Position numbers and translations under genes: made by a program
Shown: positions 1 to 64,000 of the stretch, one piece after another
Position numbering within the stretch: the stretch's first letter is position 1
How the letters are laid out: each line of letters opens with the position of its first letter
Notes under the pieces: generated by a model
Seen by the model: the letters and a program-made list of their open reading frames with translations, nothing else
Database searches by the model: none
What the model was told of the DNA's origin: nothing
Assembly: GCF_058153355.1 (NCBI RefSeq)
Contig: NZ_CM177019.1
Strand: one strand, 5' to 3'
DNA: 64,000 nt

Positions 1-56
1 TTTCACTGCGAGACAACATTCTTCCGGTCCCTGAGCTGAGGAGAGTTGCAGCAAGA

Positions 57-1196
57 TCATCCTTTTTTCCCTCCACTGTTTTTGAGCGTTAGCACCGGAC
101 GCAGTCGCGCGACAGGAATAATTAACCCAGCCTGCACCAGACATTGCACCACGCTTTCAGCCGATTTATAAGCTTGTGGCGCTTCTTCAAAGATGAGTTG
201 TTTATCGCGACAAATTACCCGGCTGCCAAGTTCAGTACGTGAGAGTTGCGTCGCCGTGTATTTCGCTGCCAGACGCCCTTTACACTCGGTGCGCCCCCAT
301 TTACGCCCTGCCCCATGCGCCAGTGAGTGAAGCGTTTTTTCGTTCGCAACAGGTTTAACCAGCCAGGAGTAATCACCGCGTGAACCGGGAATAATCACCA
401 GACCGTTGTCATCCGGCGTAGCCCCTTTACGGTGTAACCATCCTTGTTGATCGCCGATTCGACATGCGCTAACAAAGTTATGCGCCACATCCAGAACCGA
501 ATTTCCGTTGGCCTTAACTTGTTGCATTATGCGCAAAGCGATCAGCTGGCGATTAATACGCGCAAACGCCAGCGCATCATCATGTTCCGCAATATAACTT
601 AGCGCGTCGTCACTGCCTTCCGGCAAACCATGATGCGAAAACGAGGCAATATGCCGCTGTAAAATAGACTGCCCTAAACCACGCGAGCCGCTATGGACCA
701 GCAGTTGCAGATGCTGCGCATCCAGACCTGACAGTGCAAACAGTTCAGCGTCGATAATTTGATCAACTTGTTGCAGTTCTGCGAAGTGGTTTCCGCCACC
801 GATAGAGCCAAGCGCGCAGCGCCACGGATGCTGTGCAAACGCTGACGGCAGGTTTTCCTCCAGCCAGCTTTCTTCAGCAACGTCATCCAGCACAGATAAT
901 CGCTTTTCAAACTTATCGGCGTTGTATTTACGCGCGAGAATATCTGTTTGCCATAGCGCCATGCCGCAGCCGATATCATTGCCGACCAGTGCCGGGTAAA
1001 AACGGCCTACGGAGAAGAACGCTGCGCCAATCGGATAGCCGCGTCCGGGGTGTAAATCTGGCATCCCTACTACGCGTTGCATGTCGGGTAAATTTGCCGA
1101 GGTGTGTAATTGTTGGATCGCTGAACTCTCGATCCACAGGTCATCAGATGCGATGGTAAATACCGCATCGGATAAGGGACGAATATATTTGCCCAT
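57..1196 (-). CDS. RtcB-family RNA ligase paralog (full-length counterpart of the K-12 ykfJ pseudogene; prfH expected just beyond the window start)
   Basis: 379-aa ORF with RtcB-like sequence; sits downstream of yafP on the same strand, as ykfJ-prfH do in K-12. Confidence 0.75.
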   Translation of the reverse strand: MGKYIRPLSDAVFTIASDDLWIESSAIQQLHTSANLPDMQRVVGMPDLHPGRGYPIGAAFFSVGRFYPALVGNDIGCGMALWQTDILARKYNADKFEKRLSVLDDVAEESWLEENLPSAFAQHPWRCALGSIGGGNHFAELQQVDQIIDAELFALSGLDAQHLQLLVHSGSRGLGQSILQRHIASFSHHGLPEGSDDALSYIAEHDDALAFARINRQLIALRIMQQVKANGNSVLDVAHNFVSACRIGDQQGWLHRKGATPDDNGLVIIPGSRGDYSWLVKPVANEKTLHSLAHGAGRKWGRTECKGRLAAKYTATQLSRTELGSRVICRDKQLIFEEAPQAYKSAESVVQCLVQAGLIIPVARLRPVLTLKNSGGKKG

Positions 1197-1513
1197 GTAT
1201 CATTCCATTTATACTCGTCATACTTCAAGTTGCATGTACTGCGACTGCGTTCGTTCACCCCAGTCACTTACTTTAGTAAGCTCCTGGGGATTCACTCGCT
1301 TGTCGCCTTCCTGCAACTCGAATTATTTAGAGTATATAAATATAAAAATCAGGAAATGGCAGACGAATCCAGGGCAAGAAAAAAAGAATTAATCCTGGAA
1401 AGGTCTGCAAAGAGTCATTGATAAAGGATTTTTCATGATTTACCTCCTTGCAGTTTGTGGAATAAGAAAACGCGCACATATTAGGCGGGCGTTATTTTCA
1501 TTGCAAGCTGGAT

Positions 1514-1966
1514 TTAGTGTTGCGGTTTATATCGCATATGAAAATTAGTAAACCACGCTCCCCGGCATTCAACGCGCTGCTGCTTAACTGTCTGAAAACC
1601 ATAACGTTCAAAAAAGGGTTTTGCGGTTATGCTGGCGTCCACCGTAAGTTCGGATTCAGACTTAATCAAAGGTTTTAACAAAGCGCTGGCAACCCCACGG
1701 CGAGTATATTCAGGGTCAACAAATAACATATCGATATAATGCTCAATGCAGGTAATAAAGCCGACCAGTTGTGTATTAATCACCGCAACCCGCACTTGTG
1801 ATTTCGCGAGTTTCTCTTTCCATCGATGTTCATCAATCTGCGCCCAGGCGGCAATTTGTTGTGGTGAATAATGCTGACTGGCGGTCATCGTAACCGCTCT
1901 AATAAAAATAGCGCATAGTTGCTGAAAATCGCCAGGCTGATAGTTCCTTATTTGTATATTATTCAT
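1514..1966 (-). CDS. yafP: GNAT-family N-acetyltransferase YafP
   Basis: 150-aa ORF, 4-bp overlap with dinB stop; recognised as YafP by sequence and synteny. Confidence 0.85.
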
Positions 1967-3018
1967 AATCCCAGCACCAGTTGTCTTTCCATTTGCGGAT
2001 CCAGCAACGTCACATGCAGCCCCACCAGTCGCACACCGCGCCCGCCACGGCGTTCATCCCAGGTTTTACGCGCAGTGGCGATCAAGTCAGCTTTATTCAG
2101 CCGCGGCCAGACGTGTTCCTGGGTGGTTTGCTGAAAATCGTCGAACTTTAATTTCACCCCCTGGCGGGCAATCAGTAAATCAGGTTTTACCTTTGCCAGA
2201 CGACGCTCCAGTTCAGGGTAAAGCCGCTCGATGATCGCTTCACATTCAGACCAGTGATGAATATCTTCCGCCATGGTGCGTTCTACACCGACGGATTTTC
2301 GCAACCTTTCGCTGTTAACGTCGCGCTCGTCAATGCCCTGACTACGCTCCCATAAAATGCGGCCAAATTTGCCAAAGCGTTTAAGCAGAGTTACCAGATC
2401 ACACTTTTGTACATCGCCGCAGGTCCGCAGCCCCATCGCTTCCAGTTTTGCTGCCGAGACTTTGCCGACGCCGGGAATTTTTGCCAGCGGTAAGGTTTGC
2501 AGAAATGCCGGAACTTCTGCCGGCGTAATCACAAACTGACCGTTGGGTTTATTCATGTCTGAGGCGATTTTGGCGAGAAACTTGACCGGCGCAACGCCCG
2601 CAGACGCCGTCAGTTGCAGCTCGTTGAAGATCGTCTGGCGGATTTCCTGAGCGATAAGGGTCGCAGAGCCGTGGCAATGGACACTATCGGTGACGTCGAG
2701 ATAGGCTTCATCCAGTGACAGCGGCTCAATACGCGATGTGTAGCGAGAGAAGATTTCGCGGATATGATTTGACGCTTCTTTGTAGGCGTCAAAGCGCCCT
2801 GGAAGCAAGGTGAGATGCGGACACAGTTTGAGCGCCATGCCGGTTGGCATTGCGCTACGCACGCCAAATTTACGCGCGGGATAATTGGCGGTGCTGATCA
2901 CCCCCCGGCGTTCGCGGCTGCCGCCAATAGCAATAGGGATATCGCGCAGGGCGGGATTGTCGCGCATCTCCACCGCGGCGAAAAAGCAGTCCATATCCAC
3001 ATGAATGATTTTACGCAT
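1963..3018 (-). CDS. dinB: DNA polymerase IV (Y-family translesion polymerase)
   Basis: 351-aa ORF beginning [17 protein letters not shown], characteristic DinB N-terminus. Confidence 0.95.
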
Positions 3019-3088
3019 TGCTCACCTCTCAACACTGGTAAAGTATACAGTGATTTCAGAGTTTGAGAAATGCGTAAAGATTCAGCAT

Positions 3089-4012
3089 TTAACGCGTTCG
3101 CTGCGAAAGCACCTGCTGCTTATCCAGCTTTTTCACCAGCGGCTGCACCACCTTATCCCCATGCTGACCAAAATATTGATACAACGTATCGGACGCGCTT
3201 TTGGTGAGCACCATAATCTCAATGCGCCGGTTACCCGCGCTTTGCGGATTTTTGGCGTCCAGCAGCATCTGGTCCGCCATCGCGCTTACCTGCATCACTT
3301 TATCTTCCGGCATTCCGGCGTCTTCCAGCACCCGACGGGCCGAGAGCGCGCGATCGCCCGAAAGGTTCCAGTTGTTGTAGATATTGCTTTTATAGGCCAT
3401 CGCATCGGTATGCCCGGTAATAATAATTTTGTTGTCGAGCGAGTCGAACACTGGCGCGAGCTCCACCAGCAGCGTTTTAAAGAACGGCATAATCTTCGCG
3501 CTGCCGCGTTCAAACATATTGCGGTTCTGGTCATCTTTAATCAGCACGCGTAATCCCTGCGGAACAATCTCCATCTCCAGATTGGCTTCCATATGCGCAT
3601 CGCGGGCGATGGTGTTGATACTGGTCGCCAGCTCGCCAAGCTCAGTGGCGGACTTCTTCTTCAGTAGCGCCGTTTTCTCGTTGACGTCGCGCGCTTTTTT
3701 CTCCGTCTCTTCCGGCACCGCCACGGTGGCAGGTTTCGGCGGATGCGTCGGGCTGATTTTATTTAACGGCGATAGCCCGCCGCCATTGAAAATCGACTGC
3801 CCGTGCAGCGCGGCGATAATGCTTTCACGCTCGGATTTACTGACGCTGTTGACAATCCACAGCGTCATAAACAGCGCCATCATTGCCAAAGTAAAGTCGG
3901 CGAACGCCACCTTCCACGCCCCGCCGTGATGCCCGGCATGATTCTTTTTGATCTGCCGCCGGACGATGGTCGTTTTTGCCCCTCGCTCGCGGCGGTTGCC
4001 CGTCTTCCTCAT
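3089..4012 (-). CDS. lafU: Lateral flagellar stator protein, MotB-like (OmpA-type peptidoglycan-binding domain)
   Basis: MotB-like ORF with a TM segment and OmpA-like C-terminus; ATG at 4012 is 1 nt from lafT stop (the track ORF extends to 4045); intact, unlike the K-12 remnant. Confidence 0.8.
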   Translation of the reverse strand: MRKTGNRRERGAKTTIVRRQIKKNHAGHHGGAWKVAFADFTLAMMALFMTLWIVNSVSKSERESIIAALHGQSIFNGGGLSPLNKISPTHPPKPATVAVPEETEKKARDVNEKTALLKKKSATELGELATSINTIARDAHMEANLEMEIVPQGLRVLIKDDQNRNMFERGSAKIMPFFKTLLVELAPVFDSLDNKIIITGHTDAMAYKSNIYNNWNLSGDRALSARRVLEDAGMPEDKVMQVSAMADQMLLDAKNPQSAGNRRIEIMVLTKSASDTLYQYFGQHGDKVVQPLVKKLDKQQVLSQRTR

Positions 4013-4014
4013 GC

Positions 4015-4878
4015 TTATTCTTGCTCCAGCATCGCATTCACCCACGCGTCGAGGTTGGCGAAAGTCGGTTTGGACGCCAGATGCAGCAGCTTACGCCCGG
4101 CATCCACCGCCAGCAGCGTCGGTTTGCCGCCCGCCTGCGCCACCAGCACGGTACGCACGCACTCCAGCAGCGAATGTTCCGCCCGCGCCTGCTGTTCCAT
4201 GGCGTTGGCGAGCGGGTCCATCAGGCAGTAGCAGATAAAGACGCCTAAAAACGTTCCCACCAGCGCCGCCGCCACTTTCAGGCCAATCAGGGCGATAGAG
4301 CCATCAATCGACTGCATGGTGATGATGATGCCCAGCACTGCCGCGCAAATGCCAAACCCCGGCATCGCTTCGGCGGTACGTTGCAACGAGCGCGACGGTG
4401 TTAGCAGCGATTCTTCGGCGGTGTCCAGCTCCTGATCGAGAATGCCTTCCAGTTCATGGGCGTCGATTTTGCCCATCGCCATCAGGCGAAAGTTATCGGC
4501 AATAAAAGTCACCAGCCGCTTCTGGGTTAATATCAGCGGGTATTTCTGGAAAATAGTGCTCTCTTCCGGCTGCTCGATATGCTGATCCAGCATACGCAGG
4601 CCGCCGTTTTGCACCATTTCGAGCAACTCATACAGGCACATTAAAAGCTGACGCTGAAACTCCGGCCCGAGCTGTTTTTTACTGATCACGCCTTTAATTT
4701 GATGGGCAATCTCTTTCAGCACATGTTTTGGGTTACCAATAATCATTGCCCCGAAACCTGCGCCTAAAATAATGATCATTTCCGCCGGTTGCCAGATAGC
4801 GACTAATTGTCCACCCGCTTCAAAATATCCGCCAAATACGCAGCCGAGCACCACCAGTAAACCTAATATTTTTTGCAT
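4015..4878 (-). CDS. lafT: Lateral flagellar stator protein, MotA-like
   Basis: 287-aa multi-TM ORF with MotA/TolQ/ExbB-like sequence, directly upstream of the MotB-like gene. Confidence 0.85.
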   Translation of the reverse strand: MQKILGLLVVLGCVFGGYFEAGGQLVAIWQPAEMIIILGAGFGAMIIGNPKHVLKEIAHQIKGVISKKQLGPEFQRQLLMCLYELLEMVQNGGLRMLDQHIEQPEESTIFQKYPLILTQKRLVTFIADNFRLMAMGKIDAHELEGILDQELDTAEESLLTPSRSLQRTAEAMPGFGICAAVLGIIITMQSIDGSIALIGLKVAAALVGTFLGVFICYCLMDPLANAMEQQARAEHSLLECVRTVLVAQAGGKPTLLAVDAGRKLLHLASKPTFANLDAWVNAMLEQE

Positions 4879-4890
4879 GATTTCTTCACT

Positions 4891-5607
4891 TTAATTCGGA
4901 TAGACAAAATCACGAATTTTCTGCGCGATCTGTTTATTCAGTTGACAAATTCGGGCCTCGGTTAGCCCTAATACCAGCGCAATTTCTTTGAGATTCATCT
5001 CATGTTGGTAATACATGGAGAGGATCAGTTGCTCTTTTTCACTTAATTGTGAAAGCGCCTGTTGCAGCATTTGCTGAGTAATAAACTGATCTTCCAGTTC
5101 CCTGCCAGCAAGCGGAATGCCAGGCCCTTCGCCGTTCAGCAGTTCGTCAAGGCTGGCGAGCGTTTCCGCTCCTTCCAGTTGCTGATATTCGAGATAATCT
5201 TCATGCGAGATCCCTTCCACAGCCAGTTCTGACCACTCCGGTTCGTGCCCCAGTTTCTTACGCGTTTCGCGTATCAGGTCCTTCATCTGATGATATTTCT
5301 GCCGCAGCTGGCGCGGTCGCCAGTCGAGAGCGCGCAGTTCATCCAGGATCGCACCGCGAATACGGTGCACGGCATAGCCCACAAAACCTTCGTCCGGCAG
5401 CCCGTAGCGGCGAATGGCGTTAAGCAGCCCCATTAACGCCGTTTGTTCCATATCCTGACGGTCAATAATACAGTTACATTGCGGGGCAAGTTGCCGCACC
5501 ACTTTACGCACCAATGGTAAATAGGCCTGCAAATAGTGGCTCTCCTGCTGCGCGGTTAATACCGGCGCGGCAGCAAATTCTTCTGACTCGAATACATCCT
5601 GTAGCAT
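4891..5607 (-). CDS. lafS: Sigma-28 (FliA-family) lateral flagellar sigma factor
   Basis: 238-aa ORF with sigma-70-family regions 2-4; position matches fliA in lateral flagellar operons. Confidence 0.85.
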   Translation of the reverse strand: MLQDVFESEEFAAAPVLTAQQESHYLQAYLPLVRKVVRQLAPQCNCIIDRQDMEQTALMGLLNAIRRYGLPDEGFVGYAVHRIRGAILDELRALDWRPRQLRQKYHQMKDLIRETRKKLGHEPEWSELAVEGISHEDYLEYQQLEGAETLASLDELLNGEGPGIPLAGRELEDQFITQQMLQQALSQLSEKEQLILSMYYQHEMNLKEIALVLGLTEARICQLNKQIAQKIRDFVYPN

Positions 5608-5626
5608 GTTTATATCCGCCTGGTGA

Positions 5627-6094
5627 TTACTGGAAGACCACTTTTTTCACCAGTAAATCCTTATACGGTGCGCTCATTTTGCGACGCTGAAGATCTTGCT
5701 TTAGCGCGTCAGAAATCAGTTTGCGGATGGCAGATATTTTCATGCCGCGCAAATCTTCAAATTTCATTTCCGTCAGGCATTCAACTGCAATACTTTGATA
5801 CAGCGGCTCCTGATTTTTTATTTTTTCCGCTTCTTTATCATTGGCGACCACCATGACTAACTCCGCCGACAAATAATGATCCGCGCCATTTTTATCATGC
5901 AGCGTGACAATGGTTTCCGGTAAGGTCACAAATACGCTTTTGCTCTCATCCAGAGTTTCCACGGATTCCGTCTGCGCGGCGGCAGTCGGTTTTCCTTTTC
6001 CGGCATAGTGATGCCAGACTCCCCATCCTGCTCCGGCACCTACCACTAACGCCAGCACGGCGCTGACCACGCCCGCCACCACGATTTTCTTCAT
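5627..6094 (-). CDS. lafF: FliL-like flagellar basal-body-associated protein
   Basis: 155-aa ORF with N-terminal TM helix and FliL-like sequence. Confidence 0.7.
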   Translation of the reverse strand: MKKIVVAGVVSAVLALVVGAGAGWGVWHHYAGKGKPTAAAQTESVETLDESKSVFVTLPETIVTLHDKNGADHYLSAELVMVVANDKEAEKIKNQEPLYQSIAVECLTEMKFEDLRGMKISAIRKLISDALKQDLQRRKMSAPYKDLLVKKVVFQ

Positions 6095-6101
6095 CTTGCC
6101 T

Positions 6102-7166
6102 TTACACTTTGATTAAAACGGATTCGTTCTGTGGAAATTGAGGCGCATCGTCAAGAAGTAAGGCGGCACTCACCTCTTCCTGCTGATGGCCCGACTGTTG
6201 TTGCTGTTGCTGCGACTGCCCTTCGGAGGAAACCTGTACGTTCACCTCCATAAAATTTTGCGCCGTCAGATGCTGGCGGAGATCGTCGCTAAACTGCTGT
6301 AACGCGCGACAAACCTCGCTTTGGTTCGCGCCGATGTGCACCGTCAGTTTGCCGTTGTCGAGTTGCACGGCGATCTCGAGCTTGCCAAGCGACGGCGGAT
6401 CAAGACGTATCGTGGAGATCTGCTGTTGTTTGTTGAGCTGAAAGTGGATCTGATCTTTCAGAAGCGTCGTCAGCTTTTCGCCCAGTTCGTCCATCGAAAA
6501 CGTGGCTGGTTTGGCGACAATCTCCTGATGATCGCTGACCAGCTCCGGCGTCTTAACCTGCAACACGGCCCTCGCAATAACCGGCTCGCTGTCTGCTACT
6601 TTTTCCGTTTTACGCTCGACCTGCGGGCGCGCGGTCACGCGGTTTGGCTCAGGTTTCGGACGAGCGGGCTGTGCCGATACGCGCGGCTGCGTCGGCGCAA
6701 TGGCATGTAAATCTTCACTGGCGTAAGTCGCCAGTCTGGCCTGCTGCTCCGGTTTCGCCTGTGGCAACTGGCCGACCAGCGCCTGCAACTGCGGCGGCAA
6801 CGGCGTGGGCTCCTGCTGTTGCGTCGGGTATTGTGGCGCGTTTTGCGCCACCGCTTTCGTCAAGTGCTGGATAACCGGCGATGTTGCGACATTTCGCGGC
6901 TGCGGCGTGTCCTGATGCAGCGCGGCAGGTTGCGGAAGTAACAGTGCCAGTAGCGCCTGCATCGCCACCGGATCGTTCTCCTGCGGGCGCGTCGCCTGTT
7001 GCTGGCTGGTTTTAGCGCTATGAACGCGCTCCGCCACCGCCGCGACCGCCATTTTCGGCAGGGTAAACGCGGGCGCGTTTTCACCGCTCACCGGCGGTAA
7101 AATATCCGCTTTCAGCGACGCCGTTTCCGCAAGCGTTCCGAGCGTGGCAAGCAATGCCGGATTCAT
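6102..7166 (-). CDS. lafE: FliK-like hook-length control protein
   Basis: 354-aa Pro/Gln-rich ORF with FliK-type C-terminal domain. Confidence 0.7.
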   Translation of the reverse strand: MNPALLATLGTLAETASLKADILPPVSGENAPAFTLPKMAVAAVAERVHSAKTSQQQATRPQENDPVAMQALLALLLPQPAALHQDTPQPRNVATSPVIQHLTKAVAQNAPQYPTQQQEPTPLPPQLQALVGQLPQAKPEQQARLATYASEDLHAIAPTQPRVSAQPARPKPEPNRVTARPQVERKTEKVADSEPVIARAVLQVKTPELVSDHQEIVAKPATFSMDELGEKLTTLLKDQIHFQLNKQQQISTIRLDPPSLGKLEIAVQLDNGKLTVHIGANQSEVCRALQQFSDDLRQHLTAQNFMEVNVQVSSEGQSQQQQQQSGHQQEEVSAALLLDDAPQFPQNESVLIKV

Positions 7167-7474
7167 GACTTATCCGAAAGTAAATTAATAATTGAGTAGG
7201 CCAGCACGCCTTCCTGATGGCGCTGATGCTGTTCCATACGCGCCTTCAACACTTCTGCACGCTGCTCGCGCCGTTTAATCAGGGCATTAAACGCGCCGTA
7301 CAATTGTGCTTTCACCGCACACAACTGCGCCGCATCGGTTTCCGCCGCTGCGTAATCGTGAAACTGGCGCATCAACTGCTTATGCAGTGCCGGAAGGCGT
7401 CGCCAGCGTTGTTTATCCAGCGATTCATTCATCGCCTCAATCAGCGCGAAAAGTTGCCTGCATTGTTTTTCCAT
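7163..7474 (-). CDS. lafD: Small flagellar chaperone, FliT-like by position
   Basis: 103-aa helical ORF between the FliS-like and FliK-like genes; call is by synteny, sequence similarity is weak. Confidence 0.5.
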   Translation of the reverse strand: MEKQCRQLFALIEAMNESLDKQRWRRLPALHKQLMRQFHDYAAAETDAAQLCAVKAQLYGAFNALIKRREQRAEVLKARMEQHQRHQEGVLAYSIINLLSDKS

Positions 7475-7478
7475 CGTC

Positions 7479-7871
7479 TTAACCCAGCTTGCCCGAAAGC
7501 CCTTCCCAGCCTTCGCGCAGGTTGCTTAAAATCAGCATCACTTCATCGATTTTCTCCGCCGACAGCTCGCCGCTGGCCTCATACAAGCGATAAACGCAGT
7601 GGTCATAGAGGCGCGAAAGATTCACCACCAGCTCGCCGCCGGTTTCAAATTCCAGCGAACTGGTGAGTGCATTGAGAATGTCGATGCATTTATTGATGCT
7701 CTGGGCTTTCTTCTCGAAACGCCGCCCTTCAATATGACTTTTGGCGCGTTCCAGCTCGTCCATCAGGCCAGAAAACAGCACCAGCACCAGTTCCAGAGGC
7801 GAAGCCGCCGCAGTACGCGCCGCGAGATCGATCTCTTTATATTGCGAATAGCCATCCTGTACTTGGTACAT
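7479..7871 (-). CDS. lafC: FliS flagellin-specific chaperone
   Basis: 130-aa ORF with clear FliS-like sequence. Confidence 0.85.
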   Translation of the reverse strand: MYQVQDGYSQYKEIDLAARTAAASPLELVLVLFSGLMDELERAKSHIEGRRFEKKAQSINKCIDILNALTSSLEFETGGELVVNLSRLYDHCVYRLYEASGELSAEKIDEVMLILSNLREGWEGLSGKLG

Positions 7872-7893
7872 CTTTAGGGATATTCCTTCTGAG

Positions 7894-9210
7894 TTACGCG
7901 AATGCCGCCATGCTGGCTTTCATGGTGTACACCTCAACCAGCGTGTTGGTGTACTCCTCCAGATAACGGTCGTAGTTGGCGTTATAGGTATCGGTAAGCT
8001 GATCGCCTTCGTCCTGAATTTTGCTCATCTGATCGTCAATGTTCTGCTGGCGCAGGGTGATGATGCCGTTGCTGGAGTCCGTGTAGGTGTTAATCAGGTC
8101 ATCCATCTGCGCCACCATGCTGTTGTCGCCAACGAAAATAGAGGTCAGACCGTCAGGATTTTTCGCCATTTCGTCGTTGAACTGGTCGGAGTCAATCTGT
8201 AAGTGGCCGTGAGAATCAAGCGTGATGCCATAGTCAACAATCGACACCCCGTTGTAGCTGGCATGGGCGATATCATCGAGCTGGTTCGCCAGTGAGCTGA
8301 GTCCGGCGTCACCCGCAAATACCCCGGCGCTGGTACTGTCATCACCGTGGGTGGTCAACGAATCAACCGTATCAATCAAGGTGTTATAGGCATCAACAAA
8401 GGTCTGTACTTTCTCCTGGCTGGCGCTGGAATCTTCGCTGATGTTAAAGGTAGTGAGATCGCTGTCAGAATCGCTGACTTCGGTGAAAGTCATGGTGACG
8501 CCGGGGATCACATCATCAAAGGTGTTGCTGCTATTGGTGATCTCTGGCCCCGTGGCGCTGCCGAGATGAATAATCGCGTCCTGAGCGGAGGAAACATCCG
8601 TGGCAACGGGCGCGCTGGCGCTGTCGTTGCTGGCGTCATGCCCCGTTACGCTCACCGAAAATGCGCTCTGCGCCCCGGTGCTGTCCGAGGTGAGCATAAT
8701 GGTGGTGGTGCCGTCGGTTTTCACCAGCGCCGCCGACACACCTGGATTGTCATCGGAGTCGTTAATCGCATTCACCAGCTCGCTGGCGTCGATAAAACCG
8801 TCGCCGTCACCGTTCTGATCCGCCGCCGACAGATCAATATCCATGGTGCTGTCGCCCATCGTCAGTTCAAAAGTGCCGGTAGCGGAAAAGGCGTCGTCGC
8901 CCATACTGAACGTGGTCTGCTGCCCCTGCGCCAGTTGCTCAACATAAAATGAGTAGCTTCCCGCCTGCGCCTGCGAGTTAGCGGACACGGTCGCCGAGTC
9001 ATTATTGCTGGTGGCGGCAAACGTTACCGGGCCGTCGGTATCGCTGTTCAGCGCATCGACGGCACTTTGAAAATCGCTCAACGCCGAGCTGAGCGTATCC
9101 AGGCCGCTGCTTTCGGCATCCAGCTCCGTTTGCTTTTCCTGCAAATTTGCCGCCTGAGTGGCGACATCCGCATAAGCGATTTCCTGGGCAATAGTTCTTG
9201 GGTTAATCAT
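7894..9210 (-). CDS. lafB: FliD-like filament cap protein (HAP2)
   Basis: 438-aa ORF with FliD-like N- and C-terminal regions and Ser/Thr/Asp-rich centre. Confidence 0.8.
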   Translation of the reverse strand: MINPRTIAQEIAYADVATQAANLQEKQTELDAESSGLDTLSSALSDFQSAVDALNSDTDGPVTFAATSNNDSATVSANSQAQAGSYSFYVEQLAQGQQTTFSMGDDAFSATGTFELTMGDSTMDIDLSAADQNGDGDGFIDASELVNAINDSDDNPGVSAALVKTDGTTTIMLTSDSTGAQSAFSVSVTGHDASNDSASAPVATDVSSAQDAIIHLGSATGPEITNSSNTFDDVIPGVTMTFTEVSDSDSDLTTFNISEDSSASQEKVQTFVDAYNTLIDTVDSLTTHGDDSTSAGVFAGDAGLSSLANQLDDIAHASYNGVSIVDYGITLDSHGHLQIDSDQFNDEMAKNPDGLTSIFVGDNSMVAQMDDLINTYTDSSNGIITLRQQNIDDQMSKIQDEGDQLTDTYNANYDRYLEEYTNTLVEVYTMKASMAAFA

Positions 9211-9335
9211 TGATGACTCCGGTTAACGATATCAGGTTATTGGCAAAAGGCGTGCCAATAATTTTTATGTGAATAATCAATAGATTGAAAAATGGGCGGA
9301 AAGCGTGTTTCCGGTTCGGCGGAAAAGTGCCTGCC

Positions 9336-9365
9336 GCAAAAAGCACAACACCGCCCGCAGGCGGT
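9336..9365 (-). terminator. Putative rho-independent terminator (GC hairpin plus T-run on the minus strand)
   Basis: Stem accgcc/ggcggt with loop cgca at 9350-9365, followed on the minus strand by CTTTTTG; probably the original lafA terminator, now separated from lafA by REPs and IS621. Confidence 0.4.
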
Positions 9366-9371
9366 ATTGTT

Positions 9372-10881
<1,510 letters not shown>

Positions 10882-10987
10882 CATGCCTGCAATCTGGGAA
10901 ACCGGGGTAGAAAAAAACTTGCAGGCCATAACAGTATCTACGGGTCCGCACCTGTTTTTATGCGTCTGCCCGTTTGTAGGCCCGAAC

Positions 10988-11902
10988 TTACTGCAGCAGG
11001 CTGGAAACCATGCTGGACATGCTGTTGGACTGTTTCAGCATGGTAATACCGGTCTGCATCAGCACCTGCTGTTTGGTCATGTTGGACGCTTCCGTCGCGT
11101 AATCGGTATCCATAATGTTGCCGATAGCGACTTCGGTGTTGTCCTGCATGCTGGTCAGGTTGTTTGCGGTGTCGTTCAGACGGTTGATAGACGCACCCAG
11201 CTTGGACTGGATCTGCGAAACATCATCCATCGCGGTAGAAATGCTGGTGATCATCTGGTTAGCCGAGCCAGATGCGGTCAGTTCAGTACCGCCAGAAACG
11301 CCTGCGGTGCCCGTGGTGTCAGCCTGATCCGCACTGAAGGAGTTGCTGATAGCAGAAAGATCCGTCACCAGCGTGTTCAGCTGGCTTGAAATATTCACGG
11401 TCATGGTGTCGGAAGATTCCGCTCCCACCTGGAAAGTTACTGCGCTCTGGAACAGACCGTCAGTACCGGTGTTGCTGGTACCGGAAACACCGAACAGGTT
11501 GGTGCCGCCATAAGTGGTGTTTTGCAGCATGTCAGACATCTGCTGACCCAGTTCGTCGTATTCGTCCTGCATCGCCTGCAGATCGTCGTCGCTGTAGGTG
11601 CCGTTCGCTGCCTGAGTTGACAGGTCTTTCATACGACCCAGCACATCAGACATTTCATCGAACATACTGTCGGCGGTTTGCAGCATCGCCGTTGCATCAT
11701 TAATGTTGCTCAGTGCCACACCCATACCGCTGGACTGTGCAGTCAGACGGTTAGCAATCTGTTTGCCTGCGGCGTCATCGGCAGAAGAGTTAATCCGGTT
11801 ACCTGTTGCCAGGCGTTCCATAGATGTAGACAAAGAAGAGCTGCTTTTGCTGATTGCATTAACGGCGGCCATTGAGGCGTTATTGGTGTTAATAGATAAC
11901 AT
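10988..11902 (-). CDS. lafA: Lateral flagellin
   Basis: ORF with flagellin N-terminus (MLSINTNNAS...RINSSADDAAGKQIANR) and conserved C-terminus; AAGGAG RBS before ATG at 11902; the track ORF extends to 12001. Confidence 0.85.
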   Translation of the reverse strand: MLSINTNNASMAAVNAISKSSSSLSTSMERLATGNRINSSADDAAGKQIANRLTAQSSGMGVALSNINDATAMLQTADSMFDEMSDVLGRMKDLSTQAANGTYSDDDLQAMQDEYDELGQQMSDMLQNTTYGGTNLFGVSGTSNTGTDGLFQSAVTFQVGAESSDTMTVNISSQLNTLVTDLSAISNSFSADQADTTGTAGVSGGTELTASGSANQMITSISTAMDDVSQIQSKLGASINRLNDTANNLTSMQDNTEVAIGNIMDTDYATEASNMTKQQVLMQTGITMLKQSNSMSSMVSSLLQ

Positions 11903-12388
11903 GATACTGCTCCTTGGGATTAATCGTTTTCGTTTCGATACCCTGTAAAAACGACACCTCAGGAGCAAACTTAAAATCACTATGAAAAAAAATTTCGCCA
12001 CGTATTATCTGATGCCACTTTTAGCTAAAAAAAGCAGAGTTTAAATTCAGATAAAAAGATTATTAGCAATATCTGCCACATGGCCAGGTATCAAAATATG
12101 TCTTTATCAATTGCTTGATATAGTTAAGATTGTCATCAATTAACGCGTTTTCTTCACAATGTACTGATGCCAAAATTTACATTGCGTTGCAAATAGTACA
12201 CATTTGGCTATTGTACCTGTCCTGTCATTTCGTTACATTCCCACGCCATATAGTGATTAAGAATAATCCTATTACCATAAAATATTAATTATCACGCAGA
12301 AAAATCATCTTCTCAGGGACGTATAAGACTGTGCTTTATGTAAAGCACTATCAGGAACCATTTATCCCTTGCTAAGGTAAACTCAACT
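11903..12388. promoter_or_regulatory. AT-rich divergent intergenic control region between the flagellin gene and the ToxR-like regulator gene
   Basis: 486-bp non-coding AT-rich region between divergently oriented genes; no consensus promoter could be pinned down by eye. Confidence 0.3.
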
Positions 12389-13231
12389 ATGAGTATTATT
12401 ATCAACAACTGGCGGATGGACCCGTCACTCAATGCCTTAATACATTGCGAAACGGGTGAAACACGTCGTCTCGGCGAATACCATTTTATTTTGCTGGAAA
12501 CATTAGCAAAAAATGCCGATGTGGTTTTATCACGATCTTATTTATGTGCCGAAGTATGGAAGAACCGCATTGTCGGCGGTAACAGCCTGCCGACGGCGAT
12601 CCACGCTCTGCGCGTTGCCATTGATGATGACGGCAAGCAACAGAACATTATTAAAACTATCCCGAAAAAAGGGTACCTGTGCAATAAAGAATATGTGTCT
12701 TTGCCGGAGTCATCGCCTGCAGAAGCGCTGATTATTACCGACCAGATACAGGATACAGCCCCAGAAGAGATATCTTCGACAACACCGCCTGTACCTGTTA
12801 GAAAAAAACATAAAGGACTGATGGGGTTAGCGTTGGCCGCAGCTGTTATATTTATTGGCTCGACCGTGGGGTATTCACACTTGAAAAGTACACCTGACGC
12901 CCCGCAACTGGTAAAAGAGTCAATTAACAGTCCAAGAATAAAAATATTTCATTTAACTTCTGCTGGAGAAAATAATTCCGTACCGTTACTGTCACAAACC
13001 CTCGCACCAGGAAAAGACAAACTCGATAATTTATTGTCAGCGCATAATATGACAATGACAACCTATTATAAATATGTTCGTAACCGACTGGAGAGTGATA
13101 TTGTTCTGCGCAACCAGTGCAATGGTAGCTGGCAATTAACCTTTAATGTGGAAGGCTGGCAGAACAGTGATATTAATAGCACGATGTATCAGAATTTAGA
13201 GAAGTTGTTAAAGACTGTGCAGAAGTGCTGA
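12389..13231 (+). CDS. ToxR/CadC-like transmembrane transcriptional regulator (winged-helix domain, single TM segment, periplasmic domain)
   Basis: 280-aa ORF; N-terminal OmpR/PhoB-type winged-helix motif, hydrophobic segment LMGLALAAAVIFIGSTVGY; may correspond to the Flag-2 transmembrane regulator. Confidence 0.6.
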   Translation: MSIIINNWRMDPSLNALIHCETGETRRLGEYHFILLETLAKNADVVLSRSYLCAEVWKNRIVGGNSLPTAIHALRVAIDDDGKQQNIIKTIPKKGYLCNKEYVSLPESSPAEALIITDQIQDTAPEEISSTTPPVPVRKKHKGLMGLALAAAVIFIGSTVGYSHLKSTPDAPQLVKESINSPRIKIFHLTSAGENNSVPLLSQTLAPGKDKLDNLLSAHNMTMTTYYKYVRNRLESDIVLRNQCNGSWQLTFNVEGWQNSDINSTMYQNLEKLLKTVQKC

Positions 13232-13246
13232 TGAGTGCCAATATAT

Positions 13247-13283
13247 GCCGGATGCGACGCTAAAGGCGTCTTATCCGGCCTAC
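13247..13283. repeat. REP element
   Basis: gccggatgcgacgctaaaggcgtcttatccggcctac palindromic unit. Confidence 0.8.
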
Positions 13284-13534
13284 GAAAATCCCGAATGAAA
13301 TCAATCGGAATTGCTGATAGTTTTAGTTATTGGTAACTCTAGCTTTTTATTAATGACAGTTTGCCGGAGTCGTTCTGCTTTTTTTATTATTCGCCTACGA
13401 CTTTCAGGGCTTTGCTTATCCATCAGTTGCTTGAGAGTAGCCATTTCATTCCTTTTTTAACCCGCAGAGTTACAGCATATTCTGCACTGAAATGATTTTT
13501 TACGACAACCTCATTTGATTGATTTTCAATAACC

Positions 13535-14512
13535 CTACCCCAATAAATTCCTCACTGTCTGGCTGGAAATTCGCGCCTGACCGTTCACCGCCTGCAATAA
13601 AACCTGATAGTTATGATTGGCGCTGTCGAGCACACCGCCGAGATTTTCCGACGCCTGTACCGCGCTTTCTGTCTGCGGAAAGCGGGACATGCCGTCGATC
13701 AACTGGCGGGCTTTTTCCTGCTGCACCGCCATCTTCGCGCGCTGCTGATTAATGTTTTCTAACGTCTGAGAAATCCCCGCCCCGCCCTGTTGCAGGCTTT
13801 GCGCTAACCGCTCGGCTTCAGAGGGTTCGGCAAAGGTTTTTAGCGGCATAAACGCTGATTTATCGCCATCGGTGCGCACGCTTAAGGTGCGCTCGATATG
13901 GGGCCATTGTTTTTCAGTGGTGGAGAAACTGATGCCATCCGCTTGCTGATGCAGCTGCACGCCTACGCGGCGCAGGGCGTTGGTCAGCCGTGTCTGGTAC
14001 TGCCCGGCGTTATCATCCTCAGACAGCATCACCGCCGAAAGCTGGGTCTGCCGCCCGTCAGAAACGCTGAACATCCGCGTTCCCGGTGTGGGGTTGTTGA
14101 CGAGATTTGCCAGATCCGGCGAGTGAAAGGTCACCCGCGCTTCGCCCTGTAACACCGGCTGCAACTGGCGGTCCACCGCGCCGCCGGAAAGTGCGGTGCG
14201 TTTATCCAGCATCTGCGTGAGCGCCGTACCCTGCGCCTGCCCGCTCTTACGCTGGCTATGACGATAATCGAGCAACTGCTGTTCCAGTTGCCCGAGATAG
14301 TGATCCGCCTGCTGCAAGGTGGTGAGCTGGTCGTTAAGCTGCACGCTGTAACGCTGCGGGCGAGTGGTAATCAGCGGTGAGACCGGATATTCACTCGCCG
14401 TCGCCGGGAGCTTTTGCCGCACCGCCTGAGTGGGCGCAATGGTTGACGACGATACCGCGGCGCTATGCGCGCCGCCGGTGGCGAGTGATGAAGATGTAAG
14501 TCCGACCTGCAT
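13535..14512 (-). CDS. Flagellar-associated protein of unknown function with a flagellin/HAP-like C-terminal helix
   Basis: 325-aa ORF between the FlgL-like gene and the regulator; C-terminus resembles axial-protein export helices. Confidence 0.45.
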   Translation of the reverse strand: MQVGLTSSSLATGGAHSAAVSSSTIAPTQAVRQKLPATASEYPVSPLITTRPQRYSVQLNDQLTTLQQADHYLGQLEQQLLDYRHSQRKSGQAQGTALTQMLDKRTALSGGAVDRQLQPVLQGEARVTFHSPDLANLVNNPTPGTRMFSVSDGRQTQLSAVMLSEDDNAGQYQTRLTNALRRVGVQLHQQADGISFSTTEKQWPHIERTLSVRTDGDKSAFMPLKTFAEPSEAERLAQSLQQGGAGISQTLENINQQRAKMAVQQEKARQLIDGMSRFPQTESAVQASENLGGVLDSANHNYQVLLQAVNGQARISSQTVRNLLG

Positions 14513-14528
14513 ACTGTTCCTGAAAGAG

Positions 14529-15458
14529 TTAGAGAACGCTGAACAAATTCAACTCACTCACCTTCGAGTAAGTCTTGAGGGTAGCTTCCATTGCCACTTC
14601 CAGTCCGGTAAAGGTGATCGACGCCGGGCCGTAATCGAGATCCTGCAATGAACCAATCAACTCATCATTAGATGTCGAGATATCGGTCTGTGCATCGCTC
14701 AACATCGACATGGTGTTTTGTGTCTCGCCGAGCGACGCAATCGAGGCGTTGAGGTCGTCCGAGGCGGTGTCCACCACATTAACGGCGTTCTGAATATCGC
14801 TTTGTACCTGCGGATCTGCCGGGTCAACGTTAGGGTCTTGCAACTCCTGAGAGAGCGAATTGAGCGTGTTGAGTACATCTAAATTGCTGCCAAAGAAATC
14901 ACTCGCCGCCACGTTGGTATCTACTTCGACGCCGTTCGACACCGTAGTCTGGCGATGGTCGCTGTTACCCTGATAGCTGTAGCTATCGGTCACGCCATCA
15001 CCGTCATCGTCCACCGCCACAATCGGCGGTTGATCGTTGATGGTGCCGCCAAAGACGTAATTCCCGTCTTCATCCTGATAGTTGAGCGCCGCCACCATCG
15101 ATTCGGTGAGCGACTCAATATCCTGCCCAAGGCTTGCCAGCGAATTGGCGGTATTGGTGCCGTTCGCTGCTTCCAGCAGGTCGTCGCGCACCGCCAGCAG
15201 GCTGTTGTTGACGCCATCGAGAATCGACTCCTGCTGGCTTAAGCCCGCCGACGCGGAGTCGATATTGCTCTGATACTGCTCAATCGCCGACTGCTGGCGG
15301 TTCAACTGGGTGATTCGTGTGGCGGCGATAGGGTCATCTGATGGCTGCAAAATTTCCTTGCCGGTTGCCATCTGCTCGACCACGTGCGCCAGTTCGCCAG
15401 AAAGATTATTAAAGCTTTGCGTCATCGAGACGTAGGTTTGTTGAGTGGTTACTCGCAT
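14529..15458 (-). CDS. lfgL: FlgL-like hook-associated protein 3
   Basis: FlgL-like sequence; start chosen at MRVTTQQTY (the track ORF extends to 15482). Confidence 0.75.
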   Translation of the reverse strand: MRVTTQQTYVSMTQSFNNLSGELAHVVEQMATGKEILQPSDDPIAATRITQLNRQQSAIEQYQSNIDSASAGLSQQESILDGVNNSLLAVRDDLLEAANGTNTANSLASLGQDIESLTESMVAALNYQDEDGNYVFGGTINDQPPIVAVDDDGDGVTDSYSYQGNSDHRQTTVSNGVEVDTNVAASDFFGSNLDVLNTLNSLSQELQDPNVDPADPQVQSDIQNAVNVVDTASDDLNASIASLGETQNTMSMLSDAQTDISTSNDELIGSLQDLDYGPASITFTGLEVAMEATLKTYSKVSELNLFSVL

Positions 15459-15472
15459 TTTCGCGCTCCCGC

Positions 15473-16849
15473 TTAGCTGCACATTTCCAGCACCGAATCA
15501 AAAATCTCGGCCCCGGCGGAAATGACTTTCAGATTGGCTTCATAAATTTGTTGATAGGTGATCAGGTTCACCGCCTCTTCGTCCATGCTGACGCCGCTGA
15601 CACTGCTCTGCTGGTTTTGCGCCTCAGAATAAACATTGGACGCGGCAGTCACTTCGGTCTGGTTTTGCTGAGTGTAAATGCCGATATTGCTGATGATTGA
15701 CGAGCACGCTTGCCCGACCGTCACGCTGCCGAGGTTGGCTATCTCCAGCGGCTCAGTGGAGATGTTGATCAGCGCCTGCAGGTTGTCACTGTTGCCGCTT
15801 TCGTCCGGCGAACTGGAGAACGCCAGTTCATCAGCGGTGATATCCGGGTTAACGGTCAGCGGGCCATCGGCATTACTGGCATCGTAAATAAACAGCGGCT
15901 CGCCGGGGTTACCGTTGAGATCGTAGCCCTGCGCCAGCTGGTTGTTGACCGCATCGGCAAACTGCGACGCCATGCTGTTGATGGTGTCGGTCAGCGGCGT
16001 CAGGACGTCGTTTTGATAATCAAAAAGTGCGCCTAATGAACCGCCGGTGTCGGTGGTCATCGTCGAGGTGGTTCCGGCGAAGGTCAGCGACATGGTCGGC
16101 GTGCCATCGGCGTTGGTTTCCAGCGCGATGGTCGAGCTTTGCTGCCCGCTCACCAGCGGCTGACCGTTTTGCAGGGTAACGTTGTAGTTGCCCTGGTCGT
16201 CGATATTGACCTGCACATCCATCATTCCGCTGAGTTCTTCCACCATCTGGTCACGGGCGTCGTACAGCGCGGAGGCGTTATCCCCGTTGGCTTCGGCCTG
16301 GGCGATTTGCTGGTTATAGCTGGCGATGCCGCTGGTGAGGGTGTTAATTTGCGACACCATCGCCTGCTGCTGGCTGATGATTTCCGTGCTTTGCGAGTCG
16401 ATGTAATCCAGCGTGTTATCGATACGCAACGACAGCGCCCCGGCTTCGCTGATCACCTGCTCGCGCAGGGCAGAATCATCGGGGCTGGTGGTCGCTTCGT
16501 TGAGGGCCGCGAAAAAGTTATCGAACCCGCCGCTCAGGCTGCTGTTATCGTCGCTCAATACCGCTTCCAGTTGCGTGAGATACCCTTGCTGGGTGTTGTA
16601 ATAGCCGTAATCGCTGGCGGCATACCACACCTGATTCACCTGATACTGGTTGGAGACGCGACGAATGCTGTCGACCTGCACACCGTTTCCGGCGCTGTTC
16701 GGCGACCCGCCGCTGGCACCGATAGTGCTGATCTCCGCCACCTGGCGGGTGTAGCCCGTGGTCATGGCGTTAGCGGTGTTTTGCGCCGTGACGTTCAGCT
16801 CCACCTGCGCGGTTGATGCGCCGCTGTAGCCGATGTTAATCATGTCCAT
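15473..16849 (-). CDS. lfgK: FlgK-like hook-associated protein 1
   Basis: 458-aa ORF with FlgK-like N-terminus (NTANAMTTGYTRQ) and C-terminus. Confidence 0.8.
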   Translation of the reverse strand: MDMINIGYSGASTAQVELNVTAQNTANAMTTGYTRQVAEISTIGASGGSPNSAGNGVQVDSIRRVSNQYQVNQVWYAASDYGYYNTQQGYLTQLEAVLSDDNSSLSGGFDNFFAALNEATTSPDDSALREQVISEAGALSLRIDNTLDYIDSQSTEIISQQQAMVSQINTLTSGIASYNQQIAQAEANGDNASALYDARDQMVEELSGMMDVQVNIDDQGNYNVTLQNGQPLVSGQQSSTIALETNADGTPTMSLTFAGTTSTMTTDTGGSLGALFDYQNDVLTPLTDTINSMASQFADAVNNQLAQGYDLNGNPGEPLFIYDASNADGPLTVNPDITADELAFSSSPDESGNSDNLQALINISTEPLEIANLGSVTVGQACSSIISNIGIYTQQNQTEVTAASNVYSEAQNQQSSVSGVSMDEEAVNLITYQQIYEANLKVISAGAEIFDSVLEMCS

Positions 16850-17042
16850 GTTGGATCCTTACCGGTAAATCGTGCCGGTTAAAAGCGGCGTGAAGTTGGA
16901 GATTCTTAAGTTCCGTAAACCGGGCGCCAGACACCGGATGCAGCCTGCATACGGGCACAAACATAAAAATATGTGCGAACTCGTAGATACTGTTATGGCC
17001 TGCAAGTTTTTTTCTACCCCGGTTTCCCAGATTGCAGGCATG

Positions 17043-18269
<1,227 letters not shown>

Positions 18270-18307
18270 TGATAAGCGTAGCGCATCAGGCAATCTGGCA
18301 CCAGACA

Positions 18308-19021
18308 TCACGCCGCATCACTGTCGGCATCGGGTACGCCAAACTGGCTAATCATGGTGAACGGCACTTCGCCTACACCGGCAACGTTAAGCACCGGAGA
18401 GCTGCCGTCGAGCGGGATGCGCACATCTTCCACTTCGCCGGAGACTTCAATCGGTACTTCTTCTTCCCCGGTATTGGTCACCACCGAGACGTCGTAATCG
18501 CCCGGCGGGATGCCGTAATCCGCCGGGTTAATCGAGAAATCCACTTGGCCTGGCCCAACCGACGAACTCCCTTCCGGGATCAGCGAGACGGTGTAGTCAT
18601 CGCCCGCAGCATCGGTAAAGTGGAGATCGGCGGTGGTACAGGCGTCGTCCAGCGTGGCGCGACCGTTAATGGTCTGGTCACTCACCTGCAAGGCGGTGGT
18701 CTGCACCATAATGTCGTCGCCCACCAGGTTGCCGAGCGCCATCACCTGAATGTTGCTCATCAGCACCGCGTTGGTATTGGCCTGCACGCTCATCTCTTCC
18801 ATCATCGCCACCTGCGCCATCGACGAAAGCTGGTCGATATATTCGGTGGCATCGGTCGGGTCGGTCGGGTCCTGGTTTTGGATCTCAGCGACAAACAGCG
18901 TCAGGAAAGTATCGACGGGCGAGCTATCGCTGCTGCTTGTCGTGTCGCTGGCTGCCACATTATTGCTTTCCGCCGTGGCGGTCGGTTGCGGCGATTGCGC
19001 ATTCAGCGCCAGGGTATTCAT
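18308..19021 (-). CDS. lfgD: FlgD-like hook capping/scaffold protein
   Basis: 237-aa ORF with FlgD N-terminal motif (FLTLFVAEIQNQDPTDP) and C-terminal beta domain. Confidence 0.75.
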   Translation of the reverse strand: MNTLALNAQSPQPTATAESNNVAASDTTSSSDSSPVDTFLTLFVAEIQNQDPTDPTDATEYIDQLSSMAQVAMMEEMSVQANTNAVLMSNIQVMALGNLVGDDIMVQTTALQVSDQTINGRATLDDACTTADLHFTDAAGDDYTVSLIPEGSSSVGPGQVDFSINPADYGIPPGDYDVSVVTNTGEEEVPIEVSGEVEDVRIPLDGSSPVLNVAGVGEVPFTMISQFGVPDADSDAA

Positions 19022-19452
19022 CAGGCTTCTCCCAGTTTCAGCAGGCTTTGCTGCATACTTTTCACGTTGTTGAGCACATCGACGTTGGTTTCAAAATCGC
19101 GCGAGGCCGACATCATGTCCGCCATCTGTTCCACCACGTTGACGTCGGGATACCAGACATCACCGTTGGCATCCGCCAGCGGCGAATGCGGTTCATAGCG
19201 TTTCACCGCCCCGCCGGTTTGCAGCACGTCCTGCACCTGCACGCTGGCGCCGTCGATCGCATGGCGATGCGTTCCCGCCAGCAGGCTGTGGTGATACATC
19301 GCCGCAAACACCGGGCTGCGCGCTTTATACGCCTGCGCCTCGCTGCCGGCGGGCGCATTGGCATTCGCCAGGTTACTGGCAACGGTATTCAGGCGAATGG
19401 TTTGCGCCGTCATCGCCGAGCCGGAAATCTGATAGATATCAGTAAATGACAT
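19021..19452 (-). CDS. lfgC: FlgC-like proximal rod protein
   Basis: 143-aa ORF with FlgC-like N-terminus (ASNLANANAP) and rod C-terminal motif. Confidence 0.8.
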   Translation of the reverse strand: MSFTDIYQISGSAMTAQTIRLNTVASNLANANAPAGSEAQAYKARSPVFAAMYHHSLLAGTHRHAIDGASVQVQDVLQTGGAVKRYEPHSPLADANGDVWYPDVNVVEQMADMMSASRDFETNVDVLNNVKSMQQSLLKLGEA

Positions 19453-19454
19453 GC

Positions 19455-19766
19455 TTATTTCCCTTCAATGGCCTCTCTGATGCCGCTGATTTGCAGATTC
19501 AGAAAGGTCAGACTGCTTTGATAATCCATACTATTTTGTGAAAACCGCGCCTGTTCGCTGTTCAGTTCCACGGTGTTACCATCTTCCGACGGCTGCATCG
19601 GCACGCGATACTGGACATCCACCGCCGCGTTATTTGCCCGTTGCATCTCCCTGGCAAAATCAATATCTTTAGCCTTGAAATTTGGCGTATCGACATTCGC
19701 CAGATTCGCAGTCAGTAGCTCGGTCCTCTCAAGACGTAACTTCACTGCCTGCGGATGTACTCCCAA
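19455..19766 (-). CDS. lfgB: FlgB-like proximal rod protein (short)
   Basis: 103-aa ORF with FlgB-like motifs (ANLANVDTPNFKAKDIDF); in-frame stop 10 nt upstream limits its length. Confidence 0.7.
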   Translation of the reverse strand: MGVHPQAVKLRLERTELLTANLANVDTPNFKAKDIDFAREMQRANNAAVDVQYRVPMQPSEDGNTVELNSEQARFSQNSMDYQSSLTFLNLQISGIREAIEGK

Positions 19767-19871
19767 TGCTTATTGAAAACTGATCCCCATTTCTTGCGCC
19801 ACTCCCGCTTCAATCCGCATACGCTAAGCAATCGCTGCGCCAATTTTTAAGTAACTGATGAGAAAGGGTTT
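19767..19871. promoter_or_regulatory. Divergent intergenic control region between the rod/hook operon and the FlgA/FlgM/FlgN-like operon
   Basis: 105-bp gap between divergent operons; promoter elements not resolved. Confidence 0.3.
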
Positions 19872-20609
19872 ATGAGTTTTCAATTTTGCAGGCGGAAGTT
19901 TTATTTCCTCCTGGCGCTGGCCTTACCGGGCTACGCCGCCGTCCATCCCGTGCAACATAGCGCGCGGGAACAAGTCAACGCCCAGGTGCTGAGCGCCGCC
20001 AGCCAGCAGATTGAATCGCTGGCACAACAGCGGCAGTGGCATGACTATCGCTACACCTTTAAGGTCTACATTCCCTCGCAGATTGCGACCGCCGCGCCCT
20101 GCGCTACGGCCCCCGGCGTCACGCTGACTTCGCCTGCGGAAATCGCTCTCAACCGGATGAACTTCACCGTCAGTTGCCCGCAAAGCTGGCAGATGAACGT
20201 TGCGGTGCGCCCGGATGTTCTGGTGCCGGTGGTGATGGCGAAGTCACTGGTTGCCCGCGATACGCCGCTCACGGCAAATGATGTGGAGCTGAAGCCCTAC
20301 AACGTCAGCGCCCAGCGGCGGGATGTGCTGATGGATCTCAATGATGCGATTGGTTTAAGCAGCAAACATGCCCTGCAACCAGGCAGGCCGCTTACCAAAG
20401 AAGAACTGGTTTCGCCAGTGCTGATCGAGCGCGATCAGCCGGTGATGATTGTTTACCAGAGCGCGGGGATCACCGCCTCGATGCCCGGCGTGGCGCTGAA
20501 AAATGGTCGCAAAGGGGAAATGGTGAAAGTACGTAACGCCAGCAGCCAGCGGGTCATTAGCGCAATAGTGGCGGAAAGCGGCGTGGTGACAACGGTAAGC
20601 GCGGAGTAA
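19872..20609 (+). CDS. lfgA: FlgA-like P-ring assembly chaperone
   Basis: 245-aa ORF with signal peptide and FlgA-like C-terminal domain. Confidence 0.75.
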   Translation: MSFQFCRRKFYFLLALALPGYAAVHPVQHSAREQVNAQVLSAASQQIESLAQQRQWHDYRYTFKVYIPSQIATAAPCATAPGVTLTSPAEIALNRMNFTVSCPQSWQMNVAVRPDVLVPVVMAKSLVARDTPLTANDVELKPYNVSAQRRDVLMDLNDAIGLSSKHALQPGRPLTKEELVSPVLIERDQPVMIVYQSAGITASMPGVALKNGRKGEMVKVRNASSQRVISAIVAESGVVTTVSAE

Positions 20610-20687
20610 TTTACGCAGGCGATTAAAGTTTTGCCGCCTGTTAACCGCTTTACCGGAGTAACCCCCAAATACCAAGACGAGGTTGCG

Positions 20688-20966
20688 ATGAAAATCACCC
20701 CGACGATGCCAGGCAATCGCCCGACAGCCACAACGGCAGGCTCCAGCCAGCCGCGTAAAAGTACGGCGACCACCACCACGACGCTGAGTGCCGACGACAT
20801 TACCCAGGCGGGATTGCAGTCTGCCCAGCAAACGCTGAACGACCAGCAAGAGAGCGATATCGACAGCGATAAAGTGGCGCAAATGCAGGCGATGCTGGCG
20901 TCCGGCAGCCTGCAAGTGGACACCGAACAGTTAGCCAGCGACATGCTGAGTTTTTTCCAGAACTAA
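20688..20966 (+). CDS. lfgM: FlgM-like anti-sigma-28 factor
   Basis: ~92-aa ORF (start MKITPTMPG) with Thr/Ser-rich N-terminus and FlgM-like C-terminus; the track ORF begins at 20631. Confidence 0.7.
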   Translation: MKITPTMPGNRPTATTAGSSQPRKSTATTTTTLSADDITQAGLQSAQQTLNDQQESDIDSDKVAQMQAMLASGSLQVDTEQLASDMLSFFQN

Positions 20967-20978
20967 GAGGCCGATGAA

Positions 20979-21407
20979 GTGAGTATCCGGTTACAACAGG
21001 TGAAGGCGTTGTTGCAGGGAATTCGTGACGACGACGCACTGTACGATTCCCTGCGCGAACTTCTCCAGCATCAGCGGATCTGCATGATTCGCCGCGCCAG
21101 CGAAGAGTTGCTGGCAGTAAACGACGAGATAACGCAGCACTATGAGCAGTTGCATGGGCATAGCCATCAGCGGCACAGCCTGCTGCAACTGCTGGGTGTC
21201 AGCGTAAATCGTGACGGTCTGGCGCAGGTTTTCGCCTGGCTTCCGGCGGTACAAAAAGCGGCAGCACAACAGTTGTGGCAACGCCTGGAGCAAAAAGCGG
21301 AACGCTGCAAAGCCTATAACGATAAAAACGGCGAGCTGTTGATTCGTCAGTATGAATTTATTCAGTCGTTTTTAGGCAGCGAAGCAGATTTTCTGTATCA
21401 GGAATAA
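20979..21407 (+). CDS. lfgN: FlgN-like export chaperone
   Basis: 142-aa helical ORF directly after the FlgM-like gene. Confidence 0.65.
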   Translation: MSIRLQQVKALLQGIRDDDALYDSLRELLQHQRICMIRRASEELLAVNDEITQHYEQLHGHSHQRHSLLQLLGVSVNRDGLAQVFAWLPAVQKAAAQQLWQRLEQKAERCKAYNDKNGELLIRQYEFIQSFLGSEADFLYQE

Positions 21408-21494
21408 CGCGAATACCTTCCCCATAGCGGAAACGGATTTTCCGCCTGATTTCCAATCCTTTGTTTTTGATTAAAAAAATTCCCGGCACGCTTA

Positions 21495-22463
21495 TTGCAG
21501 ATTCCGCAAAGGAATAAAGACTGGAAGCCTCCTATGAGTTTTATTGAATGTTACGAACCGGAATATGTGCGCAATTTTATGGCGCAATATCCCGATTCGC
21601 CTTTATACGTCAGCAAGGTGTGGAAGAATGAGATTCGCCAGAGCCTGGCATTGACCGATATTGCCAGTTGCAAAGCAGTGCTCAACGATGCCAGGGCCTT
21701 TGAATTACAGCTTACCTATCGCCCTGTGGAAGAAAATGCCGCAGCGCTCTCCGCGCGCGATGTGATAGTCAACCAGATAATTTTGAGCACCCTCACGCTC
21801 CCCGATTTAACCCCAGAGCTTTCACTGTATGCCGTCGGGATTTTGCTCTCCCGCGCCCGTAAAATGCCGGGCAGAGACGGCGATACTCTCGCCCGGCTGA
21901 CAGCACTGCCGCAGGCGCTGGCCGATCACGCCCAAATAGGCACGTTACAGGCACAGTTCGCCCAGCTACCGCCTGTGCCACTGCTGGCGCGCCAACTGGT
22001 GACGCTGCTCGGGAGTTTTGCATTTGACTGGTCGATACTGCCAGAAAGCCCGCGCAAAAATTCGCTGCCGTTGCAGGTAACCTTGCTAACGCTGCATGAC
22101 GCCAACAGCGAAGCCCTGATGCAGCAGCAGCTACAGACACAGTGGCAAACTACCTGGCAACAGCATTTTGCCACCGCTCCGTGGATGATGCGTAACTGGC
22201 TGATTTACCGGGTTTATCACGATGTGATTGGCCAGGCAGACGGGGCGGGTTATTTCCCGCTGGTGTGTGACTTTTACCTCATCCGCACGTTAATCAGTTT
22301 ATGGACGCTGGATGATTCACCGCTGCGGCAGGAGGATATTTTCGCCCTCTTCGCGGTGTTTGAACGCTGGCGAGTGAGTGAAAATGCCGTGCTGATTCGC
22401 CAGCAAATTCAGTCATTATGTGCCGCCGACCCGCTGCTTTCAGCGTTTTCGTTGCTGCCGTGA
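21495..22463 (+). CDS. Hypothetical protein inside the Flag-2 locus
   Basis: 322-aa ORF with no motif I recognise; codon usage resembles neighbouring flagellar genes; start may be at MSFIECYEP (21534). Confidence 0.45.
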   Translation: MQIPQRNKDWKPPMSFIECYEPEYVRNFMAQYPDSPLYVSKVWKNEIRQSLALTDIASCKAVLNDARAFELQLTYRPVEENAAALSARDVIVNQIILSTLTLPDLTPELSLYAVGILLSRARKMPGRDGDTLARLTALPQALADHAQIGTLQAQFAQLPPVPLLARQLVTLLGSFAFDWSILPESPRKNSLPLQVTLLTLHDANSEALMQQQLQTQWQTTWQQHFATAPWMMRNWLIYRVYHDVIGQADGAGYFPLVCDFYLIRTLISLWTLDDSPLRQEDIFALFAVFERWRVSENAVLIRQQIQSLCAADPLLSAFSLLP

Positions 22464-22472
22464 GTCGCTCTG

Positions 22473-22604
22473 TGCGCGCTTTGCCCCTCACCCTAACCCT
22501 CTCTCCAAAGGGGCGAGGGAACCGATCGAGCACGGTGTTAAAATCGGCGCTGGTTTTCTCCCTCTCCCTGTGGGAGAGGGCCGGGGTGAGGGGCATCAGC
22601 GCGC
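22473..22604. repeat. GC-rich palindromic intergenic element with terminal inverted repeats (MITE-like)
   Basis: tgcgcgctttgcccctcaccc at the left end is the reverse complement of ggggtgaggggcatcagcgcgca at the right end; internal palindrome ccctctccctgtgggagaggg. Confidence 0.6.
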
Positions 22605-22651
22605 ACATTCAGCACCTCCATCACATTCACCCACTAACTCACCCAAACACC

Positions 22652-25096
22652 ATGCCAACACCAAGCATCATCAAAACACTCGCCACTCACCGCGAAAAAC
22701 CGTTCGTCAGCGTCGTCACGCCAACCTGGAATCGTGGCGCATTTCTGCCGTACCTGCTCTATATGTACCGCTATCAGGACTACCCGGCAGACCACCGCGA
22801 ACTGGTCATCCTCGACGACTCACCGCAAAGCCATCAACACATCATCGACCGCCTGACCAATGGCACGCCGGAAGCCTTTAACATCCGCTACATCCATCAC
22901 CCGGAAAAACTGCCGCTGGGCAAAAAACGCAATATGCTCAACGAACTGGCGAGCGGCGAATACATCCTTTGCATGGACGATGACGACTATTACCCGGCAG
23001 ATAAAATCTCTTACACCATCGGCATGATGCAAAAACACCGGGCGCTGATCTCCGGTTCCGACCAGATCCCCATCTGGTACAGCCATATCAACCGCATCTT
23101 TCAAAGCCGCAGCTTTGGCCCGCATAACATCCTCAACGGCACCTTTTGCTATCACCGTAACTACCTGAAAAAGCACCACTACGATGATGATTGCAATTTA
23201 GGCGAAGAGAAAAGTTTCACCGACAATTTCAGTGTTAACCCGCTGCAACTGCCCGGCGAGCGCACGATTTTGTGTATCTCGCACAGCCACAACACCTTTG
23301 ATAAAGACTTTATTCTCGGGGCCAGCACGCCTGTAAATGCCGAACTGAGCGATATCGTCACCGATCCGCTGCTACGCAATGCTTATCTGAGTCTGCATAA
23401 CGCCACTCATCACCAGGCGATCAACCATCAGGCGATCGATCAGATAGTTGTTGTGAATCTGGATAAACGCCCGGATCGTTTACGGCAGATCCGTGAAGAG
23501 CTGGCATTGCTGCATATTCCGCCTGAAAAAATTACCCGCCTTGCCGCCTGTGAAGATGAAAACGGCCAACGGGGACGACGCCAGTCGCACTTGCAGGCGC
23601 TGCGCCTGGCGCAACAGCACGGCTGGCAAAATTACCTGCTGCTGGAAGATGACGCGGTTATTCTCAAGCAGGAGAAACATATTCAGGTACTGAACACGCT
23701 GCTGGCGAGCCTGGCGAAAATTCCCTGGGAGGTGATGAGCCTTGGTGGCGAAATTTCGCAAGGAACGATGCTGAAAAGTTTGCCGGGGCTGGTACACGCG
23801 CAGGACTGCCGCAAAGTGTGTGCTTATCTGGTGAACAGCCGCTACTACCCACAACTGGCGCAGCAGATGAGTAACGATGAGCACTCGCTGGAAGACGGCT
23901 GGCAGCCACTGCTGCGCACCGACAAATGGCTGGCCTGTTACCCGAGCCTTAGTTATCAGCGACCGGGCTTTAGTGATATCGAGAAAAAAGCGACTGATAA
24001 CATTAACCACTACTTCAATAAGTTACCCGTAGCCACCAAGCCATCCACATTACCCATCGCCGACACCATCGGCTTTTTTATGGAAACCTCCTTCCACTAC
24101 GCGCTCTATCGCCCAATCATCACCGCCCTACAGGCGCAGGGGCAGAGTTGCACGCTGGTGATCAACGATCGCGTGTTTAAACCATTTTTGGGTGAAATGC
24201 TGGAAACACTGAAAAGCATCGACGATCCACAGCTTAAAGGTATGCGCTTGTCTGAGATGCAGGAGCACAGTCAGCGGGTGAAATGCCTGGTCAGCCCCTA
24301 CCACACGCCCGCGCTCAATGGCATTTCACCCGTGAACGTTCGCGCCATGTACGGCTTAGCCAAAGAGACGTGGAACCACGCCGACTGGAACCGTTTTTAT
24401 CAGCGCATTTTGTGTTACAGCCACTACAGCCAGCAGGCACTAAAACATTTCGGTAGCGCAAAAGTGGTCGGCAACCCGCGCTTCGACGCCTGGCATAACG
24501 GCACGTTTGACCGCGCCCTGCCGGAAAATATCCAACCCGATTCCCGTAAACCTACGGTGCTCTACGCCCCCACGTTTGGCGCATTAAGCTCCCTGCCCCA
24601 CTGGGCAGAAAAATTGGGGCGCTTGAGCGGTAATGTAAACCTGATTTGCAAACTGCACCACGGCACCAGCTCGCGCCCGGAAGAAGCCGCATCGCTGACC
24701 CTGGCACGCAGGCATTTAAAACAGCGCACCGACTCCGTCCGCCACACGCTGGCGCTGCTGGCAAAGGCCGATTACGTGCTCACCGATAACAGCGGCTTTA
24801 TTTTCGATGCTATCCACGTTGATAAGCGGGTGATCCTGCTCGACTTTCCGGGCATGACGGAACTGCTCGACGGTGAGAAAAGTTATTCCACACCGGAGAG
24901 CGCCGACCAGCGAATCCGCGAAATATTACCGGTGGCTCATGATATGGCTGAGCTGCGTTACTTATTGTCAGAGGCGTTTGACTGGGGGGCGGAACAGGCG
25001 CGGCTTACGGAGATTCGCCATCACTATTGTGACGCGTTTATGGATGGCAAGGCGGGAGAACGGGCGGCGATGGCGATTGTGGAGGCATTGGGTTAA
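22652..25096 (+). CDS. Multi-domain glycosyltransferase: GT2-like N-terminal domain, GT25-like central domain, TagF-like CDP-glycerol glycerophosphotransferase C-terminal domain
   Basis: ATG at 22652 follows the palindromic element; GT-A motifs (VSVVTPTWNRG, DDDD), central VVVNLDKRPDR...LLEDDAVIL, C-terminal VLYAPTFG...VLTDNSGFIFDAI; the track ORF from 22418 runs through the repeat. Confidence 0.65.
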   Translation: MPTPSIIKTLATHREKPFVSVVTPTWNRGAFLPYLLYMYRYQDYPADHRELVILDDSPQSHQHIIDRLTNGTPEAFNIRYIHHPEKLPLGKKRNMLNELASGEYILCMDDDDYYPADKISYTIGMMQKHRALISGSDQIPIWYSHINRIFQSRSFGPHNILNGTFCYHRNYLKKHHYDDDCNLGEEKSFTDNFSVNPLQLPGERTILCISHSHNTFDKDFILGASTPVNAELSDIVTDPLLRNAYLSLHNATHHQAINHQAIDQIVVVNLDKRPDRLRQIREELALLHIPPEKITRLAACEDENGQRGRRQSHLQALRLAQQHGWQNYLLLEDDAVILKQEKHIQVLNTLLASLAKIPWEVMSLGGEISQGTMLKSLPGLVHAQDCRKVCAYLVNSRYYPQLAQQMSNDEHSLEDGWQPLLRTDKWLACYPSLSYQRPGFSDIEKKATDNINHYFNKLPVATKPSTLPIADTIGFFMETSFHYALYRPIITALQAQGQSCTLVINDRVFKPFLGEMLETLKSIDDPQLKGMRLSEMQEHSQRVKCLVSPYHTPALNGISPVNVRAMYGLAKETWNHADWNRFYQRILCYSHYSQQALKHFGSAKVVGNPRFDAWHNGTFDRALPENIQPDSRKPTVLYAPTFGALSSLPHWAEKLGRLSGNVNLICKLHHGTSSRPEEAASLTLARRHLKQRTDSVRHTLALLAKADYVLTDNSGFIFDAIHVDKRVILLDFPGMTELLDGEKSYSTPESADQRIREILPVAHDMAELRYLLSEAFDWGAEQARLTEIRHHYCDAFMDGKAGERAAMAIVEALG

Positions 25097-25108
25097 ACCA
25101 CAGAAGTG

Positions 25109-25205
<97 letters not shown>

Positions 25206-25422
25206 CGAACAGCGCACTTATCTACCCTTCGATTTTAAATACATCTCTTTATGGCTGGTGAATCGGTAAAGTCGTAGATTGTGGGGGAGCGATCTTTATG
25301 AATTCTGAAAAAAACCTGAATCTTGCTAAACATATTGCTTATCATAAATATAGGTTACACACTATAAAAATTACTGCGTAATTTAACATTTTGTCTAAAA
25401 ATGATAGAGCATAAACGATAAC

Positions 25423-26244
25423 ATGACTTATAATAAAAAAGTAACTTCCGGTACAACAAGCCAGAAACAAAACAACATTGTCACTCAAAAAATATCTCGC
25501 CCAAAGGAATTGTTTCTATTATTTTGGGTTGATGAGTCCGATGATAGCCGACGTTCTATTTTTGAAGAAGCATGTCTGACGCGTTATTTCAATATCCTTT
25601 ACTCCCCCGAGTATAAAAAAGAAACACAGATAGTTTATCATTTATCAATTAACACATTTAATCAAATCAAAGAAATATTAGAAATCTTTATAAACAAGAA
25701 TGGAGGTAAAACTAAAGCAAAGGTTAAAGAAGTCAGTTTATTCTCACATGGGGGGCCAATTCATGGTCCTACAACCTCAAACTCTATAAATACACCTTCC
25801 GTGCCTAAATACCCACAACAAATGGACATATCCGGAGGATGGGATTCAATTGATTTTAACTGGTCAAACAATGCTATGTTTGTTATGTATGGTTGTCGCA
25901 CTAGTTATGCAAGTGATGATTCAGGACAAGGTTTTGCCAGTAAATTATCCCTATTAGATAATTTTAAGGACGTGAATGTCTGGGGTCAAACAGAAAGTAC
26001 TTATCCATCTTATTTCCCAGATATCAGGACAACGTCGATTATGAGGTCAATAAATATAGGTTGGTCTTTTTCACCAACATACATGGTTGCCAATTCTGAA
26101 GGTCAAGGATGGGATGCATTATTCCCGGATGATCGAAATCCATTAAAAGCTCTCCCTATGCAGTGTTATAATAATGGGACATTGATTTTAACCTGCGATC
26201 AAAGCAATTTTAATGATCACCGGAAGAATAAATCAAATGATTAG
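25423..26244 (+). CDS. Hypothetical protein, AT-rich gene embedded in the flagellar locus
   Basis: 273-aa ORF; strongly AT-biased compared with flanking genes; no motif recognised with confidence. Confidence 0.5.
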   Translation: MTYNKKVTSGTTSQKQNNIVTQKISRPKELFLLFWVDESDDSRRSIFEEACLTRYFNILYSPEYKKETQIVYHLSINTFNQIKEILEIFINKNGGKTKAKVKEVSLFSHGGPIHGPTTSNSINTPSVPKYPQQMDISGGWDSIDFNWSNNAMFVMYGCRTSYASDDSGQGFASKLSLLDNFKDVNVWGQTESTYPSYFPDIRTTSIMRSINIGWSFSPTYMVANSEGQGWDALFPDDRNPLKALPMQCYNNGTLILTCDQSNFNDHRKNKSND

Positions 26245-26791
26245 CATTGTATTGAGAAGCATTGTATTGAGAAGCTTTATTTTATTATTCATAATAATAG
26301 TGTATCCGGATTATAATAAAAACCCACCTGCCTTTGAAGTATATGGGGAAAATGACATACTTAAGGATATGGTTATTAATATGAAAACTTATAGATACCA
26401 TAGTAGGGAAAACTCTTCCCCCACAGCTATAGTGCAAACCATCCTTTTTAAAGGAAATATACAGCAAGTTTTTGAAAGCAATGACATGGGTGGTGCGAGC
26501 TTCTTTTTTTCTTATAACAATAAGGTTGAAACGCTGGTAACAGACGCTTTCTTTTTAAATAAAAAATTAGACAAACTGCATGATGCAAATATTTTTGAGG
26601 TTATAAAGCATAAGGAAAACATCGTTATTAGATATTACAAGTGCAAAATTGAATATATGCAAAGAGAAAAATTTATCGAAATAGAGATATCAACAAACAA
26701 AAATAGTTATTTTAACAAGAATGGAATAAAACAAAAAGATACAAATAAATATAACACATATTTCTTCAATTACTTTGAGTCTCAAAAATAA
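26237..26791 (+). CDS. Hypothetical protein with hydrophobic N-terminus, AT-rich, coupled to the preceding ORF
   Basis: ~184-aa ORF (MISIVLRSIVLRSFILLFIIIVY...), 8-nt overlap with the upstream ORF; the track ORF begins at 26213. Confidence 0.45.
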   Translation: MISIVLRSIVLRSFILLFIIIVYPDYNKNPPAFEVYGENDILKDMVINMKTYRYHSRENSSPTAIVQTILFKGNIQQVFESNDMGGASFFFSYNNKVETLVTDAFFLNKKLDKLHDANIFEVIKHKENIVIRYYKCKIEYMQREKFIEIEISTNKNSYFNKNGIKQKDTNKYNTYFFNYFESQK

Positions 26792-26794
26792 ATT

Positions 26795-27199
26795 TTATTT
26801 TGTCATGCGCGCCCTCCTAATCACCTCAATAATCCCCGTCGTCGACACTGACGGCGTGCGGGGGAAATAGACCACCTCACAAATATACGCGAAGCTATCA
26901 AACTTCCCCGCCCAGTCATCGCCCATCACCAAAACATCCGCACTGTAACCGCGCAGATATTCCGCTTTCAGCGCCAGCGATTCCTCGAGAAATACGCCAT
27001 CCACGCACGCCAGCCCGGCGATAATCGCCATGCGGTCATCCTGAGGGTAAACCGGTGCCCTGCCCTTTTTAGCAATGTTCAGGGCGTCAGACGATACGCC
27101 GACCAGCAGCCGTTCGCCCAGCGTGCGGGCGCGTTGTAAAAGGAGCAGATGACCGACATGAAACACATCGAAGGTGCCGAAGGTGATGACCGTTTTCAT
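26795..27199 (-). CDS. Cytidylyltransferase, TagD-like (glycerol-3-phosphate cytidylyltransferase family)
   Basis: Start MKTVITFGTFDVFHVGH (HxGH nucleotidyltransferase motif); 2 nt after the FliJ-like stop, so probably co-transcribed with lafK-lfiEFGHIJ. Confidence 0.7.
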   Translation of the reverse strand: MKTVITFGTFDVFHVGHLLLLQRARTLGERLLVGVSSDALNIAKKGRAPVYPQDDRMAIIAGLACVDGVFLEESLALKAEYLRGYSADVLVMGDDWAGKFDSFAYICEVVYFPRTPSVSTTGIIEVIRRARMTK

Positions 27200-27201
27200 G
27201 G

Positions 27202-27636
27202 CTACTCCGCTAATTTGTGCCGTAGCCAGCACTGAACGGCGATGTCATCCACCGCTTTTTGCGCTTTCGCCGTGGCACTTTCTTGCTGCTCGCGGCGTTT
27301 GTCATCCAGCGTCAGGGCCACCACTTTCTCTTCGCATGCCGCCGCCGTCAGGTTTTTCTGCATTCGCGTAGCCTTGATGTTAGCCAGCGTTTTTTCCTGC
27401 TCCTGCCAGGCGATCACTTTGCGCAAGGTGCCTTTGTAGCCGCTGACGTTTTTCAGCGATTCCACCGACGCCGCCGCGCCCGCAGATGTTTTCTCCACCA
27501 GGTAGCCTAACGCTTTGATATTGTTGTCATAGCCCGCGCAAATCTGTTTTTGCTTTGCCAGCTCGACGGTTTTGTCTTTGACCGATTTATCCCGCAGGCG
27601 CTGCAATTGCGCGAGGGTGTCGATGATTTGTCGCAT
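27202..27636 (-). CDS. lfiJ: FliJ-like export apparatus protein
   Basis: 144-aa coiled-coil ORF downstream of the FliI-like ATPase. Confidence 0.7.
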   Translation of the reverse strand: MRQIIDTLAQLQRLRDKSVKDKTVELAKQKQICAGYDNNIKALGYLVEKTSAGAAASVESLKNVSGYKGTLRKVIAWQEQEKTLANIKATRMQKNLTAAACEEKVVALTLDDKRREQQESATAKAQKAVDDIAVQCWLRHKLAE

Positions 27637-27638
27637 AG

Positions 27639-28976
27639 TTACTGTTCTGCCTTTTTGGCACCAGGAAAGAGGATTTGCAGGCGGCTTTGTACCAGTTCGA
27701 GGGAGGCGGGTTCGCGCATCTCCTGGCGTAAAAATCGCTCGATGGCCGGGAACATTTTCACCGCTTTGTCGACGCTGGCATCCGCGCCTGCCACGTAGCC
27801 ACCGAGTGGGATCAGCGGTTTGATCTCCATATAGGCGGCGTAGTTTTGCTTTAACGCGCGAGCGGATTGCTGATGTTCCGGGCGGGTGACCTGGTTCATG
27901 CAGCGGCTGATCGACTGGCCGATATCGATGGCCGGATAGTGCCCCGCTTCCGCCAGTTTGCGGGTTAATACGATATGCCCGTCCAGCACCGCGCGGGCGC
28001 AGTCGACGATGGGATCTTGCTGGTCGTCGCCTTCCGCCAGCACGGTGTAGATGGCAGTCATCGATCCCGCGCTTTCGCTGTTGCCTGCGCTTTCGACCAG
28101 TTTGGGGATCATGCCGAATGCCGACGGCGGATAGCCTTTGGTAGCGGGCGGTTCGCCAAGAGAGAGCGCAATTTCACGCTGCGCCATCGCATAGCGGGTC
28201 AGGGAATCCACCAGCAGCAAAACGTGATGCCCGCGGTCGCGAAACCAGGCGGCGATGGAGTGGCACAGTTCGGTGGCTTTCAGGCGCATCAGCGGCGATT
28301 CATCGGCGGGCGCGACGACGACGATAGACTTCGCCAGCCCGTCCGCGCCCAGTGAATGGTCGATAAACTCTTTCACTTCGCGCCCGCGTTCGCCAATCAG
28401 CCCGACCACCACGATGTCGGCTTTGGTCTGGCGGGTGATCATCCCCAGCAGCACGCTTTTCCCGACGCCGCTGCCCGCCATTAGCCCGACGCGCTGGCCT
28501 TTGCCGATGGTCAGCAGACCGTTGATCGCTTTTACACCCACATCTAAGGGTTCGTCCACCGAACGGCGGGTTAAGGGATTGACCGAGGGCGGCAACGGCG
28601 GCAGAAGATCGTTGCCGTTCAGGCGACCTTTGCCATCCAGCGGTTCGCCGAGGCCATTCACCACGCGGCCTAACCAGCTTTCGCCAATCAAAATATCGTG
28701 GGCTTTTTCTTCCGGGAAGACACGCGCCCCCGCCATCAGGCCAACTGGCTGTTTGAATGGCATTAAATAGGTGATGTCGCGATTAAAGCCCACGGCCTGC
28801 GCGTCAATCAGCGTGTGGTTGGCACTTTCGATGCGGCACAACTGCCCGGTCATTAACGGGCAGCCGACGCTCTCCAGCAGAATGCCGTTCAGGCGCACCA
28901 GCCGTCCGGCGACGCGAGCCAGCGGGATCGACTCCAGCGAACGCAGGGCGTTATCGAAAGCAGAAAAATCACTCAC
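27639..28976 (-). CDS. lfiI: FliI flagellum-specific ATPase
   Basis: 445-aa ORF with Walker A GSGVGKSVL and F1/T3SS ATPase-like sequence. Confidence 0.9.
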   Translation of the reverse strand: MSDFSAFDNALRSLESIPLARVAGRLVRLNGILLESVGCPLMTGQLCRIESANHTLIDAQAVGFNRDITYLMPFKQPVGLMAGARVFPEEKAHDILIGESWLGRVVNGLGEPLDGKGRLNGNDLLPPLPPSVNPLTRRSVDEPLDVGVKAINGLLTIGKGQRVGLMAGSGVGKSVLLGMITRQTKADIVVVGLIGERGREVKEFIDHSLGADGLAKSIVVVAPADESPLMRLKATELCHSIAAWFRDRGHHVLLLVDSLTRYAMAQREIALSLGEPPATKGYPPSAFGMIPKLVESAGNSESAGSMTAIYTVLAEGDDQQDPIVDCARAVLDGHIVLTRKLAEAGHYPAIDIGQSISRCMNQVTRPEHQQSARALKQNYAAYMEIKPLIPLGGYVAGADASVDKAVKMFPAIERFLRQEMREPASLELVQSRLQILFPGAKKAEQ

Positions 28977-29679
28977 TCTGCGTCTCCGGCGTCAGCGTCT
29001 CTTGCAGCGCGGTCATGCATTGTTCAAGGCGATGCTCGCAGCCGATATCCAGTTCTGATTTATCGGTGATCACCCGGCATTCCCCCGGCGGCAAATCCGG
29101 CGAAGGCGTCAGCCCCCATTCGCTGACCTTTTCCGGCACCGCGTCGCGCAGGCGGTTAAACTCTTCCGTGCTCAACATCACTTGCAGGGTTTCCGGCATC
29201 GCCGGGAAGGCCGCCAGCGCCTCTTCCACCAGCGCCAGTAACTGCGTCGGTTGCAGCGCCAGTTCGCAGCGAATCACCTGGCGGGTGACTTTTTCCACCA
29301 GTTGCAGCAAATCTTCCCGCTGTTTACGTTCGATATGGGCGAGGAAGTCGTTCACTTTACCGCTGATGGCTTCCAGCGGCTGCGCCGCCTCAATAAATTT
29401 CTTGCGCCCTTCCTGCTGCCCGGCGAGGCTGCCTTCGGTGTAGCCCTGACGTTGCCCCTCGGCAAAACCTTGCTGATGACCTTCGCTAAAGCCCTGCTCC
29501 TGCCCCTCGGTCATGCCCTGAGCAAACCCTTTTTGCAGCCCTTCCTGAAAACCGTCCATCAACTGGCGCTGGTAATCGGCGGCGCTAATGCTGGCAGTGA
29601 GCGGTTCTCCGGTCACCGCACGCTGGCGCGGCGGGAAACGGTGCAGGCGATAGCGCCCGCGCAGTGTTTCAATGGTCAT
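28969..29679 (-). CDS. lfiH: FliH-like export ATPase regulator
   Basis: 236-aa ORF with Gly/Gln-rich repeats, between FliG-like and FliI-like genes. Confidence 0.7.
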   Translation of the reverse strand: MTIETLRGRYRLHRFPPRQRAVTGEPLTASISAADYQRQLMDGFQEGLQKGFAQGMTEGQEQGFSEGHQQGFAEGQRQGYTEGSLAGQQEGRKKFIEAAQPLEAISGKVNDFLAHIERKQREDLLQLVEKVTRQVIRCELALQPTQLLALVEEALAAFPAMPETLQVMLSTEEFNRLRDAVPEKVSEWGLTPSPDLPPGECRVITDKSELDIGCEHRLEQCMTALQETLTPETQSE

Positions 29680-29682
29680 GGG

Positions 29683-30693
29683 TTACTCCGCCGTCTGTTC
29701 CGCAAAGAGCTGTAGCTGAAGTTCGCCCGCCTCTTCCAGTTCACGGGCGATACCCATGATTTCGCGGCGGATCTGTTCGATACGGCTGACCGGCACCGGC
29801 CCCAGACGCGCAGTGATCGCTTCCAGTTGCTGCACCTGACGTTTTGGCATCACCGCGTAAATGGAGCGACGTAACAGAGCTTCGGTGCCTTTCAGCGCCA
29901 CCGCCCAGTCTTCCATCGGCACTTCGTCGAGCAGGCGTCGGCGCACCTCTTCGTTCTGGCGACTGAGGATAAAGAAGTCGTACATCTCATCCTGCAACTG
30001 CTCCAGTACGTCTTCGTCGCGCTCGCGCATCTGGTCGAGGATCACCTGCTGGTTGCCCTGGAAGCGGTTGACAATATCCGCCGCCTGTTTGATGCCTTTC
30101 ACCTTCGAGCCGTGCTCTGAAAGCACCGACAGGCCACGTTCGATCAGACGATCCAGTTCATCCACCACGTCGCGGTTGACGTCGTTGAGTTTCGCTACCC
30201 GGTAAAGAATTTCGTTTTGCACCGATTCGTTGAGATAAGAGAGCACCGCTGCCGAGATTTCCGGCGTCAGAAACGCGAGGAATACCGCCTGCAATTGCAG
30301 ATGCTCTTCGGAGATCAGCATCGCCAGCTGGCGCGGTTCCACCCATTGCAGGCGCGCCATCCGCGAGCGGATCTCATCGCCGTAGATGCCGTTGATCACG
30401 CTGCTGGCGATCTCGGTGCCCAACGCCTTGTTAAGAATGCCCTGCAACATGGATCGCGATGCACCGTTGATCCCGCTCTGTTCGCGGAATTCATCAAAGA
30501 AGTTATTGATCACCTTGCGCGCCATGCTGGTTTTGACGCCGGAAAGCCGCGCCATGTTTTCGCTCAGGCGCACTACTTCTTCGCGGCTGAGTTTTTGCAT
30601 CACCGTTGCCGCCGCTTCTTCGCCCAGACACAGCAGCAGGATCGCCGCCTGTTCCAGGTAGCTGTTGCTCTTATTTATTGTCAATTCGCTCAT
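29683..30693 (-). CDS. lfiG: FliG-like rotor/switch protein
   Basis: FliG-like sequence; start chosen at MSELTINKSN (the track ORF extends to 30726). Confidence 0.8.
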   Translation of the reverse strand: MSELTINKSNSYLEQAAILLLCLGEEAAATVMQKLSREEVVRLSENMARLSGVKTSMARKVINNFFDEFREQSGINGASRSMLQGILNKALGTEIASSVINGIYGDEIRSRMARLQWVEPRQLAMLISEEHLQLQAVFLAFLTPEISAAVLSYLNESVQNEILYRVAKLNDVNRDVVDELDRLIERGLSVLSEHGSKVKGIKQAADIVNRFQGNQQVILDQMRERDEDVLEQLQDEMYDFFILSRQNEEVRRRLLDEVPMEDWAVALKGTEALLRRSIYAVMPKRQVQQLEAITARLGPVPVSRIEQIRREIMGIARELEEAGELQLQLFAEQTAE

Positions 30694-32317
30694 TGCTGGT
30701 AATCCATTGTCTGAGAACTTCGGCAACGCGATCGGTATCGCTCATGGCCAATTTTTGCAGGAACTCGAGTTTCACTTCGAGGCCAGAACTCTGGGACGGC
30801 AGGCTGTCATCGCCAGGCAGCGACGGCAGGTCGACATTTTTACGCTCCTCTTCCGGCACGGCGATCCACGGTTCGCTGATGGCTTCCGGTTCTGGTGTGA
30901 TAACCGGCGCACGTACCGCCGTCAGCCGTTTCATCAGCGGGCGCACCACAAAGAACAGCAGCAACAGCGCCAGCAGGCCGCAGCCAATCAGCCGCACCCA
31001 CGCCAGTACACTGTCATCTTTCCACAGTGGAATAACCGGTTCGACAGGCACCGCCTGCGGCACAAAGTTGAGCAGTGATAAGGTGAGATTGTCACCACGC
31101 TGGGCGTCGATTCCGGCGGCATTGTTCAGCAACGCGGTCAGTTGCGTGGTTTGCTCCGGCTTCCAGTTTTTCAGCGCCGGGGCGTTTTGATTGAGCACCA
31201 CCGCCACGTTGAGGCGTTTCACCGCAAAGCCGGGATGCTGAATATGCTGGACGCTGCGGTCGTAAGAGTAGTCGCGCTTACTTTCGCTGTGTTTGGAAAG
31301 CGCTTCCGGCGAGCGGTTTTCTTCCGCACCGTTGGTCATCTGATTCGCTGCAATCGGCGGACGGTTACTGAGTGAACCGGGCACGCCCATCGCCACCTGA
31401 TTGGTGTCGCTGTCCAGCACGCTCTCTTCGCGGTTGATTTTCGGCGCGTCGCCGTAGTGTTCCTGAGTTTCGTCGATGGTGCTGAGGTCGAGATCCGGCA
31501 TCACACTGACGCGGTAATTCCCCATGCCAACCAGCGAATCCAGCACGTTCGCCACGCTGGCACGGGTTTTGTCCTGAATATCTTTGAGGATCTGATCGCG
31601 TTTACGGGTCGCGGCAGAAACCGCCTCGCCGGCGCCAATGCCGTCGGTCAGCAGATTTCCCGCCTGATCGACCACGCTGACTTTACTGGCTTGCAGCCCC
31701 GGAATACTGCCGGACACCAGATGCACAATGGCGTTCACCTGGTCCATATTCAGCTTCGCGCCGTAATGCAAGCGCACCACCACCGAGGCACTGTTTTGCG
31801 GCTCATCGCTGACCACAAACGAGCTTTCTTCGTTGATCGCCAGATGCACCCGCGCGCTCTCCACCGCGTCCAGCGACATGATGCTCTGCGCCAGCTCCCC
31901 TTCGAGACTGCGTTTATAGCGCACGTTCTGCACGAACTGACTGCTGCCGAGCACTTCGTCTTTGTCCATCAGCTCGTAGCCGCTGGGCAATATCGCCTGC
32001 ACGCCTTTCACGGCAAGGGTCATTCGCGTTTTCGACAGTTCGTCTTCCGGCACCAGTATCTGCCCGCTTTGCGGGTCGATGCGGTAGGTGAGCTTTTCGC
32101 CGTCCAGCACGGTGACAATCTGCGACACGGGCAGATTTTCCTGGCGTCCGTAGAGCGAGACGTAGCCGCGATTCCCCGTCCATAGCACGCTGACGATAAT
32201 CGCCGTCGCCGCAACAGCAAGCCCCACACCCGCCATCAACGCCCAGCGTTTGTTATCTGCGAGCCGCAGTCGAAACGCCGGAAAGGCCTGGGTTAACTTC
32301 TTTATTTGTGCATTCAT
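30671..32317 (-). CDS. lfiF: FliF MS-ring protein
   Basis: 548-aa ORF with N-terminal TM and FliF-like sequence. Confidence 0.85.
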   Translation of the reverse strand: MNAQIKKLTQAFPAFRLRLADNKRWALMAGVGLAVAATAIIVSVLWTGNRGYVSLYGRQENLPVSQIVTVLDGEKLTYRIDPQSGQILVPEDELSKTRMTLAVKGVQAILPSGYELMDKDEVLGSSQFVQNVRYKRSLEGELAQSIMSLDAVESARVHLAINEESSFVVSDEPQNSASVVVRLHYGAKLNMDQVNAIVHLVSGSIPGLQASKVSVVDQAGNLLTDGIGAGEAVSAATRKRDQILKDIQDKTRASVANVLDSLVGMGNYRVSVMPDLDLSTIDETQEHYGDAPKINREESVLDSDTNQVAMGVPGSLSNRPPIAANQMTNGAEENRSPEALSKHSESKRDYSYDRSVQHIQHPGFAVKRLNVAVVLNQNAPALKNWKPEQTTQLTALLNNAAGIDAQRGDNLTLSLLNFVPQAVPVEPVIPLWKDDSVLAWVRLIGCGLLALLLLFFVVRPLMKRLTAVRAPVITPEPEAISEPWIAVPEEERKNVDLPSLPGDDSLPSQSSGLEVKLEFLQKLAMSDTDRVAEVLRQWITSNERIDNK

Positions 32318-32321
32318 AGGG

Positions 32322-32663
32322 TTAGATCGACATACTCATCAGATCGTTAAATCCGGTGGCGATTTTGTTGCGCACCTGCACCAGCGCGGAGAAAGAGAGC
32401 GACGCCTGCTGGCTGGCGATCATCGCCCCGGCGAGGTCATCACTTTTGCCCGTGTCGACAGCCGTTTGCTGCTGCTCCGCCACCTGCTGGAACTGGTCAA
32501 CGTGACCGAGCGCACCGGACATAATGCGGTTAAACGACACGTCCGGGTCGGTGGAACTGAAGGTCATGGCGGGTAGCACTGGCGCCTGGGCGTTGGCCTG
32601 CATCCGCTGCACGTCCTGCATAATTTGCGCCTGCATGGTGCTGTTGATTGTGGTAATGCTCAT
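32322..32663 (-). CDS. lfiE: FliE-like basal body protein
   Basis: ~113-aa ORF starting MSITTINSTMQAQ; the track ORF extends upstream into the lafK stop region. Confidence 0.7.
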   Translation of the reverse strand: MSITTINSTMQAQIMQDVQRMQANAQAPVLPAMTFSSTDPDVSFNRIMSGALGHVDQFQQVAEQQQTAVDTGKSDDLAGAMIASQQASLSFSALVQVRNKIATGFNDLMSMSI

Positions 32664-32677
32664 TTTTAACTTCCGGG

Positions 32678-33664
32678 TCAGGAGAAAACTTCGATACCGT
32701 GCTTGCGCATGGAGGCCAGTCGATAGCGCAGGGCGCGCGGGGTAATGCCTAACAGGTCGGCGATTTTGCTGCGGTTGCCCTGATATTTGCGCATCAGGTC
32801 GGCGATATATTGATACTGCGCGCTTCGTCCGTGCTGGCCTAAATCGCCGGTTTCGGCAATGTGGACGGCGGGCTGAACAGGCCATTGCAGTTCACTGTGG
32901 TCAGCAATATCGGTGTCCGGCAGGCCTAATGCATCCGGGTAAATTACGCCGTCGCGATTTAAAATCATTCCCCGCTGAATGGCGTTTTCCAGTTGGCGCA
33001 CGTTACCGGGCCAGCGGTAATTAAGCAGCGCGCGGCGGGTAGATTCGGACAGGGTGATATTTTTCACCAGTACCGTGGAGTATTTTTTAATAAATGACTC
33101 TGCCAGCGGAATAATATCGTTCAGGCGTTCACGCAGTGGCGGCATGGTAATAGGGATAACCGCCAGACGATAATAGAGATCTTCACGAAAACGTCCGGCG
33201 GCAACTTCCTGATCCAGTTTTTTATTGGTGCAGGCAATCAGGCGAAAATTGAGTTTGATTTGTCGGTTGCTGCCTAATCGCTCAACCTGTTGTTCCTGCA
33301 AAACGCGTAATATTTTGGCCTGTAGCGCCAGCGGCATTTCACCAATTTCATCGAGTAATAAGGTGCCGTTATTTGCCAGTTCCATTTTTCCTGGCACGCT
33401 GGCAATTGCGCCGGTAAATGCACCTTTGTCGTAGCCAAATAACGTCGATTCCAGCATATTTTCCGGGATCGCCGCGCAGTTCACGCCGATATAGGGCGCG
33501 TTATCATTTTCACCAAAGGCTACGGTGTGAATATATTTCGCCACGCACTCTTTCCCCGCGCCGGTTTCGCCCTGAATCAGGACCGGCACGTTAAAGGCGG
33601 CGACACGCTTTGCCAGAGTAAAAGCGTTTATGCTGGAGGCGGCAGATGCAATAAGTTCAGACAT
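32678..33664 (-). CDS. lafK: Sigma-54-dependent transcriptional activator with AAA+ and HTH domains only, no N-terminal receiver
   Basis: 328-aa ORF; Walker A GETGAGKE near the N-terminus, GAFTGA-like region, C-terminal Fis-type HTH. Confidence 0.8.
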   Translation of the reverse strand: MSELIASAASSINAFTLAKRVAAFNVPVLIQGETGAGKECVAKYIHTVAFGENDNAPYIGVNCAAIPENMLESTLFGYDKGAFTGAIASVPGKMELANNGTLLLDEIGEMPLALQAKILRVLQEQQVERLGSNRQIKLNFRLIACTNKKLDQEVAAGRFREDLYYRLAVIPITMPPLRERLNDIIPLAESFIKKYSTVLVKNITLSESTRRALLNYRWPGNVRQLENAIQRGMILNRDGVIYPDALGLPDTDIADHSELQWPVQPAVHIAETGDLGQHGRSAQYQYIADLMRKYQGNRSKIADLLGITPRALRYRLASMRKHGIEVFS

Positions 33665-33788
33665 AGGGTGAACAATATAAGTAGCGACAATAATCAGGAT
33701 GTTCTGAAGCGTATCACCGGCGGGATTAACAAGTTTGAATTAAACGATAATAAAAATATTATTTGTTTACAAACAACGAGTTATCCAT

Positions 33789-33872
<84 letters not shown>

Positions 33873-34050
33873 GGGCGTGCAATGTTTTATGACGATGCCT
33901 GATATATCATCCTTTAATAATTTAATTATTTTTTCACCCTATTAATAATTTGCCTGCTTCACGCCCCCTCTATTTAATAACCCACCTTGTGTCACTGCCG
34001 GAATTGCGTGCACAAAAACGCCCATACCATTACAGCAGAGAAAGTAAGCC

Positions 34051-34902
34051 ATGCTGAAGTACAGTAAAACGCCAGGCATCTTTAAATTAGAAGGTAATCG
34101 GCTCGGACGCCCCTACCATCGCCTGCCGACCCTGTTTACGGGGAATTTTGACGTGATTGATTCGCATCTCGGCAGCTACTTTCTCAAAAAGCATCGCAGC
34201 AATATCACCTTAAAAAAGATTGGCTGCGAGATGGATATTATCAATAAAAACGCCGAGTTGATGGTTTCCCAGGTCGGGCATCTGGCGTTTGATATTGATC
34301 GCTCCTTGCTGTTAATGCTGCTGGGCAATTTTTATGGTCTGGAGTCTTCTCTTGAAGAGGCGAAAGCGCATAACGGCCTGCCGACCAAAACCGAAACACG
34401 ATTAAAGAACCGACTCGCGCTGGATATCTGCACGCTGATATTTAATCTGCAAACCTCCGGTATTGCGCTGAAATTAAAGCTGGACAGCAGCACGGTAATT
34501 ACCCACTGGGCGTATCAATTAACCTTTACCCTCGCGGGCGATGAAGAGAGCCGTTTTCGTATTTTGCTCGACGATGCCCACACCGATTTTATTTTAAATC
34601 TGATCCGCCACAGTGAGCACAGTAAACCGCAGCAGGTGGCGAAATCCGTCAACAAGCCGGCACTGATTAAAGAGATCATCCGCTCTCTGCCGTTGACCCT
34701 GAACGTCAAAATCGCCGAGCTGTCGATGAATGTTGCCGATCTGGCGCAGATAAAAGCCGGAGATATTTTACCCATCTCGCTGGGAGAAACATTCCCGGTG
34801 GCGATTGGGCAATCTGAATTATTTAGCGCCCTGATAGTGGAAGACAAAGACAAACTGTTTTTGTCGGAGCTGGCGGGCAAAAATGAGAATAGCCATGAGT
34901 AA
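34051..34902 (+). CDS. lfiM: FliM-like switch protein (short form)
   Basis: 283-aa ORF with FliM-like sequence upstream of the FliN-like gene. Confidence 0.7.
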   Translation: MLKYSKTPGIFKLEGNRLGRPYHRLPTLFTGNFDVIDSHLGSYFLKKHRSNITLKKIGCEMDIINKNAELMVSQVGHLAFDIDRSLLLMLLGNFYGLESSLEEAKAHNGLPTKTETRLKNRLALDICTLIFNLQTSGIALKLKLDSSTVITHWAYQLTFTLAGDEESRFRILLDDAHTDFILNLIRHSEHSKPQQVAKSVNKPALIKEIIRSLPLTLNVKIAELSMNVADLAQIKAGDILPISLGETFPVAIGQSELFSALIVEDKDKLFLSELAGKNENSHE

Positions 34903-35266
34903 GCAAGAAGATATTTTAGCCGGGGATTTTGGCCTCACCGATGACGTTGCGCCTGTCACGAAATCCGCCGACGCCGACACGCTGGTCACTCGCCTGGAAG
35001 ACCGCTTTTCCGACTCGATGACGCTGCTGAAACGCATTCCGGTGACCTTAACGCTGGAAGTGTCGTCGGTGGAAATCATGTTAGCCGACCTGCTGAACAT
35101 CGACGACGACACGGTGATTGAACTGGATAAGCTCGCCGGGGAGCCGCTGGATATTAAAGTGAACAATATCCTGCTGGGCAAAGCGGAAGTGGTGGTGGTC
35201 AACGAGAAGTACGGCCTGCGCGTGCTGGAATTTAACACCCGCGATATCAACGACCTGGCACCATGA
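34883..35266 (+). CDS. lfiN: FliN-like switch protein
   Basis: 127-aa ORF with SpoA/FliN C-terminal domain. Confidence 0.8.
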   Translation: MRIAMSKQEDILAGDFGLTDDVAPVTKSADADTLVTRLEDRFSDSMTLLKRIPVTLTLEVSSVEIMLADLLNIDDDTVIELDKLAGEPLDIKVNNILLGKAEVVVVNEKYGLRVLEFNTRDINDLAP

Positions 35267-36015
35267 AACGCCGCACTCAACTGACGCTGGGCCTGGCTCT
35301 GCTGGCGCTCGCGCCGCTGGCATTAGCCCAGGGCGGCGATATTGCGCTGCTTAATGTGGTCACTCACGGCAACACTCAGGAGTACAGCGTCAAAATTCAG
35401 GTACTGATTCTGATGACCCTCGTCGGTTTGTTGCCGACGATGGTGCTGATGATGACCTGCTTTACGCGCTTTATTATCGTGCTTTCACTACTGCGTCAGG
35501 CGCTGGGGCTGCAACAAACGCCGCCAAACCGTATTCTGATTGGCATTGCGCTCTCCCTCACCCTGCTGGTGATGCGCCCCATCTGGCTCAATATTTACGA
35601 CCACGCGGTAGTACCGTTTGAAAACGATCAGATTACCCTGACCGATGCGTTAAGCACCGCCGCGACGCCGCTGAAACGCTTTATGCTGGCGCAGACCGAC
35701 AAAAAAGCGATGGCGCAAATCATGACCATCGGCGGCGCAAAGGGCAATGCCGCCGACCAGGATCTCTCCATCGTGGTGCCCGCCTATGTGCTGAGCGAGC
35801 TGAAAACCGCTTTCCAGATTGGCTTTATGATTTACATCCCGTTTCTGGTTATCGACCTGATTGTCGCCAGCGTATTGATGGCGATGGGGATGATGATGCT
35901 GTCGCCGCTGATCGTTTCGCTGCCCTTTAAGCTGATGCTGTTTGTGCTGATCGACGGCTGGTCGTTGACCATCGGCACGCTCACCACCAGCATTCGCGGA
36001 CTGGGGCTGGGCTGA
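35263..36015 (+). CDS. lfiP: FliP export apparatus protein
   Basis: 250-aa multi-TM ORF with FliP-like sequence. Confidence 0.9.
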   Translation: MKRRTQLTLGLALLALAPLALAQGGDIALLNVVTHGNTQEYSVKIQVLILMTLVGLLPTMVLMMTCFTRFIIVLSLLRQALGLQQTPPNRILIGIALSLTLLVMRPIWLNIYDHAVVPFENDQITLTDALSTAATPLKRFMLAQTDKKAMAQIMTIGGAKGNAADQDLSIVVPAYVLSELKTAFQIGFMIYIPFLVIDLIVASVLMAMGMMMLSPLIVSLPFKLMLFVLIDGWSLTIGTLTTSIRGLGLG

Positions 36016-36017
36016 TT

Positions 36018-36290
36018 ATGCTGACCGTTGACGTAGCCGCCGACATTGTCGCCAGCGGCATAAAAGTGGTGATTTTACTGGTTTCGGTACTGGTGGTGCC
36101 AAGCCTGCTCGTTGGCCTGCTGGTGAGCGTGTTCCAGGCGGTGACGCAGATTAACGAACAGACCCTGAGCTTTTTGCCGAGGCTGATTGTCACGCTGGTG
36201 GTGCTGGGGATATGCGGCAAATGGATGATTATCCAGTTGCATGACCTGTGCATTCACCTGTTTAGCCAGGCCGCGTTGCTGGTGCATTAA
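36018..36290 (+). CDS. lfiQ: FliQ export apparatus protein
   Basis: 90-aa two-TM ORF. Confidence 0.85.
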   Translation: MLTVDVAADIVASGIKVVILLVSVLVVPSLLVGLLVSVFQAVTQINEQTLSFLPRLIVTLVVLGICGKWMIIQLHDLCIHLFSQAALLVH

Positions 36291-36291
36291 G

Positions 36292-37074
36292 ATGCGCACA
36301 AGCGACGTTACGCAACTGACGGATCTGGCGCTGGGGCTGTGGTTTCCCTTCGTGCGCATTATGGCGTTTCTGCGCTATGTGCCGGTGCTGGATAACAGCG
36401 CCCTGACCATGCGCGTGCGGATTATTTTGTCGCTGGCACTGGCAATCATCATCACGCCGTTGATCCCCCATCCCATTCCCCATGATTTGCTCTCGCTCAA
36501 CAGCCTAATCCTGACGGTGGAGCAAATCTTATGGGGCATGTTATTCGGGCTGATGTTTCAGTTTCTGTTTCTGGCGCTGCAACTTGCCGGGCAAATTCTC
36601 TCGTTCAATATGGGGATGAGCATGGCGGTGATGAACGACCCGAGCAGCGGCACATCGACCACCGTGCTGGCGGAGCTTATCAACGTCTACGCGATCCTGC
36701 TGTTTTTTGCCATGGACGGGCATCTGTTGCTGGTGAGCGTGTTGTATAAGGGCTTCACCTACTGGCCGATTGGCAACGCGCTGCATCCGCAAACCCTGCG
36801 CACCATCGCGCTGGCCTTTAGCTGGGTGCTGGCGTCCGCATCGCTGCTGGCGCTGCCGACCACTTTTATCATGCTGATTGTGCAGGGCTGCTTTGGCCTG
36901 CTCAACCGCATTGCGCCGCCGCTGAACCTTTTTTCGCTCGGCTTTCCCATCAACATGCTGGCGGGGCTGGTCTGCTTTGCCACCCTGCTCTACAACCTGC
37001 CGGATCACTATCTGCATCTGGCGAATTTTGTGTTGCAGCAGCTCGACGCGCTGAAAGGTCACTATGGCGGATAG
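36292..37074 (+). CDS. lfiR: FliR export apparatus protein
   Basis: Multi-TM ORF; start chosen at MRTSDVTQL (the track ORF begins at 36241). Confidence 0.8.
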   Translation: MRTSDVTQLTDLALGLWFPFVRIMAFLRYVPVLDNSALTMRVRIILSLALAIIITPLIPHPIPHDLLSLNSLILTVEQILWGMLFGLMFQFLFLALQLAGQILSFNMGMSMAVMNDPSSGTSTTVLAELINVYAILLFFAMDGHLLLVSVLYKGFTYWPIGNALHPQTLRTIALAFSWVLASASLLALPTTFIMLIVQGCFGLLNRIAPPLNLFSLGFPINMLAGLVCFATLLYNLPDHYLHLANFVLQQLDALKGHYGG

Positions 37075-38203
37075 CAGCAGCGAAGAAAAAACAGAGAAAC
37101 CCTCGGCGCAAAAGCTGCGTAAAGCGCGTGAAGAGGGACAACTGCCGCGCTCAAAGGATATGGGGCTGGCGGCGAGCCTGTTTGCGGCGTTTGTGGTGAT
37201 CTCCAGCAGTTTCCCGTGGTATGCCGATTTTGTGCGCGAGAGTTTTATCAGCGTGCATCAGTACGCGCAGGAGATTAATAACCCGGACGTTATCGGCCAG
37301 TTTCTGCGCCATCACCTGTTAATTCTCGGCAAGTTTATTCTCACGTTGCTGCCGATGCCCGCCGCCGCGCTGCTCTCTTCGCTGGTGCCCGGTGGCTGGC
37401 TGTTTCTGCCGAAAAAGATCCTCCCGGATTTCAGCAAAATCAGCCCGTTAAAAGGCATTGGTCGGCTGTTTTCCAGTGAACATCTGGCGGAAACAGGCAA
37501 GATGACGGCGAAGTCGGTGGTGGTGCTGGTGATGCTGTGGATTAGCCTGCGCAATAACTTTTCTGCCTTTCTCGGCCTGCAGGCGCTGCCGTTCAAACTG
37601 GCGATGAATGAAGGTTTATCGCTCTACGCCAGCGTGATGCGCAACTTTGTCATCCTGTTTATTTTCTTCGCGCTGATCGACGTGCCGCTGGCGAAAGCCC
37701 TGTTCACCAAAGGGCTGAAGATGACTAAGCAGGAGCTGAAAGAAGAGTACAAAAATCAGGAGGGCAAGCCTGAAGTGAAGGCGCGTGTGCGGCGGCTGCA
37801 ACGGCAGCTGGCGATGGGGCAAATCCGCAAAGTGGTGCCGAAAGCCAACGTGGTGATCACCAACCCGACCCACTACGCCGTAGCGTTGCAGTATGACCAG
37901 TCGCGCGCCGCTGCGCCGTTTGTGGTGGCGAAAGGCACCGATGAAATCGCCCTCTATATTCGCCAGGTCGCCACTGAGAATCAGGTGGAAGTGGTCGAGT
38001 TCCCGCGGCTGGCGCGCTCGGTTTACTACACCACCCAGGTGAATCAGCAAATTCCGTTTCAGCTTTACCGGGCCATCGCCCACGTTCTGACCTACGTCCT
38101 GCAAATGAAACACTGGCGCGACGGCGCACAGCCGCGCCCGGCTCTGAACAGACATATTTCCATTCCCAAAGAGGTGCTTAAACTGGATGGCGAAAACAAC
38201 TAA
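37064..38203 (+). CDS. lfhB: FlhB export apparatus switch protein
   Basis: 379-aa ORF with NPTH autocleavage motif (NPTHYAVAL). Confidence 0.9.
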   Translation: MADSSSEEKTEKPSAQKLRKAREEGQLPRSKDMGLAASLFAAFVVISSSFPWYADFVRESFISVHQYAQEINNPDVIGQFLRHHLLILGKFILTLLPMPAAALLSSLVPGGWLFLPKKILPDFSKISPLKGIGRLFSSEHLAETGKMTAKSVVVLVMLWISLRNNFSAFLGLQALPFKLAMNEGLSLYASVMRNFVILFIFFALIDVPLAKALFTKGLKMTKQELKEEYKNQEGKPEVKARVRRLQRQLAMGQIRKVVPKANVVITNPTHYAVALQYDQSRAAAPFVVAKGTDEIALYIRQVATENQVEVVEFPRLARSVYYTTQVNQQIPFQLYRAIAHVLTYVLQMKHWRDGAQPRPALNRHISIPKEVLKLDGENN

Positions 38204-40280
38204 ATCGTTCCTCGCGCTACTGCGCGGCGGCAATCTCGGCGTGCCGCTGGTGATCTTGTGTATTCTGGCGATGGTTATTTTGCCGCTGCCGCCTGCGCTG
38301 CTGGATATTCTGTTCACCTTCAACATTGTGCTGGCGGTGATGGTGCTGCTGGTGGCGGTGTCGGCGAAACGTCCGCTGGAATTCAGCCTGTTCCCGACTA
38401 TTTTGCTGATCACCACCTTAATGCGACTGACGCTTAACGTTGCTTCTACGCGCGTGGTGCTGCTGCACGGGCATCTCGGCGCGGGCGCAGCGGGTAAGGT
38501 GATTGAGTCGTTTGGTCAGGTGGTGATTGGCGGCAACTTTGTTGTCGGTTTCGTGGTGTTTATCATCCTGATGATCATCAACTTTATTGTCGTCACCAAA
38601 GGGGCCGAGCGTATCTCCGAGGTTTCTGCCCGCTTTACCCTGGACGCGATGCCCGGCAAGCAGATGGCGATTGACGCCGACCTTAACGCCGGATTGATCA
38701 ATCAGGCGCAGGCGCAGACCCGGCGTAAAGATGTTGCCAGCGAGGCCGATTTCTACGGCGCGATGGACGGGGCATCAAAATTTGTGCGCGGGGATGCCAT
38801 CGCCGGGATGATGATTCTGGCGATCAACCTGATCGGCGGCGTCTGTATCGGGATCTTCAAATACAATCTGAGCGCCGATGCCGCCTTCCAGCAGTATGTG
38901 CTGATGACCATCGGTGACGGCCTGGTGGCGCAGATCCCTTCCCTGCTGCTCTCCACCGCGGCGGCGATTATCGTCACCCGCGTCAGCGACAACGGCGATA
39001 TCGCCCATGATGTGCGCCACCAGCTGCTGGCAAGCCCGTCGGTGCTCTACACCGCCACCGGGATTATGTTCGTGCTGGCAGTGGTGCCAGGAATGCCGCA
39101 CTTCCCGTTCCTGATGTTCAGCGCCCTGCTTGGCTATACCGGCTGGAGGATGAGCAAACAACCGCAGGCGGCGGAGGCGGAAGAGAAAAGCCTCGAAACG
39201 CTGACCCGCACAATCACTGAAACCAGCGAGCAACAGGTCAGTTGGGAAACCATTCCGCTGATCGAGCCCATCAGTTTAAGCCTCGGTTACAAGCTGGTGG
39301 CGCTGGTGGACAAAGCGCAGGGTAACCCGCTCACCCAGCGGATTCGCGGCGTGCGGCAGGTGATTTCCGACGGCAACGGCGTGCTGCTGCCGGAGATCCG
39401 CATTCGCGAAAACTTCCGCCTCAAGCCCAGTCAGTACGCCATTTTCATCAACGGCATTAAGGCTGATGAAGCGGATATTCCGGCGGATAAACTGATGGCC
39501 CTGCCCTCCAGCGAAACCTACGGCGAGATTGACGGCGTGCTGGGGAACGACCCGGCGTACGGGATGCCGGTGACCTGGATTCAGCCCGCGCAGAAGGCGA
39601 AGGCGCTGAATATGGGGTATCAGGTGATCGACAGTGCCAGCGTAATTGCCACACATGTGAATAAGATTGTGCGCAGCTATATTCCTGATTTGTTTAACTA
39701 TGACGATATTACTCAGCTGCATAACCGTTTGTCGTCGATGGCACCGCGCCTGGCAGAGGATTTGAGTGCGGCGCTGAATTACAGCCAGTTGCTGAAAGTG
39801 TACCGGGCGCTGCTGACCGAAGGCGTTTCCCTGCGCGATATCGTCACCATCGCCACCGTGCTGGTCGCCAGTAGCACCGTCACCAAAGATCATATTCTGC
39901 TGGCGGCCGATGTGCGCCTGGCACTGCGGCGCAGCATTACCCATCCGTTCGTTCGCAAGCAGGAGCTGACGGTGTATACGCTGAATAATGAGCTGGAAAA
40001 CCTGCTGACCAACGTGGTGAATCAGGCGCAACAGGGTGGCAAAGTGATGCTCGATAGCGTGCCGGTGGACCCGAATATGCTCAACCAGTTCCAGAGCACG
40101 ATGCCGCAGGTGAAGGAGCAGATGAAAGCCGCAGGTAAAGACCCGGTGCTGCTGGTGCCGCCGCAGCTGCGCCCTTTGCTGGCGCGCTACGCAAGGTTGT
40201 TTGCGCCGGGGCTGCATGTGCTGTCGTATAACGAAGTGCCGTATGAGCTGGAGTTGAAGATTATGGGGGCGTTGAGTTGA
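38187..40280 (+). CDS. lfhA: FlhA export gate protein (full length)
   Basis: 697-aa ORF with FlhA-like TM and cytoplasmic domains; intact, unlike the K-12 remnant. Confidence 0.9.
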   Translation: MAKTTKSFLALLRGGNLGVPLVILCILAMVILPLPPALLDILFTFNIVLAVMVLLVAVSAKRPLEFSLFPTILLITTLMRLTLNVASTRVVLLHGHLGAGAAGKVIESFGQVVIGGNFVVGFVVFIILMIINFIVVTKGAERISEVSARFTLDAMPGKQMAIDADLNAGLINQAQAQTRRKDVASEADFYGAMDGASKFVRGDAIAGMMILAINLIGGVCIGIFKYNLSADAAFQQYVLMTIGDGLVAQIPSLLLSTAAAIIVTRVSDNGDIAHDVRHQLLASPSVLYTATGIMFVLAVVPGMPHFPFLMFSALLGYTGWRMSKQPQAAEAEEKSLETLTRTITETSEQQVSWETIPLIEPISLSLGYKLVALVDKAQGNPLTQRIRGVRQVISDGNGVLLPEIRIRENFRLKPSQYAIFINGIKADEADIPADKLMALPSSETYGEIDGVLGNDPAYGMPVTWIQPAQKAKALNMGYQVIDSASVIATHVNKIVRSYIPDLFNYDDITQLHNRLSSMAPRLAEDLSAALNYSQLLKVYRALLTEGVSLRDIVTIATVLVASSTVTKDHILLAADVRLALRRSITHPFVRKQELTVYTLNNELENLLTNVVNQAQQGGKVMLDSVPVDPNMLNQFQSTMPQVKEQMKAAGKDPVLLVPPQLRPLLARYARLFAPGLHVLSYNEVPYELELKIMGALS

Positions 40281-40363
40281 TTGAGGATTCTTTTCCATAC
40301 TTTGCAGCACCTGACACCATTAATTGACGTCACACTGCAAAGAGACTACGATGACACCATACA

Positions 40364-40663
40364 ATGACGTCATGGATTGATAGTATGATTAAGGTCAGCG
40401 CGCTAGGCTCTCGTCATAGAAAAACATTCGACGATGTAATGACGGAGCCGCCAAAATCTGGAATTAAATGGGATGATGTTGTTGCTCTCATTAAAGCGGT
40501 GGGTGGATCAATAAAAAATAACAACGGCTCCAGACGAAAATTTCAGATTGGAACGACCAAATTCAGCACACATGAGCCGCATCCAAAGAATGTGATGGAT
40601 AAAGGCGCAGTAGCAGGTCTTAAGGAGTGGTTTGTTAACTGTGTAGGGGTAGATTATGAATAA
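40364..40663 (+). CDS. Putative HicA-like toxin
   Basis: Small ORF 8 nt-overlapped with a HicB-like gene; His/Lys pattern GSRRKFQIGTTKFSTHEPHPKN; start may be internal (~40439). Confidence 0.45.
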   Translation: MTSWIDSMIKVSALGSRHRKTFDDVMTEPPKSGIKWDDVVALIKAVGGSIKNNNGSRRKFQIGTTKFSTHEPHPKNVMDKGAVAGLKEWFVNCVGVDYE

Positions 40664-41012
40664 AGCATCGAACATTATCACAATTAAAGGTCAACCAGCC
40701 GCAGTGACATTTGAAGCCGATATCAACGCATTTCGCGGCAAGTTCCTCAATGTAAACGGTTATTGTGACTTTGTAGCCACAAGTATTGAGGCATTATATC
40801 GTGAAGGCGAAAGCGCTCTGGATGAGTGGATGGCGGATTGTGAAGAGGACGGTATTGCCCCTTTTCGTGAAGAAGAAGAGCAAAAACGCCTGACGCTTCG
40901 TGTGCCGCATCACATCGATTCGCGGCTGACCATCGTCGCCAGACAACATTCCATTTCAAAAAACCAGCTCATTATTGATGTCTTAGAACGTGAGTTTTCA
41001 GCCCAGATGTAA
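40656..41012 (+). CDS. Putative HicB-like antitoxin with C-terminal ribbon-helix-helix
   Basis: 118-aa ORF; C-terminal RVPHHIDSRLTIVARQHSISKNQLI resembles an RHH DNA-binding motif. Confidence 0.55.
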   Translation: MNKASNIITIKGQPAAVTFEADINAFRGKFLNVNGYCDFVATSIEALYREGESALDEWMADCEEDGIAPFREEEEQKRLTLRVPHHIDSRLTIVARQHSISKNQLIIDVLEREFSAQM

Positions 41013-41034
41013 ACAGGTCGTCAATATTACCCAT

Positions 41035-41784
41035 TTACAAAATCGTCTCTTCCGTCAAAATCCGCCGCGCGCCTAAAAAATGATCCTGCCAGAAAGGTTC
41101 AGCTAACCGACTTACCCGAATGGTTTCCCCGGTGCGCGGCGACTCGATAAACTGACCGTCTCCCAGATACACGCCCATATGGTCGGCAATCTCGCGGCTG
41201 TGAATATGGAAAAACAGCAAATCTCCCCGGCGCAGGTCGTTATTTGCCACAATGGTTGCCCGACGGTAGTGATACATCTCATTGGCCGTGCGCGGGAGTT
41301 TCGCCTCGAGGATCTTGTTGTAGGCATAAAAAACCAACCCGCTACAGTCGAAGCCTTGATCGGATCGCGTGCCGCCCCAGACGTATGGCTTGCCAAGCTG
41401 CTGCTCCAGACGGTGAATCGCCACTTCGGTGATATTATGCAGGTGGTTACTGCTGAGGAAATGATTGTTTTCCGCCAGCGCCTGCCAGCGTCTGTCACTC
41501 GCCTTGAGCGGCGCAGGAAACCATTCTGGATGCTGTTTTATCTGTTCGCGGTTGTGTTGCCGCAGTGCCCTTCTGCTTTCGGCATTGCCTTCCACAATAT
41601 AGCTGGCCTGCTTTTTCAGATGAATTTGGTACTGTTTTAATAAACGCGCACGGTTTTGCATCCGCTGGCGGGCGGCGTAGCTGAAAGAGATATGTGATGC
41701 GGTGGCGCTGGCAAATGAAGAAAACGGCAAGCAAAGCAACAATAATCCCGACAACACAAAAGAGGGAATCGACGGCAAAGACAT
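41035..41784 (-). CDS. yafL: NlpC/P60-family lipoprotein endopeptidase YafL
   Basis: Signal peptide/lipobox and NlpC/P60 catalytic region (GFDCSGLVFYAY...H); start chosen at MSLPSIPSF. Confidence 0.85.
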   Translation of the reverse strand: MSLPSIPSFVLSGLLLLCLPFSSFASATASHISFSYAARQRMQNRARLLKQYQIHLKKQASYIVEGNAESRRALRQHNREQIKQHPEWFPAPLKASDRRWQALAENNHFLSSNHLHNITEVAIHRLEQQLGKPYVWGGTRSDQGFDCSGLVFYAYNKILEAKLPRTANEMYHYRRATIVANNDLRRGDLLFFHIHSREIADHMGVYLGDGQFIESPRTGETIRVSRLAEPFWQDHFLGARRILTEETIL

Positions 41785-41993
41785 TCTCAATAATGGCTGG
41801 TCATGCATTGATGTTGCAGTGTATCCCGGCCCGTACCTGAACAAACTTAATAAACCATTATTATAAAATTAATAAATATATTTCAGTTAATTATGTAAAA
41901 ACATCCGTTTATTAAATTACTCATGGATTGTCGTTGTTGCTCATTTGAGCTACAATTCAAGCTGAATAAATATACAGCACAGGAGATACCCCA

Positions 41994-42254
41994 ATGGCTG
42001 CTAACGCGTTTGTTCGCGCCCGAATCGATGAAGATCTGAAGAATCAGGCGGCGGACGTACTGGCCGGGATGGGGCTGACCATCTCTGACCTGGTTCGCAT
42101 AACCCTCACAAAAGTCGCGCATGAAAAGGCATTGCCGTTTGATTTACGCGAGCCTAATCAATTAACCATTCAATCAATTAAAAACAGCGAAGCTGGCGTT
42201 GATGTTCATAAGGCCAAAGACGCCGATGATTTATTTGATCAATTAGGAATTTAA
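41994..42254 (+). CDS. dinJ: DinJ antitoxin
   Basis: 86-aa ORF MAANAFVRARIDEDLKNQA... Confidence 0.9.
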   Translation: MAANAFVRARIDEDLKNQAADVLAGMGLTISDLVRITLTKVAHEKALPFDLREPNQLTIQSIKNSEAGVDVHKAKDADDLFDQLGI

Positions 42255-42256
42255 AT

Positions 42257-42535
42257 ATGATTCAAAGGGATATTGAATACTCGGGACAATTTTCAAAGGA
42301 TGTAAAACTTGCACAAAAGCGTCATAAGGATATGAATAAATTGAAATATCTTATGACGCTTCTTATCAATAATACTTTACCACTTCCAGCTGTTTATAAA
42401 GACCACCCGCTGCAAGGTTCATGGAAAGGTTATCGCGATGCTCATGTTGAACCGGACTGGATCCTGATTTACAAACTTACCGATAAACTTTTACGATTTG
42501 AGAGAACTGGAACTCACGCGGCGCTATTTGGGTAA
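42257..42535 (+). CDS. yafQ: YafQ toxin (RelE-family mRNA interferase)
   Basis: 92-aa ORF immediately after dinJ. Confidence 0.9.
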   Translation: MIQRDIEYSGQFSKDVKLAQKRHKDMNKLKYLMTLLINNTLPLPAVYKDHPLQGSWKGYRDAHVEPDWILIYKLTDKLLRFERTGTHAALFG

Positions 42536-42690
42536 AGCCCGCTTCCGATGAAATTTGTAAACCCTGCGCCGACAGGCTTGCGTAAAACTCTTTTGGTGAT
42601 AATGTGAGCCTTCCAAATCCAGACTATTCCGATTTGGGATCCATTTTGCCGTCCTGGCGTGTGTAACCGTTTTATCAAGGAATAAGCAGT

Positions 42691-43431
42691 ATGCGTAAAA
42701 TCGCATTAATTCTTGCGATGTTGTTGATCCCGTGCGTTTCGTTTGCCGGTTTGCTGGGCAGCAGTAGCTCGACCACGCCAGTGAGCAAAGAGTATAAGCA
42801 GCAGTTGATGGGCTCCCCTGTCTACATCCAGATCTTCAAGGAAGAGCGCACTCTCGATCTCTACGTCAAAATGGGTGAGCAATATCAACTGCTCGACAGC
42901 TATAAAATCTGTAAATATTCCGGCGGCTTAGGACCTAAACAGCGTCAGGGAGATTTCAAAAGCCCGGAAGGGTTTTATAGCGTCCAGCGTAATCAGTTAA
43001 AACCAGACAGTCGTTATTACAAAGCGATTAATATTGGTTTCCCCAATGCCTATGACCGTGCACATGGTTATGAAGGGAAATACCTGATGATTCACGGCGA
43101 TTGTGTTTCCATCGGCTGCTACGCGATGACCAATCAAGGTATTGATGAGATCTTCCAGTTCGTTACTGGCGCGCTGGTGTTTGGTCAGCCGAGTGTGCAG
43201 GTAAGTATTTATCCTTTCCGCATGACCGACGCCAACATGCAGCGCCATAAATATTCCAACTTTAAGGACTTCTGGGAGCAACTGAAGCCGGGTTACGACT
43301 ACTTTGAGCAAACCCGTAAGCCACCAACCGTTTCTGTGGTCAATGGCCGTTACGTCGTCAGCAAACCGTTGAGCCATGAAGTGGTGCAGCCACAGCTGGC
43401 ATCAAACTACACGCTCCCCGAGGCAAAATAA
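42691..43431 (+). CDS. yafK: L,D-transpeptidase-family protein YafK
   Basis: 246-aa ORF with signal peptide and YkuD/LDT-like catalytic region (HGDCVSIGC). Confidence 0.85.
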
Positions 43432-44169
43432 GCGCCATTCGCCTGGCATAATCTTTTGCCAGGTTTCATTGCCCGTCAGCGGCTGTGTCGCAATCACCGT
43501 GACCACATCATTCGGTGTGGTCTGCGAGCTGAAGTCGATTTCCACATCCTGATCCAGCAACGTTGCCACGCCAAACGGCGCGCGGCGGGTGATCCAGTGC
43601 AGATTGGTCGAGCAATACGCCATTACATAGCGTCCGTCCGAAAGTAGCATGTTGAAAACGCCCTTCTGCCGCAGTTCATCCGCCAGTGAGGCGATATATT
43701 TAAACACTGCCGCCATGTTGCCTGGTGTGCGCGGGTAACGCTGTGTTAATTTATGCAGCAGCCAGCAAAAGGCTTTTTCGCTGTCGGTTTCACCTACCGG
43801 GCGGAAGTTGCCGGTTTCCAGTGACTTGTACCCCGTCAGTTGCCCGTTATGGGCATAAGTCCAGTTGCGTCCCCATAACTCGCGGGTAAACGGATGAGTA
43901 TTTTCCAGTGCCACCTCGCCCCGATTCGCCTGGCGAATATGAGCAATTACCGAGCAGGATTTGATTGGATAGTCCTGGACCAGTTTGGCGATAGGGGAAT
44001 TAAAGCTGGGTTGCGGATCTTTAAATGTGCGACAGCCTTTACCTTCGTAAAAGGTAATGCCCCAGCCATCTTTATGTGGCCCGGTTCCACCACCACGCTG
44101 CACCAGACCGGTGAAACTAAAGCAGATATCGGTAGGGACGTTAGCGCTCATCCCGAGCAATTCGCACAT
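43402..44169 (-). CDS. yafJ: Class II glutamine amidotransferase-like protein YafJ
   Basis: Start [12 protein letters not shown] (N-terminal Cys nucleophile); the track ORF extends to 44184. Confidence 0.85.
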
Positions 44170-44234
44170 CGGTAACCTCCACAACAGCGAGGGCGCATGG
44201 CCCCCGGCGAAGATTGATTTAAGAATTTTCAGGT

Positions 44235-44370
44235 CGGATGCGGCGTGAACGCATTATTCGGCCTACGGTTCGGGTACAGATTTGTAGGCATGATAAGACG
44301 CGTCAGCGTCGCATCAGGCATCAGCGCACAAGTGCCGGATGCGGCGTAAACGCCTTATCCAGCCTACGCC
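44235..44370. repeat. REP/BIME cluster
   Basis: Several cggatgcggcg...gcctac units in alternating orientation. Confidence 0.85.
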
Positions 44371-44374
44371 AGAC

Positions 44375-44953
44375 TTACTTAACCATCTCTTTTTCAATTA
44401 ACTGGATCAGGATATGGATCACTTTAATGTGAATCTCCTGAATGCGGTCGGCATAACCAAAGTGCGGAACGCGAATTTCGATATCCGCTGTGCCAGCCAT
44501 TTTGCCGCCGTCTTTACCCGTCAGGGTGATCACTTTCATCCCCTTCTCACGCGCCGCTGCGATCGCTTTGATCACGTTTGCAGAGTTACCGGAGGTGGAA
44601 ATCCCCAGCAGTACATCGCCTTCGCGACCTACCGCTTCAACGTAGCGGGAGAAAATATCATTGAAACCGAAATCATTACCGACGCAGGAAATATGACTAA
44701 CGTCAGAAATGGCAATCGCCGGATAGCCCGGACGGTTTTCACGGTAGCGCCCCGTCAACTCTTCGGCAAAGTGCATGGCGTCGCAATGGGAACCGCCATT
44801 ACCGCAGGAAAGCACCTTACCACCGGCTTTAAAGCTATCTGCTAACAGGACCGCCGCGCGCTGAATGGCGTGAATATTGGCGTCATCTTTTAAAAAGTTA
44901 GCCAGCGTTTCCGCCGCTTCGTTCAGTTCGTTACGAATAAGATCCTGGTACAT
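44375..44953 (-). CDS. gmhA: Sedoheptulose-7-phosphate isomerase
   Basis: 192-aa ORF from [17 protein letters not shown] domain; the track ORF extends upstream. Confidence 0.9.
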
Positions 44954-45192
44954 GAGGATATCCTTCAGCATAAATGTAATAGACAAAATGCAGTGTACCG
45001 GATACCGCCAAAAGCGAGAAGTACGGGCAGGTGCGATGACCAGGACTTTTTGACCTGAAGTGCGGATAAAAACAGCAACAATGTGAGCTTTGTTGTAATT
45101 ATATTGTAAACACATTGCTAAATGTTTTTACATCCACTACAACCATATCATCACAAGTGGTCAGACCTCCTACAAGTAAGGGGCTTTTCGTT

Positions 45193-47637
45193 ATGATGAT
45201 TTTGAGTATTCTCGCTACGGTTGTCCTGCTCGGCGCGTTGTTCTATCACCGCGTGAGCTTATTTATCAGCAGTCTGATTTTGCTCGCCTGGACAGCCGCC
45301 CTCGGCGTCGCTGGTCTGTGGTCGGCGTGGGTACTGGTGCCTCTGGCCATTATCCTCGTACCGTTTAACTTTGCGCCTATGCGTAAGTCGATGATTTCTG
45401 CGCCGGTATTTCGTGGATTCCGTAAGGTGATGCCACCGATGTCACGCACTGAAAAAGAAGCGATTGATGCAGGCACTACCTGGTGGGAAGGCGACTTGTT
45501 CCAGGGTAAGCCGGACTGGAAAAAGCTGCATAACTATCCGCAGCCGCGCCTGACCGCAGAAGAGCAAGCGTTTCTCGACGGCCCGGTAGAAGAAGCCTGC
45601 CGGATGGCGAATGATTTCCAGATTACTCATGAGCTGGCTGATTTGCCGCCGGAGCTGTGGGCGTACCTTAAAGAGCATCGTTTCTTCGCGATGATCATCA
45701 AAAAAGAGTACGGCGGGCTGGAGTTCTCGGCTTATGCCCAATCTCGTGTGCTGCAAAAACTCTCCGGCGTGAGCGGGATCCTGGCGATTACCGTCGGCGT
45801 GCCGAACTCATTAGGCCCGGGCGAGTTGCTGCAACATTACGGCACTGACGAGCAGAAAAATCACTATCTGCCGCGTCTGGCGCGTGGTCAGGAGATCCCT
45901 TGCTTTGCACTGACCAGCCCGGAAGCGGGTTCCGATGCGGGCGCGATTCCGGATACCGGGATTGTCTGCATGGGCGAGTGGCAGGGCCAGCAGGTGCTGG
46001 GGATGCGACTGACCTGGAACAAACGCTACATTACGCTCGCGCCAATTGCTACCGTGCTTGGGCTGGCGTTTAAACTCTCCGACCCGGAAAAACTGCTGGG
46101 TGGTGCAGAAGATTTAGGTATTACCTGTGCACTTATCCCGACCACCACGCCAGGCGTGGAAATTGGTCGTCGCCACTTTCCGCTGAACGTACCGTTCCAG
46201 AACGGACCGACGCGCGGCAAAGATGTCTTCGTACCGATCGACTACATTATCGGCGGACCAAAAATGGCCGGGCAAGGCTGGCGGATGCTGGTGGAGTGTC
46301 TCTCCGTGGGGCGCGGCATCACCCTACCTTCCAACTCAACCGGCGGCGTGAAGTCGGTGGCGCTGGCAACGGGCGCGTATGCGCACATTCGCCGTCAGTT
46401 CAAAATCTCTATCGGTAAGATGGAAGGGATTGAAGAGCCGCTGGCGCGTATTGCCGGTAATGCCTACGTGATGGATGCTGCGGCATCGCTGATTACCTAC
46501 GGCATTATGCTCGGTGAAAAACCTGCCGTGCTGTCGGCTATCGTTAAGTATCACTGTACCCACCGTGGGCAGCAGTCGATTATTGATGCGATGGATATCA
46601 CCGGGGGTAAAGGCATTATGCTCGGTCAGAGCAACTTCCTGGCACGAGCTTACCAGGGCGCACCGATTGCCATCACCGTTGAAGGGGCCAACATTCTGAC
46701 CCGCAGCATGATGATCTTCGGTCAGGGAGCGATACGTTGCCATCCGTACGTGCTGGAAGAGATGGAAGCGGCGAAGAACAATGACGTTAACGCGTTCGAT
46801 AAACTGCTATTCAAACATATCGGCCACGTCGGCAGTAACAAAGTTCGCAGCTTCTGGCTGGGCCTGACGCGCGGTTTAACCAGCAGCACACCAACCGGCG
46901 ATGCCACTAAACGCTACTATCAGCATCTTAACCGCCTGAGCGCCAACCTCGCCCTGCTTTCTGATGTCTCGATGGCGGTGCTGGGTGGCAGCCTGAAACG
47001 TCGCGAACGCATCTCGGCACGTCTGGGTGATATTTTAAGTCAGCTTTACCTCGCCTCTGCCGTTCTGAAGCGTTATGACGACGAAGGCCGTAATGAAGCC
47101 GACCTGCCGCTGGTGCATTGGGGCGTACAGGATGCGCTGTATCAGGCTGAACAGGCAATGGACGATTTACTGCAAAACTTCCCGAACCGCGTGGTTGCCG
47201 GGCTGCTGAATGTGGTGATCTTCCCGACCGGACGCCATTATCTGGCACCGTCTGACAAACTGGATCATAAAGTGGCGAAGATTTTACAAGTGCCTAACGC
47301 CACCCGTTCACGTATTGGTCGCGGTCAGTACCTGACGCCGAGCGAGCATAACCCGGTTGGTTTACTGGAAGAGGCGCTGGTGGATGTGATTGCCGCCGAT
47401 CCGATTCATCAGCGGATCTGTAAAGATCTGGGTAAAAACCTGCCATTTACCCGTCTGGATGAACTGGCGCACAACGCGCTGGCAAAGGGGCTGATTGATA
47501 AAGATGAAGCCGCTATTCTGGTGAAAGCTGAAGAGAGTCGTCTGCGCAGTATTAACGTTGATGACTTTGATCCGGAAGAGCTGGCGACGAAGCCGGTAAA
47601 GTTGCCGGAGAAAGTGCGGAAAGTTGAAGCCGCATAA
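45193..47637 (+). CDS. fadE: Acyl-CoA dehydrogenase FadE
   Basis: 814-aa ORF from [20 protein letters not shown]; the track ORF begins at 45115. Confidence 0.9.
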
Positions 47638-47645
47638 TTGAATAA

Positions 47646-47670
47646 CGGAGCCGAAAGGCTCCGTTTCTTT
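47646..47670 (+). terminator. Rho-independent terminator between convergent fadE and ivy
   Basis: Hairpin cggagcc-gaaa-ggctccg followed by TTTCTTT. Confidence 0.7.
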
Positions 47671-47679
47671 ATCCGCTAA

Positions 47680-48153
47680 TTATTTAAAATTAAAGCCATC
47701 CGGATGATTTTCCAGGCTGCCGGTCAACGCCGCGAATAGCACCGTTTTACCATCAATCGAAAGCGCATCATTCACATTCAACCAGGTGAGTTTCTCTTGC
47801 GAGGTTTTCTCATCAATGGTCGAGAACAGCCCCGTCATCTGATTAGATTTCTCGGACCACATCACAGCGATACGTTGCGAGCCACAGTCATGCGGTTTGC
47901 ACGCGCTCATCACCTGATACGTCTCATCTCCCAATGTCACGGTTTGTGCGGGGGTATAAGTACCGCCTTTCATCACCCAGGCAGGCAGCTTATGCCCTTG
48001 CACCATCTGACTAAACGCAGCTTTGGTGGTTTCGCCCTTTGCAAGGCTGCTAATGGTTAAATCATCCTGCGCCATTGCACTGGTGGCGATGACCAGTGCG
48101 GCGACTGTCGTTATTGCCTTAAACATCATTCCTCCCGAGCTTATCCTGCCCAT
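47680..48153 (-). CDS. ivy: Inhibitor of vertebrate C-type lysozyme
   Basis: 157-aa ORF with signal peptide and conserved CKPHDCG loop. Confidence 0.9.
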   Translation of the reverse strand: MGRISSGGMMFKAITTVAALVIATSAMAQDDLTISSLAKGETTKAAFSQMVQGHKLPAWVMKGGTYTPAQTVTLGDETYQVMSACKPHDCGSQRIAVMWSEKSNQMTGLFSTIDEKTSQEKLTWLNVNDALSIDGKTVLFAALTGSLENHPDGFNFK

Positions 48154-48306
48154 GTTATTAACCTCCTAAAGCCTGGCGATAACACGATAATTTGCAAATC
48201 AGATATTTCCAATATCAGCATTTGTTATCAATTTATTCTGCGCTAAGGCAACTGCCTGATAAGGTGTTAGAGTTATAAAACCCTTCGCATAAAGGAGTTG
48301 TACACC

Positions 48307-49077
48307 GTGCCTGGTTTGAAGATTACGCTTTTACAGCAACCACTGGTGTGGATGGATGGTCCTGCCAACCTGCGTCATTTTGATCGTCAACTGGAAGGTA
48401 TTACCGGACGCGATGTGATCGTTCTACCGGAGATGTTTACCAGCGGCTTTGCCATGGAAGCGGCAGCTTCGTCGCTAGCACAAGATGACGTAGTGAACTG
48501 GATGACAGCCAAAGCGCAGCAGTGCAATGCGCTGATTGCAGGCAGTGTTGCATTACAAACAGAGTCTGGTTCGGTTAACCGCTTTTTGCTGGTTGAGCCG
48601 GGCGGCACGGTACATTTTTATGATAAGCGTCATCTGTTCCGCATGGCAGATGAGCATCTGCATTATAAAGCGGGCAATGCGCGAGTGATTGTGGAATGGC
48701 GCGGCTGGCGTATTTTGCCGCTGGTGTGCTACGACTTACGTTTTCCGGTGTGGTCGCGCAATCTCAACGATTATGACCTCGCCATCTACGTCGCCAACTG
48801 GCCTGCCCCACGCTCTCTGCACTGGCAGGCATTGTTGACAGCCCGCGCGATTGAGAATCAGGCGTATGTGGCGGGATGCAATCGCGTCGGCAGCGATGGC
48901 AATGGCTGCCATTATCGCGGTGACAGCCGGGTGATTAATCCACAGGGCGAGATTATCGCTACTGCCGACGCGCATCAGGCAACGCGCATTGATGCGGAGC
49001 TGTCGATGGCGGTGTTACGGGAATATAGAGAAAAGTTTCCAGCATGGCAGGATGCGGATGAGTTTAGGTTGTGGTGA
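48307..49077 (+). CDS. yafV: Nitrilase-superfamily omega-amidase YafV
   Basis: CN-hydrolase sequence; GTG at 48307 is 9 nt after the AAAGGAG RBS (the track ORF starts at TTG 48298). Confidence 0.85.
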
Positions 49078-49079
49078 GT

Positions 49080-49300
49080 GGGTGTTGTGTTTAGGACCGG
49101 GGAGAGTCGGGGTAAGACTACGAAAGCCCGCTCTCCTGCGACCACTTTTATCATAGGAGTGTGGAAGCGCTTTTCCATCAATTGCGATGACGTCTTTATC
49201 ATTTGATGAATGGCAATCTCGCATCCAGTTAATAAAGCATTCGTGAAATTATACTGAACGGATACAAGACATAACTCTAATTATGGTGCCGTGAACAGGA
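49080..49300 (-). mobile_element. ISAs1-family (H-repeat) transposase remnant, yafF-like
   Basis: Degenerate fragments ([40 protein letters not shown]) homologous to the second remnant at 50800-51340. Confidence 0.65.
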
Positions 49301-49348
49301 TTACCATTTTCAAAATTACGATATTATTTGCAGTAATTATGTTATTAA

Positions 49349-49861
49349 TCATTGTGATATTTCCATCTCTGTGATTAATACCGGATAAGCATTTAATTGC
49401 AGAGTTTGCACGAAATTATCGCAGATAACTGGCAATAACAATAACCCATCAGCCCGCTGCTGTAATACCTCCATTCGTTCTACTGATTCAACATTAACAA
49501 CCAAACCAAGGGCATTTAGCGATTTAAGGATCTCCAGATGTTCACTCATCCAGCGCAGAGAAAAAGGATCATCACCAATTATAAAAACAGGCCCCCAGCC
49601 GGTTAATAACTGGCGTTTCATTACGGAACCAGGATGAAGTCGAGTACATATTACAGGAAATACCCCCTGTTGCGATGGTTCCAATGATGTGGATAATTCA
49701 GAAATATTTTCCATTGTTAGTGAAGAATTAACATCCATTAATAATGGTGAAACAACCTCACTTTCCTTGCTAGTAATGGCTGCACTAATCTGAGAGGAAA
49801 ATAACAATATTATTACGTATAAACTCATTTTTAACATAACAAATTCAATCCGTTTATTCAT
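49349..49861 (-). CDS. Hypothetical secreted protein
   Basis: 170-aa ORF with N-terminal signal-like hydrophobic segment; AT-rich. Confidence 0.45.
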   Translation of the reverse strand: MNKRIEFVMLKMSLYVIILLFSSQISAAITSKESEVVSPLLMDVNSSLTMENISELSTSLEPSQQGVFPVICTRLHPGSVMKRQLLTGWGPVFIIGDDPFSLRWMSEHLEILKSLNALGLVVNVESVERMEVLQQRADGLLLLPVICDNFVQTLQLNAYPVLITEMEISQ

Positions 49862-49927
49862 GTTATAGAATAATGATGCTATAAATCATCATTAATGTTC
49901 AATTATTTAATCACACAGTTTAAAAAA

Positions 49928-50431
49928 TCATTGACCAATGTGAATTGGCAATGTACCACTCAAGTTAAAATCACTGAATATTTTATCAATTTCTCTTGCA
50001 GTTTCTATATATTTAACCTCTTTCGTACTTGCATTATAAATAGCCCAAGCCTCGGGATGGGATGTTCCACCAAACCTTACAAAAAAACTTGATTTCATAT
50101 TATTATATAAATTAACATCAGGAAAAGGATCTTCTCCAAAATTAGTAGTATTGAATAATGAAAGTTCGTATCGCTTAGAAAATTCTGTTGGTAGGATAGC
50201 TTCACTGCCATCAATAGCATTCATCCAGAGTTTGTTACCATTATATTCCAACAATAATCTCTGTTTTGCATGTGTCTTATCTCGTTCTTTAACGACAGCG
50301 AATACCTTTTTAACAACTTGCTGTGCGGATGGTCCTATTGTATTACCAAAAGCTGGCAACCCGATTTTGCCATAAACACTCTCCTGAATAAAATAAATAT
50401 CCGTTTTATCGGCCTCGACAATATCTACCAT
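49928..50431 (-). CDS. Hypothetical protein
   Basis: 167-aa ORF, AT-rich, no recognised motif. Confidence 0.4.
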   Translation of the reverse strand: MVDIVEADKTDIYFIQESVYGKIGLPAFGNTIGPSAQQVVKKVFAVVKERDKTHAKQRLLLEYNGNKLWMNAIDGSEAILPTEFSKRYELSLFNTTNFGEDPFPDVNLYNNMKSSFFVRFGGTSHPEAWAIYNASTKEVKYIETAREIDKIFSDFNLSGTLPIHIGQ

Positions 50432-50799
50432 TTATCCCTCCAAACAAGACCTGACTCCAGGACAAGAGCATAGTGTGTAGTAAACACTTCATGCTCTTGC
50501 CCTGACCATTGAAATAACAACTTTCGTTTGTTTACTGTACGCTGTCTAAATAGCTGCGTGGAATAAAGTTGCACTTTTTATCATCCCTTGCAGAGCAAGA
50601 TTACGAAAACCCGTCTCCGCAAGGACTGACGCGAGGTAGTCTCTGTCCGTAGCTGCTTTCACATCTTACATCTTGCCCCTGCCTTGAGTATCTTATCTTT
50701 CTTTGAAATATTAATAGCGATGTTCCGTATCCCTGAAATAATTCTGCTGCATTTCCTCTTCTTATTTTGAAGTCGTCTTTATTCATTACCACGTCCAGA

Positions 50800-51340
50800 T
50801 GCTAGTGCAATTTATTCTCCACTTGCCAGTGATTTCGGTTCGCTGTGGCGAACTTCTCTGCGGTTAAATCAGCAGAAATGCTAAAATATCTGACCGTCAT
50901 TTCGGGATTTTTCTTTTGTTCTGCTATTATTGAGCGAAATGAGACTGCCATGCATAATTTCTTCAGCCCTTTCCATTCAAACGTAAAATCAATAAATTCA
51001 TCAGGGACATCGCAAATAATATGAAGACGGATTTTAATGACATAAATCGCTCCCTTGCGGCGACTCTTGTCATAAGAGTGCCGAAGCGTTTTTCCATCAA
51101 TTGCAATGACATCTTTATCATCTGAGGAATGGCAGTCACGCATCCAGTTAATAAAGCACTCATGAAATTTTGCAGGACTGATACAGGATACAACTCTGGC
51201 AATGATATCGTGAATAGGAATACCATTTTCAAAATCACCATATCACTTCAAAAAATCGGGATGTGTTTCCCCAAATCCTCTATATCTTCCCAGCCTTATG
51301 CACCAGAAATAACGGCGCAAATAGTTAACAGATAGAATAT
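50800..51340 (-). mobile_element. ISAs1-family (H-repeat) transposase remnant with internal deletion
   Basis: Fragments with [19 protein letters not shown] and C-terminal [11 protein letters not shown] motifs, out of frame. Confidence 0.7.
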
Positions 51341-51683
51341 CTGGCAATTTATGCTCCACTTTCCAGGCTTGCCTGTAATCGGGGATAATAGAAATATGTT
51401 CCATCAATTTTTTAAGTTCCATTTTGTCCCCCTTAATTATGCAATGAGTATTTGATCATGTATAAGCAATGAAAAACAGCTTTAGGTAATAAGGAACACC
51501 TCAATTATTGAACATAAAATGCGAATTATTTAGTACAAAAAAAGCAGCATTAAGTGAGTAGGCCACCGGAACCTCCCCGACAGCCTCTCGCAGAACCGTA
51601 CGTGAAACTCTCGCTTCATACGGCTCCCGTCAGGCAAACGCGCTTCCTGGTCCTGCTTTCCAGTGGGCAAACAACTCCGGCTT

Positions 51684-52955
51684 CTATTTTGACAGCCTTT
51701 CCATTAGCTGACACGCCTTCGTCTTTCTATACCGCAGGGTTTTATATTTCTTTCTCGCCCACGCAATCAGCGTCAGATTAATATATCTGCATACTTTCTT
51801 CATCGCTGATTTGTGGTATCTCGCGTAATAATTCAGCCACCCCGATATTATCGGATTCAGCCACTTCGCAATATCTTCGAGACTCATCTCCACCCTGCGT
51901 CTGATCCACTGTTTCCTGAGTTTTCCAATCATGCCTTTCTGCGCACGGTTACTCGCCGCCGGGCTGAAACTCGTAAAGAGGTTTCCCCGCCGGTGGTTAC
52001 GTGCTCTTCGCGCTCTGAACGTATACCCCAGAAAATCAAACTGCACTGTTTCATGGTTCGCCTGTCGTTCGCTGTCTTTGCAGTAAACTATTTTCGTTTT
52101 CTCCGGATGTAATTCCAGTCCACATTCCTGAAAACGTTTTGCCAGCTTATTCAGTAATTCCTCTGCCTGTTGTTTACTGCCACAATGAATTAATCCATCA
52201 TCTGCATAACGGCACCAGGGAATTTCCGGATAATGTAACGTCAGCCATTTATCAAACACATAGTGCAGAAATAAATTCGCCAGTACCGGGCTGATGACTC
52301 CACCCTGTGGCGTACCTTTATTTCTTTCCTTCAGTGTTCCATCCGGCATCTGCACCGGCGCTGTCAGCCACCGGCGAATAGACAGTCTTACCCATTTATC
52401 CGCACAATGTTTATCTACTGCCCTGAGTAATAAATCGTGGGAGATATTATCGAATAACCCTTTAATATCAAACTCAAGACACCAGTCGTATTGCCAGCAA
52501 CGTTTTCTGGTGACTGCTATTGCATCCAGCGCTGATTTTCCATGCCGGTATCCGTATGAATCATTCAGGAAATAACGCTCCACTAATGGTTCAAACGTTA
52601 CCAGCACCGTCATCTGCGCTATTCGATCGCTTACTGTCGGTATTCCTAAAAGTCTTTTGCTGCCATCCTTCTTCGGAATTTCCACCGCACGCACTGGCGG
52701 CGGCATCCAGCTTCCCGACGATAACCTGTTCCAGATTTTGTACAGATTTCCTTTCAGATCCCGCTCAAAATCTTTCAGCGTCTGGTTATCCACTCCGGCA
52801 GCTCCGGCATTCGCCTTTATCCGCCGGTACGCTTCCACCACATGCAATTTACTGACCTGAAACGGTTTTGTCTGTTCACACACAGCCTCCTCCTGCCTAC
52901 AGTTGGGCTGTGATGCAGACTGCCCGACGCTGTCCCTTCGCTCCACGTTCATTAC
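51684..52955 (-). CDS. Group II intron-encoded reverse transcriptase/maturase
   Basis: RT motifs (LLGIPTVSDRIAQ, YADDGLI) and maturase X region; start set at MNVERRD because the upstream in-frame extension runs into the IS21 terminus. Confidence 0.85.
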   Translation of the reverse strand, partial: VMNVERRDSVGQSASQPNCRQEEAVCEQTKPFQVSKLHVVEAYRRIKANAGAAGVDNQTLKDFERDLKGNLYKIWNRLSSGSWMPPPVRAVEIPKKDGSKRLLGIPTVSDRIAQMTVLVTFEPLVERYFLNDSYGYRHGKSALDAIAVTRKRCWQYDWCLEFDIKGLFDNISHDLLLRAVDKHCADKWVRLSIRRWLTAPVQMPDGTLKERNKGTPQGGVISPVLANLFLHYVFDKWLTLHYPEIPWCRYADDGLIHCGSKQQAEELLNKLAKRFQECGLELHPEKTKIVYCKDSERQANHETVQFDFLGYTFRARRARNHRRGNLFTSFSPAASNRAQKGMIGKLRKQWIRRRVEMSLEDIAKWLNPIISGWLNYYARYHKSAMKKVCRYINLTLIAWARKKYKTLRYRKTKACQLMERLSK

Positions 52956-53153
52956 AAACGCTTCCTCACTACTACGAACAGCTCTGCCCCGGTTTCGCAC
53001 ATCGATACTCTCATACTCATAATTTCGGTTATTTGTATTTCTCTCTTGACATTGCGACGACCGGTTCCCGTAGTTCCTGCAAAGAGCCTGATATGTCAAC
53101 GCCACGATTTTTAACCGTTATTTGCCATTTTCATGCCCGCTAAGATACTTTCG

Positions 53154-55123
<1,970 letters not shown>

Positions 55124-55574
55124 GTTGATGTCCTTTCTGGTGTGGGAACCTTAAGGAAACAACATGTTGGGTGGAGCGGACAATCCAAATGGCGAATTAC
55201 CGTCTTATATCACTGGCGCTGACAGATACAGCGTCATGCCTGCTATACACCGGACACCATTCACGCAGCATTCGGAATTCACCCGTAAATTAATCCCGGC
55301 GGTATCACGAAACCTCCGGTTTTGATGTCACTTAGGACTAACGACGTTTCAACACAGGTTCGGGTTTACTCATCTCACTGTATCTCACATAGGATCAGAT
55401 CTCGTCTGATCGTTCCCCCTGCGCTCACTACCATGGCTCTTTACCACAGCAGCCGGGGTTGTTTGGGACCGACTTCCGACAGCAGATCCCGGTGGGCCTG
55501 CCACCATCTCTTCACAAGCTTATGCTTATTACATGCAAAACGTCCCGTTTTGCATCTTTGTGCCTACGGCACAC

Positions 55575-55899
55575 CGTGATCTTTCCCTGGACTCGATTTC
55601 GGTTTTGAAGGCGCTTCTATGCCCATAATATCCGGCGCTGAGATAAAAAAGCTATGGCACTGCACACAATGTACAACATGCTGGCTATAACTGTTTTTAA
55701 ACCTGTAGCCCTGATAACCAAATTCATTTGCCGGGCGCTCACAGCATGAACATTTTTCCTGAACTATTTCTGGTTCAGTCATATAAGGAGCAACAACATG
55801 AGTCAGTGATTTATATACCAGCTCAACAGGATGAGTTGTTATATCGACTTCGGAAATATTCATATTATTAATTCTCCAGACATTTTTAATTATAATCAA
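55575..55899 (-). CDS. Hypothetical Cys-rich small protein whose 3' end abuts the group II intron 5' boundary
   Basis: ORF with CSCCERP...CVQCH cysteine pattern; reading frame runs into the putative intron start. Confidence 0.3.
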
Positions 55900-56046
55900 T
55901 GATGGTTTTGTGCGAGTAGCAAGAAATTTCTTTATGTTTTTTTCAGGTACTTTAAGACGAACCTAACAATTCCAATGTAAAAATTAATTATCATGCTGAC
56001 TTTAGATCTACATACATCAGCACTGATACTCACTGTAATGAGTGAG

Positions 56047-56649
56047 TTATTTATCATAATTTCTCAATTGCACAGCATCACAAAGATGTTCATTTTTTAT
56101 ATCATACGAATATTCTACTTCACTACCATCATCACATTTTTTTGGCTGTGAAAAAGCATGAATTATAATATTTTCGCCATGAGAGTCGCATTCATTTTGA
56201 AGTATATCCATATCTTCCTGTGAATATGCCTGCATATAACTATATGGATTTTTTAGAATTTCAGACAACGGGAAAACATCCTCTTTCAATGAAATAGAGT
56301 CACCCAATGCCAGTAATTTATAATAATAATCTTTATCACCACCTTCTAAATCCCATGTAAAAAGGAATTGTCCCTCATCCCAGAACACTATTGCATTACG
56401 TTCTCCAGTGGCCCAGTTAAGACCCAGCATACAGAAATTATTTTTTAAATAATTCTTTTTATATAACAATAATAAATATCTTAAAGATTCTTCATAATGA
56501 CTTCTGTAAGGATCTTTCATGGTAACATGAAAGTATGATTCAGGTTTATCCCTAAATATTCCGAAACCGGGGGATTCAGGCAATGGTTTCGATAACGCTT
56601 CACCTGCAAACATGAATAAAACAGACAATATGATACTTCTGATTTTCAT
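56047..56649 (-). CDS. Hypothetical secreted protein (candidate immunity protein)
   Basis: 200-aa ORF with signal peptide MKIRSIILSVLFMFAGEALS; AT-rich; 4-bp overlap with the upstream ORF. Confidence 0.45.
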   Translation of the reverse strand: MKIRSIILSVLFMFAGEALSKPLPESPGFGIFRDKPESYFHVTMKDPYRSHYEESLRYLLLLYKKNYLKNNFCMLGLNWATGERNAIVFWDEGQFLFTWDLEGGDKDYYYKLLALGDSISLKEDVFPLSEILKNPYSYMQAYSQEDMDILQNECDSHGENIIIHAFSQPKKCDDGSEVEYSYDIKNEHLCDAVQLRNYDK

Positions 56650-57566
56650 TTCTTTTTTCTCTGGTTCGGGTCATCAATAAATGACTGTTCCAACCCATAG
56701 AAATCCTGACCAGCCAGACTAAATATTAATTTAAAATTATTGCCAGGGGATGATTTCCCCTGGGTTCTCCAGGCATAAACATCTTTAATATGTGGCAATG
56801 AAGAGTAGAGTTCTTTACCTCTTGCAATATCAATAGAATATTTTATTAACCGCCTATTTTCTAAAAAATATTTATTTTGTCCAATATTAGCGTTCTTAAT
56901 AAGATCATCTATATGGTCATCGACATCTTTTCTTAAACCTGGATAATTACTAAATCCGGCAATAACTCTTTCCACTCTAATCAGTCCCACTAATGTTTTA
57001 TTATTAGAGGGAACATCAAGACGATCAGGGCGAGAGAAAGTAAAACGATTTAATAACGCACGTCGCATATATTGCATTGATTTTATCGCGTCTTTTTCAT
57101 TATACTTTTCCCCACGAGTTAAAGGGGTTTTCGTCTCAGCCAGTAAGACCATTAGCATGGCTCGTTCACTCTCCGAAAGACCATCTGCGAGTGTTTCTCT
57201 TTTTATTTTACTAAGGACATTAACAGTTAAAGTTGGAAAACAATTTTTATATACTCCTCCAACTGTTGCCGGGCAATGCCCCAGATATGCTCCAGATGAA
57301 CTGGCGCTATCATAGGCATGAATGGTAGCGATTCCCAATCCTTTTGCCCGGACAACTATAGTTTGCTCCAGTTGTCCTGTTCTGGAAGACTGCTCAATTG
57401 ATAAAATACCGGGGCGAGATGATGCCAATTTTAGATGCTGACCTTTGGCATCAAACCCTCTTATCTTAATACGAAAAACATCCTTATCAGTCATATAATA
57501 AAAAAATTTATTCAATGCTGTTTTTGAGTCCGAGTTTGGACTAATGAAAATTTCACCATTCGCCAT
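56646..57566 (-). CDS. Hypothetical protein (candidate orphan effector)
   Basis: ORF of about 306-339 aa, AT-rich; start uncertain between 57566 and 57665. Confidence 0.4.
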   Translation of the reverse strand: MANGEIFISPNSDSKTALNKFFYYMTDKDVFRIKIRGFDAKGQHLKLASSRPGILSIEQSSRTGQLEQTIVVRAKGLGIATIHAYDSASSSGAYLGHCPATVGGVYKNCFPTLTVNVLSKIKRETLADGLSESERAMLMVLLAETKTPLTRGEKYNEKDAIKSMQYMRRALLNRFTFSRPDRLDVPSNNKTLVGLIRVERVIAGFSNYPGLRKDVDDHIDDLIKNANIGQNKYFLENRRLIKYSIDIARGKELYSSLPHIKDVYAWRTQGKSSPGNNFKLIFSLAGQDFYGLEQSFIDDPNQRKKK

Positions 57567-57763
57567 TATGTACCTCACAAAAAACAATATAAAAATTGCG
57601 ATAAAGTATTCAATATGTTGATTCCCGTTATTGCAGGTAATATTCCTGCTCAATAAATGCACCAATCACTTTGTCGTGCATTTCTGTGGATTTCGAATAC
57701 CTCAGTGTCTTCCGGTCGAGTCGTTTCAGGCTGTTCCCAGGGCGAGAGCATGCTTTTGCCCTA

Positions 57764-58414
57764 TCACCTAATACAGAATCGATCATCTGAAACATATTCA
57801 CCCATCGCTACCTTATCGCCTAATTTTATTTTTTGCTCCCTGAGTAATCGATTGATATTTCCATCATAACAAAATTTTTTTTGTCTGCTATCAAAATAAT
57901 AATATTCATCCATCATCACTTCAAATTGCTCTCCATTTTGAGGGCCTATATAGCCCAACACACCTTTAATCCATATTTTATCTTCAACATGAGTAAAAGA
58001 TATTTTTTTAAAACCAATGCAAGGAGAGTAATCATTAAAAAAATAACCTTCAAATGGTTTATTTGAGACTATTATTCTTTTATCTGGAGTAAATATAGCA
58101 ATGTTGCATCTCTGAAAATCATCTTGGACAACACCTTTAATTTTATTACTATATACAAACGGTACAATGTAATATCCATTTCCTTTACTTATCTCTCTTA
58201 TTTGATCTTCATATATATATATATTATCATATTTATCTATATGCTTCCGAGTGTAATAGATATAAGAAAGTGGCTCCAAAGCATATTTTTGCTCAACAAA
58301 GCATCTTATTTCCTTCTCAATTTCACTGTAATCAACAGATAACATAGCATAACAATGCGTATAGCAAATTAGCATCAATGTGCTAACACTGCCTCGTATA
58401 ATCAATGACAACAT
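57764..58414 (-). CDS. Hypothetical protein with N-terminal hydrophobic segment (candidate immunity protein)
   Basis: 216-aa AT-rich ORF immediately downstream of the GH19-like gene. Confidence 0.4.
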   Translation of the reverse strand: MLSLIIRGSVSTLMLICYTHCYAMLSVDYSEIEKEIRCFVEQKYALEPLSYIYYTRKHIDKYDNIYIYEDQIREISKGNGYYIVPFVYSNKIKGVVQDDFQRCNIAIFTPDKRIIVSNKPFEGYFFNDYSPCIGFKKISFTHVEDKIWIKGVLGYIGPQNGEQFEVMMDEYYYFDSRQKKFCYDGNINRLLREQKIKLGDKVAMGEYVSDDRFCIR

Positions 58415-59408
58415 TCACCTCCTGCCTATTTCGTGTGATTTGGATAGTCTCTGTTTGCGTGTTAATAACATCATCAGAAAGAAATTTATATGTATATCTA
58501 GAGAATGCTTGCCGCTCAAAATATTGGAAACCACCACCATTTACCAACTTAGAACAAAGACCTATTGATTCTGTATTAATTCCGGAATCACAACATCTAT
58601 TAATATTAACTATTGATGGTTCTTCACTATTGACTCTATATTGTTTAGAAACCCAAAAGAAACCAGCCGAATCAGTTGATAAATATTCACTAGAGGATAT
58701 CATATTAGGGTCATAATAAGGATACCAAATTTTATTTAATGTACCATCAATATAAACCTCCGTTCTCCCTGTTTGTCTGTTTCTTCTTGTTCTTCTTGGA
58801 TCACCCCAATAATGCAAGGAGTCATGTGTTATTCTATTATCTGTATAACTCTCACTCTGATTTAAATTAGAAAGAACCAGATCACTTTGGAATTTTTTAT
58901 ACTCTTCGTAATTACCAGCCCATGTTAATTGCATCATACCTCTACCATAAAACACTTGATAATACTCCATTGCAGGCGCAGTCCAGGTTCCATCATTTTT
59001 GGGATATCCCCGACCAAACTCTGTCATTGTTCGCATCATCGCTGTTTCGGTATATATTTGCCCAAGATATAAACCTTTTCTATTAGCATTAAGAATTAAG
59101 TATTTATTACAGCATCGGTTAAAATGTTTATAGTAGCTCTCCCACCGAGATTTTGCAGATTGAAAAGAAATAGAGTCAGTTTGGGGATCTCCTGGATATC
59201 CAGCATAATAAACGCGAGGTAATAATGACGCAACTTCATCTAAAGCCAGCCATCCACATTTCCTGAAATGGCTAATGAATGTCCTGGGGTCAAAATGCCA
59301 TACTCTTCCTGCGGGTAAATCACCGCTAATGCATAATGCCCTGGCATGAGCCAGAAGTTTATCCCAGTCTGGCCTTTTCATCGGTTTTGCGGCTAAACTC
59401 ATCCTCAC
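58383..59408 (-). CDS. GH19-like (chitinase/lysozyme-family) putative peptidoglycan hydrolase, candidate T6SS effector
   Basis: Motif FYGRGMMQLTWAGNYEEY closely resembles the GH19 signature FYGRGPIQLSWNYNY; downstream of vgrG. Confidence 0.55.
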   Translation of the reverse strand: MRMSLAAKPMKRPDWDKLLAHARALCISGDLPAGRVWHFDPRTFISHFRKCGWLALDEVASLLPRVYYAGYPGDPQTDSISFQSAKSRWESYYKHFNRCCNKYLILNANRKGLYLGQIYTETAMMRTMTEFGRGYPKNDGTWTAPAMEYYQVFYGRGMMQLTWAGNYEEYKKFQSDLVLSNLNQSESYTDNRITHDSLHYWGDPRRTRRNRQTGRTEVYIDGTLNKIWYPYYDPNMISSSEYLSTDSAGFFWVSKQYRVNSEEPSIVNINRCCDSGINTESIGLCSKLVNGGGFQYFERQAFSRYTYKFLSDDVINTQTETIQITRNRQEVNVVIDYTRQC

Positions 59409-60660
59409 CGTCTACCAGAAGCCAGTTAAAACGCTCCTCCAGTGAGGAGGCCTCCCATTCCTGATTGAAATGGCAAATAGCTCGCTGGCAACTACTGGCA
59501 AAATGTTTACTTCCTTTCCAGTTATTTATTGTGTCAGAATGACACTGACTGTCGTGAACAGAGTCATCATCCACCAGTCTCCATCCCATCCAGTGTGGAA
59601 AATCTCCGTCACTGTATTTTTTTATATTCGGATCAGCCAGATTTACCACTCCATGCCCCCCCGGATAATTTACTGTTCGCCAGAGCGGTGCATTGGATGG
59701 CGTCAATACCTCATGTTCACTATTAATCACCCGACCAAAGCGTAATAACTCAAATCCGGAACTGGGTCTCTGCGGATATAACTTCATTGCTGTTTTATAA
59801 AGATTATACTCATATTTATCACCGTCTTTATTAATCAATGCCTCGCCTACAGTTTCATATACATACTCATCTATCTCACCCTCACTCACTTCTTTTTTCA
59901 TTCTCGTCACCATCTCACAGTTTCCAGTATCAAATTTCATAGTAACGAACAACGGAAACATGCTGGTATAAACCGGTGACAAACCAGTGGTTTCAGCACT
60001 GTTATTTTCTGGTATCTTATCGTAGAAAATTGTGTCTACTGGTAAGTAGAAATGTATATCACCATACACAACTTCAGTTCTACCATCTTTTGTCAAATCA
60101 GTTTCTGGTTCCAGTTCTTCTCTACCTGTCAGCTTCTTTGTGTTTTCATCATCACTGAATATCTGGAAATGAAACTCTTTATCGCCATCTGCCAGGCCTG
60201 GTGTCCCTAACACATCCTTTCTGTATATCTTACTTCCCTGAGTCACTCTCCCCTCAATCTCATTCAGGTGCATATACACCGACCAGTATGTAACCTTCCC
60301 GGATTCGCCGTCACCTATTTCCGTTTCGTGTTTTATTACTACACATCCATCATCTGTTGGGCCGTTATAATTAAGCGGTGCTGAATCTCGTTTTTCAACC
60401 GATGAAGGCGTTCGGACATAAACAACTGTTCCGTCTGCAATTGCTCTGATTTTATCCTCTGCATTCGTGTACGAAATATGAATGCCGCCATGCCAGGAGC
60501 CTCGTAAATTTATAGGGTAATTTCTGAACTGATCAACTGGCATCATCCAGTCAATCCATGACTCATCAATCCCACTATTATTGGGATGAGTTAAAAAAGG
60601 AGGGCTAATTATCATTTTTAGTGTACCTTTATTAAAAAAGATAATGTAATGCTGGTACAT
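59359..60660 (-). CDS. Putative T6SS-associated protein with peptidase M23-like motifs
   Basis: 433-aa ORF directly after vgrG; WHGGIHIS and EFHFQIF segments loosely resemble M23 metal-binding motifs; assignment tentative. Confidence 0.35.
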   Translation of the reverse strand: MYQHYIIFFNKGTLKMIISPPFLTHPNNSGIDESWIDWMMPVDQFRNYPINLRGSWHGGIHISYTNAEDKIRAIADGTVVYVRTPSSVEKRDSAPLNYNGPTDDGCVVIKHETEIGDGESGKVTYWSVYMHLNEIEGRVTQGSKIYRKDVLGTPGLADGDKEFHFQIFSDDENTKKLTGREELEPETDLTKDGRTEVVYGDIHFYLPVDTIFYDKIPENNSAETTGLSPVYTSMFPLFVTMKFDTGNCEMVTRMKKEVSEGEIDEYVYETVGEALINKDGDKYEYNLYKTAMKLYPQRPSSGFELLRFGRVINSEHEVLTPSNAPLWRTVNYPGGHGVVNLADPNIKKYSDGDFPHWMGWRLVDDDSVHDSQCHSDTINNWKGSKHFASSCQRAICHFNQEWEASSLEERFNWLLVDGEDEFSRKTDEKARLG

Positions 60661-60681
60661 TATCTGTTTAAATAGTTTTTA

Positions 60682-62718
60682 TTACGAAAATATGAAGTTC
60701 GCAGTCGTATCGTCATCAGCCTCTGGCACTTTCAGCGCCGCCGGTTGCAGCGTCGGCACGGGTGTCCCCGGACTTCCCCCACCGTTCAGGTTTATCTTCG
60801 GCCCCACGATATCCACGCCACCAGAATGAACGACAACGAACGAGCCGCCCACCTTCAGGGTGATTTTACCGCCGCTCTCCAGTACGATTTCATCCCGGAC
60901 CTTCATTCCCAGCGCGCCGGTAATTTTCCTCGCCAGGTCGCCTTTCACCTCCAGACTGTGTTTCCCCTCCACGAGGCTAATGTGGTTTCCTGTCGTCTTG
61001 TGCTCCTGCTTCCCTTCCACCGTCACCTTTCGGTCATTTTTTACATACAGACCGTCATCGTGGCTGACGTTCACCCGCCGGTCGTTCGTCACCTTCAGCG
61101 TCTGGTCATTGCGCACCGTGATGCTCCGGTTGTGGGCCACCGTGATGGTCTGGTCGTGCCCCCCGGCATTCTCTTTCCCCACCGTCACCGTCTGGCCCAG
61201 CCCCACGGTGATTTTCTGGTTGTTCCCGATGGTCTCCGTGTGGTCATGCTTCACGTCCGTTGTCCGGTCGTTGAGCACCTCCGTGTCCATGTTCTTCTGC
61301 GCGTGGATATAGACCTGCTCATTACTGGTGGCGTCCTCGAACCGCAATTCGTTAAAGCCGCTTCCTTTATAGGTCTTCGACCGTATCGTCATCTGCGTCT
61401 TCGTGCCCGGTAAATCCCCCGGTGAACGGTTGTCCTCATGGTAGGTGCGTCCCGTGACGATGGGCTGGTCCGGGTCCCCGTTCAGAAAGTCCACTATCAC
61501 TTCCTGACCCACACGCGGTATCGCCAGATTACCGAACCCCGCTCCCGCCCACGCCTGCGACACCCGTATCCAGCATGAACTCTCCTCCGTCATCCCGTGA
61601 TAACGGTCCCAGTGAAACTTCACCCGCACCCGTCCATGTTCGTCGCAGAATATCTCCTCGCCCTTCGGCCCGGTCACGATGGCACTCTGCGGGCCGTCCA
61701 CCTTCGGCTTCGGTAGCGGCGCGTGACGCCACGTCCTGTCCGCCGGTATCACCTCAAACTGGTTACTCAGCGTCGTTCCTTCACCGTGACTGCCGTGCAG
61801 CGCCTGCGGCTGTTCCCCCAGCAGCGTGCTTCCCACAACCTGCCATTCACGGTTCAGCGTCTCCGCACCACTCCGCCAGCCTTCCGTCTGGTAACGCGCA
61901 AAGTCCTGCCCGTGCTGCTCATCCTTGAAACGCCCCGGATAATCAAATATCTCGTACTGCGTTCCCTGTCCGTTCAGGCTCTCCCCGTCATGGCTGTAGT
62001 ACCCCGGCCACCCCGGCACTTTAAACGTATAATCCTGCGTCTCCACCGACGCCACGCTTATCTGCGCACGGTAACGAAACTCGCTGATGTACTCCGTCTT
62101 TCCCCCGGTCGTCGTGTTCGGGTTAAACGCCAGCGTTCCCATTCCCGTCAGCCCCGCCACGTCATCACACACCGCCAGCTTCTGCTCCGGCCCTTCCTGA
62201 CCGCAGCGCTCATAAAAGAAGATACCTTCCTCCGCCCACAGCCGGGTCAGGAATGCCAGGTCGCTCTCCCCGTACTGCACGCAGAACTCCCGCGCCGGGT
62301 GCGCCTCATAGAACAGCGGCATCCACGCCGTCACCCCGTTCTCTCTCAGAAGCTGTGCTGATATCGTCTGAATGTCCTGCTGCTGGAAGATACGGAAGTT
62401 CTGCCGTAACCCTGCCCGCCACAGCGGCGGGCTGATGCTCAGGGAATAACGCATCTGCCAGTCGTTGTTCTCACCGAGCTGCACCTCCGTCACGATACCG
62501 CTGACGTAACGCTGCGGGATATCACCCTGCCAGACCGTCAGCACCGCGCTCTTCTCCAGAAAATCTTCTGCCGTCAGGTCAGACAGTCCGCTGGCGATAT
62601 CCACATCCAGGATGAACGGTGTGCAGTGGTGCTGGTACAGACGGAAGCTCACCACCGCCGTCGCCATCTCCACAATACCGTCCACCGACAGCGTGAAACG
62701 TAATCCTTCTGAGGACAT
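60682..62718 (-). CDS. vgrG: Type VI secretion spike protein VgrG
   Basis: 678-aa ORF with gp27/gp5-like VgrG sequence and C-terminal beta-helix repeats. Confidence 0.9.
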   Translation of the reverse strand: MSSEGLRFTLSVDGIVEMATAVVSFRLYQHHCTPFILDVDIASGLSDLTAEDFLEKSAVLTVWQGDIPQRYVSGIVTEVQLGENNDWQMRYSLSISPPLWRAGLRQNFRIFQQQDIQTISAQLLRENGVTAWMPLFYEAHPAREFCVQYGESDLAFLTRLWAEEGIFFYERCGQEGPEQKLAVCDDVAGLTGMGTLAFNPNTTTGGKTEYISEFRYRAQISVASVETQDYTFKVPGWPGYYSHDGESLNGQGTQYEIFDYPGRFKDEQHGQDFARYQTEGWRSGAETLNREWQVVGSTLLGEQPQALHGSHGEGTTLSNQFEVIPADRTWRHAPLPKPKVDGPQSAIVTGPKGEEIFCDEHGRVRVKFHWDRYHGMTEESSCWIRVSQAWAGAGFGNLAIPRVGQEVIVDFLNGDPDQPIVTGRTYHEDNRSPGDLPGTKTQMTIRSKTYKGSGFNELRFEDATSNEQVYIHAQKNMDTEVLNDRTTDVKHDHTETIGNNQKITVGLGQTVTVGKENAGGHDQTITVAHNRSITVRNDQTLKVTNDRRVNVSHDDGLYVKNDRKVTVEGKQEHKTTGNHISLVEGKHSLEVKGDLARKITGALGMKVRDEIVLESGGKITLKVGGSFVVVHSGGVDIVGPKINLNGGGSPGTPVPTLQPAALKVPEADDDTTANFIFS

Positions 62719-62934
62719 ATGACCTCCCTTGATTCACTTACAGAACACTGGTTGTCTACTGACCATGCAGCAGAGGGTGCCAGTACAGCGTTACGCTCAT
62801 ATTCAGGTACGCTACCGCCCGGGTTCCCGGCATCCACCATCTCCCTCATGAAAGCGTAACTCCTTACTGACACTCATTTTTTACACGTACAAAAACAACA
62901 TCCTGCACTAAGGCAGGATGTTGTTGACTCAGAT

Positions 62935-63453
62935 TTATGCTTCCAGCGGTGCACGCCAGTCATCGGCACCAGAAGTACCGGATTTGATGTGCTCCCACTC
63001 AACCTTACGGTAGGCCAGTGATACTGCGAGCAATTGCGTAAACTCACGCTGTGCAGGGTCCTGGCAGTGCGGCATATGCAGGTTCATGTCCACAATCGTC
63101 GCGTCAGTAAGACGTGTGGTGAAGTAGTGCTCCTGCTTGCCTTCAACAGAGGTACGCCACCAGTGCAGCTCCACTTTCGGCAGCATTTCACCGGAGGCCA
63201 GCGCGTTGTACAGCAGCGGAACGGCTTTGTTCAGCGCCACGGTGAAAATGAACGGTTTGTGAGCACGCTGCCCGGAAGGCTGACCAGACTGCGGATCGGT
63301 TGGAACAGTAACGTTATGCAGAAACTCCTGCACCAGCATTTCATCTTCGTGTCCCTGCACGTAGATATTGCCGACAGAATCTGCGGTGAAAGCACCGGCA
63401 GTGATGTTCCCCTGGGTCTGACCTGTAATTGAAATGTAACATGGGGTTGGCAT
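62935..63453 (-). CDS. hcp: Type VI secretion tube protein Hcp
   Basis: 172-aa ORF with Hcp-family sequence directly upstream of vgrG. Confidence 0.9.
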   Translation of the reverse strand: MPTPCYISITGQTQGNITAGAFTADSVGNIYVQGHEDEMLVQEFLHNVTVPTDPQSGQPSGQRAHKPFIFTVALNKAVPLLYNALASGEMLPKVELHWWRTSVEGKQEHYFTTRLTDATIVDMNLHMPHCQDPAQREFTQLLAVSLAYRKVEWEHIKSGTSGADDWRAPLEA

Positions 63454-64000
63454 TTATGAACTCCTTGTGAAATTATCAACTGCTGTTTTACGAACAACCC
63501 GTCGTTAATCCCCGACAGGTTAGAGTGTGATGCGGCTCACATCAGGAACCACACCCTTTTCTTTATTCGAGTTACAGGCACACGTAATTAGCACCTACCG
63601 AAAAACTCTTTTATGGTGTTTAAATATATTTTTAGTCAATTTCAGAACACGGTCACATAAGCTAAAAATATATCAACATCAACAGTAGAATTATCCATAA
63701 CGTATCCTCACCCCCATAAAAACCTACAATTTCGTCAAAAATCAATTATTACAACGCTTACTTCACCATCGTTCCGGCACGCAATTAAGATATTCCTTAA
63801 AGGAATTTCTTATGATGTATTGCTAGCAATTAATTAATTTATAAAACCATACATAAAACTTATTAATCAATTTAATAAACACATATAAATCAATGTGTTA
63901 TGGCACTTTATTGGCCGTAAAATTATATTCACCAAGTCTATAAATACCAAATTGATTTCACTAACATGTATTAATAATGAAGGATACATCTCTTTCAAAA

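Follow-up and report, generated by a model that had tools for sequence, protein, structure and literature searches.

Organization of the locus

The left end of the window (the whole 64,000-nucleotide stretch of contig NZ_CM177019.1 analysed here) carries rtcB2 and, downstream of it, the 5′ end of prfH. The region upstream of rtcB2, up to yafP, holds a putative promoter, a short leader ORF, a series of potential hairpins and a repetitive element (Table 1).

Table 1 Features at the rtcB2–prfH locus, in window coordinates.
Feature	Position	Strand	Details
prfH, 5′ end	1..60	-	first 20 codons, MILLQLSSAQGPEECCLAVK; continues past the left window edge
rtcB2 CDS	57..1196	-	379 aa, ATG to TGA stop; ORF call and family matches
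Hairpin C	1201..1358	-	CAUUUCC (1358..1352) with GGAAUG (1206..1201)
ERIC (enterobacterial repetitive intergenic consensus)	1213..1341		about 127–129 bp, in the loop of hairpin C
Hairpin B, outer stem	1359..1408	-	GCAGAC (1408..1403) with GUCUGC (1364..1359)
Hairpin B, inner stem	1398..1394 and 1373..1369	-	CCAGG with CCUGG
Leader ORF	1389..1436	-	MKNPLSMTLCRPFQD, 15 codons and TAA; homologue of P. aeruginosa PA5471.1
Hairpin A	1405..1453	-	SD region CUGCAAGGAG (1453..1444) with CUCUUUGCAG (1414..1405, leader codons 8–11)
Leader Shine-Dalgarno (SD)	within 1443..1453	-	AAGGAGGT, strong
Putative sigma-70 promoter	1478..1506	-	of the leader-rtcB2-prfH transcript; starts 8 nt past the yafP stop codon
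Promoter elements	1506..1501 and 1483..1478	-	-35 TTGCAA, 17-nt spacer, -10 TAATAT

Identity and catalytic residues of RtcB2

The original prediction of a full-length RtcB-like ligase at the window edge holds: the uninterrupted ORF encodes a protein that matches the Pfam RtcB family (PF01139) at E = 6.2e-73 and 246.9 bits (cut-off 27). The kinship that had been suspected with RtcB proteins paired with PrfH is equally clear, as the protein scores far above the cut-offs of NCBIfam NF007153/PRK09588 (639.1 bits against 407, spanning residues 1–378 of 379) and TIGR03073 'release_rtcB' (619.9 bits against 271.8), passing the equivalog cut-offs of the PrfH-coupled subfamily over its full length. A structure-sequence search matched solved RtcB structures at 1e-30 to 1e-21; these are distant RtcB proteins only (E about 1e-30), and the search found no RtcB2 structure. 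The defence-system models of PADLOC gave no match.

Residue roles were mapped from published ligand assignments, in which the binuclear-site ligands D95/C98/H203/H234/H329 of P. horikoshii RtcB (Pho) correspond to D75/C78/H168/H185/H281 of the E. coli enzyme (Eco), and the His-GMP nucleophile H404 of Pho corresponds to H337 of Eco (PMC9745838). In the window protein, D74, C77, H137, H168 and H239 fall opposite the ligands of E. coli RtcB1 and, in a HMMER alignment, opposite the P. horikoshii motifs, such that both metal sites are present, M2 as D74, C77 and H137 and M1 as C77, H168 and H239. H294, within SLAHGAGRK (the HGAGR motif), aligns with Eco H337 as the GMP nucleophile and R298 with Eco R341, while N136, R172, R298 and E140 are likewise kept. 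The metal-binding His and Cys residues, on which the original prediction had hinged, are thus all in place together with the nucleophile. The sequence supports a PrfH-coupled RtcB ligase that joins 3′-phosphate and 5′-OH RNA ends as the probable product of 57–1196.

Coupling of prfH to rtcB2

The ATG of prfH (60..58) overlaps the TGA of rtcB2 (59..57) in a 4-nt ATGA, with GGAGG 11 nt upstream of the prfH start, and this ATGA at 57–60 couples the translation of prfH to that of rtcB2. The expectation that prfH lies beside rtcB2 was therefore right as to adjacency but not as to position, since the gene begins at 60, inside the window, and not to the left of position 1. The same ATGA is found in Escherichia, Klebsiella, MAG and Citrobacter loci, and the called gene coordinates of further genera also place rtcB2 and prfH in overlap. 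The 20 PrfH residues encoded in the window are identical to the PrfH N-terminus of NZ_CP169399.1, and 19 of them match PrfH of ATCC 25922, which is the PrfH of PDB 7SA4. The closest genome (99.0% nucleotide identity over window 1–1520) carries an intact 204-aa prfH, whose product contains the GGQ motif SSGPGGQHVNKT and matches PDB 7SA4 at 8e-133. Intact 204-aa GGQ prfH genes are present in that genome, in ATCC 25922 and in six further genera, and in the Enterobacteriaceae among those genera the operon sits between dinB/yafP and pepD. From the 20 codons in the window and the remainder in the closest genome, we infer that prfH of the window strain is probably intact.

The orthologous operon of ATCC 25922 and the deletion in K-12

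ATCC 25922 carries the operon at the same chromosomal position (dinB-yafP-rtcB2-prfH-pepD), with the same ATGA overlap and the same leader promoter, leader ORF and hairpins. Aligned to this characterised RtcB2, a comparison that the original prediction had proposed, the window protein is of equal length and 96.0% identical (364/379 residues). None of the 15 substitutions falls on a catalytic residue, and one of them, A139 against V, adjoins the metal ligand H137. The codons that differ comprise 40 synonymous and 15 non-synonymous ones, which points to purifying selection on rtcB2. The two leaders differ in the second residue of the leader peptide (K2 in the window, T2 in ATCC 25922), in the last hairpin arm (GGAAUGA in the window, GGAAUGG in ATCC 25922) and in a 127-bp ERIC that the ATCC 25922 leader lacks.

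The ATCC 25922 proteins have been characterised experimentally by Tian et al. 2022 (PMC9304027) and by Maviza et al. 2022 (PMC9223846), a structure of PrfH on the ribosome is available (PDB 7SA4), and the function of the orthologous system is also treated in PMC13166195. RtcB2 of ATCC 25922 re-ligates colicin-E3-cleaved 16S rRNA in a GTP- and Mn2+-dependent joining of 3′-phosphate and 5′-OH ends; its repair target is 16S rRNA cut at A1493/G1494 in the 30S subunit and not tRNA (PMC9304027). The E. coli orthologue has been shown to protect against colicin E3 in a ligase-dependent manner (PMC9304027, PMC9223846). The mechanism is thus established for proteins 96% identical to those of the window, and by orthology it probably extends to the window allele.

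K-12 has only a fragment at this locus, as the original prediction stated: ykfJ (b0235) and prfH (b0236) are annotated there as pseudogenes. Alignment shows that K-12 has lost about 1,020 bp, which correspond to window positions about -30 to 989. RtcB2 residues ~70 to 379 are missing as a result, as are roughly the first 30 PrfH codons, and rtcB2 codon ~70 is joined to prfH codon ~30, whereas rtcB2 of the window is full length. Upstream, K-12 keeps the promoter, leader, ERIC element and first ~70 rtcB2 codons as in the window, with 96.4% nucleotide identity across this conserved block. The neighbourhoods also differ in yafN-yafO, which lie between dinB and yafP in K-12 and are missing from the window strain. 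The orientation of the ATCC 25922 assembly is inverted relative to K-12. A search with an ERIC-free query (window 61–985) recovered the segment that K-12 has lost from 2,714 of 5,426 complete E. coli genomes; as about one in two sequenced E. coli possesses it, the operon is ordinary. The intact rtcB2–prfH pair, the K-12 deletion, the translational coupling and the reversal of colicin-E3-type damage are all published already.

A conserved leader upstream of rtcB2

The position and spacing of the putative promoter are kept from Escherichia to Proteus, Limnobaculum and Pseudomonas. A simple consensus scan did not report it, 8 of 12 positions being matched. The sequence just after yafP was also considered as a terminator, a reading dropped in view of the -35/17 nt/-10 arrangement conserved across genera. 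Downstream of the promoter, a short ORF of 13–15 codons with a strong SD precedes rtcB2 in every locus examined, and the leader motifs, together with stems A, B and C, recur in the P. aeruginosa locus and in at least 13 genera.

Hairpins A and B are mutually exclusive. Hairpin A is part of the minimum-free-energy fold of almost every species; 97% of its cells are paired, and its changes are one-sided (wobble) only, with no double compensatory ones. Hairpin B encloses the final leader codons and the stop codon, and in its outer stem all of the 150 cells (25 distinct sequences) are paired and three of six pairs show compensatory changes, in a covariation analysis whose controls correct only in part for relatedness among the leader sequences. 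The GGAAUG arm of hairpin C abuts the 5′ side of the rtcB2 start codon AUG and so masks the presumed ribosome-binding site; 84% of cells are paired, and a U-A to A-U compensation distinguishes Escherichia from Klebsiella. A further helix D (UUGCCC with GGGCAA, rtcB2 codons 2–3) is weak (75% paired), with a compensation that depends on the alignment, and is kept as tentative. One metagenomic lineage reads the conserved motif CUUUGCAG in a different frame, which shows the RNA to be what is constrained. The metagenomes were scanned with the pattern TTTGCRG-N60-90-GGATTGGTATATG; an RtcB2 ORF start was found at only 14 of 80 loci, and the others were discarded as chance matches.

The leader hairpins have no U-tract directly after them, and a consensus scan of the minus strand at 1197–1513 found no terminator-like site. 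An Rfam scan of window 1–3200 (E <= 1) returned no family over the leader, only a sub-threshold ERIC-like V_AS5 match and a chance snoRNA match. The leader was also compared by eye with 16S rRNA h44 and the 3′ end as a possible mimic, with short likenesses only. The V_AS5 match (1214–1337) falls within the ERIC, which contains the ERIC core GTGAATCCCCAGGAGCTTAC. K-12 shares this leader ERIC, which neither ATCC 25922 nor E. whittamii has. When the window sequence is folded, hairpin C still forms around the ERIC hairpin. The median number of matches per E. coli genome is six places for the query 1–1520 and one for the ERIC-free query 61–985; the ERIC is the likely explanation for the multiple matches. 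Together with the G-to-A change in the window lineage (GGAAUGG to GGAAUGA), its insertion may alter regulation. A literature search found no paper discussing an rtcB2 leader for E. coli, and a term search of four experimental papers on RtcB2 and PrfH found no treatment of rtcB2–prfH induction.

Comparison with the armZ operon of P. aeruginosa

An armZ operon with a leader peptide, PA5471.1, was reportedly described in P. aeruginosa by Morita et al. 2009. In this operon, too, prfH overlaps the upstream gene by 4 nt, and a leader ORF, MIQFSTLCRLRLA, lies 254 nt upstream of armZ. The P. aeruginosa and window leaders share the SD GCAAAGGAGG, a CUUUGCAG(G/A)C motif encoding Leu-Cys-Arg, a stem-B partner G(G)UCUGCC, and AUGGAUUGG just ahead of the main AUG. 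They differ in extent: the Pseudomonas leader, at a distance of about 250 nt from the main gene, includes additional GC-rich hairpins for which a terminator role has been proposed, whereas from leader AUG to rtcB2 AUG the window measures about 113 nt without the ERIC and 240 nt with it. The role of the PA5471.1 leader has been studied in P. aeruginosa (PMC3516279, PMC12057347, PMC13041342), where stalling on it induces the downstream genes (PMC12057347, PMC13041342). The Pseudomonas model is one of transcription termination, whereas in the window a consensus scan detects no terminator between leader and rtcB2; the enterobacterial output may therefore be translational or Rho-dependent. In K-12, ykfJ is reported to be induced by 4-azaleucine (PMC3516279).

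Weighing the alternatives

We assign 57–1196 on the minus strand, with a probability of roughly 0.9, to RtcB2 of an rtcB2–prfH rescue-and-repair operon that has its own putative promoter and a leader homologous to PA5471.1. It is unlikely that rtcB2 is instead a relic that is decaying or has lost its function, like that of K-12, intact by chance and followed by a prfH broken outside the window. About half of complete E. coli genomes are without the segment deleted in K-12, and in Intestinirhabdus two short genes, called at 144 and 61 aa, stand in the place of prfH, which shows that the operon is dispensable and often lost; in addition, the window shows prfH up to codon 20 only. However, an rtcB2 that is full length, retains every catalytic residue and has diverged from ATCC 25922 mostly at synonymous positions, under purifying selection, does not look like a relic, and the visible prfH start, SD and ATGA coupling are all intact, as is prfH in the 99%-identical genome.

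More improbable still is that RtcB2 repairs RNA or tRNA in general, as RtcB1 does, with no specificity for the ribosome, even though E. coli RtcB1 (rtcBA) and P. horikoshii RtcB (PDB 4DWQ and others) share with RtcB2 the PF01139 fold and an identical catalytic constellation of metal ligands (Asp, Cys and three His) and His-GMP nucleophile. RtcB2 is only 32% identical to K-12 RtcB1, is shorter (379 against 408 aa), lacks its two insertions, and matches the models of the PrfH-coupled subfamily and not generic RtcB. The partner genes differ as well, prfH for RtcB2 and rtcA and RtcR for RtcB1. In vitro, the substrates are mutually exclusive, damaged 30S for the RtcB2 orthologue, which does not act on tRNA, and cleaved tRNAs for RtcB1 (PMC9304027), and RtcB1 gives no relief to ribosomes stalled by the colicin E3 rRNase, E3-rRNAse (PMC13166195). 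Lowest of all we rate a mainly regulatory role with ligation secondary, as for ArmZ, which binds the repressor MexZ and induces an efflux pump. ArmZ (PA5471) belongs to the same NCBI cluster of the RtcB family, PRK09588, in the operon armZ (PA5471)-PA5470 (prfH) (PMC3516279); the P. aeruginosa protein presumed to be ArmZ shows 60% identity to RtcB2 of the window, and its operon likewise includes prfH and a leader homologous to that of rtcB2. Yet no mexZ-mexXY counterpart is linked to the locus within the window, no such partner of an anti-repressor is known in E. coli, the anti-repressor activity of ArmZ resides in a C-terminal helix described as MexZ-specific (PMC12057347), and the protection that the E. 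coli orthologue affords against colicin E3 depends on its ligase (PMC9304027, PMC9223846).

A possible ribosome-sensing switch

For the rescue-and-repair operon, the orthologous system suggests the following course. Ribotoxins such as colicin E3 and CdiA-CT(ECL) cut 16S rRNA between A1493 and G1494, and RtcB2 would reseal the resulting 2′,3′-cyclic-phosphate/5′-OH break in the 30S subunit. The reaction would use Mn2+ and GTP and pass through a covalent His-GMP intermediate, for which His294 is the predicted acceptor in the window protein.

Expression could be set by the leader. A ribosome that starts on the strong-SD, 15-codon leader ORF and fails to elongate would stay near the start, where it would hold hairpin A open and favour hairpin B; formation of B would in turn loosen the structure that buries the rtcB2 start, and rtcB2–prfH expression would rise when translation is impaired. 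This order of events, from an early stall through the exchange of A for B to more rtcB2–prfH, is the most likely reading of the leader. Ribosomes cleaved by colicin E3, which stall at start codons, would behave in this way, and the repair genes would thus be made exactly upon ribosome damage. Constraint folding supports this: with a ribosome placed on the leader AUG, the rtcB2 initiation region becomes a mean 1.9 kcal/mol cheaper to open in 15 of 16 species, whereas with the ribosome at the leader end the opening cost rises. The modelled effect is modest, with 9–16 kcal/mol of structure left. The output in enterobacteria would be translational or Rho-dependent, in contrast to the terminator read-through proposed in Pseudomonas, and the ERIC in the loop of the last hairpin could modify the switch in the window strain. 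We give even odds to the wider claim that enterobacterial rtcB2–prfH operons, the window copy included, are switched on by a PA5471.1-type leader with a translational or Rho-dependent output.

The window strain is predicted to have some tolerance to ribotoxins that act on the decoding centre. The point worth noting is the conserved leader, a candidate ribosome sensor of a type so far studied only in Pseudomonas. Its conservation and covariation from Pseudomonas to Escherichia suggest that a ribosome-stalling sensor controls a ribosome-repair operon and, if true, such a switch would tie the Pseudomonas ArmZ/MexXY literature to that on RtcB2–PrfH ribosome repair.

Intact RtcB2 and the prfH overlap

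The original prediction of a full-length RtcB-like ORF holds with exact coordinates: rtcB2 encodes 379 aa from ATG to TGA, and its product matches Pfam RtcB (PF01139, E = 6e-73) as well as both NCBIfam models by which the release-factor-H-coupled RtcB subfamily is defined, NF007153/PRK09588 over its full length (639 bits, cut-off 407) and TIGR03073 'release_rtcB' (620 bits, cut-off 272). Using ligand assignments from the P. horikoshii RtcB structures, in which M1 is His234/His329/Cys98, M2 is Asp95/Cys98/His203 and the nucleophile is His404 (PMC9745838), we aligned the protein with K-12 RtcB1. At 32% identity, D74/C77/H137/H168/H239/H294 correspond to Eco D75/C78/H168/H185/H281/H337, so that all metal ligands, including the His and Cys residues singled out for checking, and the nucleophile align; N136, R172, R298 and E140 likewise align, and a HMMER alignment to 4DWR shows the same metal-ligand and nucleophile motifs.

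The operon reads right to left, and prfH comes downstream of rtcB2, at the window's left end. Its start, previously placed just left of position 1, in fact lies inside the window: the prfH ATG overlaps the rtcB2 TGA as ATGA, a GGAGG stands 11 nt upstream of it, and 20 codons are visible (MILLQLSSAQGPEECCLAVK). The 20 residues are identical to the PrfH N-terminus of NZ_CP169399.1, the closest complete genome (99.0% identity over window 1-1520, 15 mismatches), where prfH is intact (204 aa, GGQ motif; E = 8e-133 against the PrfH chain of PDB 7SA4). As the first 20 codons can be read and the rest comes from the closest genome, we infer that prfH is intact in the window strain. Between prfH and pepD, NZ_CP169399.1 carries a 'metal-dependent hydrolase' and a small hypothetical gene (4569-5383 of segment L001) that are absent from K-12 and ATCC 25922.

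Coordinates of features in the window
Feature	Position	Strand	Description
rtcB2	57-1196	minus	RtcB-family RNA ligase
rtcB2 TGA	59..57	minus	
prfH ATG	60..58	minus	
yafP-rtcB2 spacer	1197-1513		317 nt; conserved blocks across loci
ERIC element	1213-1341		127-129 bp; in hairpin C loop, rtcB2 5' leader
Leader ORF	1436..1389	minus	15 codons, MKNPLSMTLCRPFQD; short ORF shared across loci
Sigma-70-like promoter	1506..1478	minus	TTGCAA-17 nt-TAATAT; shared across loci
yafP	1514-1966		
dinB	1963-3018		
Flag-2 (lateral flagella) cluster	~3089-41000		lafU/motA/fliA-like genes at 3089-5607, on towards flhA
flgK	15473-16849		
IS110-family transposase ORF	17092-18072		within 16911-18310
flgD	18308-19021		
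flgA-flgM junction	~20612-20620		
istA candidate	53951-55123		IS21-like; rve and Mu-transposase domains
ORF adjoining istA candidate	53154-53954		istB position, by position alone
VgrG-type spike protein	60682-62718		type VI secretion; near right end

A known and common repair system

We located the operon in the chromosome of E. coli ATCC 25922, the strain of the characterised RtcB2 and PrfH. The two RtcB2 proteins are identical at 364 of 379 residues (96.0%); the genes differ by 40 synonymous and 15 non-synonymous codons, and none of the 15 substitutions hits a catalytic residue. This identity, the subfamily models and the overlapping prfH start support the interpretation of a PrfH-coupled ligase. 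Tian et al. found that PrfH releases peptide only on 70S ribosomes with 16S rRNA cut between A1493 and G1494, that RtcB2 religates the damaged 30S subunit and not cleaved tRNAs while RtcB1 does the reverse, and that RtcB2 and PrfH together reverse ribotoxin damage in vivo (PMC9304027). The intact ATCC 25922 operon protects from colicin E3 (Maviza et al., PMC9223846), and a 2026 paper reports that PrfH accelerates repair (PMC13166195).

The statement that K-12 has only a fragment (ykfJ) is borne out: ykfJ and prfH are annotated as pseudogenes there, and alignment locates a deletion of ~1,020 bp whose span corresponds to window positions of about -30 to 989 and whose junction shows a 7-nt overlap. 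Baranov et al. 2006 had already described the conserved gene pair, its overlapping stop and start codons and a ~1,000-nt K-12 deletion, and noted that E. coli 042, a carrier of the Flag-2 cluster, has both genes uninterrupted (PMC1586002). Of 5,426 complete E. coli genomes, 2,714 carry the stretch that K-12 has lost (window 61-985), 2,674 of them at a coverage of at least 80%, which makes the intact form a common one. PADLOC contains no rtcB2-prfH model, and the system itself is already known and common.

Elsewhere in the window, dinB is followed directly by yafP with a 4-nt overlap, and the yafN-yafO toxin-antitoxin pair found between them in K-12 is absent here, as in ATCC 25922 and the closest genome. 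K-12 retains only the lafU and lfhA pseudogenes of Flag-2. Where the closest genome has ~5.2 kb encoding a rod-binding protein, flgI, flgH, flgG, flgF and flgE, the window has the IS110-family ORF between flgK and flgD, so that, judged from sequence, its Flag-2 cluster looks inactivated by an IS-associated deletion. Missing from the window is a 3-kb insertion that the closest genome has between flgA and flgM (15185-18190 of its segment L147), with genes for a DNA cytosine methyltransferase and a type II restriction endonuclease.

A conserved leader upstream of rtcB2

Window 1389-1513 (minus strand) is annotated with neither a gene nor an Rfam family. We compared leader loci from Escherichia species, Klebsiella, Citrobacter and one Enterobacteriaceae MAG, then from nine genera added through protein homologues (Salmonella, Intestinirhabdus, Kosakonia, Cronobacter, Entomohabitans, Limnobaculum, Proteus, Providencia and Pseudomonas) and from a metagenome motif scan (14 true loci among 80 hits). 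Common to these loci is a strong SD, GCAAAGGAGG, followed by an ORF of 13-15 codons in which CUUUGC(A/G)G is invariant. One metagenomic lineage reads this motif in another frame (...TPFAGPxS*); conservation therefore concerns the RNA and the existence of a translated ORF rather than the peptide.

Hairpins were counted in an alignment of 25 distinct leaders, from which three large insertions had been excised by hand; two of the motifs, but not stem B's 3' arm, had served to select the metagenome leaders. The outer stem of hairpin B, GCAGAC/GUCUGC, is paired in 100% of cells, with compensatory changes in three of its six pairs (AU 15, GC 7, GU 3; CG 19, UA 4, UG 2; AU 23, GC 1, GU 1), and its covariation score was reached by none of 500 shuffles, a control that leaves phylogenetic relatedness in. 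Hairpin A joins the leader SD region to CUUUGCAG and is 97% paired, with one-sided changes only; because A and B share nucleotides, they are mutually exclusive. Hairpin C (84% paired) takes in the sequence immediately before the rtcB2 AUG, and from Escherichia to Klebsiella a U-A pair in it is exchanged for A-U; helix D, involving rtcB2 codons 2-3, is weak.

In the window, hairpin C with its ERIC insert covers the presumed rtcB2 ribosome-binding site and is predicted to stay closed around the ERIC hairpin. The element is present in K-12, absent in ATCC 25922 and E. whittamii, and partly deleted in Escherichia sp. E1V33; K. spallanzanii carries another, ERIC-like insertion there. The Intestinirhabdus alba leader carries a ~200-nt insertion in the hairpin-B loop, and two short genes (144 aa and 61 aa; 3137-3812 of locus L018) are called at its prfH position, which looks like an example of module decay.

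Relation to PA5471.1 and a proposed switch

The literature on ykfJ connects with that on Pseudomonas MexXY. The product of PA5471 (armZ) is RtcB-like and falls in the same PRK09588 cluster, and PA5470 is prfH (PMC3516279). The 13-aa leader peptide PA5471.1 controls the armZ operon through ribosome stalling, which remodels the mRNA and relieves attenuation (PMC3516279, PMC12057347), and 4-azaleucine is a reported inducer of K-12 ykfJ (PMC3516279). The P. aeruginosa RtcB-family protein that we take as ArmZ is 60% identical to window RtcB2. The leader of this locus, MIQFSTLCRLRLA, is found 254 nt upstream of armZ and carries Q3 and F4, in agreement with a 2026 paper on PA5471.1 (PMC13041342). In common with the window it has the SD, the motif CUUUGCAGGC, GGUCUGCC as stem-B partner and, ahead of the main AUG, AUGGAUUGG; these shared elements identify the window leader, by sequence comparison, as the E. 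coli homologue of PA5471.1. A term search of four RtcB2/PrfH papers brought up no discussion of promoter, leader or operon regulation, Baranov et al. 2006 apply 'upstream' to the rtcB-like gene alone (PMC1586002), and full-text searches joining prfH with leader terms yielded nothing. A 2025 review describes the leader mechanism as apparently unique to MexXY (PMC12057347).

Minimum-free-energy folds contain hairpins A and C in nearly every species, and when the leader SD and AUG are blocked, a mimic of a parked ribosome, the predicted fold changes to hairpin B. The fold model puts the cost of opening the rtcB2 initiation region (-15..+13) at 9-17 kcal/mol; in constraint folding, placing a ribosome on the leader AUG reduces it in 15 of 16 species, by 1.9 kcal/mol on average, and placing it at leader codon 10 or at the stop codon has the opposite effect. 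A consensus scan of the window spacer detected no intrinsic terminator, unlike the Pseudomonas model, and the output step in enterobacteria may therefore differ. A ribosome parked on the leader SD/AUG would let hairpin B replace hairpin A, making the rtcB2 initiation region easier to open. Start codons are where colicin-E3-cleaved ribosomes accumulate (PMC13166195), and the leader probably serves, as the folding models suggest, as a sensor of ribosomes that initiate yet fail to elongate. The leader homology offers a secondary, testable lead.

Follow-up and report, generated by a model that had tools for sequence, protein, structure and literature searches.

A two-gene dinB-yafP operon without yafN-yafO, very probably one state of a long-standing presence/absence polymorphism in Escherichia

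Introduction

In Escherichia coli K-12, dinB is the first gene of a four-gene operon, dinB-yafN-yafO-yafP, described by McKenzie et al. 2003 according to the accounts of that work given in PMC3105422 and PMC2814082. The two central genes, yafN and yafO (hereafter yafNO), have two sources of transcription, the SOS promoter of dinB and a YafN-autoregulated promoter of their own just upstream of yafN (Christensen-Dalsgaard et al. 2010, PMC2814082), and induction by DNA damage and co-transcription are known from K-12 (PMC2814082) as well as from strain CFT073 (Gutierrez et al., PMC3105422). The latter strain was chosen for experiments because of its two-gene operon, in which yafP follows dinB with an ATGA overlap, an arrangement that Gutierrez et al. 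2011 (PMC3105422) reported in 40-50% of E. coli strains and whose junction has been PCR-sequenced in ECOR strains (PMC3105422). Two views of its origin are available. Gutierrez et al. 2011 (PMC3105422) argued for a four-gene ancestor and at least three independent deletions, since E. fergusonii has four genes, and Fraikin et al. 2020 (PMC7167474) described dinB-yafP without yafNO as an undisturbed bicistronic operon and also stated the view that the cassette was inserted. A similar case discussed in PMC7167474 is relA-mazG with or without mazEF, which differs in its genes and position and likewise houses a strain-variable type II toxin-antitoxin pair inside an otherwise undisturbed bicistronic operon.

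Here we analyse the dinB locus in a stretch of 64,000 bases (the window), for which a first-pass annotation had proposed that yafP directly follows dinB, that the two genes overlap by 4 bp and that the yafN-yafO pair of the K-12 operon is absent.

Results

The dinB and yafP genes and their junction

The ORF listing and the raw sequence show a 351-aa and a 150-aa open reading frame on the minus strand, corresponding to dinB and yafP and joined by one copy of a short motif:

1963..3018, minus strand: dinB, DNA polymerase IV, 351 aa, first gene of the operon (tblastn, Pfam, residues)
1514..1966, minus strand: yafP, GNAT-family N-acetyltransferase, predicted, 150 aa, second and last gene of the operon (tblastn, Pfam)
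1963..1969, minus strand: junction, a single ATTATGA in which dinB ends (TGA) and yafP begins (ATG) (blastn matches to either flank of the K-12 cassette run through 1963-1969)

When the K-12 proteins were compared with the window by tblastn, both frames matched over their full length, in agreement with the direct succession of the two genes announced by the first-pass annotation. DinB (99.7% identity, E = 0) differs from that of K-12 by a single residue, M210T. It matches all four polymerase IV domains in Pfam (IMS, 4.9e-51; IMS_HHH; IMS_HHH_1; and IMS_C, 1.8e-14) and retains D8, D103 and E104 (catalytic) together with the C-terminal beta-clamp motif QLVLGL; the IMS catalytic core, the little-finger domain, the catalytic residues and the clamp motif identify it as a Y-family DNA polymerase IV. 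YafP (94% identity, 9 substitutions, E = 5.5e-97) matches the Pfam families Acetyltransf_10, Acetyltransf_7 and Acetyltransf_1, the first of them with 4.2e-20 over residues 31-144, and is a full-length GNAT protein predicted to act as an N-acetyltransferase. At the DNA level, identity to K-12 is 93.7% for dinB and 94.7% for yafP.

The bases 1963-1966 are common to both frames and read ATGA on the minus strand, so that the 4-bp overlap of the yafP start with the dinB stop can be seen directly in the raw sequence (the overlap stretch on this strand is GGATTATGAATAAT). The dinB gene ends with ...CTG GGA TTA TGA, and yafP opens with ATG AAT AAT..., beginning one base earlier than the stop codon. 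A weak GGUG lies eight nucleotides upstream of the yafP start, and no strong Shine-Dalgarno sequence precedes it.

Absence of the yafN-yafO cassette

As reference operon we used the region of K-12 W3110, whose annotation as dinB-yafN-yafO-yafP confirms the gene order that the first-pass annotation had given for K-12. When this cassette and its flanks were compared with the window by blastn, the two flanks alone matched, and the operon of the window corresponds to that of K-12 without the cassette, with 1,505 bp against 2,264 bp, a difference of exactly 759 bp. The best tblastn match of K-12 YafN and YafO over the 64,000 bases had E = 0.25, and a search of the whole window for diverged or relocated copies (tblastn with an E cutoff of 10, blastn with a word size of 7) returned chance matches only. 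Re-inspection found no yafN-yafO between dinB and yafP, and adjacent antitoxin and toxin genes of the YafN-YafO type II system were found nowhere within the 64 kb. What the window contains is the two-gene variant with all its marks, namely adjacency on the same strand, the ATGA overlap and no yafN or yafO in the 64-kb window. The proposal that this strain has the dinB operon without its toxin-antitoxin cassette is supported by the junction, the gene identities and the tblastn and blastn results alike.

The limits of the cassette coincide with a short repeat. Along the sense strand of the operon, ATTATGA occurs in K-12 at positions 1050 (the end of dinB), 1089 (39 nt further, in the dinB-yafN spacer) and 1809 (the start of yafP), and in the window at 1050 alone. 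The 752-bp yafNO cassette of K-12 is bracketed on both sides by this 7-bp sequence, of which the window has exactly one copy. The difference of 759 bp is accounted for exactly by the cassette (752 bp) and one repeat copy; therefore, the same sequence results whether the cassette was cleanly deleted between the outer repeats or was never inserted. Primary absence and clean secondary loss in the lineage of the window cannot be told apart from this sequence, because both routes lead to the same junction.

Control region and 3' end of the operon

Upstream of dinB, the window carries the elements of an SOS-controlled gene:

3033..3052, minus strand: LexA (SOS) box CACTGTATACTTTACCAGTG, overlapping the -10 of the dinB promoter (CTG-N10-CAG read from the sequence; alignment)
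3042..3069, minus strand: promoter-like site of dinB, with -35 TTCTCA, a 16-nt spacer and -10 TATACT (consensus scan, 9/12 matches)
3019..3032, minus strand: dinB 5' leader with the Shine-Dalgarno sequence GAGAGGTGAGCA before the ATG (identical to K-12 in the alignment)

The LexA box is identical in the window, K-12, O157:H7 and Combat2C1 (a B2-like strain), and in E. whittamii a single base of the 20-mer is changed. With its CTG-N10-CAG arrangement over the promoter, this predicted LexA site would place the operon in the SOS (LexA) regulon. The promoter differs from that of K-12 by one C-to-T change in the spacer, just downstream of the -35 and outside both hexamers, and the Shine-Dalgarno region is conserved across the alignment except for a single change in O157:H7. 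Repression by LexA and induction through SOS and RpoS are established for the dinB promoter of K-12. By analogy with the K-12 literature the same site should function as the dinB promoter in the window, and the matching control region suggests that it is likewise repressed by LexA and induced through SOS and RpoS.

Beyond yafP, the consensus scan flagged no intrinsic terminator. The fold of 1440-1520 (minus strand) consists of a modest hairpin followed by UUUUCUUAUU; with a z-score of just -1.4 and a silent consensus scan, we do not claim a terminator downstream of yafP.

Lineage and genomic neighbourhood

Over the core genes yafL to yafV (8.1 kb; 41036-49136), the window is 96.4-96.5% identical to typical E. 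coli, and the closest of 5,426 complete E. coli genomes reach 98.0% and 97.6% (2020CK-00188 and EC42405). Compared with the same 5,426 genomes, the dinB region (1200-3300) has a typical identity of 94.8%, and the best values across the dinB region and the core genes are 98.0-98.1%. Because the identities of the core genes, dinB and Flag-2 (see below) to E. coli are low, the window can be assigned, on these sequence comparisons, to a divergent Escherichia lineage filed under E. coli, possibly a group resembling cryptic clade I.

A complete-looking Flag-2 (lateral flagella) cluster adjoins dinB (3089-40280). It includes a full-length lafU/motB-like gene (3089-4045), motA-like, sigma factor, fliD-like and flgK/L-like genes, fliF-I and flhA/B, and is ~94% identical to the Flag-2 of those E. 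coli strains that have the cluster; in K-12 a lafU-flhA remnant only is present. Two IS621-family (IS110-like) copies, at 9648-10981 and 16943-18276, are 99% identical, inverted in orientation and each code for a 326-aa transposase. Between them lie 5,961 bp of Flag-2 that contain the genes for the lateral flagellin, for a regulator and for hook-associated proteins, and the two copies could mediate an inversion or have disrupted operons. On the other side, downstream of yafP, lies an intact gene for a 379-aa RtcB-family RNA ligase (57-1196, minus strand); rtcB and the adjacent prfH are fragments in K-12 and intact in the related loci of many strains. A hicA/hicB-like toxin-antitoxin pair is found between flhA and yafL, where K-12 has rayT, and the dinJ-yafQ pair is also present, the two type II pairs being located at 40364-41012 and 41994-42535. 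The window is without yafNO, yet keeps these neighbouring toxin-antitoxin modules.

When set beside the two-gene operon of CFT073, UTI89 and half of the ECOR strains (PMC3105422; PMC7167474), the operon of the window has the same genes in the same order, the same ATGA overlap and the same LexA-controlled promoter, and its place on the chromosome is also the same, with lafU on one side and rtcB-prfH/pepD on the other. It differs in that its alleles are unusually diverged in DNA and that the adjoining Flag-2 cluster is intact, not deleted. With the four-gene operon of K-12 it has in common the promoter, the LexA box, the leader, a DinB one residue apart and yafP as last gene, whereas it lacks the 752-bp cassette, the internal YafN-autoregulated promoter and one ATTATGA copy, yafP coming after dinB and not after yafO.

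Distribution of the two states in E. coli

The two-gene dinB-yafP arrangement is already known, common and ordinary. The direct junction is present in 2,569 of the 5,426 complete RefSeq E. coli genomes (~47%) and the K-12 yafNO cassette in 2,847 of them, almost always as a single copy (median of 1 and maximum of 2 places per genome). Cassette carriers and direct junctions add up to 5,416 of the 5,426 genomes and are thus essentially complementary. The same genome search placed 8 of 2,861 yafNO occurrences on records typed as plasmids. At least 24 NCBI assemblies encode the exact YafP of the window; in each of them the gene sits immediately behind dinB with the four-base overlap, and in one of them, GCA_015332025.1, dinB and yafP are both 100% identical to those of the window. 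The two-gene operon is a known polymorphism and no peculiarity of the strain studied here. One E. coli strain with alleles close to those of the window, 2013C-4282, has the two-gene operon with a frameshifted dinB.

Outgroups and age of the cassette

YafP homologs outside E. coli, with inspection of their genomic context, served as outgroups. In E. marmotae, dinB overlaps yafP by ATGA; in Citrobacter amalonaticus the first yafP ATG lies 5 nt after the dinB stop, the start being ambiguous as that chosen by the gene caller overlaps dinB; and in Kluyvera sichuanensis the first yafP ATG is two bases past the dinB stop. The synteny pepD-gpt-frsA-crl is conserved in all three, and none of them has yafN or yafO between these genes or in the inspected context. 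Because yafP comes immediately after dinB in E. marmotae, C. amalonaticus and Kluyvera, it is more likely that K-12 represents the derived state, carrying an insertion, and yafNO being 'absent' from the window should not be taken to mean 'lost relative to K-12'. In dinB and yafP trees rooted on Citrobacter, E. marmotae (two genes) is basal, followed by E. whittamii (four genes) and by the deep-branching clade of the window, in which all sampled members have two genes; the haplotype sample behind these trees is small (about 25 loci, 7 of them with the cassette) and recombination blurs the branching.

The synonymous divergence of yafO among seven four-gene operons is 0.02-0.09; the GC content in these operons is 54% in dinB and 42-44% in yafN, yafO and yafP. 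For pairs of distant lineages (E. coli against E. whittamii, SCPM-O-B-8794 and Combat2C1), dS is 0.19-0.33 in dinB and 0.15-0.28 in yafP, the flanks of close strains, such as K-12 and O157:H7, having lower values than these. The cassette, and yafO especially, carries four to eight times less synonymous divergence than its flanks dinB and yafP, and this also holds between E. coli and E. whittamii, although seven cassette sequences were compared and part of the deficit in dS may stem from composition or constraint. When synonymous codon differences in cassette and flanks were compared by Fisher tests, six pairs gave P values from 0.017 down to 1e-9. Diversity falls to a trough centred on yafO, with gradual shoulders. 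A synonymous divergence so far below that of its flanks shows that the cassette is younger than dinB and yafP, and the pattern suggests that it has spread, or has recently been exchanged, between lineages by recombination.

Switching between states

Within E. coli the two-gene state is polyphyletic, and several pairs of two- and four-gene strains have a common SNP haplotype right up to the junction. Such matches link the four-gene strain Combat2C1 with the two-gene strains WP5-S18, AVS0662 and SCU-171, O157:H7 (four genes) with RUT3575 (two), JCH8249 (four) with B1 strains (two), and LR-60 (four) with EC31 (two). The occurrence of both states on common flanking haplotypes therefore points to repeated interconversion within E. 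coli; precise deletions at the 7-bp repeats, homologous recombination of short tracts through dinB and yafP, or both may account for it.

A three-gene form, dinB-yafN-yafP, exists in Escherichia sp. E1V33 (L004 5625-6000) and E. coli GF43 (L030 1497-1872). Here, yafO alone has been removed between TTAT microhomologies, which leaves an orphan antitoxin and a yafO remnant of 10 codons (MRVFKTKLIL, or MRVFKTKLTL in GF43) that ends in a TGA overlapping the yafP ATG. This junction is identical on two backgrounds that differ by 4.4%. Partial cassettes were counted in about 16 of the 2,847 cassette-bearing genomes. In E. coli MINF_8D, an IS1 is inserted in yafO.

Discussion

How the junction of the window arose can be read in different ways. 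The lineage may once have had four genes and lost yafNO by slippage or illegitimate recombination between ATTATGA copies, as proposed for all two-gene strains by Gutierrez et al. 2011 (PMC3105422). Several observations fit such a loss: direct repeats of seven bp bracket the cassette, two-gene haplotypes nest among four-gene ones with flanks identical up to the junction, an independent deletion at TTAT microhomologies removed yafO in E1V33 and GF43, and four genes are present in E. whittamii and, by report (PMC3105422), in E. fergusonii. However, all sampled members of the deep-branching clade of the window have two genes, the cassette is missing from the outgroup genera and from E. marmotae, and the window itself lends loss no support, a deleted and a never-inserted sequence being identical; we regard loss in this lineage as plausible but somewhat less than evenly probable. 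Alternatively, the ancestral dinB-yafP was retained and never invaded, the cassette having entered another Escherichia lineage and spread from there by recombination. To this we give an even chance. It agrees with the cassette-free adjacency in Kluyvera, Citrobacter and E. marmotae, with a cassette much younger than its flanks at synonymous sites and a trough at yafO, with a clade that is uniformly two-gene and basal in the dinB tree, and with the insertion view stated in PMC7167474; against it, a precise deletion produces the same sequence, and the small set of cassettes tempers the argument from dS. That the two-gene state is ancestral at all has to be set against the four genes of E. fergusonii, from which Gutierrez et al. 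(PMC3105422) argued that four genes are ancestral. By comparison, an assembly collapse or a misread sequence at the junction has a practically negligible probability: we found no support for it, and the same junction recurs: 2,569 complete genomes have it, as do no fewer than 24 independent assemblies with identical YafP and the PCR-sequenced ECOR strains.

In the history that we favour, the two-gene operon is ancestral, and one or a few insertions of yafNO were followed by its exchange and loss. In its most complete form, it would reverse the published polarity: dinB-yafP would predate the genus, yafNO would have been inserted at the ATGA junction, duplicating ATTATGA, and would later have spread among Escherichia species by recombination, at a time more recent than the divergence of its flanks, and the lineage of the window would never have been invaded. 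We hold this complete version tentatively, its probability falling just short of even. We have, by contrast, high confidence in the broader reading that the window carries a two-gene, LexA-controlled dinB operon with one SOS promoter, that this is one state of a long-standing presence/absence polymorphism of Escherichia which has been interconverted repeatedly, and that the cassette-free state is the older one. What we add is the evidence from outgroups, the finding that the cassette is young and the intermediate form with three genes; these refine the evolutionary detail and leave the biology unchanged.

In such an operon, the one SOS promoter with its LexA box (3033-3052) would give rise to a single transcript for DNA polymerase IV and YafP. 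At the ATGA overlap, ribosomes that end dinB would most likely restart on yafP by termination-reinitiation coupling; the overlap, the weak GGUG and the lack of a strong Shine-Dalgarno sequence suggest that yafP translation depends on ribosomes terminating dinB. In the absence of the cassette, yafP would be transcribed from the dinB promoter alone, the second promoter, which lies within the K-12 cassette and is autoregulated by YafN, being out of its reach, and neither the ribosome-dependent mRNA interferase YafO nor its antitoxin YafN would be made upon DNA damage. We infer both the translational coupling and the sole reliance of yafP on the dinB promoter from this gene arrangement. A functional link between YafP and Pol IV in the handling of nitroaromatic adducts has been described (Gutierrez et al. 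2011, PMC3105422) and would explain why dinB and yafP stay together.

For annotation, these results mean that the K-12 operon is not to be taken as the reference: yafNO is missing from about half of E. coli and from the closest outgroups. The SOS polymerase and YafP remain linked while the toxin-antitoxin pair is dispensable, and the outgroups together with the low dS of the cassette favour yafNO as a selfish insertion that has moved between lineages over yafNO as an ancestral member of the operon that was lost several times.

Follow-up and report, generated by a model that had tools for sequence, protein, structure and literature searches.

LafZ, a ToxR-type membrane regulator, and LafW, a probable exported axial-family protein, in a disrupted Flag-2 lateral-flagella locus of Escherichia

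Two adjacent genes of the Escherichia lateral-flagella (Flag-2) cluster, lafZ and lafW, were identified in the 64,000-nucleotide stretch of DNA analysed here (hereafter, the window). We give a probability of roughly 70% to the reading that LafZ is a ToxR-type regulator, that LafW is an exported axial-family protein belonging to an lfgK-lfgL-lafW unit, and that the two are separate units within a broken Flag-2 locus. The ORF list places lafZ (280 aa) at 12389..13231 on the plus strand and lafW (325 aa) at 13535..14512 on the minus strand. In a comparison with 1266 E. coli genomes, the region showed 94–98% nucleotide identity and an identically annotated gene order, and the amino-acid identities to E. 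coli proteins were 95–98% and 94–95% for LafZ and LafW, respectively. The order lfgK-lfgL-lafW> <lafZ lafA> was kept in 28 of 28 loci. Alignments and synteny placed both proteins in their Flag-2 orthologue groups: lafZ lies between lafW/lfgL and lafA, is divergent from lafA and has high identity to its orthologues, while lafW lies directly downstream of lfgL, has a product within the range of about 325–345 aa and encodes the motif YPASPLIxTRPQRYSVQLNDQ.

The first-pass annotation had described the flagellin-like gene as uncharacterised, but both genes already carry names and predicted roles. According to the account of the Flag-2 literature in De Maayer 2020 (PMC6993521, citing Ren 2005), lafZ is annotated as a "transmembrane regulator" and lafW as a "putative hook-associated protein"; the names and roles date from 2005 and the E. 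coli 042 Flag-2 locus (Ren et al. 2005 via PMC6993521). Together with lafK, they set enterobacterial Flag-2 loci apart from the primary flagellar locus (flag-1) (PMC6993521). The gene pair is real, yet it is already known and repeats the 2005 annotation. A literature search, whose scope did not include the original 2005 description, found no experimental work on LafZ or LafW. The genes here are the same as in E. coli 042, lie likewise between lfgL and lafA and have the same predicted roles. The present copy differs from that locus in three respects: cargo and partner genes are absent from the interval between lafW and lafZ, lfgE-lfgJ are missing, and IS621 has inserted twice.

LafZ consists of a cytoplasmic winged helix (residues 1–100), a variable disordered linker (101–142), a transmembrane helix (143–165) and a periplasmic α/β domain (167–280). 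The protein begins straight with the winged helix, which is of the OmpR/PhoB type without a receiver domain (Pfam Trans_reg_C, residues 25–97, E 1.3e-13). One hydrophobic segment was found, at residues 143–165 (Kyte-Doolittle 19-residue mean, 1.98), flanked by four K/R residues on its N-terminal side and one on its C-terminal side, and the AlphaFold2 model has a helix at 145–166. A single hydrophobic segment was common to all 25 orthologues; K/R residues were more numerous on its N-terminal than on its C-terminal side in 24 of them and balanced in the remaining one. The predicted topology of LafZ is thus a single transmembrane helix with N-in/C-out orientation. Topology prediction had been suggested in the first-pass annotation as a check on its claim of a transmembrane winged-helix regulator, and the claim was borne out by the Trans_reg_C match, the single hydrophobic segment with more K/R on its N-terminal side and the modelled helix taken together.

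The periplasmic domain is of the ToxR/VtrA α/β type, and a PDB profile search and a Pfam scan with this domain returned nothing. Two periplasmic cysteines, Cys244 and Cys280, were invariant in the 25 orthologues and probably form a disulfide that stabilises the domain. Purifying selection acts on both ends of the protein, with ω values of 0–0.06 for the DNA-binding domain and 0.05–0.24 for the periplasmic domain. ToxR was the top PDB match of LafZ both by sequence (E 8e-10) and by fold. LafZ is therefore a membrane-anchored one-component regulator of the ToxR/TcpP/VtrA type, ToxR-like in all three parts.

LafZ nevertheless differs from the known members of this class. The periplasmic domain of Vibrio cholerae ToxR, which acts with ToxS, has no sequence similarity to that of LafZ, no toxS-like gene lies downstream of lafZ in Escherichia, and the ToxR regulon comprises porins and virulence genes, whereas that of LafZ is presumably flagellar. 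With the VtrA/VtrC bile-salt receptor of Vibrio parahaemolyticus (PDB 5kev), the sequence identity is only 11%. CadC of E. coli has 512 aa and a large periplasmic pH-sensor domain of another fold. Orthology of LafZ to CadC was rejected, since NF007540 scored 34.1 bits, far below its family cut-off of 400, and matched the winged-helix region alone. A co-transcribed periplasmic partner (ToxS, TcpH, VtrC or PsaF) is typical of the ToxR-like class but not universal, CadC being without one.

The domain layout suggests how LafZ may act. Its OmpR-class winged helix faces the cytoplasm, with one helix anchoring it in the inner membrane, and the small periplasmic α/β domain would set the activity or stability of the protein, most likely by sensing a cue related to the envelope or to a surface. 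Held at the membrane, the winged helix would then bind conserved sites in the spacer between lafA and lafZ, or other Flag-2 promoters, and modulate their expression. Because lafA carries its own σ28-type promoter, this input would come on top of the LafK (σ54) and LafS (σ28) hierarchy.

The lateral flagellin gene lafA occupies 10988..11902 on the minus strand and encodes 304 aa. Its true start is Met34 of the listed 337-aa ORF (NCBIfam lat_flg_LafA_1, 666.8 bits, residues 34–337), the ATG is preceded by the Shine-Dalgarno sequence AAGGAG, and the orthologous locus is labelled lafA in the RefSeq annotation. As the first-pass annotation had noted, the regulator gene is divergent from the flagellin gene: lafZ (+) and lafA (−) lie on either side of an AT-rich spacer of 486 bp. 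A promoter-like element of the σ28 type, TTAAGTTT-N11-GTCGTTTT, is located at 11948..11974 on the minus strand. Both boxes were conserved in 14 species, the 11-nt spacer between them being fixed in length and variable in sequence, and the pattern occurred once in the whole window; we infer that this element is the lafA promoter. Canonical σ54 (TGGCAC-N5-TTGC) and σ28 (TAAA-N15-GCCGATAA) elements around the repeated CTGATGCCA were considered by eye and rejected because their spacings did not fit.

Phylogenetic footprinting across Escherichia, Pseudocitrobacter, Citrobacter and Phytobacter revealed a conserved region at 12053..12243 of the spacer. It includes blocks at 12053–12075 (AAAAGATTATTAGCAATATCT), 12176–12194 (TTTACATTGCGTTGCAAAT) and 12229–12240 (TTTCGTTACATT), and a degenerate direct repeat (D1) of the first block at 12126–12140 (AAGATTGTCATCAAT). 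Every conserved block was unique within the window. A weak σ70-like pair, TTGCAA (12187–12192)-N16-TATTGT (12209–12214), was also present, while a generic scan of 11850–13600 for σ70 promoters and terminators gave no enrichment over shuffled sequences and no terminator. The conserved blocks and the σ70-like pair are candidate regulator binding sites and candidate parts of the lafZ promoter; instead of LafZ, the blocks could serve other regulators or the lafZ promoter. No LafZ binding motif was demonstrable computationally.

Control of lafA by LafZ, and with it the link from the periplasm to lateral flagellin expression proposed in the first-pass annotation, is plausible at most, since lafA has its own conserved σ28-type promoter. 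Alternatively, LafZ may control its own promoter, lafK or genes outside Flag-2, with lafA driven by LafS (σ28) only. We regard this as unlikely. The complete and conserved σ28-type promoter adjoining the lafA start would suit it, as would the position of the most strongly conserved spacer blocks (12176–12243), which are closer to lafZ than to lafA, and the arrangement in the distant locus L029, where the ToxR-like regulator is located past motB, at the cluster's far end, and not beside a flagellin gene. However, the divergent lafZ-lafA layout was kept in every enterobacterial locus that retains lafA, and the block at 12053–12075 and the repeat at 12126–12140 lie 80–165 bp ahead of the lafA −35 box, where activator sites are typically found.

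Whereas lafZ faces the flagellin gene, lafW belongs with the hook-filament junction genes. Upstream of it on the minus strand are lfgL (14529–15482; NCBIfam flagell_flgL, 194.6 bits) and lfgK (15473–16849; NCBIfam flgK_ends, 352.2 bits), and lafW starts 16 nt past the lfgL stop codon. An element at 16882..16909 on the minus strand upstream of lfgK, TTAAGAAT-N12-GCCGCTTT, shares the pattern of the lafA element and is present in both the window and the E. coli locus L001; it is a putative σ28-type promoter. We take lafW to be the last gene of the lfgK-lfgL-lafW transcription unit. In all 26 enterobacterial and all 5 distant contigs, flgK-flgL was followed by a relative of lafW as the last gene. 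The gene is real, as the first-pass annotation had assumed, being conserved and under purifying selection (dN/dS 0.07–0.12).

The family affiliation of LafW is less clear-cut. The predicted structure comprises a disordered N-terminus (residues 1–50), a long helix (52–90), an α/β insert (96–241) and C-terminal helices (247–276, 282–309 and 317–324), and the best structural matches of its helical core were FlgL and the D1 domains of flagellins. In a PDB profile search, flagellins were the two best matches, in the correct C-terminal register (E 0.08–0.09); the signal was weaker when the wide LafW family was used (E 0.46). Pfam and NCBIfam scans of LafW assigned no family. Neither Flagellin_N nor Flagellin_C was detected at E<=10 in 22 close orthologues or at E<=1 in 109 family members, and Flagellin_IN matches, all sub-threshold, appeared in 7 of the 109 relatives. 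Profile-profile comparison (hhalign) with the extended LafW profile was not significant (P 0.09 for LfgL and P 0.39 for LafA), although the control comparison of LfgL with LafA worked, at a probability of 97%; LfgK and FliD gave no significant match either, all four of these profiles having been made from the retrieved loci. Of the earlier proposal of a flagellin/HAP-like C-terminus, the weak PDB profile signal (E 0.08–0.09) was what stood, whereas no Pfam flagellin domain was found. LafW thus differs from FlgL (HAP3) and flagellin in its absence of Flagellin_N and Flagellin_C, in the non-significant profile-profile comparison and in its N-terminal 50 residues, which are variable and predicted to be disordered instead of forming a D0 helix.

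Export of LafW via the flagellar type III system into the axial structure is most likely, with the disordered N-terminal 50 residues and the operon position after lfgKL as indirect signs. LafW would then be a junction or accessory component, FlgL/flagellin-like but divergent, whose disordered N-terminus would serve for export. A role outside the axial structure, whether in the cytoplasm or after export, as a regulator or chaperone-type factor in late flagellar assembly (e.g., a secretion-coupled checkpoint or a chaperone decoy), appears doubtful to us, given that the top structural matches of LafW were FlgL and flagellin D1 domains and that its best PDB sequence matches were flagellins in the right register. 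The size of LafW and its fixed place after two junction genes in the same operon also suit a structural partner.

The first-pass annotation had taken the regulator and the 325-aa gene together, and a reading of them as one unit did not hold, as lafW follows lfgL and 3 of 5 distant contigs are without a nearby winged-helix regulator. A functional version of the same idea, in which the two proteins form one module and LafZ, for instance, senses the export or accumulation of LafW, is very improbable in our estimation. The genes are adjacent, both set Flag-2 apart from flag-1, and both evolve faster than their neighbours. However, they are convergent and hence not co-transcribable, and the LafW relatives of L033, L034 and L035, which end the flg operon in these distant contigs, have no Trans_reg_C gene within 10 kb. 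In addition, lafZ has undergone allelic replacement independently of lafW: compared with Pseudocitrobacter, LafW is 97% identical and LafZ only 62%.

The 303-bp spacer between the two genes (13232..13534), corresponding to the "VR2" slot, contains a REP element (about 13237–13285; weak naRNA4/REP match) and, on the minus strand, what is left of a helix-turn-helix (antitoxin-like) pseudogene (about 13301–13444). At the matching place in L001, RefSeq annotates a pseudogene as "helix-turn-helix domain-containing protein, incomplete", and an Rfam scan of 9000–18500 found REP-type naRNA4 matches only. The co-transcribed periplasmic partner typical of ToxR-like regulators is missing here: a six-frame scan found no ORF in the spacer, and tblastn of the window with partner proteins gave a best E of 0.12.

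A candidate partner of lafZ was, in turn, found in 19 of 26 other loci (L010-L028), belonging to Citrobacter, Enterobacter, Phytobacter, Leminorella, Pseudescherichia and related genera. This gene encodes a protein of approximately 157 aa, predicted to be secreted, with two invariant cysteines, and is the sole occupant of the "VR2 cargo" slot. It begins within the 3' end of lafZ, the two genes overlapping by about 20–26 nt (23 nt in most); the overlap was inspected in the sequence of L010 and of L026. Shifted to the +1 frame, the stretch coding for the LafZ C-terminus NEMPKCK* yields MKCQNAN. A PDB profile search and a Pfam scan with the partner family returned nothing. In contrast to VtrC, the candidate apparently has a cleavable signal peptide instead of a membrane anchor. 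A 168-aa gene beside the ToxR-like regulator of the metagenomic locus L029 was considered as a family member and rejected, as it gave no alignment. We tentatively suggest, at somewhat less than even odds, that LafZ is normally half of a two-protein envelope sensor resembling ToxRS or VtrAC, and that Escherichia and Pseudocitrobacter have lost the partner and carry a diverged "solo" LafZ. If so, the commonest VR2 gene would be a conserved signalling component of Flag-2 and not cargo, and the regulation of Flag-2 in Escherichia would be weaker than in other genera or of a different kind.

The locus carries two copies of IS621 (IS110 family). Copy 1 (9648..10981, plus strand; Pfam DEDD_Tnp_IS110 and Transposase_20; 99.6% identity to annotated IS621) lies 7 bp past the lafA stop codon, between lafA and lafB/fliD, and copy 2 (16943..18276, minus strand) is 99.3% identical to it in inverted orientation (self-BLAST). 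Compared with reference loci, copy 2 marks a deletion of approximately 6.3 kb comprising lfgJ, lfgI, lfgH, lfgG, lfgF and lfgE, and the match between window and reference starts again at position 3862080 of the latter, immediately 3' of lfgD. Flag-2 hook, rod and ring genes are thus deleted in this genome. Because of this IS621-linked deletion, the Flag-2 apparatus is probably unable to assemble here, and lafZ and lafW are intact ORFs within it; the broken locus would therefore have little physiological consequence.

Whether both genes are now inert relics of a decaying locus is, in our judgement, an even call. The loss of lfgE-lfgJ and the other IS621 copy between lafA and lafB would fit such decay, and Flag-2 inactivation is reported in the literature to be frequent in Escherichia. 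However, both ORFs are full length, with dN/dS values of 0.06–0.19 relative to their relatives, the damage is recent, as the 99.3% identity of the two IS621 copies indicates, and LafZ could still act on other targets.

Overall, the analysis adds structural detail on LafZ to the 2005 annotation, namely that its DNA-binding domain resembles that of ToxR, that its periplasmic fold is VtrA-like and that a pair of cysteines is conserved; it also assigns lafW to the lfgKL operon and not to lafZ, and provides a lead on a possible partner in other genera. Apart from LafZ, the Flag-2 locus encodes no obvious protein for signal input, which makes LafZ a natural entry point to what switches on the Flag-2 lateral flagella of Enterobacterales.

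The region belongs to the Flag-2 (lateral flagella) locus, and its genes run in the order lafB/fliD (7894–9210, minus strand), a first copy of the IS110-family element IS621 (9648–10981, plus), the lateral flagellin gene lafA (10988–11902, minus; NCBIfam LafA, 667 bits), lafZ (12389–13231, plus), lafW (13535–14512, minus), lfgL (14529–15482, minus), lfgK (15473–16849, minus), and a second IS621 copy (16943–18276, minus). Elsewhere in the window, lfgD–lfgN, the methylase and glycosyltransferase genes of variable region VR1, and lfhAB/lfiPQR were found. Positions 12000–14600 were matched at 94–95% identity in 1266 complete E. coli genomes (98% in one strain), and the RefSeq gene order in the matching genomes (lafA, winged-helix protein, ‘flagellar hook-associated protein’, flgL, and flgK) was the same as that in the window. 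The ORF list contained a 280-aa regulator (lafZ) and a 325-aa flagellin-like protein (lafW), in exact agreement with the first-pass annotation. The observation itself is confirmed, and its interpretation, a membrane regulator that could couple an envelope or periplasmic signal to lateral flagellin expression, is partly supported overall. Neither gene is new: both were already named, and the reading re-derives a published annotation and is already known. In De Maayer et al. 2020 (PMC6993521), which cites Ren et al. 2005 on this point, the third cluster of Flag-2 genes is given as lafWZABCDEFSTU, and the same paper uses both LafW and LafZ as Flag-2 markers. No experimental study of LafZ or LafW was found in the searchable literature.

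The label ‘ToxR-like’ is supported for all three parts of LafZ. Pfam Trans_reg_C matched residues 25–97 (E = 1.3e-13), and the best solved relative of the LafZ orthologue profile in the PDB was V. cholerae ToxR (E = 8e-10), followed by CadC (1.7e-6). The AlphaFold2 model, which was built from 25 sequences, consisted of a winged helix (pLDDT 87–92 across most of the domain), a disordered linker (107–143), a helix (145–166), and a β-β-α-β-β-β-α domain (173–276; pLDDT 83–93). Exactly one hydrophobic segment was predicted in all 25 orthologues, with an excess of K/R on its N-terminal over its C-terminal flank in 24 and equal numbers in the other; together with Trans_reg_C, this predicted topology supports the proposed transmembrane winged-helix regulator. 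Cys244 and the C-terminal Cys280 of the periplasmic domain were invariant among the orthologues, and the domain had no sequence match in the PDB or Pfam. The database label ‘CadC family’ is not supported at the equivalog level, where LafZ scored 34 bits and the cut-off is 400.

The flagellin/HAP-like C-terminus ascribed to LafW is a reasonable but unproven reading of the sequence comparisons. In its favour, the two best PDB sequence matches of a close-orthologue profile were flagellins (E = 0.08–0.09), with LafW 246–291 aligned where the C-terminal D1 helix of flagellin begins, and Flagellin_IN gave sub-threshold matches in 7 of 109 family members. However, Flagellin_N and Flagellin_C were absent at E ≤ 10 from 22 close orthologues and at E ≤ 1 from the 109 family members, the PDB flagellin signal weakened to E = 0.46 with the wider family profile, and hhalign gave P 0.09 against LfgL and 0.39 against LafA, compared with a probability of 97% for the LfgL–LafA control. 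LafW matched no Pfam or NCBIfam family. Its model (pLDDT 70, pTM 0.52) contained 50 disordered N-terminal residues, a long helix (52–90), an α/β insert, and C-terminal helices at 247–276, 282–309, and 317–324.

lafZ and lafW are convergent and do not belong to one unit, and the history of lafZ is separate from that of lafW. The lafW start lies 16 nt past the stop codon of lfgL, and lafW follows lfgK–lfgL in all 28 enterobacterial loci examined; the most fitting view is that lafW closes the lfgKL operon and that lafZ is a separate regulatory gene inserted between this operon and lafA. An exhaustive profile search recovered 227 LafW cluster representatives (50% identity; ~330–380 aa), and the homologue was the final gene after flgK–flgL in all five distant contigs inspected, three of which (L033–L035) had no winged-helix regulator within 10 kb of it. 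In L031 and L033–L035, the family is conserved as the closing gene of flgB–L operons far outside Enterobacterales. The LafW family, which has no Pfam entry, is in effect an undescribed family of flagellar-operon proteins. In L029, a distant JGI metagenome contig, a lateral-type flagellar cluster (8001–16929) has flgL followed by a LafW homologue, lacks a flagellin gene in the lafW–fliD interval, and carries, at the far end after motB, a ToxR-like regulator (33% identity to the LafZ winged helix; hhalign 98.9%). Relative to Pseudocitrobacter vendiensis, LafA was 100% and LafW 97% identical (dS 0.125), whereas LafZ was only 62% identical, with saturated dS. Across the Pseudocitrobacter loci L003 and L006, the identities were 100% (LafA), 92–97% (LafW), and 62–63% (LafZ, dS again saturated), and the mosaic break lay within the lafA–lafZ spacer near 11960–12000. 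From these alignments, the mosaic looks like a replacement of the regulator allele alone. In the Escherichia group, ω was 0.06–0.19 for lafZ overall, 0–0.06 for its DNA-binding domain, and 0.05–0.24 for its periplasmic domain (setting aside a single near-identical pair that differs by just three substitutions in this domain), and 0.07–0.12 for lafW; because both are under purifying selection, they are real genes rather than chance ORFs.

In 19 of 26 species-representative loci (L010–L028; Citrobacter, Phytobacter, Enterobacter, Leminorella, Pseudescherichia, and unnamed Enterobacteriaceae), the whole lafZ–lafW gap was a single 154–168-aa ORF on the lafZ strand, for example at 7002–7478 (minus) in L010. 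Its ATG precedes the end of the lafZ stop codon by 23 nt in most loci, and the overlap was about 20–26 nt overall from ORF and tblastn coordinates. Read directly, L010 and L026 showed the same arrangement; in L010, LafZ ends in aat gaa atg cca aaa tgc aaa taa, the +1 frame of which encodes MKCQNAN. The product, named ‘hypothetical protein’ in databases, matches no Pfam domain and no PDB sequence; its N-terminus resembles a signal peptide, and two of its cysteines are invariant. In position, size, and compartment it is reminiscent of ToxS, TcpH, and VtrC. LafZ may thus have in it a partner of the ToxS/VtrC type, and we give slightly less than an even chance to LafZ being half of a two-protein sensor in other genera. 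A 168-aa ORF also overlaps the ToxR-like regulator of L029 but does not align with the enterobacterial partner family. De Maayer et al. (PMC6993521) class the lafZ–lafW gap as ‘VR2 cargo’ gained by horizontal transfer (mean 0.6 kb, one protein, present in 81% of loci). ORF and tblastn searches found no partner gene in the window or in the Escherichia and Pseudocitrobacter loci. The 303-bp gap of the window (13232–13534) holds just a REP element (13237–13285) and a 47-codon remnant (MATLKQLMDKQSPESRRRIIKKAERLRQ..., about 13301–13444, minus) matching the RefSeq pseudogene ‘helix-turn-helix domain-containing protein, incomplete’, which is probably left over from the toxin-antitoxin cargo reported at the same site in E. 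coli 042.

Alignment of the lafA–lafZ spacer across 14 species revealed conserved boxes beside lafA, TTAAGTTT and GTCGTTTT (11974 to 11948, minus), whose 11-nt gap is fixed in length and variable in sequence. The boxes resemble a σ28-type promoter, and a similar element, TTAAGAAT-N12-GCCGCTTT, lies upstream of lfgK. lafA is most likely a late gene dependent on LafS, the σ28 of this system, and any action of LafZ on lafA would be modulatory or indirect. Four conserved blocks further upstream of the lafA boxes, at 12053–12075, 12126–12140 (a degenerate repeat of the first), 12176–12194, and 12229–12240, which include a weak σ70-like pair (TTGCAA-N16-TATTGT), are candidates for a lafZ promoter and regulator-binding sites. 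The spacer also carries a 9-nt exact direct repeat, CTGATGCCA (12009–12017 and 12164–12172, 155 bp apart), conserved only within Escherichia; its minus-strand sequence looks like a σ54 −24 box (TGGCAT), but no −12 element follows.

The two IS621 copies (99.3% identical, inverted) flank the 3′ side of lafA, 7 bp past its stop codon, and the 5′ side of lfgK, 33 bp upstream of its promoter-like element. Three tandem ~90-bp REP-type units (9369–9659), which score as Rfam naRNA4 with two of them passing the gathering threshold at 80–88 bits, directly adjoin copy 1. Their position fits the idea that IS621 inserts at REP sequences. Beyond copy 2, the match to the reference locus picks up again immediately 3′ of lfgD, and ~6.3 kb of that locus, comprising lfgJ, lfgI, lfgH, lfgG, lfgF, and lfgE, is gone. 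An apparatus that lacks its hook, distal rod, and L/P rings cannot assemble, so Flag-2 is probably non-functional in the present genome. Whatever role they have elsewhere, a flagellar output from LafZ and LafW is improbable in this genome.

What the first reader, a model, noticed from the sequence alone, without database searches (positions are those of the whole stretch)
21495..22463. Unknown 322-aa gene co-oriented with the FlgA/FlgM/FlgN-like genes
This ORF follows the FlgN-like gene on the same strand and matches local codon usage but has no recognisable flagellar motif. It may be a locus-specific accessory factor such as a chaperone or modification enzyme.
Basis: seen in the sequence. Interest (0 to 1): 0.35.

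Follow-up and report, generated by a model that had tools for sequence, protein, structure and literature searches.

The report
LafV: FliB-like gene lacking iron-sulfur domain
This is the already named lateral-flagellar gene lafV, usually labelled a flagellin lysine methylase, but it lacks the iron-sulfur domain that enzyme needs and always sits beside a glycosyltransferase, so it more likely assists flagellin glycosylation.

Summary
The ORF is real, but its start is mis-set. The CDS is 21534-22463 (309 aa).

The gene is lafV, a catalogued gene of Flag-2 variable region 1. NCBI labels it "lysine-N-methylase".

LafV residues 26-309 are homologous to residues 110-401 of the flagellin methylase FliB (hhalign probability 99.9%). 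LafV lacks the roughly 90-residue cysteine-cluster domain of FliB. That domain holds the CX4CX3CC [4Fe-4S] ligands that experiments showed to be essential for methyl transfer. None of FliB's 8 invariant cysteines is kept. LafV scores 38 bits on NCBI's FliB model, whose cut-off is 85.

The gene is still under purifying selection (dN/dS 0.12-0.20, like its neighbours). In 30 of 30 loci it lies next to the same GT2 glycosyltransferase, even where gene order changes. The cognate flagellin LafA has no lysine in its central region (residues 93-233).

My best reading is that LafV is a non-catalytic FliB-derived partner of the flagellin glycosylation module (confidence about 0.4). The annotated methylase role is doubtful but not excluded.

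In this window Flag-2 is itself decayed: lfgE-lfgJ are deleted next to an IS element.

Overall this is a known gene of modest interest with a probable annotation over-reach.

The parts
21534..22463 (+). lafV coding sequence (309 aa plus stop). It is a FliB_C-only protein.
   Evidence: Homologues start at this ATG and are 308-315 aa. Precomputed Pfam PF27117 FliB_C. hhalign against a FliB profile gives probability 99.9%, with LafV 26-309 matching FliB 110-401. dN/dS is 0.12-0.20. The AF2 model has mean pLDDT 90.4.
21495..21533 (+). It is not coding; it holds the promoter -12 element and the 5' UTR.
   Evidence: No homologue includes these 13 codons. The TTG is part of the conserved TTGC -12 element.
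21484..21499 (+). Sigma-54 type promoter, cGGCAC-N5-TTGCA (GG-N10-GC).
   Evidence: One mismatch to TGGCAC-N5-TTGCW. GGCA[CT]-N5-TTGC is kept in 27 of 28 orthologous loci although the surrounding intergenic sequence is not alignable between genera. Function as a promoter is inferred, not shown.
21427..21445 (+). Short hairpin just after the lfgN stop (GCGGAAA-loop-TTTCCGC), possibly the end of the lfgAMN transcript.
   Evidence: Centroid fold -8.8 kcal/mol, not significant on its own (z -0.36). A hairpin at the same place is visible in most orthologous loci. The terminator scan did not call it. Weak evidence.
22478..22600 (+). Long palindromic intergenic repeat between lafV and the glycosyltransferase gene.
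   Evidence: MFE -79.3 kcal/mol, z -7.9. Part of it (22551-22618) matches places in 4541 of 5426 E. coli genomes. It is absent from E. fergusonii, where the lafV-GT gap is 54 nt.
22652..25096 (+). 814-aa multidomain glycosyltransferase and constant neighbour of lafV. It has an N-terminal GT2 domain and a C-terminal region with weak similarity to a CDP-glycerol glycerophosphotransferase.
   Evidence: Pfam GT2 at E 5.9e-18; Glyphos_transf at E 0.0017, below threshold. Orthologues lie next to lafV in 27 of 27 loci. The GT2 and Glyphos_transf parts are separate genes in Paramixta.
26795..27232 (-). Cytidylyltransferase (TagD-like, CTP_transf_like) at the far edge of VR1. It is a likely member of the same modification module. 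The start codon is uncertain.
   Evidence: Pfam PF01467 at E 1.3e-18. Conserved next to fliJ in most loci. It overlaps the lafV stop by 4 nt in Paramixta.
20979..21407 (+). lfgN (FlgN-like export chaperone), the upstream neighbour.
   Evidence: Pfam FlgN at E 2.1e-18.
32678..33664 (-). lafK-like sigma-54-dependent activator, the candidate regulator of the lafV promoter.
   Evidence: Syntenic with the RefSeq-annotated 'sigma-54 interaction domain-containing protein' of locus L001. The regulatory link is inferred.
10988..11902 (-). lafA, the lateral flagellin and presumed target of the modification module.
   Evidence: 100% identical to the annotated LafA of L001. It has 6 Lys, none in residues 93-233, and that stretch is 29% Ser+Thr.

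Best explanation
The ORF is lafV. It starts its own sigma-54 (LafK-type) transcription unit, lafV then glycosyltransferase, inside variable region 1 of the Flag-2 lateral-flagella locus.

LafV descends from the flagellin lysine methylase FliB. It keeps FliB's first ~16 residues and its whole helical C-terminal domain (FliB_C). It has lost the ~90-residue YkgJ-like cysteine-cluster domain that binds the [4Fe-4S] cluster FliB needs for methyl transfer.

I therefore read it as a non-catalytic FliB derivative. It would keep the binding or scaffolding role of FliB_C, towards flagellin, its chaperone complex or the membrane-proximal platform. It would act as a partner of the adjacent GT2/TagF-like glycosyltransferase and TagD-like cytidylyltransferase, which decorate the Ser/Thr-rich surface region of LafA.

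Shown here: gene identity, the start codon, the domain loss, purifying selection, constant pairing with the GT, and the conserved promoter motif.

Inferred: that FliB_C is a binding rather than a catalytic domain, that LafV works with the GT, and that LafA is the target.

In this particular strain the system cannot work, because lfgE-lfgJ are deleted.
For: Identity:
- 81 homologues, many named lysine-N-methylase or lateral flagellar associated protein, all carrying PF27117 FliB_C.
- LafV is described in Flag-2 VR1 (PMC6993521).

Domain loss:
- A HMMER scan of 1.84 billion representatives gives three classes: long FliB of 385-450 aa with CX4CX3CC at residues ~17-27; short with CxCxxC; and short without cysteines, which is the window's type.
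- MAFFT and hhalign place LafV 1-16 on FliB 1-16 and LafV 26-309 on FliB 110-401.
- The 8 invariant FliB cysteines are C17, C22, C26, C27, C80, C89, C104 and C126. None is kept; C126 aligns to D42.
- C17/C22/C26/C27 bind the [4Fe-4S] cluster, and the quadruple Ala mutant is inactive (PMC8598068).
- NCBIfam FliB model: true FliBs score 157-286 bits; LafV-type proteins score 38-77 bits, below the 85-bit cut-off, and match only profile positions from about 103 onward.
- Only the long class matches Pfam CxxCxxCC.
- No cysteine-cluster ORF exists anywhere in the 64-kb window.

Still functional: dN/dS is 0.12-0.20 in 14 pairs, and lengths are constant.

Link to the GT:
- lafV is adjacent to the same GT2 orthologue in 27 of 27 loci and in 3 further loci.
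- This holds where the order is GT then lafV with a 14-nt overlap, convergent on flgN (L003).
- It holds where lafV sits between GT2 and TagD/TagF-like genes with a 4-nt overlap (L032).
- It holds where the module lies between two lafA copies without flgN (L025).
- By contrast, flag-1 FliB loci generally lack glycosyltransferases (PMC4875605), and two long FliBs examined lie outside flagellar loci.

Substrate:
- FliB methylates lysines of the exposed D2/D3 domains (PMC7181671).
- E. coli LafA has no lysine between residues 93 and 233.

Conservation: positions shared by all three classes are mostly hydrophobic or structural (P9, S37, L40, L50, L98, N221, Y225, F232, P233, L307, L308). No shared charged cluster appears.
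Against: - No experiment exists on any LafV.
- Nobody has mapped which part of FliB binds SAM or flagellin, so 'FliB_C is a binding module' is an assumption.
- LafV alleles differ greatly (65% identity in the E. fergusonii type) while LafA is 100% identical and the GT 95% identical. There is thus no co-variation signal with either proposed partner.
- Some LafA proteins do carry a few central lysines (L025: K147, K190, K220).
- Gene adjacency shows a shared pathway, not physical interaction.
- The sister short class keeps CxCxxC and could still bind metal, so the ancestral short LafV may have been an enzyme.
Confidence: 0.4

Rival explanations
1. LafV is what the databases call it: a lysine-N-methylase that methylates the lateral flagellin (or another flagellar protein). 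It would use SAM without FliB's N-terminal [4Fe-4S] domain, or borrow a cluster domain from another protein.
For: Clear homology to FliB over 284 columns. NCBI names the protein lysine-N-methylase. The 2020 survey treats LafV as a FliB orthologue. The SAM-binding site of FliB is unmapped. LafA still has 6 lysines. Purifying selection shows the protein does something.
Against: All four cluster ligands and all 8 invariant cysteines of FliB are absent. The cluster is essential for FliB activity. LafV scores below the equivalog cut-off (38 vs 85 bits). No cysteine-cluster ORF lies in the window. LafA has no central, surface lysines. The invariable pairing with a glycosyltransferase is unlike flag-1 FliB.
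Confidence: 0.2
2. LafV is an enzyme of another kind within the glycan pathway, for example a transferase or modifying activity on the flagellin glycan. Its FliB-derived helical domain would have been recruited for new chemistry.
For: It is embedded in an operon between GT2 and TagD/TagF-like genes in Paramixta, with overlapping stop and start codons. It is under strong purifying selection. Class-specific invariant polar residues exist: R35, N80-Q81, R174-K175, D189/N191/S192, R226, D260, E277.
Against: No similarity to any catalytic fold. These polar residues are not shared with the other two classes. An all-helical architecture with a small beta-sheet gives no cofactor motif.
Confidence: 0.15
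3. LafV is a FlgN-associated export or assembly accessory (chaperone-like factor) of the lfgAMN unit, as its position after lfgN suggested to the first reader.
For: It is co-oriented with and directly downstream of lfgN in Escherichia, Citrobacter, Phytobacter and Leminorella. No strong terminator lies between them. FliB is proposed to receive flagellin-FliS complexes near the membrane.
Against: It has its own conserved sigma-54 promoter. It is convergent with flgN in Serratia sp. M24T3 and in metagenome locus L033. flgN is absent from the neighbourhood in L025 and L032. The constant neighbour is the GT.
Confidence: 0.1
4. LafV is a decaying remnant of fliB with no present function.
For: It has lost the catalytic domain. 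In this window the Flag-2 locus is itself broken, with lfgE-lfgJ deleted next to an IS, so here the gene has no working flagellum to serve. It is the fastest-evolving protein of its neighbourhood.
Against: dN/dS is 0.12-0.20 across Escherichia and Citrobacter, equal to the flanking structural genes. There are no frameshifts or stops in the 14 orthologues translated, and lengths are constant at 308-315 aa over 40-97% identity. The promoter motif is conserved.
Confidence: 0.05

Closest known systems
FliB, flagellin lysine-N-methylase of Salmonella enterica (NCBIfam NF038110; [4Fe-4S]- and SAM-dependent; PMC8598068, PMC7181671)
   Same: Homologous over LafV 26-309 = FliB 110-401 (hhalign probability 99.9%, E 8.6e-36), plus the first ~16 residues. 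Both are encoded in flagellar loci near flagellin-related genes, and both are cytoplasmic proteins with no other recognised domain.
   Different: LafV lacks FliB residues ~17-109, the YkgJ/CxxCxxCC-like domain, and with it all 8 invariant cysteines and the essential CX4CX3CC cluster site. It scores below the family cut-off. It is always paired with a glycosyltransferase, whereas flag-1 fliB usually stands alone. Its cognate flagellin has no central lysines.
LafV (LafV1-LafV10) of enterobacterial Flag-2 variable region 1 (De Maayer et al. 2020, PMC6993521)
   Same: This is that gene. It has the same position (VR1, next to lfgN) and the same genera, and database names include 'lateral flagellar associated protein'.
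   Different: Nothing differs in the gene itself. The published description treats LafV as a FliB orthologue implying flagellin methylation. The loss of the cluster domain and the obligatory GT pairing are not mentioned in the passages I read.
Short CxCxxC-type FliB_C proteins of Flag-2 loci in Serratia/Rouxiella, Paramixta and Fukatsuia (found here)
   Same: Same length (~300-325 aa), same FliB_C domain, same N-terminal strand, and the same location next to a GT2 in Flag-2 VR1.
   Different: They keep three cysteines (CxCxxC) where the window's class has [HY]P[DG]SP, plus a cysteine at the FliB C126 column. They could therefore still bind a metal or cluster. They share 23-30% identity with the window protein.
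Two-part flagellin glycosyltransferases with a helical flagellin-binding domain (for example Caulobacter FlmG, TPR + GT). Recalled from my own knowledge, not tested here.
   Same: The concept only: a helical, non-catalytic module that recognises flagellin and delivers it to a glycosyltransferase domain.
   Different: No sequence or fold relationship was tested or found. In the window the two functions would sit on separate polypeptides.

Membership tests
FliB flagellin lysine-N-methylase (NF038110 equivalog) | Whole-protein score at or above the curated cut-off (85 bits) over the full-length profile. | tested here: not met
   LafV scores 38.0 bits and matches profile positions 106-362 only. 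Bona fide FliBs score 157-286 bits over positions 1-372.
FliB flagellin lysine-N-methylase (NF038110 equivalog) | N-terminal CX4CX3CC motif (C17, C22, C26, C27) that binds the [4Fe-4S] cluster essential for methyl transfer (PMC8598068). | tested here: not met
   The motif is present at residues ~14-27 of all 48 long-class representatives and absent from LafV. The alignment shows a ~90-residue gap covering it.
FliB flagellin lysine-N-methylase (NF038110 equivalog) | The remaining conserved cysteines (8 in all). | tested here: not met
   Invariant C80, C89 and C104 fall in the missing segment. C126 aligns to D42 of LafV.
FliB flagellin lysine-N-methylase (NF038110 equivalog) | C-terminal FliB_C domain (Pfam PF27117). 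| tested here: met
   Precomputed PF27117 on all close homologues. hhalign probability 99.9% to FliB 110-401.
FliB flagellin lysine-N-methylase (NF038110 equivalog) | SAM-dependent methylation of surface lysines of the cognate flagellin. | not testable with these tools
   Indirect evidence only: LafA has no lysine in residues 93-233. FliB targets D2/D3 lysines.
LafV of Flag-2 variable region 1 | Located in VR1, between the lfiJ (fliJ) and lfgN gene clusters of a Flag-2 locus. | tested here: met
   The window order is lfgA-lfgM-lfgN-lafV-GT-...-cytidylyltransferase-fliJ. The order is the same in 26 other loci.
LafV of Flag-2 variable region 1 | Sequence orthology to proteins named LafV or lateral flagellar associated protein. 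| tested here: met
   86-97% identity to E. coli proteins. 55% identity to the Citrobacter rodentium 'lateral flagellar associated protein' P0058.
YkgJ / CxxCxxCC cysteine-cluster proteins (PF03692) | A cysteine-cluster domain. | tested here: not met
   No Pfam hit for LafV or the short classes. Sub-threshold hits (17-21 bits) occur only in long FliBs, at residues 17-125.

The most novel reading that the evidence does not exclude
Short LafV proteins are pseudoenzymes. In this reading a FliB methylase lost its iron-sulfur catalytic domain inside the Flag-2 locus, first reducing to a CxCxxC stub and then losing all cysteines. It was retained as the flagellin-recognition or scaffolding subunit of a GT2/TagF/TagD glycosyl-glycerophosphate modification system for lateral flagellin. 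The 'lysine-N-methylase' label on the LafV-type proteins of more than a thousand complete E. coli genomes and many Citrobacter genomes would then be wrong, and FliB_C would be identified as the substrate-binding half of FliB.
Probability: 0.3. Interest if true: 0.5.

Novelty: already known. Interest (0 to 1): 0.3.

Why it matters
The gene itself is catalogued, so the value lies in correction and in a testable idea.

(1) The functional name propagated by annotation pipelines rests on a partial match. That match omits the only part of FliB experimentally shown to be required for catalysis.

(2) LafV is a natural separation of FliB's two halves. It offers a way to ask what FliB_C does (flagellin recognition, oligomer platform or membrane association), which the FliB biochemistry paper left open.

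(3) The conserved set of lafV, GT2, TagF-like and TagD-like genes predicts a glycerol-phosphate-containing glycan on enterobacterial lateral flagellin. No such glycan has been reported in the papers I could search.

For this strain the matter is moot, because the Flag-2 hook, rod and ring genes are deleted.

Tried and rejected
- Pfam scan of the ORF found nothing. The local copy lacks PF27117; the domain came from precomputed annotations.
- A profile search of PDB sequences found nothing below E 0.8.
- The AFDB50 fold library was not available.
- Reading Ren et al. 2005, the original Flag-2 paper, failed because it is not held. The origin of the name lafV therefore rests and my own knowledge.
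It was rerun with the Cys-less class only, so the 23 loci it returned sample only that class.
- I looked for a trans-acting cysteine-cluster partner in the window. Only spurious antisense frames turned up.
- I tested whether LafV divergence tracks LafA. It does not: LafA is 100% identical across LafV alleles of 65-99.7% identity.
- The sigma-70 promoter and terminator scan found nothing between lfgN and lafV.
- Counts of sigma-54 motif matches in the whole window are not above chance. The case for the promoter rests on position and cross-genus conservation.
- Rfam found no RNA family in or beside the gene.
- The 'relic pseudogene' idea was rejected on dN/dS.

Full report
OBSERVATION

The ORF reported at 21495-22463 (+) exists, 322 aa from a TTG. 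It lies after genes that Pfam and NCBIfam identify as FlgA, FlgM and FlgN homologues. On the other side of the divergent region are lfgB, lfgC and lfgD. The window aligns at 96-98% identity with the Flag-2 (lateral flagella) locus of E. coli 2020CK-00188, whose RefSeq annotation lists lafU, motA, lafA and the other Flag-2 genes.

The gene is real. A search of 5.8 billion proteins returned 81 homologues, and the full-length ones are 308-315 aa. The 1.8-kb region is present in 1277 of 5426 complete E. coli genomes. Nei-Gojobori dN/dS for 14 pairs from Escherichia, Pseudocitrobacter, Citrobacter and Phytobacter is 0.12-0.20. The neighbouring flgA, flgN and glycosyltransferase genes give 0.04-0.18.

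START CODON AND TRANSCRIPTION

Every full-length homologue begins MSFIECYEP, which is the ATG at 21534 (309 aa).

The intergenic region contains cGGCAC-GCTTA-TTGCA at 21484-21499, one mismatch from the sigma-54 consensus TGGCAC-N5-TTGCW. I aligned the 140 nt upstream of lafV from the window and 27 other loci. GGCA[CT]-N5-TTGC is kept in 27 of the 28 sequences, including Leminorella and unnamed Enterobacteriaceae where the rest of the spacer cannot be aligned. The exception is L022, where lafV abuts flgN.

A small hairpin follows the lfgN stop (21427-21445). It is weak energetically but recurs in most loci. The locus encodes a sigma-54 activator at 32678-33664.

I infer, but have not shown, that lafV heads its own LafK/sigma-54-dependent unit with the downstream glycosyltransferase rather than being the last gene of lfgAMN.

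WHAT THE PROTEIN IS

The literature names it. De Maayer et al. [quoted passage not shown] They take them as evidence for flagellin methylation (PMC6993521). NCBI labels most homologues lysine-N-methylase, and all carry the precomputed Pfam domain PF27117, FliB_C.

The match to NCBI's FliB equivalog model is only partial: 38 bits against a cut-off of 85, covering profile positions 106-362 of 373.

An exhaustive HMMER scan of 1.84 billion representatives with the LafV profile found 139 relatives, which fall into three classes:
- Long proteins of 385-450 aa with CX4CX3CC at residues ~17-27 (48 representatives). One is a Leclercia protein named flagellin lysine-N-methylase whose motif occupies C17, C22, C26 and C27 exactly as in Salmonella FliB.
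- Short proteins of ~300-325 aa with CxCxxC at residues ~21-28 (23 representatives).
- Short proteins without these cysteines. This is the window's class, found in Escherichia, Citrobacter, Pseudocitrobacter, Phytobacter and others.

MAFFT shows that all three share the N-terminal strand (I-x-x-Y-x-P-E-[FY]-V). The long class then has an insert of about 90 residues that the short classes lack. Profile-profile comparison aligns LafV 26-309 with FliB 110-401 at 99.9% probability, E 8.6e-36.

The missing segment is the part of FliB that resembles YkgJ/CxxCxxCC cysteine-cluster proteins (sub-threshold PF03692 hits at residues 17-125 of long FliBs only). It holds seven of FliB's eight invariant cysteines. 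The eighth, C126, aligns with D42 of LafV.

WHY THE DOMAIN LOSS MATTERS

Wang et al. 2021 showed that FliB carries one oxygen-sensitive [4Fe-4S] cluster bound by the CX4CX3CC motif. The C17A/C22A/C26A/C27A mutant lost both the cluster and all methylation activity (PMC8598068). They also found no recognisable SAM-binding fold elsewhere in the protein.

LafV therefore fails the defining, experimentally supported feature of the family whose name it carries. No other ORF in the 64-kb window has such a motif.

The presumed substrate does not fit either. FliB methylates lysines mainly in the exposed D2/D3 domains, up to 16-18 sites (PMC7181671). The 304-aa LafA of this locus (10988-11902, identical to the annotated LafA of L001) has six lysines. 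All six lie in the terminal conserved regions and none between residues 93 and 233, a stretch that is 29% Ser+Thr. This argument is limited to Escherichia, because LafA of locus L025 has three central lysines.

WHAT IT IS ASSOCIATED WITH

In all 27 loci holding a short LafV that I could compare by tblastn, the gene next to it is the orthologue of the window's 814-aa protein. That protein has an N-terminal GT2 domain and a C-terminal region with weak similarity to CDP-glycerol glycerophosphotransferase.

The pairing survives rearrangement:
- In Serratia sp. M24T3 the order is fliJ-GT2-lafV, with a 14-nt overlap, convergent on flgN.
- A metagenomic locus has the same fliJ-GT2-lafV order.
- In Paramixta the operon is fliJ-GT2-lafV-cytidylyltransferase-Glyphos_transf, with lafV and the cytidylyltransferase overlapping by 4 nt.
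- In Enterobacteriaceae bacterium RIT691 the cytidylyltransferase-lafV-GT block lies between two lafA copies, with no flgN nearby.

The minimal E. coli VR1 (strain SRY157) is just lafV, the GT and a cytidylyltransferase.

By contrast, flag-1 fliB islands and glycosylation islands are reported as largely mutually exclusive (PMC4875605). The two long-class genes whose context I read lie outside flagellar loci and away from any GT.

STRUCTURE

Positions conserved across all three classes are few and mostly structural. I take this as weak support for a scaffold or binding role of FliB_C rather than catalysis.

INTERPRETATION

The evidence settles several points (confidence about 0.95):
- The gene is lafV.
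- It is translated from 21534.
- It is under selection.
- It is a FliB_C-only derivative of FliB without the cluster domain.
- It is a fixed partner of the VR1 glycosyltransferase.

The function remains unsettled. My preferred reading (about 0.4) is a non-catalytic partner of the glycosylation module that keeps whatever binding or platform role FliB_C has in FliB.

The rivals are:
- A true methylase working without the cluster (0.2).
- A different enzyme in the glycan pathway (0.15).
- A FlgN-linked export accessory (0.1).
- A functionless relic (0.05, contradicted by dN/dS).

One result argues against tight partner specificity. The E. fergusonii-type allele is only 65% identical (dS 1.8), while LafA is 100% identical and the GT 95% identical in the same loci.

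CONTEXT IN THIS WINDOW

The Flag-2 locus here is broken. The 5.35 kb carrying lfgE, F, G, H, I and J in L001 has no counterpart in the window. Its place is taken by a 1.33-kb IS110-family element (16943-18276). A second copy, 99% identical and inverted, lies at 9648-10981 between lafA and fliD/lafB.

lafV is intact and 99.7% identical to the copy in an otherwise complete locus (L035), so the decay looks recent.

VERDICT

This is a known gene. The one point worth carrying forward is that the standard annotation (lysine-N-methylase) is not supported by the domain content, and that the gene behaves as part of a glycosylation module.

Noticed in passing
window 16943-18276 (-) and 9648-10981 (+); deletion junction near 16986/18265: Two 99% identical inverted copies of a 1.33-kb IS110-family element (326-aa transposase). 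One replaces the 5.35 kb that carries lfgE-lfgJ in intact loci. The other sits between lafA and fliD/lafB beside REP-like 87-nt repeats (9399-9690). The Flag-2 system of this strain therefore cannot build a hook, rod or rings.
   Followed up: partly
window 22478-22600: A 120-nt near-perfect palindromic repeat lies between lafV and the glycosyltransferase gene (MFE -79.3 kcal/mol, z -7.9). Part of it recurs in 4541 of 5426 E. coli genomes. It is absent from the same spacer in E. fergusonii and Citrobacter. It could attenuate or stabilise the lafV-GT transcript.
   Followed up: partly
L006 8001-8927 and L034 2310-3236 (E. fergusonii-type allele) versus window 21534-22463: lafV alone is 65% identical (dN 0.26, dS 1.8) in loci whose flanking genes are 95-100% identical (dS 0.05-0.19; LafA 100%). 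This looks like a gene-sized allelic replacement by recombination. No reason for it is known.
   Followed up: partly
window 22652-25096 (+) and 26795-27232 (-): The constant partners of lafV are a GT2 fused to a TagF-like (Glyphos_transf, weak hit) region and a TagD-like cytidylyltransferase. These are separate genes in Paramixta (L032). Together they suggest a glycerol-phosphate-containing modification of lateral flagellin, which I did not find described.
   Followed up: partly
window 25423-26791 (+): Two low-GC ORFs (35-39% GC; 273 aa with a weak DUF4347 hit, and 192 aa) are inserted in VR1. They are absent from the E. coli comparison loci L001 and L004 and are probably horizontally acquired cargo.
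   Followed up: no
window 9242-9257 (-), 19827-19842 (-): Further one-mismatch sigma-54 consensus sites lie directly upstream of the fliD/lafB and lfgB operons. This is consistent with LafK/sigma-54 control of several Flag-2 units. Whole-window counts are not above chance.
   Followed up: no
L025 6241-13517 (Enterobacteriaceae bacterium RIT691): The cytidylyltransferase-lafV-GT block lies between two copies of lafA that each match window LafA at 79% identity, with no flgN upstream. This is the most direct positional link between the module and flagellin.
   Followed up: partly
L007 (record titled Pseudocitrobacter vendiensis) and L021 (record titled Chryseobacterium sp. 18061): The L007 locus is 95-99% identical at protein level to the Escherichia window. 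The L021 record bears a Bacteroidota name but holds an enterobacterial Flag-2 locus. Both may reflect recent transfer, mislabelling or contamination of the assemblies.
   Followed up: no
window 25174-25210 (+): A sub-threshold Rfam hit to naRNA4 (40.2 bits against a gathering score of 59.5), a REP-derived sRNA family, lies downstream of the glycosyltransferase gene.
   Followed up: no

Follow-up and report, generated by a model that had tools for sequence, protein, structure and literature searches.

An inverted pair of BoxC units between two flag-2 genes: identity, allelic states at one site, and a possible link of the repeat family to DUF559 nuclease genes

INTRODUCTION

In a 64,000-nt stretch of contig NZ_CM177019.1 (NCBI RefSeq assembly GCF_058153355.1), here called the window, a G+C-rich palindromic sequence separates two genes of a flag-2 locus. 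A prediction made from the sequence alone described it as an element of ~130 bp with perfect-looking terminal inverted repeats and an internal palindrome, and proposed that it is a MITE or a structured RNA element that may act as a terminator or attenuator between the two genes. What kind of element is this, and does it serve a purpose where it stands?

The gene on its left encodes a FliB-like (LafV-type) lysine-N-methylase (21534..22463, plus strand; 309 aa from the ATG, within a 322-aa ORF; PF27117 FliB_C; named "lysine-N-methylase" in RefSeq). The gene on its right encodes a GT2-family glycosyltransferase of 814 aa (22652..25096, plus strand; PF00535, Glycos_transf_2), and exactly this protein is present in two NCBI assemblies. 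Among RefSeq relatives, the neighboring genes are flgA, flgM, flgN, lysine-N-methylase, and glycosyltransferase. LafV methylases and GT2 glycosyltransferases belong to VR1, a hotspot for cargo genes in flag-2 loci (De Maayer et al. 2020, PMC6993521). With a gene of the first kind on its left and one of the second on its right, the element would be a passenger in this cargo-rich region. Across the locus, the window is 92 to 95% identical to Escherichia coli, so that its source is an Escherichia at some distance from typical E. coli; the end of the window is a variable T6SS region.

RESULTS

The element is a quasi-palindrome predicted to fold into one hairpin

The element occupies positions 22471 to 22607 (no strand assigned); the stop codon to its left is at 22463, and the glycosyltransferase gene starts to its right with the ATG at 22652. 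It is a quasi-palindrome of 137 bp with a G+C content of 63.5%, compared with 50.9% for the window, and it is the sole copy in the 64-kb window. Its sequence, its place between the two genes, and its internal palindrome are as originally predicted, to within 1 to 2 bases. The outer inverted repeat, formed by TGTGCGCGCT (22471..22480, plus strand) and AGCGCGCACA (22598..22607, plus strand), is complementary at 10/10 positions, and the 12 bp inward of it in each arm (GCCCCTCACCC...) also pair, across a bulge of TT versus GAT. The arms at 22473-22493 and 22582-22605 pair fully except at this bulge, so the predicted terminal pairing is real and the repeats are near-perfect rather than perfect. In the right arm is a perfect 9-bp palindrome, CCCTCTCCC-TGT-GGGAGAGGG (22560-22580). 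A second, imperfect palindrome (22498-22519, -13.7 kcal/mol) is located in the left arm; the original prediction had missed it, along with the identity of the element described below. The central spacer (22520..22559, no strand assigned) carries a weak apical hairpin (22533-22552, -9.8 kcal/mol) followed by GTTTTCT.

RNA folding of the whole element yielded one hairpin on either strand, with a stem of ~55 pairs, at -97.3 and -94.3 kcal/mol (z = -10.3 and -12.0); folded as DNA, the element reached -51.7 kcal/mol (z = -8.6). Among 200 shuffles, none (0/200) folded as well. The hairpin was retained when the element was folded in its 301-nt context. The proposal of a structured RNA is borne out to this extent: if transcribed, the element would form a very stable hairpin (-97.3 kcal/mol). 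The covariance models of Rfam 15 gave no match over 22471-22607, even at an E value of ≤1.

To the right of the element lies the A/C-rich leader of the glycosyltransferase gene (22608..22651, plus strand), in which no obvious Shine-Dalgarno sequence is present and which is predicted to be unpaired, the glycosyltransferase start region included. The first 9 to 11 bases right of the element vary between strains. Two ORFs that run through the element, one on the plus strand in frame with the glycosyltransferase (22418-25096) and one on the minus strand with GGAGGTG just upstream (22294-22608), were judged spurious; both are unconserved across alleles (11-nt indel), and PGAP places the glycosyltransferase start at 22652.

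The arms are type A and type B BoxC units in inverted orientation

The BoxC repeat was first described next to envM (fabI) in E. coli K-12 (Bergler et al. 1992) and was later included among E. coli stem-loop families (Petrillo et al. 2008). PIT ("potential intrastrand triplex") elements were described by Hoyne et al. (2000) and Hoyne and Maher (2002). Holder et al. (2015, PMC4666352) equate BoxC, PIT, and their own TMECO motif, given as CCCTCNCCC N3-6 GGGNGAGGG N3 GGGNGAGGG. They count 23 TMECO units in K-12, divide them into type A, with a TTA loop, and type B, with a CCG loop, and report five K-12 sites with two inverted units, every pair consisting of one A and one B.

The arms of the element were compared with this description. 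The right arm (22560-22592, plus strand), CCCTCTCCCTGTGGGAGAGGGCCGGGGTGAGGG, is a canonical type-B unit with a CCG loop that fits the TMECO pattern exactly; K-12 TMECO no. 1 and no. 4, each 34 bases long, begin with the same 33 bases. The left arm (22485-22519, minus strand), CCCTCGCCCCTTTGGAGAGAGGGTTAGGGTGAGGG, is a degenerate type-A unit with a TTA loop, found with a relaxed pattern; a single base, GAG for GGG, sets it apart from the TMECO consensus, and the strict triplex detector does not report it. The TTA-loop arm and the CCG-loop arm are on opposite strands. Because both arms fit the TMECO pattern and are joined as an inverted A/B pair, as in all five K-12 pairs, the element is identified as a BoxC pair. 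It is of a kind that is already known, under the names BoxC, PIT, TMECO, and HPG1/HPG2.

The similarity extends beyond the cores. The left arm with its flank aligns with K-12 positions 1,351,203-1,351,241, which is the BoxC adjoining fabI/envM. In the five K-12 pairs compared, a unit is ~56 bp long and consists of the core plus flanks such as CATCAGCGCGCAC and ACCGATCGAGCAC, both of which are common to the element and the K-12 hrpB-mrcB pair; more generally, unit flanks are common to the element and the K-12 copies at fabI, hrpB-mrcB, and lldD-trmL. The left outer inverted repeat is the outer flank of the type-A unit, and K-12 units have a similar flank; the right one is part of the type-B unit flank CATCAGCGCGCAC, which is identical in the hrpB-mrcB pair. 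Altogether, the minus-strand type-A unit is slightly decayed, the plus-strand type-B unit is canonical, and the outer inverted repeat comes from their flanks. Pairs occur in two layouts that are circular permutations of one another: an "outward" layout, in which the GGGTGAGGG ends are outermost, as in the window element and K-12 lldD-trmL, and an "inward" layout, found in the other four of the five K-12 pairs (hrpB-mrcB, fepB-entC, ygfF-gcvP, and alx-sstT).

The original prediction implied a multi-copy element, and in E. coli, where copies were counted, this is the case: a 148-nt query matched 5337 of 5426 complete genomes, at a median of 13 places each, with 99.9% of the matches on chromosomes. 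Holder et al. further report that the G-rich strand of the unit forms an intrastrand purine-motif triplex in vitro by CD and NMR, in K-12 units whose sequence is that of the B arm, and that this triplex, stable in vitro, left no DMS footprint in vivo.

Six allelic states are found at the same site

This part of the locus is present in 1277 of the 5426 E. coli genomes, ~730 of which carry the element at the site in any orientation (732 and 721 in two counts). Megablast aligns through flipped elements at ~84% identity; the BLAST counts are thus orientation-blind and report presence, and the number of flipped genomes, taken from individually read alleles, is a lower bound. A further 527 of the 1277 lack the element at the site, which answers a check proposed alongside the original prediction. 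These 527 genomes have an unrelated intergenic region of 46 nt with a small GGCCGG hairpin, and the adjoining codons are also different. The element is dispensable at this site.

Including absence, six states were distinguished. The standard state was read in the window, RM9975, and ws5-3, and is assigned to ATCC 8739 by BLAST identity. The element is wholly flipped, outer flanks included, in R32_14_1F and QA-1986 630. The spacer, which is locus-specific, occurs in flipped alleles as its reverse complement, that of QA-1986 630 being the reverse complement of the RM9975 spacer except at one base. In a third state, the interior is flipped: MFDS1022581 retains unflipped outer flanks, whereas 2020CK-00188 is a hybrid with a B-type flank at both ends. 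The expanded state, a 73-bp tandem duplication of the spacer and A unit, is found in the EC1515 group. The collapsed state is a 72-bp perfect hairpin, read in 05-3629, with the same BLAST profile in 14 further records.

The flips show at least three breakpoint patterns inside the arms, which argues for arm-to-arm recombination or template switching rather than a site-specific enzyme or re-insertion. On this sequence comparison, we infer that the rearrangements at the site probably arose by recombination or template switching between the arms. Extrusion of a hairpin or cruciform, possibly with the intrastrand triplex that others have seen in vitro, would promote such events, and in-situ inversion, duplication, collapse, and loss would be their outcomes. 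Most of what the element does would then take place in the DNA itself, where it would behave as a recombinogenic quasi-palindrome. Instability and a "palindrome effect" at TMECO loci are reported by Holder et al. (PMC4666352), in agreement with the collapsed allele found here.

The occurrence of both orientations at the same site in closely related strains, at a locus concerned with flagellar surface modification, could also be taken as the mark of an invertible switch, in which a programmed, reversible flip alters expression of the flagellin-modifying genes and so produces phase variation. We consider this the most improbable of the readings weighed here. No promoter-like site is located inside the element and no recombinase gene nearby, the orientation appears fixed within each assembly, and the breakpoints differ between lineages, which argues against a site-specific system.

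The element has diverged more slowly than the flanking genes. Compared with RM9975 or ws5-3, the methylase gene of the window is 88% identical and the glycosyltransferase gene 92 to 94%, and third codon positions of the flanking genes are 13 to 23% diverged between the window and E. coli. The element differs from same-site E. coli copies at 4 to 7 of 137 positions (95 to 97% identical, 3 to 5% diverged). This slow divergence suggests constraint, homogenization by other copies, self-templated correction from arm to arm, or recent exchange, any of which might produce it. The 35-nt leader beside the element is also fairly conserved. Two observations sit uneasily with a pure passenger: a neutral passenger would be expected to drift faster than the element does, and, given the fairly conserved leader, the whole intergenic region could have a regulatory role. 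No compensatory changes between the arms were found among the alleles read.

Roles in the expression of the flanking genes are improbable

Rho-independent terminators resemble the element in being G+C-rich intergenic stem-loops, and a terminator role has been suggested for such motifs inside operons, as a speculation, by Kaplan et al. (2016, PMC5100583). In a rho-independent terminator, the hairpin is directly followed by a U-tract. The main hairpin of the element has no U-tract on either strand, in either orientation: downstream on the plus strand is CACAUUCAGCACC, and the minus strand has no T-run. The ~55-pair stem is also much longer than those of typical terminators. A terminator scan returned a single terminator-like call, the weak apical hairpin of the spacer (only -9.8 kcal/mol) followed by GUUUUCU. 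Assays of the family were likewise negative. As summarized by Holder et al. (PMC4666352), the assays of Hoyne and Maher (2002) showed DNA polymerase to be blocked by PIT elements in vitro; the elements had neither promoter nor terminator activity and left RNA polymerase unaffected. The predicted intrinsic terminator or attenuator between the two genes thus did not hold up, and we regard it as very improbable. Inside the element, a promoter scan detected nothing. A sigma-28-like GCCGAT in the spacer was considered and dropped, as reading of the sequence revealed no matching -35 element.

A role in the mRNA is somewhat less improbable. In a lafV-glycosyltransferase co-transcript, the hairpin might be cut by RNase III or hold up 3' exonucleases and thereby determine how abundant one cistron is relative to the other, as REP/BIME and ERIC elements are able to do. 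The two genes are on the same strand, the gaps upstream are short, the sense-strand hairpin is very stable and is kept in context with the glycosyltransferase start left unpaired, and third codon positions have diverged more than the element has, all of which would fit such a role. If the genes are co-transcribed, the RNA would contain a -97 kcal/mol hairpin without a U-tract, and this would be at most a processing site or a 3' exonuclease barrier. The allelic series points the other way: 527 genomes do without the element, both orientations and the collapsed form occur, and the alleles read show no compensatory arm changes. RNA polymerase was, moreover, unaffected in the published PIT work, as summarized in PMC4666352. 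An mRNA structure element that tunes the two cistrons is, on balance, unlikely.

We think that the element has no dedicated regulatory role here, because more than 500 genomes lack it and both orientations and the collapsed form persist. It is an inverted BoxC unit pair, a gene-less member of a multi-copy family, that probably rides as a passenger in flag-2 VR1 and acts mainly as a recombinogenic DNA quasi-palindrome.

Related units are widespread, and the pair lacks some hallmarks of a MITE

To estimate how far the family extends, species-representative genomes were scanned for outward pairs, and at least 120 stretches matched. The matches listed include Pseudomonas, Enterobacter, Burkholderiales, Rhizobiales, Verrucomicrobia, Planctomycetes (Gemmataceae), Cyanobacteria, Chloroflexi, Nitrospirales, Thermodesulfobacteriota, and one Peregrinibacteria genome. 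A single Pseudomonas genome contributes 18 of the at least 120 stretches (L018-L035). In these, the whole ~115-bp unit is conserved, spacer included, and the inner flank, GGGGACCGTTCGG, resembles that of E. coli, which indicates that the pair itself is a unit of propagation. With a single-unit pattern, at least 120 IMG/VR contigs matched. Enterobacter asburiae LF7a has 143 units; for Salmonella, none is reported.

The proposal that the element is a MITE was correct in part. The element is small and non-coding, is palindromic with terminal inverted repeats, and has many copies. It has no target-site duplication: the flanks read ...GTCGCTC / element / TTCAGCA..., without a direct repeat, and none was found at the K-12 pairs either. 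A clean empty site was also not found, in that no filled/empty pair of alleles differs by the element alone; the allele of the 527 element-free genomes has the unrelated 46-nt region. To our knowledge, the BoxC family has neither a classical transposase nor a parent insertion sequence that carries one. The candidate for a parent that emerged from the sequences is a set of DUF559 genes bracketed by inverted BoxC-type units; the product is a predicted nuclease, as distinct from a known transposase.

BoxC-type units bracket DUF559 (YcjD-type) genes

In a repeat-first screen, protein families were sought that recur ≤400 nt from units in the 240 loci listed. Syntenic housekeeping genes aside, no family was spread more widely than that of a small DUF559 protein (PF04480, restriction-endonuclease/Vsr fold). 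BoxC pairs flank its ORF in eight taxonomically distant loci, among them Devosia, two purple-sulfur gammaproteobacteria, Enterobacter, Burkholderiales, and two viral contigs; the Burkholderiales locus has the variant repeat CCCCATCCC / CCTTCCCCC...GGGGGAAGG...GGGATGGGG. In E. coli K-12, the DUF559 gene ycjD runs with its last codons into a degenerate unit; 168 nt downstream is the envM/fabI copy from which BoxC was first described.

As a guard against selection bias, a protein-first test was carried out with six homologs chosen for long contigs only; they are close relatives of one protein that had itself been found beside repeats. In all six, a unit in the G-rich orientation ends ~0 to 10 nt before the ATG, and a unit in the C-rich orientation encodes the C terminus (PHPNPLP...). 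These genes sit singly between unrelated housekeeping genes, e.g., ubiD|X|ubiA and metF|X|metH. Another 25 strong homologs were added from viral contigs via peptide patterns, giving 31 genes picked regardless of repeats, which were examined with a generic unit detector ("C-stem, loop, G-stem, loop, mirror G-stem"). Of the 31 genes, 24 had a unit just upstream, over the 3' end, or in both places (the last in 14 genes), and 7 had no detectable unit. Among control windows ≥400 nt from the gene in the same loci, 0/276 scored; when 3000 control windows were taken from the window together with the E. coli flag-2 loci, 43 scored, which fits their overlap with the element copies in four of these sequences.

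The sequence of the unit varies by locus while the relation between its three segments is kept, as in CCTTCTCCC / GGGAGAAGG / GGATGAGGG, CCTCCCCC / GGGGGAGG / GGAGGGGG, and TCTCCCCC / GGGGGAGA / AGAGGGGG. The co-location of DUF559 genes and units is thus tight and oriented, and the segments of the unit co-vary. In six loci with an asymmetric variant, the third segment mirrors the second and does not repeat it, a rule that the detector itself imposes; the mirrored third segment, as a purine-motif triplex requires, is suggestive only. A general test of the mirror rule against the direct rule was non-discriminating since the common motif is nearly palindromic, leaving the asymmetric variants as the informative ones. 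Among PDB entries, 3hrl is matched by the DUF559 profile (E = 2e-39), and there is a weak match to 3r3p, the homing endonuclease I-Bth0305I (E = 6e-4); Vsr, DUF559, and I-Bth0305I were grouped together by Steczkiewicz et al. (2012). Literature searches on DUF559/YcjD and on motif strings returned no paper that links the protein to these repeats.

These data suggest an origin for the family. A pan-bacterial selfish element may exist that has BoxC/PIT/TMECO units as its terminal inverted repeats and, as its single gene, that of the DUF559 nuclease, of Vsr/homing-endonuclease fold, which would recognize the triplex-forming unit; gene-less pairs would be MITE-like or solo derivatives acted on in trans. 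Inward pairs could then be internally deleted copies, and outward pairs could be solo flanking modules or end-to-end junctions. We offer this tentatively, as a reading with a real, though somewhat less than even, chance of being correct. It draws on the taxonomic distance between the eight repeat-first loci, the position of the ycjD end in a degenerate unit near the original BoxC, the units at 6/6 protein-first genes and 24/31 genes overall against 0/276 controls, the co-variation of the units under a kept three-segment architecture, the single genes between unrelated housekeeping genes, and the profile matches to 3hrl and 3r3p. Co-location by itself, however, shows neither mobility nor enzymatic action, and the units may have another role, in expression of the gene (as a ribosome-binding site or terminator) or as sites where it preferentially lands. 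The 7 genes without a detectable unit, the close relationship of the six assembly-derived genes to one repeat-adjoining protein, and the lack of a target duplication or empty/filled pair also weigh against it, as does the finding that no DUF559 gene is present in the 64-kb window. Holder et al. (PMC4666352) likewise report no mobility genes near TMECO sites. A descent of the pair from DUF559 elements would extend, and does not oppose, the explanation of the window element as a BoxC pair carried in VR1.

DISCUSSION

The identity of the element, its copy number, its potential for structure, and its polymorphism at the site are established. The element as such is of little weight: it is a known repeat at a known polymorphic spot, and hundreds of public genomes have a copy in exactly this position. 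Neither "terminator" nor "new MITE" would be a proper annotation for it. Of more use is the locus as a small set of alleles (standard, flipped in three ways, expanded, collapsed, and absent) that documents the evolution of an inverted BoxC pair and could serve as a natural assay for palindrome-driven rearrangement.

We know of no origin or function proposed for the BoxC family since 1992, and of no role for the DUF559 family (E. coli YcjD); nor do we know of a target site or activity for DUF559 genes. The bracketing of DUF559 genes by BoxC-type units joins the two problems, the origin of BoxC and the role of YcjD, and makes both testable. If true, the selfish-element reading would explain the spread of units across phyla together with the rearrangements at this site, and would give YcjD a function and the BoxC repeats an origin. 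The association is a lead and needs independent confirmation.

Among known systems, the element is closest to BoxC/PIT/TMECO itself, with which it has in common the unit sequence, the A and B loops, the inverted A+B pairing, the intergenic multi-copy occurrence in E. coli, and local instability, including palindrome collapse. Nothing essential separates them: the copy in the window is outward, like lldD-trmL, with a slightly decayed A arm. In-situ inversion and tandem expansion at one locus do not appear in the parts of the TMECO study considered here (PMC4666352). The "G-quadruplex-hairpin-duplex switch" motifs HPG1/HPG2, in which Kaplan et al. (2016, PMC5100583) treat single G-rich cores as G-quadruplex candidates that may have a regulatory or terminator function, have cores identical to those of the element (GGGAGAGGGTTAGGGTGAGGG and GGGAGAGGGCCGGGGTGAGGG); that study covers neither the 137-bp pair nor the link to BoxC.

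Bacterial MITEs such as ERIC/IRU, Correia/NEMIS, and RU-1 to RU-3 resemble the element in size (~100 to 170 bp), terminal inverted repeats, a long RNA hairpin, and multi-copy intergenic location with occasional in-frame presence inside genes. The element differs from them in having no target-site duplication, clean empty site, or known classical-transposase parent. REP/BIME elements and REPINs are likewise short G+C-rich palindromic units of two types, in single or alternating orientation, that form long hairpins when paired, and if the DUF559 link holds, the single-copy gene bracketed by units would parallel the REPIN/RAYT system. The likeness is that of an alternating two-type mosaic layout alone. 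There is no sequence similarity, the arms bearing no resemblance by reading to the E. coli REP consensus, and the gene adjoining the units is DUF559 rather than a RAYT, with a PD-(D/E)XK (Vsr-like) fold instead of that of an HUH Y1 transposase. For the DUF559 genes alone, the comparison extends to free-standing Vsr-like (EDxHD) homing endonuclease genes such as that of I-Bth0305I (PDB 3r3p); the DUF559 genes are likewise small nuclease genes of this fold family, located singly between unrelated genes. I-Bth0305I is intron-encoded in a phage, whereas the DUF559 genes are bracketed by inverted triplex-type repeats.

BoxC-type units bracket DUF559 endonuclease genes

Inverted BoxC-type units were found on both flanks of genes encoding DUF559 endonucleases, the small YcjD-type family with a Vsr-like fold. 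When DUF559 genes were picked on the protein alone, 24 of 31 had such units on one or both sides, versus 0 of 276 control windows. The loci concerned lie on stretches compared from other genomes and contigs (L258 to L264, L271 to L295, L090, L104, L109, L120, L040, L194, and L236), and the family member of Escherichia coli K-12, ycjD, is likewise a DUF559 gene with bracketing units (stretch L004, 5206 to 5788). The upstream unit is in the G-rich orientation and ends approximately 0 to 10 nt 5′ of the ATG, and the C terminus and stop codon of the DUF559 protein are encoded by a unit in the C-rich orientation. No prior report of this bracketing was found in the literature searched.

The units beside DUF559 genes vary in sequence and keep a three-segment relation between a C-stem, its complementary G-stem, and a further G-rich stretch in third place, the mirror image of the second segment (L272, L276, L283, L286, L292, L294, and L040). 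Two of the variants read CCTTCTCCC/GGGAGAAGG/GGATGAGGG and CCTCCCCC/GGGGGAGG/GGAGGGGG. Because the mirror rule was built into the unit detector, support for mirroring is confined to six asymmetric cases. An intrastrand purine-motif triplex would need a third segment mirrored in this way.

BoxC-type units may also lie within coding sequence. In stretch L076 (31 to 5085), they are apparently translated in frame, whether as tolerated insertions or through an annotation artifact, within a long open reading frame (ORF), a 1684-aa stretch that possibly comprises more than one gene and includes PSPQPSPASGRGSELPSPARGEGA... The annotated phnP of a single E. coli strain overlies a 125-bp match to BoxC at 83% identity (NZ_CP083585.1, 4346832 to 4346956; hit H79), a BoxC-like sequence that could reflect either an intragenic unit or an annotation overlap.

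Allelic states of the Flag-2 site

The E. coli counterparts of window positions 22464 to 22651 form an allelic series at one locus (stretches L002, L003, L133, L134, L135, L256, L257, and L001). The states comprise the standard arrangement, a fully flipped element, an element with only the interior flipped, hybrid flanks, a 73-bp tandem expansion, a 72-bp collapsed perfect hairpin, and an element-free state with unrelated intergenic sequence instead. At the same intergenic position, the element-free allele (L001, 2470 to 2516) reads GGCCGG-TTTTC-CCGGCC and then TTAT; this small hairpin may be a weak terminator or stabilizer in its own right.

Two ORFs run through the element in the window: one in the glycosyltransferase frame (22418 to 25096, plus strand; apparent length, 892 aa) and one on the opposite strand (22294 to 22608, minus strand; 104 aa), whose start at 22608 comes right after GGAGGTG. 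Neither is conserved among the alleles of the site, and both are probably spurious as genes.

The end of the window (60001 to 64000) carries type VI secretion genes (hcp and vgrG). Good E. coli matches to this region come from only a few genomes, with four records at 95 to 99% identity and the others below 90%.

Units in Pseudomonas and on viral contigs

In Pseudomonas, the outward pair, laid out as in the window, is a conserved unit of ∼115 bp whose spacer is conserved too (L018 to L035, from the metagenome-assembled genome Pseudomonas sp. EaCA-3, and L099 to L103, from P. nitroreducens). Among the matches listed, one genome, that of EaCA-3, supplies 18 stretches with this pair, which often adjoins what is, by appearance, a putative Pseudomonas REP sequence (...TTGCTCCTAC). 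IMG/VR contigs of viral or proviral origin that contain the single-unit pattern number at least 120 (L136 to L255), and some of them also bear a DUF559 gene, in contrast to published work in which the motif is described as not found on phages or plasmids.
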